Of a stretch of DNA of 18,486 bases, positions 1-18,486 are shown in pieces. The notes under the pieces were generated by a model. It made no database searches, was not told the DNA's origin, and was given only the letters and a program-made list of their open reading frames with translations. Source of the DNA: Candidatus Terraquivivens tengchongensis. Lineage in GTDB: Archaea > Thermoproteota > Nitrososphaeria_A > Caldarchaeales > Wolframiiraptoraceae. The DNA lies in contig JALNJZ010000010.1 of NCBI GenBank assembly GCA_023261845.1, positions 1 to 18,486 of the forward strand, read 5' to 3'. The position numbers were made by a program, and so were the translations under genes. Within the stretch, counting starts at the first letter, position 1; each line of letters opens with the position of its first letter.

Positions 1-1372
1 GACTAATTAATGCGCCAATATCAAAGATTAATAAGGTGTTAGGCTATAAGGAAGATTTTCGTCCTTCCCATAATGTAGCATTTATCCATGTTAATAAAGA
101 GAGAATAATCTCTGCGGAATCAAAATATGGTTTACCATTTATTGAGATTCTAAAAAAGGAATTGGACATATCAGAAGAAATCCCGCCAGAAGCAGGTCCA
201 CAAATGATTAAAGAAATTTTAGACAAGATTTGTAAGCAAGAACCAGAATTTTCCGACATCTTAAAAATTTCATTAGCTTGCCTAATTGCAGGTAAAAATA
301 TTGTTTTTTATGGCCCTCCTGGAACAAGTAAAACATATTTAGCAAAAAGAATTTGCGAGGCAATTTGTGGTGAACAAGGCTTTAGACTTGAAACTGCTAA
401 TGCTGAGTGGACTAATTTTGATATAATTGGAGGACCGGTTTCTGTACAAGAAAAAATGTTTCTAAAAAAAGGATAGTACTTGAAGCTATAGAAAGATGTG
501 AAAAGAGAATAAATAATGAGGATAGACCTTACTGGCTAATAATAGATGAACTGAATAGAGCGAACCTAGATTTAGCATTTGGTACAATCTTCACTCAACT
601 CGATATTGATCATAGAGATCAGCCTATTAAGCTTCCTTGGAATTTGCCTGATATTGAGGGGGAGATCACGTATAGTATGCCTCTCTCCTTTAGAATATTG
701 GCAACAATGAATACATATGATCGAGCTCTTCTTTTTTCTCTTGGATACGCTTTTATGCGCAGATTTGCCTTTATTCCAGTCAGGTCTCTCTTAAAAGAAG
801 AAAGTAAAGAGAAGGGAGAATTAATTCTGTCTGATGAAATAAATGAGATGATGAAAAAAGAAAGGATCAATAAACTCAAAGAGATAATATTTTCAGCCGT
901 TTACAAGCATTTTTCCAATAAAAAAGGTAAAGATAGGGCTTGTATCTTTGACTTTGAGATAGAGGACGAGGACAAGCTGAGCCAGATATTTAACAAAGAT
1001 CTTAAAATAGATAATATAGGATTACTGGATATACTTCTCTTCATCGCAAGTAAAATAACCAGTGCAGGTTTAATTGAGATCGGTCACGCAATTATTTTTG
1101 ACACTGCAAAATTTCTGGCAGCTTTCTATCTTCTTTCACAATTATTGCAGGAAAAAATTGATGCGCGTCTTCTTCTTGAGGAAACTATTTGCAGTTTCTT
1201 ATTACCTCAATTGGAATATTTTATGCCTAAGTTAAGAAAGGGGAAGGTTTTTGGAGAGGAAAAGTATGAGAAAGCTTGGAGAGAGGTCCTTGACATCTTT
1301 AGGAAATTAAATCTAAAATCAACACTAAAAAGATTGGAAGAAATAGAGGAAGAATTCAAAGTGATGGGCTAA
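1..1372 (+). pseudogene. mcrB: McrB-family AAA+ GTPase, 5'-truncated by the window edge and split by a -1 frameshift near 464-476
   Basis: The frame is open from base 3 and contains Walker A-like GPPGTSKT, stopping at 474-476. The -1 frame continues from 473 (IVLEAIERC...) through Walker B WLIIDELNRANLDLAFG, the McrB NxxD motif (TMNTYD) and the RRF arginine finger, joining ORF 644..1372. Confidence 0.88.
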
Positions 1373-1374
1373 AG

Positions 1375-2784
1375 ATGGTTGAGTACAGAGAGCTATATAC
1401 TTGGAATGATTACCATAGAAATTGTGAGGAACTTAAAGGTATGAATTGGAATGAATTATCAAGATGTGTTCGCTTTATTCACGAATTTGAGAAAATAATT
1501 CCTATCGAATATAGGGAGAAGATAGAAGAGGAATTGCCAACTGTAACTGACAATACTTTTAATCCAGGAGGATGGGTTGGTACTTATCCAGTTGGAGATA
1601 TCTGTTTACGCGTTGTCCCTAAACCTGAACTGTTATCAAAAGAACAATTTAAAGAGATCATGAATGAACTTATAGGATGGTTAGAATATGTTGGTCCTTT
1701 TCTTGAAAACTTTCTAAAATTTTGTTCTTACGAGCCAATCTTCAATCTTTTGCTTTGCGAAGCTTACAGTAGATACTTAGTAGAGTACACCGAGATAGCT
1801 CTTTCCCATTTTATTCCACGAGAGATGTCTTTTCGAGAATACATTAGCTATGAACTTAGAGGTAAACCATTATGGAATAAAATAGTTTTTCTGAGAGCCA
1901 GAGATCCGAATATCTTAACTTATAATAAAATTGAATTTATCCTTGAAACGCTTCTAAATCTTTTACTTGTCAGATTTCATGCAGATCTACTTAAAGAAAT
2001 GAAACGTTTAGTTGAGACGCTAGCTTATAGAGAAGAAAGTGTTCCTGAAGCACTACAGGGATGGAGAAATTATGTGCTTTATCATGAAGATTTTATAAGC
2101 AGTCCTTTATGGAGCGCTTTGCTTGGGAAGAGTATGGAAATTGACTTTGAATCTTTCGAGATTTTAGAGAGAACTAGGCGGATGGCAAAAGATATGTGGA
2201 GCGAAGTAGTCGATCTCTGGGAGTCGTATAGAGCCAAAAAAGCTTTATTCTCAGGTTTTGGAAATAGGTTTGATAATGCTATAAAGCCGTTAAGTAAAGT
2301 GTATGAGCTTTGGTGCTTCAAAAAACTATGTGATCTCTTCGGAATCGACCGGAGAAGCATAAGGGAATTTCCATTTAAAGGAGAATTTAAGTTTGCTGAC
2401 AAAATGTTAAGGCTCTATTATAATACTAAGGAAGGATTATCAAAATATAGCGGAATAATGAGAAAAATTCCCGGTGTTTCACCCGGTATTCCTGATTTTG
2501 TATTAGAAGATACGGAAGAGAAAAAGATAGTTTGCATAATGGACGCAAAATGTAAAAGCGAACTAAAAACGGAGGATATAAATCGCTTCCTTGCCTATAT
2601 GCTCGATTATATATACCCTTGTAATGATAAAATGACTGGATTAATATTTTATATTTCTAGAGAAGAAAAAATTATGTCAGTAGAAGTAAAAAATGTGAGA
2701 ATTTACCTTATTCCGCTAATCCCTCCCTTCTATCCACAAATGATTAGTGAGATTAAATTTATAATTGAAAAATCCCTTTCTTGA
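1375..2784 (+). CDS. McrC-like / DUF2357-type PD-(D/E)xK restriction nuclease subunit
   Basis: Starts 2 nt after the mcrB stop. N-terminal WVG...LRVVPK and C-terminal SKVYELWCF, PDFVLE and IMDAKCK match the McrC/LlaJI-type layout. Confidence 0.8.
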   Translation: MVEYRELYTWNDYHRNCEELKGMNWNELSRCVRFIHEFEKIIPIEYREKIEEELPTVTDNTFNPGGWVGTYPVGDICLRVVPKPELLSKEQFKEIMNELIGWLEYVGPFLENFLKFCSYEPIFNLLLCEAYSRYLVEYTEIALSHFIPREMSFREYISYELRGKPLWNKIVFLRARDPNILTYNKIEFILETLLNLLLVRFHADLLKEMKRLVETLAYREESVPEALQGWRNYVLYHEDFISSPLWSALLGKSMEIDFESFEILERTRRMAKDMWSEVVDLWESYRAKKALFSGFGNRFDNAIKPLSKVYELWCFKKLCDLFGIDRRSIREFPFKGEFKFADKMLRLYYNTKEGLSKYSGIMRKIPGVSPGIPDFVLEDTEEKKIVCIMDAKCKSELKTEDINRFLAYMLDYIYPCNDKMTGLIFYISREEKIMSVEVKNVRIYLIPLIPPFYPQMISEIKFIIEKSLS

Positions 2785-2808
2785 CCATATAAATCCTTGA
2801 AAATTTAA

Positions 2809-3666
2809 CTACCCTCTTCTTTCCCAGAATAGGATATTTCCCCTAAACTTTATTCCCCTTGTTTTGTCACAGAAGGTTTTTACTGGGCATTGACCATATT
2901 TTCTGCCCGTACATAATTTCGAGCCAATATTCCACATCGGCTCATCAAGTTTCCATGGTGAAGCACCAAACTTTTTAGCTGCTGTACGCCACACCTCCTG
3001 TATTATACTTTTTAGAGGGTCGTCATTACAGCATCCTTGGAACTTTTCACCGAGAAATCTTAATACTCCTGTATAAATTGTAAAACGAGCTACTTGTTTA
3101 TCTACTGGGATGTCAAGATCATTTAAATTTGAAACTTTAAATAATCCAGTTTCGCCCATAGCTCGGATATAAAAATTAGCCAGTTTAGAACCTCTAAGAT
3201 ATGGAAAATCATTCAGTTTATCTTTAATCTCTTCTACTGTTAGTGGCTGTACTGTAATGTTTCGTGGGTCTCCGTCATACTTCTCAATTAGAATTTTTGA
3301 TATTTTCTTCCATGTTTTAGCAGCGGATTTAGGGTATCTAGCACCAAGCCTGCGAAGAAAAACACTTAAGGATCTTTCACTAACAGCTAAAATCTTTCTA
3401 GGAGTAAATCTTTCGGGATAAAGCTCGTAAGCTCCTCTTGCCTTTCGCCATAGCTTTTCAGCACCCGTCATATAATCAATTGAAATAACATAAGTTAGGT
3501 AAAGAGCATGCTCACGACTACCTGCAATAAGATTACGCGGAAGATTATACTCTGGCATGGAGACAAGTGGATGACCTTGTTTGTGAAGATCGAGTAAGAT
3601 CTCAGCTATTTTCTCAGCCTTTTCCTCATTAATCTCAAATTCGCCAATAATCTTTCTCATATCCAC
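2809..3666 (-). CDS. HhH-GPD superfamily DNA glycosylase / endonuclease III-like protein
   Basis: HhH-like FPYLRGSKLAN with the Lys, catalytic Asp in DIPVDKQVAR, LDEPMWNIG, and a degenerate C-terminal Fe-S motif CTGRKYGQCPVKTFC. Confidence 0.8.
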   Translation of the reverse strand: MDMRKIIGEFEINEEKAEKIAEILLDLHKQGHPLVSMPEYNLPRNLIAGSREHALYLTYVISIDYMTGAEKLWRKARGAYELYPERFTPRKILAVSERSLSVFLRRLGARYPKSAAKTWKKISKILIEKYDGDPRNITVQPLTVEEIKDKLNDFPYLRGSKLANFYIRAMGETGLFKVSNLNDLDIPVDKQVARFTIYTGVLRFLGEKFQGCCNDDPLKSIIQEVWRTAAKKFGASPWKLDEPMWNIGSKLCTGRKYGQCPVKTFCDKTRGIKFRGNILFWERRG

Positions 3667-3669
3667 TCT

Positions 3670-3903
3670 CTATTTAATTTCTCGTTTGAATCCTACATTC
3701 ACAATCATTTCCCATTCTTTAGCTTTACTTTTTGAGTGGGACATTATCTGTATTCTAGTAGGCGCAGCATGCCTACTAGGCGTCCGCGTAGTTCTCTCGA
3801 TAAAGTATTTTAAAATCCTTAACGGAATAATTTCCATCACTAGTTCTTGCCCCTTAATATATTCCTCTATATGATCCCATCCTCTTTGTTCGCATAAGGA
3901 CAT
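3670..3903 (-). CDS. Hypothetical protein, possibly the 3' part of a frameshifted gene starting at 3952
   Basis: Ends 3 nt before the glycosylase start on the same strand. Removing one base from the T5 run at 3918-3922 joins it to an upstream ATG at 3952 (MEELSVVKIAK-ILHNDMSL...). Confidence 0.45.
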   Translation of the reverse strand: MSLCEQRGWDHIEEYIKGQELVMEIIPLRILKYFIERTTRTPSRHAAPTRIQIMSHSKSKAKEWEMIVNVGFKREIK

Positions 3904-4132
3904 ATCGTTATGAAGTATTTTTCGCTATCTTAACAACAGATAATTCTTCCATGGTTAATCTTTTAACGATTATGTCTATTAATTTTTTAGAAAACGCTCT
4001 TGTTATATGTTAGCAAGGAGGTTTTCCGTTTTTAGTTATTTTCAGAAGAGGGGTTTAAGAAATTAGGCTTTTCCTTTAGATCTTTTATTGAATGTAATGG
4101 ATGTAACATAGTTTAAGAATATAGAACTACGG

Positions 4133-4348
4133 CTATTTGTGAAATGTGATAAATTTAACGCTGACTGTTAATTTTTGTTCTTTGATTTTCTTTATGATTT
4201 CTATGTATTTCATGATTTCGTCTAGGTTTAGCTTTTTAATGCGATGTAAAGTAACGTAGAGGAAGCGTTGCTCCTTATCGCTATAGGGTTTTAGGTATGC
4301 TTCGAGAACCTTTCTTTCCCTGTCAGTTGGTAGCCTAGTTCTAACCAT
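4133..4348 (-). CDS. Small basic hypothetical protein (possible DNA-binding protein of the element)
   Basis: 71 aa, Lys/Arg-rich. Preceded by a purine-rich GGGGAG RBS-like sequence, starting 12 nt after the recombinase stop. Confidence 0.6.
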   Translation of the reverse strand: MVRTRLPTDRERKVLEAYLKPYSDKEQRFLYVTLHRIKKLNLDEIMKYIEIIKKIKEQKLTVSVKFITFHK

Positions 4349-4360
4349 GATTTTTCTCCC

Positions 4361-4749
4361 CTAGATTATTTTATGTTCCTTGAATGCTTCGAGAACATCG
4401 TATAGCGCTACTGTATCGTAGATTTCAGTTGTCTTTATTGAGGCGTGACCTAATATGGTCTGTATTATTCTTAATGGTACTCCTTTACGTCTTAGTAGGG
4501 TTGCGCCTCAACATATGTGGATGAACTCTTTCAGGGTTGGGGGATACCGGCTTTCTTAGCATGCTTCTTGATTAGATTTCTAACCTGCCTATCCGTAATA
4601 TTGAATAGGGGATCTTCAGGCTTCAAACCATTCTCCCTAATATAGCGCTTAAGGTTAGATTCAAACCGACTGAAAACCCTAAGCCACTTAGAAAGAAGAG
4701 GAATCGTGGATAAATATTTTCGGCAAATATGAGGATGACCCTGAACCAT
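4361..4749 (-). pseudogene. Xer-like tyrosine recombinase, C-terminal remnant with two frameshifting lesions
   Basis: Three frames concatenate to PLFNITDRQVRNLIKKHAKKAGIP / NPERVHPHMLR / ATLLRRKGVPLRIIQTILGHASIKTTEIY...* (HxLR, LGH and catalytic Tyr). There is an extra base in the G5 run at 4539-4543 and an apparent ~8 nt loss at 4504/4505. No N-terminal catalytic Arg region is visible. Confidence 0.88.
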
Positions 4750-4871
4750 TCATCAAAGCGCTATGGAAATATGCAGAAAAGCTAAAGGAGATAGAAAAAG
4801 AAGAAAAAAGGATTGAAGAAAAAATTAAAGAGGGGAAGGTTAAACGCATCTCCGCTTCCTCAAAAGATTAG
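4692..4871 (+). pseudogene. Start-less 3' fragment of an unknown charged helical protein
   Basis: Open frame KEEESWINIFGKYEDDPEPFIKALWKYAEKLKEIEKEEKRIEEKIKEGKVKRISASSKD* with no in-frame start codon. Its stop abuts the RBS of the next gene. Confidence 0.45.
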
Positions 4872-4884
4872 GGGTGGTGATAAA

Positions 4885-5193
4885 TTGGAAACCTTTGTAT
4901 GCAAAGGTAAACGGATGAAACGTAAGAATGTGGTTATTACGCTTGATCCCGAAATTGTGGAGAAGGCGAAGAAATTAGGCTTAAACATTTCTAAGGTTTG
5001 TGAAAATGCTCTAGTTCAGGCAGTAAACTCCTTAGAAACCGTATTTAGCGAAAAGGGAGGTAACCTAGGAACCATAGGTTCCCGGTTGGAGCCCCGGGCG
5101 GGATTCGAACCCGCGACCACCGGCTTACAAGGCCGGCGCTATACCGGGCTTAGCTACCGGGGCCCCTTCTACGGTTTTATGGACGCCAAATAA
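4885..5193 (+). CDS. CcdA-like ribbon-helix-helix ORF, probably the Int(N) fragment of a split (SSV1/pTN3-type) integrase
   Basis: RBS-like GGTGGTGA at 4873-4880 precedes TTG 4885 (alternative ATG 4915). KNVVITLDPEIVEKAKKLGLNISKVCENAL is an RHH/CcdA pattern. The frame runs without a stop antisense through tRNA-Thr (EPRAGFEPATTG). Confidence 0.7.
   Translation: METFVCKGKRMKRKNVVITLDPEIVEKAKKLGLNISKVCENALVQAVNSLETVFSEKGGNLGTIGSRLEPRAGFEPATTGLQGRRYTGLSYRGPFYGFMDAK
5087..5163 (-). tRNA. tRNA-Thr(UGU), intronless, CCA encoded
   Basis: The reverse complement folds as a cloverleaf: acceptor GCCCCGG/CCGGGGC, anticodon arm CCGGC-CTTGTAA-GCCGG, T arm GCGGG-TTCGAAT-CCCGC, discriminator T, then CCA. 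Confidence 0.97.
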
Positions 5194-5198
5194 TAATT

Positions 5199-5648
5199 TT
5201 ACTCTATCTCCTTGTACATTACAATCGCATCTTCGTCGTGATAATAGCGGTTTATCCTTCCCTTCTCGACGAAGCCCATGCTCAAATAAAACTTCCTGGC
5301 GACGGTATTTGACTCCCTGACCTCAAGCCAAACCTCATTCACTCCAGACCCTTTTACATAAGATATTGCAGCCTCCATCAATGCCCTTCCTATTCCCATA
5401 CGCCTGAAGCCTTGCTCCACCGCCAGGTTTAGAATGTGGCCAACCTTCTTTCCGTCACGCTCTTCGACGTCAAACACGACGTAGCCCACAAGTTTTTCGT
5501 TAACCAAGGCTACTTTAATGCTCCCGGGGTTTTTCGTGTGAAGATACGTAAACACGTAACAGGGCCATGGGTCCTTGAAGGATTCTTTCTCGATCCTGCA
5601 GACGTCCTCTATATCGGACGGTCTGAATGCTCTTATAACTATCTTCAT
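5199..5648 (-). CDS. rimI: RimI/Ard1-family GNAT N-acetyltransferase
   Basis: IEKESFKDPW, GHILNLAV, acetyl-CoA motif FRRMGIGRALM, LEVRESN, and YY...EDAIVM. Confidence 0.9.
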   Translation of the reverse strand: MKIVIRAFRPSDIEDVCRIEKESFKDPWPCYVFTYLHTKNPGSIKVALVNEKLVGYVVFDVEERDGKKVGHILNLAVEQGFRRMGIGRALMEAAISYVKGSGVNEVWLEVRESNTVARKFYLSMGFVEKGRINRYYHDEDAIVMYKEIE

Positions 5649-5735
5649 GCTACATCATCCAATATTTTCAAGCTGATTGGTTAAACGTTTTTCCACACAC
5701 GGGACATCTGGACCATCGAACCATGGTACACCGCC

Positions 5736-5783
5736 AATTAGTTCAGCACACCGGAAATTTTTTCCTCACATGCTGAACTAATT
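5736..5783. repeat. Perfect 13-bp inverted repeat with a 22-nt spacer
   Basis: AATTAGTTCAGCA (5736-5748) and TGCTGAACTAATT (5771-5783). The spacer holds an inner GGAAA/TTTCC pair. Confidence 0.85.
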
Positions 5784-5949
5784 CTCACAACGTAGCGGAG
5801 GCATATTTCCATTTGTTATTTTAATAAAGTTTACGACAAAAAGTCTTGGAGGATAAAACACTGGACGTCTGGGATGCTTTTTCTCGTAAAATGAAGAAGT
5901 ATGGGCGAGCCATTTTTACCTGTGATAATGAGCTGAGTCTACCTCGGTC

Positions 5950-5986
5950 TGTAATACTTATTAAATTATAGCAGTGATGTATTACA
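5950..5986 (+). promoter_or_regulatory. Putative vapB promoter with an operator inverted repeat
   Basis: TGTAATAC (5950-5957) and GTATTACA (5979-5986) flank a TATA-like TTATTAAA about 30 nt upstream of GTG 5993. Confidence 0.55.
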
Positions 5987-5992
5987 CTATAC

Positions 5993-6157
5993 GTGAATAT
6001 CGCGAGCTTTCGCGTTGATAAAAAGCTTAAGGCTAGGATGGGTAGGCTTCGACACATAAACTGGAGCGAGTTGTTAAGAAGATACGTCGAACCTGTCGTG
6101 GAGCAAGAGGAGAATAAGTTGAGACCCGCTGGAGGAGGAAAAGATTCTCGTACTTGA
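5993..6157 (+). CDS. VapB-like RHH antitoxin (54 aa, probably truncated; absent from the ORF track)
   Basis: Manual translation gives VNIASFRVDKKLKARMGRLRHINWSELLRRYVEPVVEQEE..., the archaeal RHH antitoxin pattern (SxRV...INWSExxR). It overlaps a PIN fragment. Confidence 0.7.
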   Translation: MNIASFRVDKKLKARMGRLRHINWSELLRRYVEPVVEQEENKLRPAGGGKDSRT

Positions 6158-6239
6158 TGTAAGCGTAGCGGTGAAATGGTTCAATATGATTAAGACCCAT
6201 TTAACAAACGTAAAGCATCTCTCTGAAGCAAGCCCATAA
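6129..6239 (+). pseudogene. VapC/PIN toxin N-terminal remnant
   Basis: LEEEKILVLDVSVAVKWFN matches the PIN N-terminal vlDaSvavKwf motif, but the frame stops after 36 codons. Confidence 0.65.
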
Positions 6240-6393
6240 CTTTCTAATTATGAGCTCAGAACTTCTTTCACATAATTTTCCCGCAAGACTATGTTTGACT
6301 CGGAGAAAAATCGTGCTTTGTCAGCGCATATAAGGATGAATAGAACGTGCTAAAAGATCAAAGTGTAAAATGTTAACGTCCCTAGGTGTTTCG

Positions 6394-6690
6394 GGGGCGT
6401 GTGGCCCATAGTCCTCCTTCTGTTTTAGGCGGGATTTGTCTAATCGGTGCCTGAGGTCTCGCCGGGGCAGGCTCAAAGACCTCTTGCCTTTCCCGCGCGG
6501 GCCGCCCGTTCCACCCAATCCCGACGCCTCGTCAGCGGCTTCCTACCGCATCAAACTCATCTGGCATCGGGAGGTCTCGTTTCTGGTGCGTTGCCAGGGG
6601 TCTCCCCCTACGCCTCGCGGCGTCGCGCGCCCCTACTTGGGGGAGGAACTTCCTCGGGAGTTCCCCGAGACCCGCCCAGCCACTCGCCCC
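6394..6690 (-). ncRNA. rnpB: Archaeal RNase P RNA
   Basis: The minus strand has CR-I GAGGAAGTTCCTCCC and CR-V AAACAGAAGGAGGACTAT (P4 pairing TCCTCC/GGAGGA). The terminal P1 helix is GGGGCGAGTGGC/GCCACACGCCCC. Length is about 297 nt, GC-rich, with a TATA-like element at 6713-6720. Confidence 0.93.
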
Positions 6691-6889
6691 ATAATAAGAA
6701 GCGCACACCTCCCTTATCAATCTTCTACAGAAAGTTGCTCCTTTACGAGTTGCTGCCCACGAACGAGCTGCTTGTTTGGTACGGCTACGTAAGAAGTTCG
6801 ATGAGGAACGACAAGACAAAGGACGGCATGCTTACACAACGATAAAACTCCAGCAATTTTTAATAGGAATCTGCCTTACGTTGATTCGA

Positions 6890-7855
6890 ATGAACGAAGA
6901 GGATTCTAGTTCTGGCGAGTTTCCCCTTGTCCCCCTTCTTTGCGATTCTAAACCATTCTCTATAGTCAGGTACTTCGAGCACGCTCTGTATGAGGTGGCT
7001 AACGTAATTCCTGTCTACCTTGACGTTCACGAGTGGTTCATAAAGAAGCTCTCGATACCGTCCTTGCTCTACAAGCTCCTGAACCTGAGGCTCTCAAGAG
7101 TAAAGCCCATACCAAGAGAGCCCGACACAGTCCTTATGGTGGAGCCTCCTATCAAACGCCCTTATGACCTCGGAAAATTCAGGAACTCAATCAAGGTATT
7201 CTACGCCTTGGACCCGCACACCTCGAACGCCATGCAGGCCTACAGGAAATGCGAGCTTTGGAATTATGACTTCGTCTTCGTAGGGCAGAAGGACTACATC
7301 TGGATGTTCAAGGAGATGGGCTGCGACAAAGTCTTTTGGCTGCCTTACGCATACGATCCTAGGATATTCAGAGAAATACCAGGACTCCAAATGGTATACG
7401 ACGTTACTTTCTTGGGCTATATGAACGAGGAGAGGAGACACATGCTGGATGCTTTAAAGAAGAGGTTTAAGATGTTCACTACGGACAGCGGAAAGTTTGC
7501 GTTTATGCATGATGCATCCTCAGTATATTCAAAGTCAAAGATCGTGTTGCAGATCTCCAACAACAAGACGCTCGGATCCAGAATATTCGAGGCGATGGGC
7601 TGCAGGAGGATGGTGCTGGCAGATAGGATAAAGAACGGTTTAGAGGATATATTTAAAGAGGGTACCCACATAGCGCTGTACTCTGATCTGGACGAACTCA
7701 TAGAATTAATAAAATATTACTTGGAGGACGAAGGTAGAAGGGAACTCTTGGCCAACAACGGTTACAGGCTTGTGAGAACCTCGCACACCTACAAGCATAG
7801 GGTCATCACGATGATGGAGAGTCTCGGCATAAAGCTGCCGCAAAGTTTTACATGA
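6890..7855 (+). CDS. GT-B glycosyltransferase, CgeB / Glyco_trans_1_2-like
   Basis: WLPYAYDP, YDVTFLG, YSKSKIVL, RIFEAMGC and HTYKHRV motifs. ATG 6890 is preferred over the track start 6776 because a TATA-like TTTTTAATA lies about 25-30 nt upstream. Confidence 0.85.
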   Translation: MNEEDSSSGEFPLVPLLCDSKPFSIVRYFEHALYEVANVIPVYLDVHEWFIKKLSIPSLLYKLLNLRLSRVKPIPREPDTVLMVEPPIKRPYDLGKFRNSIKVFYALDPHTSNAMQAYRKCELWNYDFVFVGQKDYIWMFKEMGCDKVFWLPYAYDPRIFREIPGLQMVYDVTFLGYMNEERRHMLDALKKRFKMFTTDSGKFAFMHDASSVYSKSKIVLQISNNKTLGSRIFEAMGCRRMVLADRIKNGLEDIFKEGTHIALYSDLDELIELIKYYLEDEGRRELLANNGYRLVRTSHTYKHRVITMMESLGIKLPQSFT

Positions 7856-7904
7856 ATTTTACACAAGGAACGGTTGCCGGTTAAAATATCTTGTCGCTAG
7901 CTGC

Positions 7905-7922
7905 TGAAAAGCCTTATTAATA
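7905..7922 (+). promoter_or_regulatory. Putative BRE/TATA promoter of the 23S rRNA gene
   Basis: GAAAAG followed by CCTTATTAATA, about 100 nt upstream of the processing stem. Confidence 0.6.
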
Positions 7923-8017
7923 ACTCTCGAGAATCAAGTAATTGCTGAAGTGTTGTATGAGAGCTTCCGGTCTCTTGACCGGTTGCTCGATGCGGGAGTA
8001 AGTTAAGCTTACTATGA

Positions 8018-8064
8018 CCGCGCTCAGAGGCTTGGAGACGTCGCTAGCTGGGCGGCGTGGAACA
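8018..8064 (+). other. 5' arm of the pre-23S processing stem (bulge-helix-bulge)
   Basis: GGAGACG-TCGC-[TAG]-CTGGGCGGCGTGG pairs with 11138-11164. CCGCGCTCAGAGGC (8018-8031) pairs with 11166-11179. Confidence 0.88.
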
Positions 8065-11133
<3,069 letters not shown>

Positions 11134-11179
11134 AAAGCCATGCCGTCCAGGCGAAAATGTCTCCTGCCTTTGGGCGCGG
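11134..11179 (+). other. 3' arm of the pre-23S processing stem (bulge-helix-bulge)
   Basis: CCATGCCGTCCAG-GCGA-[AAA]-TGTCTCC. The 4-bp central helix TCGC/GCGA is flanked by 3-nt bulges on opposite strands. Confidence 0.88.
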
Positions 11180-11250
11180 ATTACAAAATATATGTAGACT
11201 ATGCGTTCACTTCTGCGCCAGAATTCCACTTTTAACTTGTTTAGGAGAAA

Positions 11251-11404
11251 TCAGCAGGGTATTCTCTCAAAAAATTCTCTGATTTTATTGGCTAAAGATT
11301 TACCTCATTTCGACGATTTGTCGCATGCTTTCTTCTGTTGGTGGATCATTAACCTCCAACGTGCCTATTTTCACATTCGTACCTCCTAAAAGTTTGGCTG
11401 CTAT
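11251..11404 (-). pseudogene. Possible C-terminal remnant of a flavodoxin/FprA-type flavoprotein
   Basis: With one extra base removed near 11305 it reads IAAKLLGGTNVKIGTLEVNDPPTEESMRQIVEM-GKSLANKIREFF, resembling the last strand and helix of flavodoxin domains. Confidence 0.4.
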
Positions 11405-11416
11405 GGATGGTTATGC

Positions 11417-12223
11417 CTACCAAAGTTCGATCAGTGCCCTAATTTTTCCGAACACCTTTTCTATCTCTGATGTGAAGTTGCTGAACGGGTGGATGACCAG
11501 TGTGGCATATTGCCTTCTAAAGCACTTTAGGACGTGGATGCAGTCATTCGTTAACGAGAGTACGTATTCATCAATCGCATGCTTTGTGAAGTTACCATCA
11601 AAATTGTTGAGGCCCAGCCTTCTAGCGATATAAGACTTGGCCGCCTCATTCAGTCCGTCAACGATGACGGGCGTGTAGATTGCCGCGAACCTTTCATTTG
11701 AGAGCGAAAAGTATTCTTTAAGTTTACTCCTCTTGTACACGTAAAATAACGTCGCATTAAAAAGCTCAGCTATACGGGCCGAAGCTTTCTCGATTTTTTC
11801 ACAACCCAAGTACATAACACCGTCGTATGCTCGCCTGATGGTCTTGGCATGTTCTTCCATCAACTTTATGGAATTCTTGCATACTTCATGCGGAGACAGA
11901 TATGCAGGGTTTCCCGGTACAAGGCAGGGTTGTATATTGTCATAACTTTGGGCCATATCGATAAAGTCTTTAACCCTTCTCTCCACATCGGAGCGCCTAA
12001 CAGATATCGTGACCACTAATGTAACGTCACGTTGTCCCTCAAGCAGGATAGAAAGGTCAGGAAAATTTGGGTCCGTGTTGGACCACTCGGCATCGATAAA
12101 ATGCTCTCTAATACCGATTGAGCTGAGCAATTTGTTTATTTCATACAACAAAGCTAAAGCCCTGTCGGCACGGGATGATAATTGTGAGGGCTTAGTAGCT
12201 TTTGCCAGTCGGAAGTCCCTCAC
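11417..12223 (-). CDS. Hypothetical protein (alpha/beta, possibly a distant TIM barrel)
   Basis: 268-aa ORF with normal composition. No motif confidently recognised and the start is uncertain. Confidence 0.7.
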   Translation of the reverse strand: MRDFRLAKATKPSQLSSRADRALALLYEINKLLSSIGIREHFIDAEWSNTDPNFPDLSILLEGQRDVTLVVTISVRRSDVERRVKDFIDMAQSYDNIQPCLVPGNPAYLSPHEVCKNSIKLMEEHAKTIRRAYDGVMYLGCEKIEKASARIAELFNATLFYVYKRSKLKEYFSLSNERFAAIYTPVIVDGLNEAAKSYIARRLGLNNFDGNFTKHAIDEYVLSLTNDCIHVLKCFRRQYATLVIHPFSNFTSEIEKVFGKIRALIELW

Positions 12224-12330
12224 CTATTCGGAACCAATTCACCTCTCACCGCTAGGTTTTATTCTAGAGGTTTTTATTGCTGATATAAAAAATTTAAACT
12301 GAAAAAATATTGGTGTGTAGGTAATTTAAC

Positions 12331-12780
12331 TTACTTCAAACCTAGGAGCTTCTTCAGTTCTGTTATGTGTTCCTGCTCATCCATTATGACGTGCCTAACC
12401 TCGTGCTCCAGTTTAAAGTACTCATACGGCAAGTTTTCCTTTTCTTGCACTATCTTCTTGAGAATTTCAGTATAAAAATCTACCGCATGCTTCTCGTCTT
12501 TTAAGTTCACTTCTAAGATTTCTTGTATGGTCTTAGCGGTTTTTGTCTCAGCTATTCCTGTGGAAGGCACGCCGCCCAGATAATCGCCTATAAGCGTCCT
12601 GAACATTTCCTGATGCTTTGCCTCGTCACTGGCTATCTCTTTCAACCTCTCTATTATGGGCTCGCTGTTTAAACCGTCTACGATCTCCGCATGGCTTAGG
12701 TACTGCACATATGCAGCATGTTCTAACTCGAGAGCTTTGTTAAGCAATTTTATTAGTTCTTCTTTCGCTTTAGATGACAT
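12331..12780 (-). CDS. Ferritin-like (bacterioferritin/rubrerythrin-fold) diiron protein
   Basis: Paired diiron motifs LELEHAAYVQY...DEAKH and DEKHAVDFY...DEQEH. Confidence 0.9.
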   Translation of the reverse strand: MSSKAKEELIKLLNKALELEHAAYVQYLSHAEIVDGLNSEPIIERLKEIASDEAKHQEMFRTLIGDYLGGVPSTGIAETKTAKTIQEILEVNLKDEKHAVDFYTEILKKIVQEKENLPYEYFKLEHEVRHVIMDEQEHITELKKLLGLK

Positions 12781-12896
12781 GTTTAATAAATGTAAACTAA
12801 GAAGTATTTAATTCTTTTGGAAAATTTAATGCATGTTTTACCAATATTTAAAATAGCAAAACCAATCAGGATGTTTGAGAAGGGCCGGGTCGTTGC

Positions 12897-14441
12897 ATGT
12901 TCGAAGTTATAGCCAAAGACCTCCTCGGAAGGATAGGTAGGATAGAGACAAAATCTGGAAGGTTTGAGACCCCAGCATTCCTACCCGTAATAAACCCCGT
13001 GAGTCAGGTAATCCCTGCAAGCTATATCTCTGAGAGGTTCGGGTGCAAGGCTGTAATAACGAACGCCTACATAATTTACAGGAGGTTAAGGAAAGAAGGC
13101 ATAGAGAAAGGTGTACACAACGTCATATCATTCAACGGCGTAGTTATGACGGACTCTGGCGGATACCAGATGCTCGAGTATGGTGACGTAGCTGTCACAC
13201 CTAAGGAAATCGCGTCGTTCCAAGAAGCAATAGGTAGCGACATGGCCGTACCGCTCGATGTACCGACAGGACTCGTAAGTTATGAGAAAGCTAAGGAGAG
13301 CGTGGAGAAGACTTTGGCAAATGTTACAGAGACACTCGAGATGTTGAACGAGGGTAAGCGGGCTTTATGGGCGGCACCGATACAGGGCGGTGCGCACCTC
13401 CAGCTGCTAGAGTACTGTGCATCAAAGTTGGTAGGAATGCCCTTTGATTTCTTCGCCCTTGGAAGTCCCACGCCGCTCATGGAGGGCTATATGTTCACCA
13501 AGCTTTTTAAGATGATAGCGGCTGTTAAACGTATCATCCCATCAGAAAAACCACTTCATCTATTCGGTGCTGGTCATCCTATGCTCATGCCGTTTGCTGT
13601 GGCGATGGGCTGCGACACTTTTGACTCTGCAAGTTACTACCTGTATGCAAAAGAGGGAAGGTACATGAGCTACTCGGGAACGCTGAGGCTCTCGATGCTG
13701 GATTACTTCCCGTGCGAGTGCGAGGTCTGCTCAAAGTACTCTCCAGAAGAGCTAAGGTCGTTGCCGGACGACGAAAGGGTTAAGCTTCTATCCCTTCATA
13801 ATCTGAGCGTTTGCTTCCGCGAAGTTATGGAGATAAAGCAAGCGATTAAGGACGGAAGGTTAATGGAGCTCCTCGAGATAAGGGCCAGGTCTCATCCTAG
13901 ACTCTACGCAGCTTTTAGGGCGATGCTTTCTGACAAAAAACTCATAGAGTTGATGGAACTCCATACACCTATATCGAAGCGGAGGGGCATGAACCTCTTC
14001 GACAAGCTCAGCCTGCTGAGACCAGAAGTCAGCAGGACTAGAGGCAGGTTGATGGCATACGTACCAGCTAAGAAGTCTGACACGATAGTTTTGATATCCC
14101 AAATAGGAGGAAAGCACAGGAGTGTGGGGGCCGCTGAACGCATGGTTAAGGAGAAGCTCCCCGAGGTCGCTGGAAAAGCCTCTTACGGTTTCTTTTTAAA
14201 CCCATACGGCGTCGTCCCTGCAGAGCTCAAGTTTGTCTACCCATTCTCACAAACGAACTTTAGCATCTCCTTGCTGATGGATGCTAAAGAAAACATAGCC
14301 GACGTTACCGTAAATTACATAGTAGGGCACGGTTATGCGCACGTTGTTATACTGAATACTCAGAATCCATCGTTGAAAGAATTCGCAATGCTCGTCAAAT
14401 CTAAGCTGGAAGAAAAAGGAATAAAGGTGAGTGTACTCTAA
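12897..14441 (+). CDS. tgtA: Archaeosine tRNA-guanine(15) transglycosylase (arcTGT), short form without an evident PUA domain
   Basis: ETPAFLPVINP, MTDSGGYQ, PIQGG, HLFGAGHP, DTFDSASY, Zn site CECEVC...HN, RARSHP. Confidence 0.95.
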   Translation: MFEVIAKDLLGRIGRIETKSGRFETPAFLPVINPVSQVIPASYISERFGCKAVITNAYIIYRRLRKEGIEKGVHNVISFNGVVMTDSGGYQMLEYGDVAVTPKEIASFQEAIGSDMAVPLDVPTGLVSYEKAKESVEKTLANVTETLEMLNEGKRALWAAPIQGGAHLQLLEYCASKLVGMPFDFFALGSPTPLMEGYMFTKLFKMIAAVKRIIPSEKPLHLFGAGHPMLMPFAVAMGCDTFDSASYYLYAKEGRYMSYSGTLRLSMLDYFPCECEVCSKYSPEELRSLPDDERVKLLSLHNLSVCFREVMEIKQAIKDGRLMELLEIRARSHPRLYAAFRAMLSDKKLIELMELHTPISKRRGMNLFDKLSLLRPEVSRTRGRLMAYVPAKKSDTIVLISQIGGKHRSVGAAERMVKEKLPEVAGKASYGFFLNPYGVVPAELKFVYPFSQTNFSISLLMDAKENIADVTVNYIVGHGYAHVVILNTQNPSLKEFAMLVKSKLEEKGIKVSVL

Positions 14442-14978
14442 TTAGCGTTGTTCTATCATACGGCTGATAGGGTTTCCGTACGTATTGTAATATGCGATTT
14501 CCTCGAGCGCTTTTCGCTTTTTCTTACCCTTTCTTGCGGGCTTTACTGGATAACCAAACGGTGCTACGGTTATTAGCTTCCATTCCTTTGGAACATTGAG
14601 TATTTGTTTAACTTTTTCCTCATCAAAGTTCGTTATCCAACAGGAGCCAACACCGAGAGACCATGCAACCAGCATCATGTCCTCCATAGCCCTGGCACCG
14701 TCAACCTCAGGGAGCTTTGCATTCTCCATAAACAGCGCAATGGCAAACGCAGCATTTGCTATGTGAGCCCCTGTCGGAGTCGTTTTACTCAACAAAGATA
14801 GCCTGTCCTTATCATCGACGACTATAAAGCGCCACGGTTGTGTGTTCTTGGAGCTGTGTGCGAGACGTCCCGCCTCCAGAATCTTGATTATTATGTCCTT
14901 AGGAACCTTATCCGGTCTAAACTCTCTTACGGCCAGGTTTGTCCTTATAGCCTCCATAACCTCCATGGTTTCAACCAA
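14442..14978 (-). CDS. Nitroreductase-family flavoprotein
   Basis: AVREF, AGRLAHSSKNTQPWRFIVV, AWSLGVGSCW, PFGYP. Confidence 0.92.
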   Translation of the reverse strand: MVETMEVMEAIRTNLAVREFRPDKVPKDIIIKILEAGRLAHSSKNTQPWRFIVVDDKDRLSLLSKTTPTGAHIANAAFAIALFMENAKLPEVDGARAMEDMMLVAWSLGVGSCWITNFDEEKVKQILNVPKEWKLITVAPFGYPVKPARKGKKKRKALEEIAYYNTYGNPISRMIEQR

Positions 14979-15109
14979 AGATGCTGTGCATTGTCTTGGA
15001 TTTAAAGACTAACTTCTCGGAAACATTTATGAATCACGTTAGAATGAAGATGTTAGGAAGATAAGGTTGCCCATATGTTGTATGGACTCTCTGAGGAACG
15101 GTGTCGATT

Positions 15110-16363
15110 ATGGAGATAACTTTTCTGGGCTCTGTAGGCGAAGTAGGAAAGTCAGCGATACTCGTAAAGACTGACAGAGCACGGATTCTACTAGACTACG
15201 GCATTAAGCCAAACGACGAGCCAGAGTTCCCCGCTCACATAGCGCCCAAGGACCTAGACGCTGTTATAATCACTCACGCCCATCTGGACCATTCCGGAGC
15301 CGCACCGCTACTTTACATGGATGAAGGACCGAAGCTATACTCCACGAGCATGTCCCTTGAAACATGTGAGATACTCCTAGAGGACTTTCTCAGGCTGTCC
15401 GGTTACTACGTCCCGTACGAATATCTGGAGGTGGAATACATGCTTGGGAGGGCAAGGAGGGTTTACTACAGGGAGCCGGTAAGGATCAAAGACGTCGAAA
15501 TAGAGTTACTGGATGCCGGTCACATACCGGGAAGCGCTCAAGTCGTGGTAAATGCCGACAAGCGCCTCCTCTTCACAGGCGATATTAACCCCATAAAAAC
15601 TAGACTGCTGAACGGTGCTGACATCAGCCAGACCGATGTGGACGCCGTCATAACGGAGTCCACGTATGCTAGAGAGGCTCATCACGACAGGCAGGAACTT
15701 GAAAAACGATTCATCGAAGAATGCAACAGAGTGGTTGAAGATGGTGGCATAGTTTTAGTGCCTGCATTTTCGGTAGGCCGTTCACAAGAAATCTTATGCA
15801 TCTTGGTAGCTCGAAACTTTAAACATATGATTTCGACGGACGGTATGGCGGTCAAGCTACTGGACCTGTATCTAAGAGGCAGAGAATTCATAGCAAATTA
15901 TGATCTTCTCGAAAAAGTTAGAAAAAGAGTCAACATCGTCAGCGGCAAAAGGGAAAGGAAAAGGGTTCTTGAGCAACCTGGAGTCATAGTCTGTCCAGCT
16001 GGCATGCTCAAGGGCGGGCCCGCAGCCTATTACGCTCAACACATAGCTAACGACGAATCCTCAGCAATATTCTTGGTTAGCTATCAAATACCAGGAACGC
16101 CGGGGGCTTTGCTGGTTTCCGAGAAGAAATTGATAAGCAACGGTAAGGAAATGTCCGTTAAGGCTAGGGTTGAGCACTTCTTGTTCTCAAGCCATGCTGG
16201 TCAAAAGGAACTTCAGGCTTTACTAAAGTCTTTTAATCCTGGAACAAAAATCTTCACAGTTCATGGCGATGGAGATAGTTGTGAGGTTCTTGCCAATTGG
16301 GCTAGAGAGGAGTGTTCGTTAGATGCTATTGCACCATCGTTGGGGATGACCTACGAAGTCTAG
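15110..16363 (+). CDS. Metallo-beta-lactamase beta-CASP ribonuclease (aCPSF2-like, no KH domains)
   Basis: FLGSVGEVGKS, THAHLDHSG, AGHIPGS, TGD, ESTY, FSVGRSQE, SSHA, VHG. About 417 aa from ATG 15110 (the track start is GTG 15101). Confidence 0.9.
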   Translation: MEITFLGSVGEVGKSAILVKTDRARILLDYGIKPNDEPEFPAHIAPKDLDAVIITHAHLDHSGAAPLLYMDEGPKLYSTSMSLETCEILLEDFLRLSGYYVPYEYLEVEYMLGRARRVYYREPVRIKDVEIELLDAGHIPGSAQVVVNADKRLLFTGDINPIKTRLLNGADISQTDVDAVITESTYAREAHHDRQELEKRFIEECNRVVEDGGIVLVPAFSVGRSQEILCILVARNFKHMISTDGMAVKLLDLYLRGREFIANYDLLEKVRKRVNIVSGKRERKRVLEQPGVIVCPAGMLKGGPAAYYAQHIANDESSAIFLVSYQIPGTPGALLVSEKKLISNGKEMSVKARVEHFLFSSHAGQKELQALLKSFNPGTKIFTVHGDGDSCEVLANWAREECSLDAIAPSLGMTYEV

Positions 16364-16388
16364 CTGGTCGCTGGCACTCATTAAGCTT

Positions 16389-17345
16389 TCATTCATGACA
16401 TCGATTGGATGGGAAAGTTGCAGATGAAGGTATGCGAAGTTTGGAAATCAATTTACAGTAGCTACATATAGAATTCTTTGAGGGCATGCCGCATCTCTCG
16501 CACTCTCTTAGAGCTGGCACCTCGAAGTGCTTTTCGAGAATCGGTAAGAAGCGTTTTAAATGGGTCTTGAACAAGAGATGTTTGAAGTTTGGAATCTCTT
16601 CCTCGACCTTCATCAGCAGCTTCTTCCTCTTCATCATCCTCGAGCCCTTTACCAACGGACATTTGTTATCTACGTACTCCATATGCGTGGATAAAACATA
16701 GTAAAGGTTTTCCTGCTCGGTTATCTCTATCAATGGTTTTATCTTCTTAACGATTTTTGGGTGCGTGCTGGGAAGAACGGGTTTATTTCTTACTAAATCA
16801 TCTAGGGCCCCGTTAATGTAGTGATTGAACAGGAGCTCAACCGTGTCGTCAAGATTGTGGCCTGTGGCTATAGCATCCAAATCATTCTCGAGCGCAATCT
16901 TGTTCAATAAGTGCCTCTTAACTACTCCGCAGATCCCACATATTCTCCGGCCGAGTTTCAACGTTACAAAATCTTTAAGCGAATACCCCTCGGCATTTCT
17001 TAGGTCGTACACTATACACTCTATGGAATTCTTCTGGCAAAACCTCTGAACCAACGTCTGGCATGTATCGGAATATCCAGGTATCCCAAGGTTCAGATGT
17101 ATTACCACGAAATTGATGCTTGGAAAAATGTTCAAAAGAGACTTGAGCAAAGCCATGCTGTCTTTTCCTCCGGAAACGGCAACTCCTAAATTTTTGACAC
17201 CACTGAGCATCCTGTACTTCAGTACTGTCTTCTTAACCTTCTTCTCGTAGTATTCAATAAAGCAAGAGTGACAGAGACTTTTCTTTATAATATCCAACCG
17301 GTAAAGCGGCTCCGCCTCAGCCTTACATTTGCTACATCTGAGCAT
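16389..17345 (-). CDS. ttuA: TtuA/Ncs6-family PP-loop tRNA 2-thiolation protein
   Basis: N-terminal Zn finger CSKC...CHSC, SGGKDS, CGIC, ATGHNLDD, CP, and C-terminal CERC...CSYC. ATG 17345 (MLRCSKC) is preferred over the track start 17408. Confidence 0.85.
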   Translation of the reverse strand: MLRCSKCKAEAEPLYRLDIIKKSLCHSCFIEYYEKKVKKTVLKYRMLSGVKNLGVAVSGGKDSMALLKSLLNIFPSINFVVIHLNLGIPGYSDTCQTLVQRFCQKNSIECIVYDLRNAEGYSLKDFVTLKLGRRICGICGVVKRHLLNKIALENDLDAIATGHNLDDTVELLFNHYINGALDDLVRNKPVLPSTHPKIVKKIKPLIEITEQENLYYVLSTHMEYVDNKCPLVKGSRMMKRKKLLMKVEEEIPNFKHLLFKTHLKRFLPILEKHFEVPALRECERCGMPSKNSICSYCKLISKLRIPSSATFPSNRCHE

Positions 17346-17430
17346 TCCACAGTCAGCTAAGGAACAAAAATATTTGAACCTATTTCCGCCTTTGGAGATT
17401 TTACTCATAACATCGTTCCACCAGGCGGGA

Positions 17431-18486
17431 CTACTCTAGGATTTTATAAGATAGGAGTTCTTGGTATTCCGGGTTTACTTTTCCGTATTTGTCTCTAATA
17501 GTTCTACCAACTTTGTACCATTCGTGGATTATTTTTAGCCATAGCTCGCTACTCATTAACTGTTTTGTCACGTATTCTTTTAATTGTTTTTCCCGTCTGA
17601 TTGCTCTTTGACGATGGTCAAAGCTTATGAGACCTACGTTTTTCAAGTATTGGATTATACGGCCTACTTGGTAGCGGTCGAATGGATGCTCTATACTTCT
17701 TTCCAAGTCTTCTAGGAGGGTGTCGACTGTTATTTCGTCTTCTGGGTGTAGGCAGATGATTGCTATGACGTTTTGGATGAGCTTTGTAGTCTTAGTGAGG
17801 TATATGCCAATCTTCTTAGGGGGGATAAGAATTTGTTCTAAACGGTAGCCATACTTTCTGTAAAACCAGCTTTTGATCATTTCGGCTACTGCTATATATG
17901 TTCCGAGGATTGCAATCAAGAATACGAAGAAGGCTGCTGGAGGTTTTACAAATCTGAAGATTGTTCCTAATGGTGTGTATGGAAGTATCAATGCGAATGT
18001 TATTATTGCTATATTACTAAGGAGCAATAATTGACTTGGTTTGCTTTTCCAGAAGGGCGTCTTATTTGTTCTAATGACAAAGATTACAAGAGTTTGCGAT
18101 GTTAAAGATTCGATGAACCAAGCTGTTTGGAACAGCGGTTCAGAGGCTTTAAAGATGAAAAGCATTATAAAGAATGTTAGGAAGTCGAAGAGAGAGCTGA
18201 CGGGCCCAAGGCACACCATGAACTGTCTAATGAATTGTATGTCCCATCTTTTGGGTTTTTCAACATATTCTTGGTCAACTTCGTCTGTAGGTATTGTTAA
18301 TTGTGAAAAGTCATAAAGTAAGTTATTGAGCAGTATTTGTATGGGTAGCATCGGTAAAAAAGGCAGAAACAGAGATGCTCCTGCTACACTGAACATATTT
18401 CCAAAGTTTGAGCTCACACCCATCATGATATACTTCATGGTGTTACCGAAGGTTTTCCTACCTTCTAAGACTCCATCATGAAGTAC
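17431..18486 (-). CDS. mgtA: Magnesium-translocating P-type ATPase (3' part, runs off the window) with a C-terminal extension
   Basis: The frame is open to the window edge (VLHDGVLEGRKTFGNTMKY). SSNFGNMFS, LPFLPMLPIQILLNNLLYD and FQTAWFIESL are P3B/MgtA signatures. Confidence 0.92.
   Translation of the reverse strand, partial: VLHDGVLEGRKTFGNTMKYIMMGVSSNFGNMFSVAGASLFLPFLPMLPIQILLNNLLYDFSQLTIPTDEVDQEYVEKPKRWDIQFIRQFMVCLGPVSSLFDFLTFFIMLFIFKASEPLFQTAWFIESLTSQTLVIFVIRTNKTPFWKSKPSQLLLLSNIAIITFALILPYTPLGTIFRFVKPPAAFFVFLIAILGTYIAVAEMIKSWFYRKYGYRLEQILIPPKKIGIYLTKTTKLIQNVIAIICLHPEDEITVDTLLEDLERSIEHPFDRYQVGRIIQYLKNVGLISFDHRQRAIRREKQLKEYVTKQLMSSELWLKIIHEWYKVGRTIRDKYGKVNPEYQELLSYKILE

Follow-up and report, generated by a model that had tools for sequence, protein, structure and literature searches.

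A putative HhH-GPD base-excision enzyme of a mobile gene family in a decaying archaeal tRNA-Thr island

Several described systems bear on the locus reported here. The Dag glycosylases (Dag1, Dag2 and further families), which have the HhH-superfamily fold, are reported to defend against phages with 7-deazaguanine, a modified guanine, in their DNA and to reside in AT-rich mobile contexts, and some of them cluster near AGOG in fold space; as described, they are bacterial, integron-borne and single-gene (Getz et al., bioRxiv 10.1101/2025.10.29.685425). Brig3-BapA is reported to combine a defence glycosylase with a neighbouring base-modifying helper, a glucose hydrolase, the target being 5hmC and glucosyl-5hmC (bioRxiv 10.64898/2026.02.25.707755). 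Qng1 (DUF2419), a queuosine-5'-monophosphate glycosylase, is described as holding the 7-deazaguanine base in a pocket with D298 and W302 and as acting on the free nucleotide, its own insertions blocking the DNA cleft (PMC9881137). AGOG (PF09171; PDB 1xqo/1xqp) has a catalytic Asp in a PVD motif, a hairpin Lys and an Asp-x3-Trp guanine pocket, and roles have been described for K140, D172 and W222 of the Pae enzyme (PMC9638937). Finally, type IV McrBC systems are represented by EcoKMcrBC of E. coli and by the T. gammatolerans proteins (PDB 6ut3-6ut8).

We compared with these systems a window of 18,486 nucleotides, an entire contig of the hot-spring archaeon Candidatus Terraquivivens tengchongensis. 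An earlier note on this DNA had described mcrB- and mcrC-like genes with a convergent HhH-GPD gene 24 nt away and had proposed an undescribed kind of modified-base defence system. The three genes are indeed present in this arrangement, and the glycosylase-like gene is called GLY here. However, since HhH-fold defence glycosylases are described in the Dag preprint of 2025, the kind of system is not undescribed.

The GLY gene, its fold and its conserved residues

GLY (2809..3666, minus strand) encodes a 285-aa HhH-GPD glycosylase-like protein with a four-Cys loop, and it converges on the mcrC-like gene with a spacing of exactly 24 nt. Its sole Pfam match is AGOG PF09171, at 26.4 bits for a cut-off of 26.1 and over the C-terminal 70 residues only; DUF2419 was not among the Pfam matches at E ≤ 0.01. 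The HhH-GPD fold is borne out by the predicted structure (pLDDT 94.9). When the GLY profile was compared with the PDB, AGOG came first (1e-7), followed by EndoIII (2.9e-7) and by MutY (7e-4), the latter match lying within the Cys loop. The best fold match is Qng1 (PDB 7u07, 7u1o, 7ugk), which precedes EndoIII by only 1.3-2.3 Z units and shares 13-15% identity with GLY. About 60 extra N-terminal residues of GLY align with Qng1 and not with EndoIII (aligned length 245-251 vs 205-209).

Three residues, K161, D189 and D241, are kept in 83 of 83 homologues. K161 is the hairpin catalytic Lys and D189 the catalytic Asp of the PVD motif, as in bifunctional glycosylase/AP-lyases, and D241 forms with W245 the Asp-x3-Trp pair of an AGOG-type guanine pocket; D189, D241 and W245 align to D172, D218 and W222 of Pae-AGOG. 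The C-terminal loop, Cys-x4-Cys-x2-Cys-x5-Cys, is of the endonuclease III/MutY [4Fe-4S] type. Qng1 is not known to have a Cys loop, and the first Cys spacing of the EndoIII/MutY/Mig class is x6; GLY differs from this class by its x4 spacing and by its guanine-type pocket of the AGOG kind. With Qng1, GLY has in common the HhH Asp/Lys pair and seemingly the Asp-x3-Trp purine pocket, as judged by the quoted residue numbers rather than by residue alignment. GLY belongs to a family of putative HhH-GPD base-excision enzymes that is uncharacterised and moves horizontally.

Distribution, partners and possible role of the GLY family

The proposal that GLY is accessory rather than a housekeeping Nth is upheld by its distribution. 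Two canonical PF00730 HhH-GPD genes are located elsewhere in the host genome (contigs C14 and C8), and the PF00730 search of that genome does not detect GLY. GLY-type matches occur in 2 of the 7 genomes of the genus and in 0 of 18 other genomes of the family, and full-length matches (> 500 bits) in 3 of the 401 genomes of a phylum sample. The neighbourhoods of the homologues have no conserved housekeeping context, the flanks differing in almost all of 62 dereplicated locus groups. GLY is thus an accessory gene and not a housekeeping repair gene. Some relatives are found in proviruses, with TerL (E 3e-41) and portal genes at L043, a portal gene (E 5e-44) at L084 and a major head protein gene at L007, and one is encoded by Halogranum tailed virus 1; a pattern scan of IMG/VR gave no GLY relative. 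Other relatives have housekeeping genes around them, as at the same-genus locus L008 (PAC2, Lsm, KaiC and thioredoxin reductase), or are neighbours of Lhr helicase, RadA or NucS-like nuclease genes. The defence-island enrichment that the earlier note had proposed to look for does not emerge from raw PADLOC match rates (27/250 near GLY, 21/150 far away on the same contigs and 22/150 in random host-genome regions). Only when strong, specific matches were curated by hand did the count favour the GLY contigs (18/400 vs 1/150; Fisher p 0.03, with non-independent loci).

The usual partner of the family is a YaaA/DUF6884-type or QueF-like protein, not McrBC. Of 62 groups, 34 encode a YaaA/DpdC-superfamily neighbour at most four genes from GLY, and 4 a QueF-like neighbour. 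In 14 loci, a protein of cluster c1 is encoded immediately 3' of GLY in the same direction (gaps of -22 to +12 nt), and of the 30 long forms scanned, 9 are GLY-DUF6884 fusions. Cluster c1, the commonest partner, matches PF21818 (7e-47), phrog_5935 and, over its full length, PDC-M57A of the PADLOC candidate PDC-M57 (E 1.8e-36); however, this A component is absent from the window and from the host genome, and no PADLOC model detects GLY itself at E ≤ 0.01. Searches of the host genome with PF21818, PF03883 and PF14489 were likewise without match. The fold of cluster c4 is that of YaaA (Atlas features 0.95, TM 0.67-0.74), and the fold of c5 matches QueF PF14489 clusters with a TM of 0.57-0.60 in one Atlas comparison; the QueF matches of the c5 profile in the PDB are non-significant (E 0.5-0.6). 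On the tree, the partner type swaps between near-identical GLYs. In three groups, a PDC-S11-type nuclease (PADLOC) adjoins GLY and a YaaA-like gene. Among the cluster representatives scanned, no preQ0-pathway or DpdA gene lies within four genes of GLY. The YaaA/DUF6884-type and QueF-like partners did not figure in the earlier note, nor did the QueF-like pseudogene, the mcrB frameshift and the Cys257Tyr change treated below.

Part of these data would suit an accessory repair module, in which GLY would remove oxidised guanine (8-oxoG/Fapy-type) like AGOG, the YaaA/DUF6884 partner would bind or protect the abasic product, and the pair, carried on proviruses and islands of thermophiles, would add to repair capacity and not serve defence. 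AGOG is both the only Pfam match and the best PDB sequence match of GLY and has the same guanine-pocket residues; some relatives keep company with housekeeping genes (L008) or with Lhr helicase, RadA and NucS-like nucleases; and the raw PADLOC rates are without enrichment. In addition, YaaA is a DNA-binding protein of the peroxide-stress response, and YfjM, a member of the YaaA-related DUF6884, is reported to bind abasic lesions and to be found on abasic/RNA-base lesions (PMC11701544). We nevertheless consider such a repair role rather unlikely, given the very patchy spread in phylum and genus, the low-GC island and provirus contexts, the exchange of the partner for a QueF-like protein without known repair role, the two canonical HhH-GPD genes of the host and the listing of DUF6884 as a defence candidate by PADLOC.

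Because GLY relatives travel with enzymes of 7-deazaguanine chemistry, the gene appears to belong to a mobile modified-base system and not to routine repair. DpdC (DUF328/PF03883) is described as hydrolysing dPreQ0, and since the YaaA/DpdC and QueF families both include enzymes that act on the preQ0 nitrile, we infer a 7-deazaguanine-type target, as for the Dags, from the family resemblance of the helpers together with the fold ranking. We tentatively favour the reading that GLY belongs to a mobile, helper-assisted system with such a target and a candidate defence function. GLY would flip the modified guanine out of the DNA and cut its glycosidic bond, and the resulting abasic site or nick would block the foreign genome. 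It would work with the adjacent or fused YaaA/DpdC-superfamily helper (DUF6884, PDC-M57A) or, in some relatives, with a QueF-like helper, which might turn related bases into the form that GLY excises, by analogy with BapA for Brig3, or handle the product; the gene pair would move among archaea on proviruses and islands. Target and helper chemistry set Brig3-BapA apart from this model. The Dags, compared with GLY by their descriptions, are similarly accessory, mobile and AT-rich in context, whereas the Fe-S loop and the DUF6884 or QueF-like partners present in the GLY family are not part of the available Dag description.

The same partners could also be expected of a DNA-modification writer. 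GLY would then exchange bases, inserting 7-deazaguanine in place of DpdA, and a DpdC-like or QueF-like neighbour would mature preQ0, the modification shielding viral or host DNA from restriction. GLY with a DpdC-superfamily or a QueF-like protein mirrors the described pairs DpdA with DpdC and DpdA with QueF-L, Qng1 as best fold match binds a 7-deazaguanine nucleoside, some GLY relatives occur in tailed proviruses, and the three groups with the PDC-S11 nuclease have a restriction-modification-like layout. Moreover, some viruses with 7-deazaguanine DNA, e.g. HVTV-1, are reported to be without DpdA (PMC6884629). However, a profile search of HVTV-1 gave no GLY-family match (E ≤ 0.01), the hairpin Lys conserved throughout the homologues is typical of lyase-type DNA-nicking enzymes, and genes of preQ0 synthesis were not seen beside GLY in the representatives scanned. 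To our knowledge, no HhH-GPD enzyme exchanges bases, which also counts against a writer; we hold this role to be improbable.

The McrBC-like pair

A 1-base frameshift at 470/471 splits the mcrB-like gene into two frames, while four orthologues are continuous across the junction. The first frame (3..476, plus strand) holds the N-terminal part of the AAA+ domain with the Walker A motif GPPGTSKT; as the window is the entire contig, the gene is truncated on its 5' side, and the N-terminal reader domain lies beyond the contig. This frame matches AAA_5 (22.9 bits), AAA and bpMoxR and, weakly, NCBIfam McrB PRK11331 (E 0.0017), and it is 43-51% identical to the orthologues at L072, L141, L142 and L143; a PDB search with the N-terminal domain of the L072 orthologue gave no match. 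The second frame (467..1372, plus strand) has the Walker B motif LIIDELNRAN and the MNTYDR and RRF motifs, and phmmer relates it to the McrB proteins of E. coli (6hz4, E 3.6e-10) and T. gammatolerans (6ut3, E 5.1e-10). Contigs from 4 of 4 public runs have one additional G behind 470, so that the mcrB frame is open there.

The mcrC-like gene (1375..2784, plus strand), which begins 3 nt downstream of the mcrB stop codon, encodes 469 aa with a C-terminal PD-(D/E)xK nuclease motif; P373-D374...D390-A391-K392 are invariant in the homologue alignment. Searches of Pfam, NCBIfam and PADLOC gave no match, and none of the 20 homologues found carries a name. The best PDB match of a profile built on 19 homologues is T. 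gammatolerans McrC (6ut5_G, E 0.0016), and hhalign gives a weak match with E. coli McrC (E 0.028). The pair thus resembles type IV McrBC by the AAA+ motifs of McrB and by the nuclease partner, although the McrC protein is very divergent.

The earlier note had also envisaged GLY as a partner of McrBC. In a three-part system, the glycosylase would mark or open modified DNA for McrBC, or act after it. The 24-nt spacing favours this idea, as does the recurrence of the trio with a CcdA-like gene on the metagenome contig L072, at 44-68% protein identity. However, McrBC adjoins GLY in only 2 of 63 locus groups, namely the window and L072, which may be one inherited island and not independent events, and the genes converge in the window but point the same way in L072, where a DUF6615 gene separates them. 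Furthermore, of the 5 loci that carry this cassette, 3 have no GLY (two in G115, one in G247), and in these the low-GC patch spans only the two mcr genes. The distribution therefore largely refutes a three-part system, which we regard as very unlikely: McrBC is a mobile two-gene cassette in its own right that resides in the same island as GLY without being its fixed partner.

The tRNA-Thr island and strain polymorphisms

The AT-rich, tRNA-linked setting given in the earlier note was recovered. GC content is 0.348 over 1..4500, as compared with 0.43-0.47 for host contigs and ~0.45 for the genome, and climbs from 0.35 to 0.40-0.50 at a tRNA-Thr (TGT) gene (5087..5163, minus strand; ARAGORN; Rfam 73.4 bits), the boundary of the low-GC island. 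A tyrosine-recombinase (integrase) pseudogene (approximately 4400..4749, minus strand) is in pieces in three frames, ORF 4531..4749 giving a XerA-type match (E 0.0024) and the other frames containing box motifs. A second att copy was not found within the contig, because the island runs off it. A 202-nt segment of this pseudogene (4486..4687) is absent from the contigs of the four public runs, which join 4485 to 4688 in 4/4, with zero depth in bin 4501-4680. Directly upstream of GLY lies a QueF-like pseudogene of cluster c5 (3670 to about 3990, minus strand), with 37-43% identity to c5 proteins (blastp/tblastn); ORF 3670..3903 preserves its C-terminal 68 residues in frame, and a Cys-Pro motif remnant of the N-terminus is in another frame with stops. 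In the window, GLY is left on its own, as a remnant, in a tRNA-Thr island that is decaying.

GLY codon 257 (2896..2898) is TAT, for Tyr, in this assembly and TGT, for Cys, in the four public runs; the position is Cys in 82 of 82 homologues. A second protein entry, found on 10 contigs, also has Tyr257, so this allele is probably no sequencing error. Strains differ in both C257Y and the mcrB frameshift, the two sites being intact in the four runs. Position 68 is Gly, vs Asp in 81 of 83 homologues (D68G), and the terminal branch of the window GLY in the family tree is long (0.42 vs a median of 0.11). On sequence grounds, the long branch, D68G and C257Y together suggest that the window GLY may be inactive. 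It is possible, if somewhat less than probable, that the whole module is dead in this strain, with GLY, mcrB, the QueF-like gene and the integrase as non-functional relics of an old insertion; the two pseudogenes and the mcrB frame, broken here and open in all four runs, point the same way as the GLY changes. On the other side, the GLY frame is fully open with every catalytic residue intact, the nearby Cys213, found in this species only, could be a putative substitute ligand, and the mcrB frameshift could be an assembly error.

Two further ORFs belong to this part of the window. A 71-aa ORF inside the island (4133..4348, minus strand), of unassigned function, has no match in Pfam, NCBIfam, PADLOC or PHROGs. 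An ORF at 4813..5193 (plus strand) contains a CcdA-like ribbon-helix-helix domain at residues 37-73 (PF07362, E 1.8e-7). The tRNA, on the opposite strand, overlaps with the 3' portion of this ORF, and the true gene is therefore probably shorter; CcdA-like homologues also occur near GLY at L072, L100 and other loci.

Fold, conserved residues and spread of the GLY family

GLY, the 285-aa glycosylase-like protein encoded at 2809..3666 on the minus strand, has the two-lobe helical fold with a helix-hairpin-helix motif that is a feature of the HhH-GPD superfamily (AlphaFold model, pLDDT 94.9). Its sole Pfam match is AGOG (PF09171), which lies at the cut-off (26.4 versus 26.1 bits) and is confined to the last 70 residues, at model positions 165-232 of 248; when the whole genome was searched, the AGOG model gave 26.0 bits, or 27.4 with frame neighbours included. 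PF00730 is blind to the GLY family. A phmmer search with GLY reached Pae-AGOG with an E-value of 0.008, placing D189, D241 and W245 on AGOG D172, D218 and W222. A profile of 61 GLY sequences compared with the PDB matched AGOG (1e-7), endonuclease III (2.9e-7), ROS1 and, via the Cys loop, MutY. The endonuclease III match is nearly full length and puts K161 on the Lys of GRK and D189 on the Asp of PVDtHV. GLY thereby has both the Asp behind the hairpin that is catalytic in the superfamily and the hairpin Lys of its bifunctional members.

K161, D189 and D241 are invariant in all 83 homologues from the fetched loci, and W245 is kept in at least 90% of the wide alignment. In AGOG, K140 and D172 are reported to be catalytic and W222 to stack on the base (PMC9638937), and the guanine-pocket pair of Pae-AGOG, D218/W222, is matched by D241/W245 of GLY. 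Foldseek ranked the queuine-salvage glycosylase DUF2419/Qng1 first, an enzyme described as holding the 7-deazaguanine ring against W302 by means of D298 (PMC9881137). Qng1 is the best match of GLY in fold only; no DUF2419 match was obtained in Pfam at E ≤ 0.01, and identity to Qng1 is 13-15%. The Cys loop, C252-x4-C257-x2-C260-x5-C266, aligns to that of EndoIII/MutY and is conserved with 2 or 3 exceptions among the 83 homologues, position 257 being Cys in 82 of 82. This loop, characteristic of the EndoIII/MutY [4Fe-4S] class, is thus common to the family, and the window allele carries three of the four predicted ligands. The AGOG, EndoIII and MutY matches, the first rank of Qng1 and the conserved residues together identify GLY as an HhH-GPD enzyme whose pocket is of guanine type and whose predicted cluster loop is of EndoIII/MutY type.

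The earlier note had taken the glycosylase for an accessory gene rather than a housekeeping Nth, and its distribution bears this out. The host genome has two canonical HhH-GPD genes outside the window, and full-length GLY matches occur in 3 of the 401 genomes of a phylum sample, the weaker matches being more distant relatives and true AGOGs. Within the genus, 2 of 7 genomes have GLY-type matches, as against 0 of 18 other genomes of the family. At E ≤ 0.001 the wider GLY family numbers 924 representative clusters, of which 62 remain at E ≤ 1e-30. For neighbourhood analysis we used the best 80 of 293 confirmed metagenome loci plus three genome loci, with ORFs called by a crude longest-ORF rule and loci dereplicated at 95% GLY identity, which left 62 groups; across these, the flanks of GLY differ almost everywhere.

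Tailed-virus modules lie by GLY in three loci (large terminase and portal in L043, portal in L084, scaffold and major head protein in L007), integrases in L067 and L095, and a transposase in L087. The only relative in the phage collection is the 'endonuclease III' gene 212 of Halovirus HGTV-1 (NC_021328.1, L147; profile E 3.5e-33), while an IMG/VR pattern scan for GLY relatives returned 17 pattern matches, of which zero were confirmed. A gene for a 'Mom-like DNA modification protein' lies ∼500 bp from the HGTV-1 relative (loci 6968-7690 and 8190-8864), with RNA ligase and DNA ligase genes near. In another locus (L086, 1033-2364, minus strand), a 443-aa protein without Pfam or PADLOC match clusters with GLY and may be a long GLY paralogue. 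Its gene adjoins one for a C5 DNA methylase, and a second GLY is three genes away.

Partner proteins and a possible substrate

For the genes within four positions of GLY, each neighbour cluster was represented by a single protein in searches of Pfam, PADLOC and PHROG (250 proteins; singletons <75 aa dropped). The one conserved neighbour is a protein of ∼143 aa (cluster c1) that matches DUF6884 (PF21818, E 7e-47), PADLOC PDC-M57A (1.8e-36) and phrog_5935. In 14 representative loci it follows GLY directly and in the same orientation, the spacing ranging from -22 to +12 nt; in others, one gene separates the two. Inserted positions include a DUF2400 protein (c90, PF09674, E 1.8e-13) in two groups (L118, 3261-4259, and L074) and a NUDIX protein in L095. 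The place of c1 can also be occupied by the YaaA/DUF6884-related clusters c8, c113 and c405, or by c4, which by its Atlas model has a YaaA fold (0.95 features, TM 0.67-0.74). Overall, a YaaA/DUF6884-type partner is found within four genes of GLY in 34 of the 62 groups. Fusions occur as well: among 30 long family members scanned, nine were DUF6884 fusions (in either order), two were fused with thymidylate kinase and four with DUF7669.

In four groups, the YaaA-type partner is replaced by a protein of 114-168 aa with a conserved Cys-Pro motif (cluster c5). The Atlas model of c5 resembles QueF (PF14489) clusters with TM 0.57-0.60, which makes it a candidate QueF-like protein; in a comparison of the c5 profile with the PDB, QueF was not significant (E 0.5-0.6) and ranked below chance coiled-coil matches. 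On a quick tree of GLY, partner type is not clustered (24 changes against a shuffled mean of 23.2), and sister GLYs can differ in partner type. The host genome has no match to PF21818, PF03883 or PF14489, and no PDC-M57A (DUF6884) protein was found among the island ORFs beside the window GLY.

The chemistry of related proteins bears on what such partners might do. In the Dpd system, the hydrolysis of dPreQ0 in DNA is ascribed to DpdC, a member of DUF328/PF03883. QueF and QueF-L are described as acting on the preQ0 nitrile (PMC6884629). DUF6884 is reported to be distantly related to YaaA, and its member YfjM has been found on abasic lesions (PMC11701544). An accessory pair for the repair of oxidative damage is in our view an unlikely explanation that still deserves weight. 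Precedents for defence come from Dag, bacterial HhH glycosylases described as protecting against phages with 7-deazaguanine DNA, encoded in AT-rich mobile contexts and in some cases clustering with AGOG in fold space (10.1101/2025.10.29.685425), and from Brig3, reported to be helped by the base-modifying enzyme BapA (10.64898/2026.02.25.707755). GLY shares with Dag an accessory, AT-rich, mobile-element context, judged by the criteria in section 8 of the Dag preprint.

Because of the DpdC, YfjM and QueF chemistry, the Qng1 fold match, the guanine-type pocket and the Dag and Brig3 precedents, we favour the excision of a modified guanine, with a confidence that stops a little short of even. GLY, as a mobile enzyme, would act on foreign DNA and cut out a modified guanine, probably of the 7-deazaguanine type, and its helper would extend the substrate range or deal with the excision product. 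A wider and more doubtful proposal is that GLY and its interchangeable helpers (DpdC-superfamily proteins of DUF6884/YaaA type, or a QueF-like T-fold) could form a 7-deazaguanine DNA system that has so far gone unrecognised in archaea and their tailed viruses. In it, an Fe-S glycosylase whose guanine pocket is of Qng1/AGOG type would remove such bases or, in the boldest form, exchange them into DNA without DpdA, and the helper, acting on nitriles, would convert preQ0-type bases. That GLY is a DpdA-independent writer of DNA modification, as the exchange form would have it, seems improbable; this reading is weakened because no GLY-family match was obtained in HVTV-1, a virus with 7-deazaguanine DNA that lacks DpdA.

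In the literature covered on 7-deazaguanine/DpdC/QueF, DUF6884 and PDC-M57, we found no description of a glycosylase-DUF6884 pair, and the Dag supplementary tables S1-S8 may list related families. Defence glycosylases against modified viral DNA are a class only recently recognised and so far bacterial only. With the GLY family, the class would reach into archaea and their viruses and gain an iron-sulfur enzyme that has a helper; the family also suggests a concrete substrate class, the 7-deazaguanines. Archaea make 7-deazaguanines for archaeosine. Should removal prove correct, the bacterial Dag defences would have in this pair their first archaeal counterpart, one of two components; should exchange prove correct, the pair would represent a DNA-modification route independent of DpdA. 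The interchangeable DpdC-like and QueF-like helpers offer biochemists a direct handle.

The McrBC-like pair and the defence context

The mcrB-like gene occupies two frames on the plus strand (3..476 and 467..1372), and its 5' part, which would encode the reader domain, lies beyond the contig start. The second frame matches McrB of E. coli and Thermococcus gammatolerans (phmmer E 3.6e-10 to 1e-9, the lowest for 6hz4) over the Walker B (DELNRAN), MNTxDR and RRF motifs, so that the signature motifs of the AAA+ GTPase core are present. Alignment to four orthologues indicates that the two frames abut without loss of residues. In the contigs of four of four public runs, all hot-spring metagenomes that contain the window sequence, one extra G behind position 470 opens the frame, and the frameshift in the window is therefore either particular to this strain or an error of assembly. 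A 12-nt in-frame insertion is present in mcrB of three of the four runs (X1, X2 and X4; window 829-843). The fourth run has another small rearrangement at the same place, a length-polymorphic Lys/Glu-rich linker. The N-terminal 336 aa of the McrB orthologue in contig L072 gave no PDB match at E ≤ 0.1.

The mcrC-like gene (1375..2784, plus strand) starts 3 nt past the mcrB stop. Its product has only 20 relatives, all unnamed and without Pfam domain, and it has zero matches in Pfam, NCBIfam, PADLOC and PHROG. The top PDB match of a 19-sequence profile is McrC of T. gammatolerans (E 0.0016), and P373, D374, D390, A391 and K392, a PD-(D/E)xK nuclease motif invariant in the 19 sequences, align to its PDYVV...LDAKYR. 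For the N-terminal part, which in McrC inserts into the McrB ring, the profile gave only a weak matching stretch (6.9 bits), and hhalign to E. coli McrC was likewise weak (probability 1.8%). On these motifs and alignments, we accept the two genes as a putative divergent McrBC.

The earlier note proposed that the glycosylase is a partner of this McrBC. The two adjoin each other only in the window and in L072, whose proteins are 44-54% (McrB), 50% (McrC), 68% (GLY) and 46% (CcdA-like) identical to those of the window, and where the genes all run in one direction and a DUF6615 gene lies between. The McrBC cassette without GLY occurs twice in genome G115 and once, broken, in genome G247, each time as a compact low-GC two-gene patch. 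The adjacency is thus incidental, and despite its recurrence in L072 we regard a true McrBC-GLY system as very improbable. The two copies in G115:C5 are ∼50% identical and 60 kb apart (L141, 7467-11048; L142, 6537-9620), each in a sharp low-GC patch; the lengths of their McrB proteins, 726 and 553 aa, imply that the N-terminal domains differ.

Strong defence genes do lie by GLY in several loci: ThsB-TIR and PDC-M50A in L112, HsdM in L067, a C5 methylase in L086, BglII with an AAA_15 ATPase in L090, Cas4 in L096 and PD-T4-1 in L057. PDC-S11 nucleases are found in five groups, and plain housekeeping neighbours in L008, L060, L100, L108 and L115. As PADLOC controls we took genes six or more positions off on the same contigs and genes of eight arbitrarily chosen 20-kb regions of the host genome (L120-L127). 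Raw matches at E ≤ 1e-5 did not differ between genes near GLY (27/250), far from it (21/150) and in the random regions (22/150; Fisher P = 0.27, near versus random), and the defence-island enrichment for which the earlier note wanted the homologues scored is not borne out by these rates. Most background matches are to generic domains (SMC, ABC ATPases, SAM methylases, E1, AAA, CDC48 and PolB). When strong, specific matches were counted by hand, GLY contigs had 18/400 versus 1/150 (P = 0.03), a subjective count over non-independent loci. The match rate of ordinary host genes calls for caution in the use of per-gene PADLOC models as a defence signal.

State of the island in this strain

The window is the entire contig C10 (18,486 bp); the archaeal genome to which it belongs measures 1.22 Mb and is 99.4% complete. 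The GC content of the window is 34.8% in 1..∼4500, versus 43-47% for the contigs of this genome, and the low-GC stretch stops at a tRNA-Thr(TGT) gene (5087..5163, minus strand). GLY converges on the mcrC-like gene, leaving 24 nt to its stop. Directly upstream of GLY lies a QueF-like pseudogene (3670..∼3990, minus strand), followed by a 71-aa ORF, a tyrosine-recombinase pseudogene (∼4400..4750, minus strand) with motifs spread over three different frames, and a CcdA-like ORF. Of the earlier picture of an mcrB/mcrC-like pair and a glycosylase 24 nt apart in an AT-rich, tRNA-integrated element, the genes, the gap, the base composition, the tRNA edge and an integrase pseudogene were recovered. A second copy of the tRNA-Thr end (att) was absent from all contigs of the genome, the 16-mer matches being T-arms of other tRNAs, and repeats within 1..5400 were short chance matches only. 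In a promoter and terminator scan of 2600..4200, sites were no commoner than in shuffled sequences; the scan used a sigma-70 model, which is not applicable to archaea.

The window GLY stands out by Tyr257, by Gly68, where 81 of 83 homologues have Asp, and by a unique Cys213; on a quick family tree, its branch is four times as long as the median. At position 2897, all four public runs have C instead of T, so that codon 257 reads TGT instead of TAT. The protein cluster of the species holds both alleles, with two Cys257 entries and one Tyr257 entry on 10 contigs, and Tyr257 is therefore a real, derived allele. Inside the integrase pseudogene, the contigs of the four runs all lack 202 nt (4486-4687) and join 4485 to 4688, so that strains are polymorphic here for a deletion or an insertion. 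In the pseudogene upstream of GLY, orf77 is the C-terminal remnant of a QueF-like c5 gene, and the Cys-Pro region lies in another frame, with stops. The damaged GLY allele, the strain differences and the QueF-like and integrase pseudogenes indicate that the insertion is old and decaying. Whichever reading of the system applies, the GLY copy of this strain may be inactive, which we rate as somewhat less likely than not. With a dead helper and a damaged allele, the window is a weak exemplar, and the value lies in the GLY family.

Beyond the tRNA-Thr gene, and outside the island, are the RNase P RNA gene and then a 23S rRNA gene. The latter (8063-11135) is solitary, with a 359-aa ORF (6776..7855) upstream and no 5S gene reported in the window. 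The sole 16S gene of the genome lies mid-contig on another contig of 252 kb (C12:91061-92585), and the rRNA genes thus appear to be unlinked.
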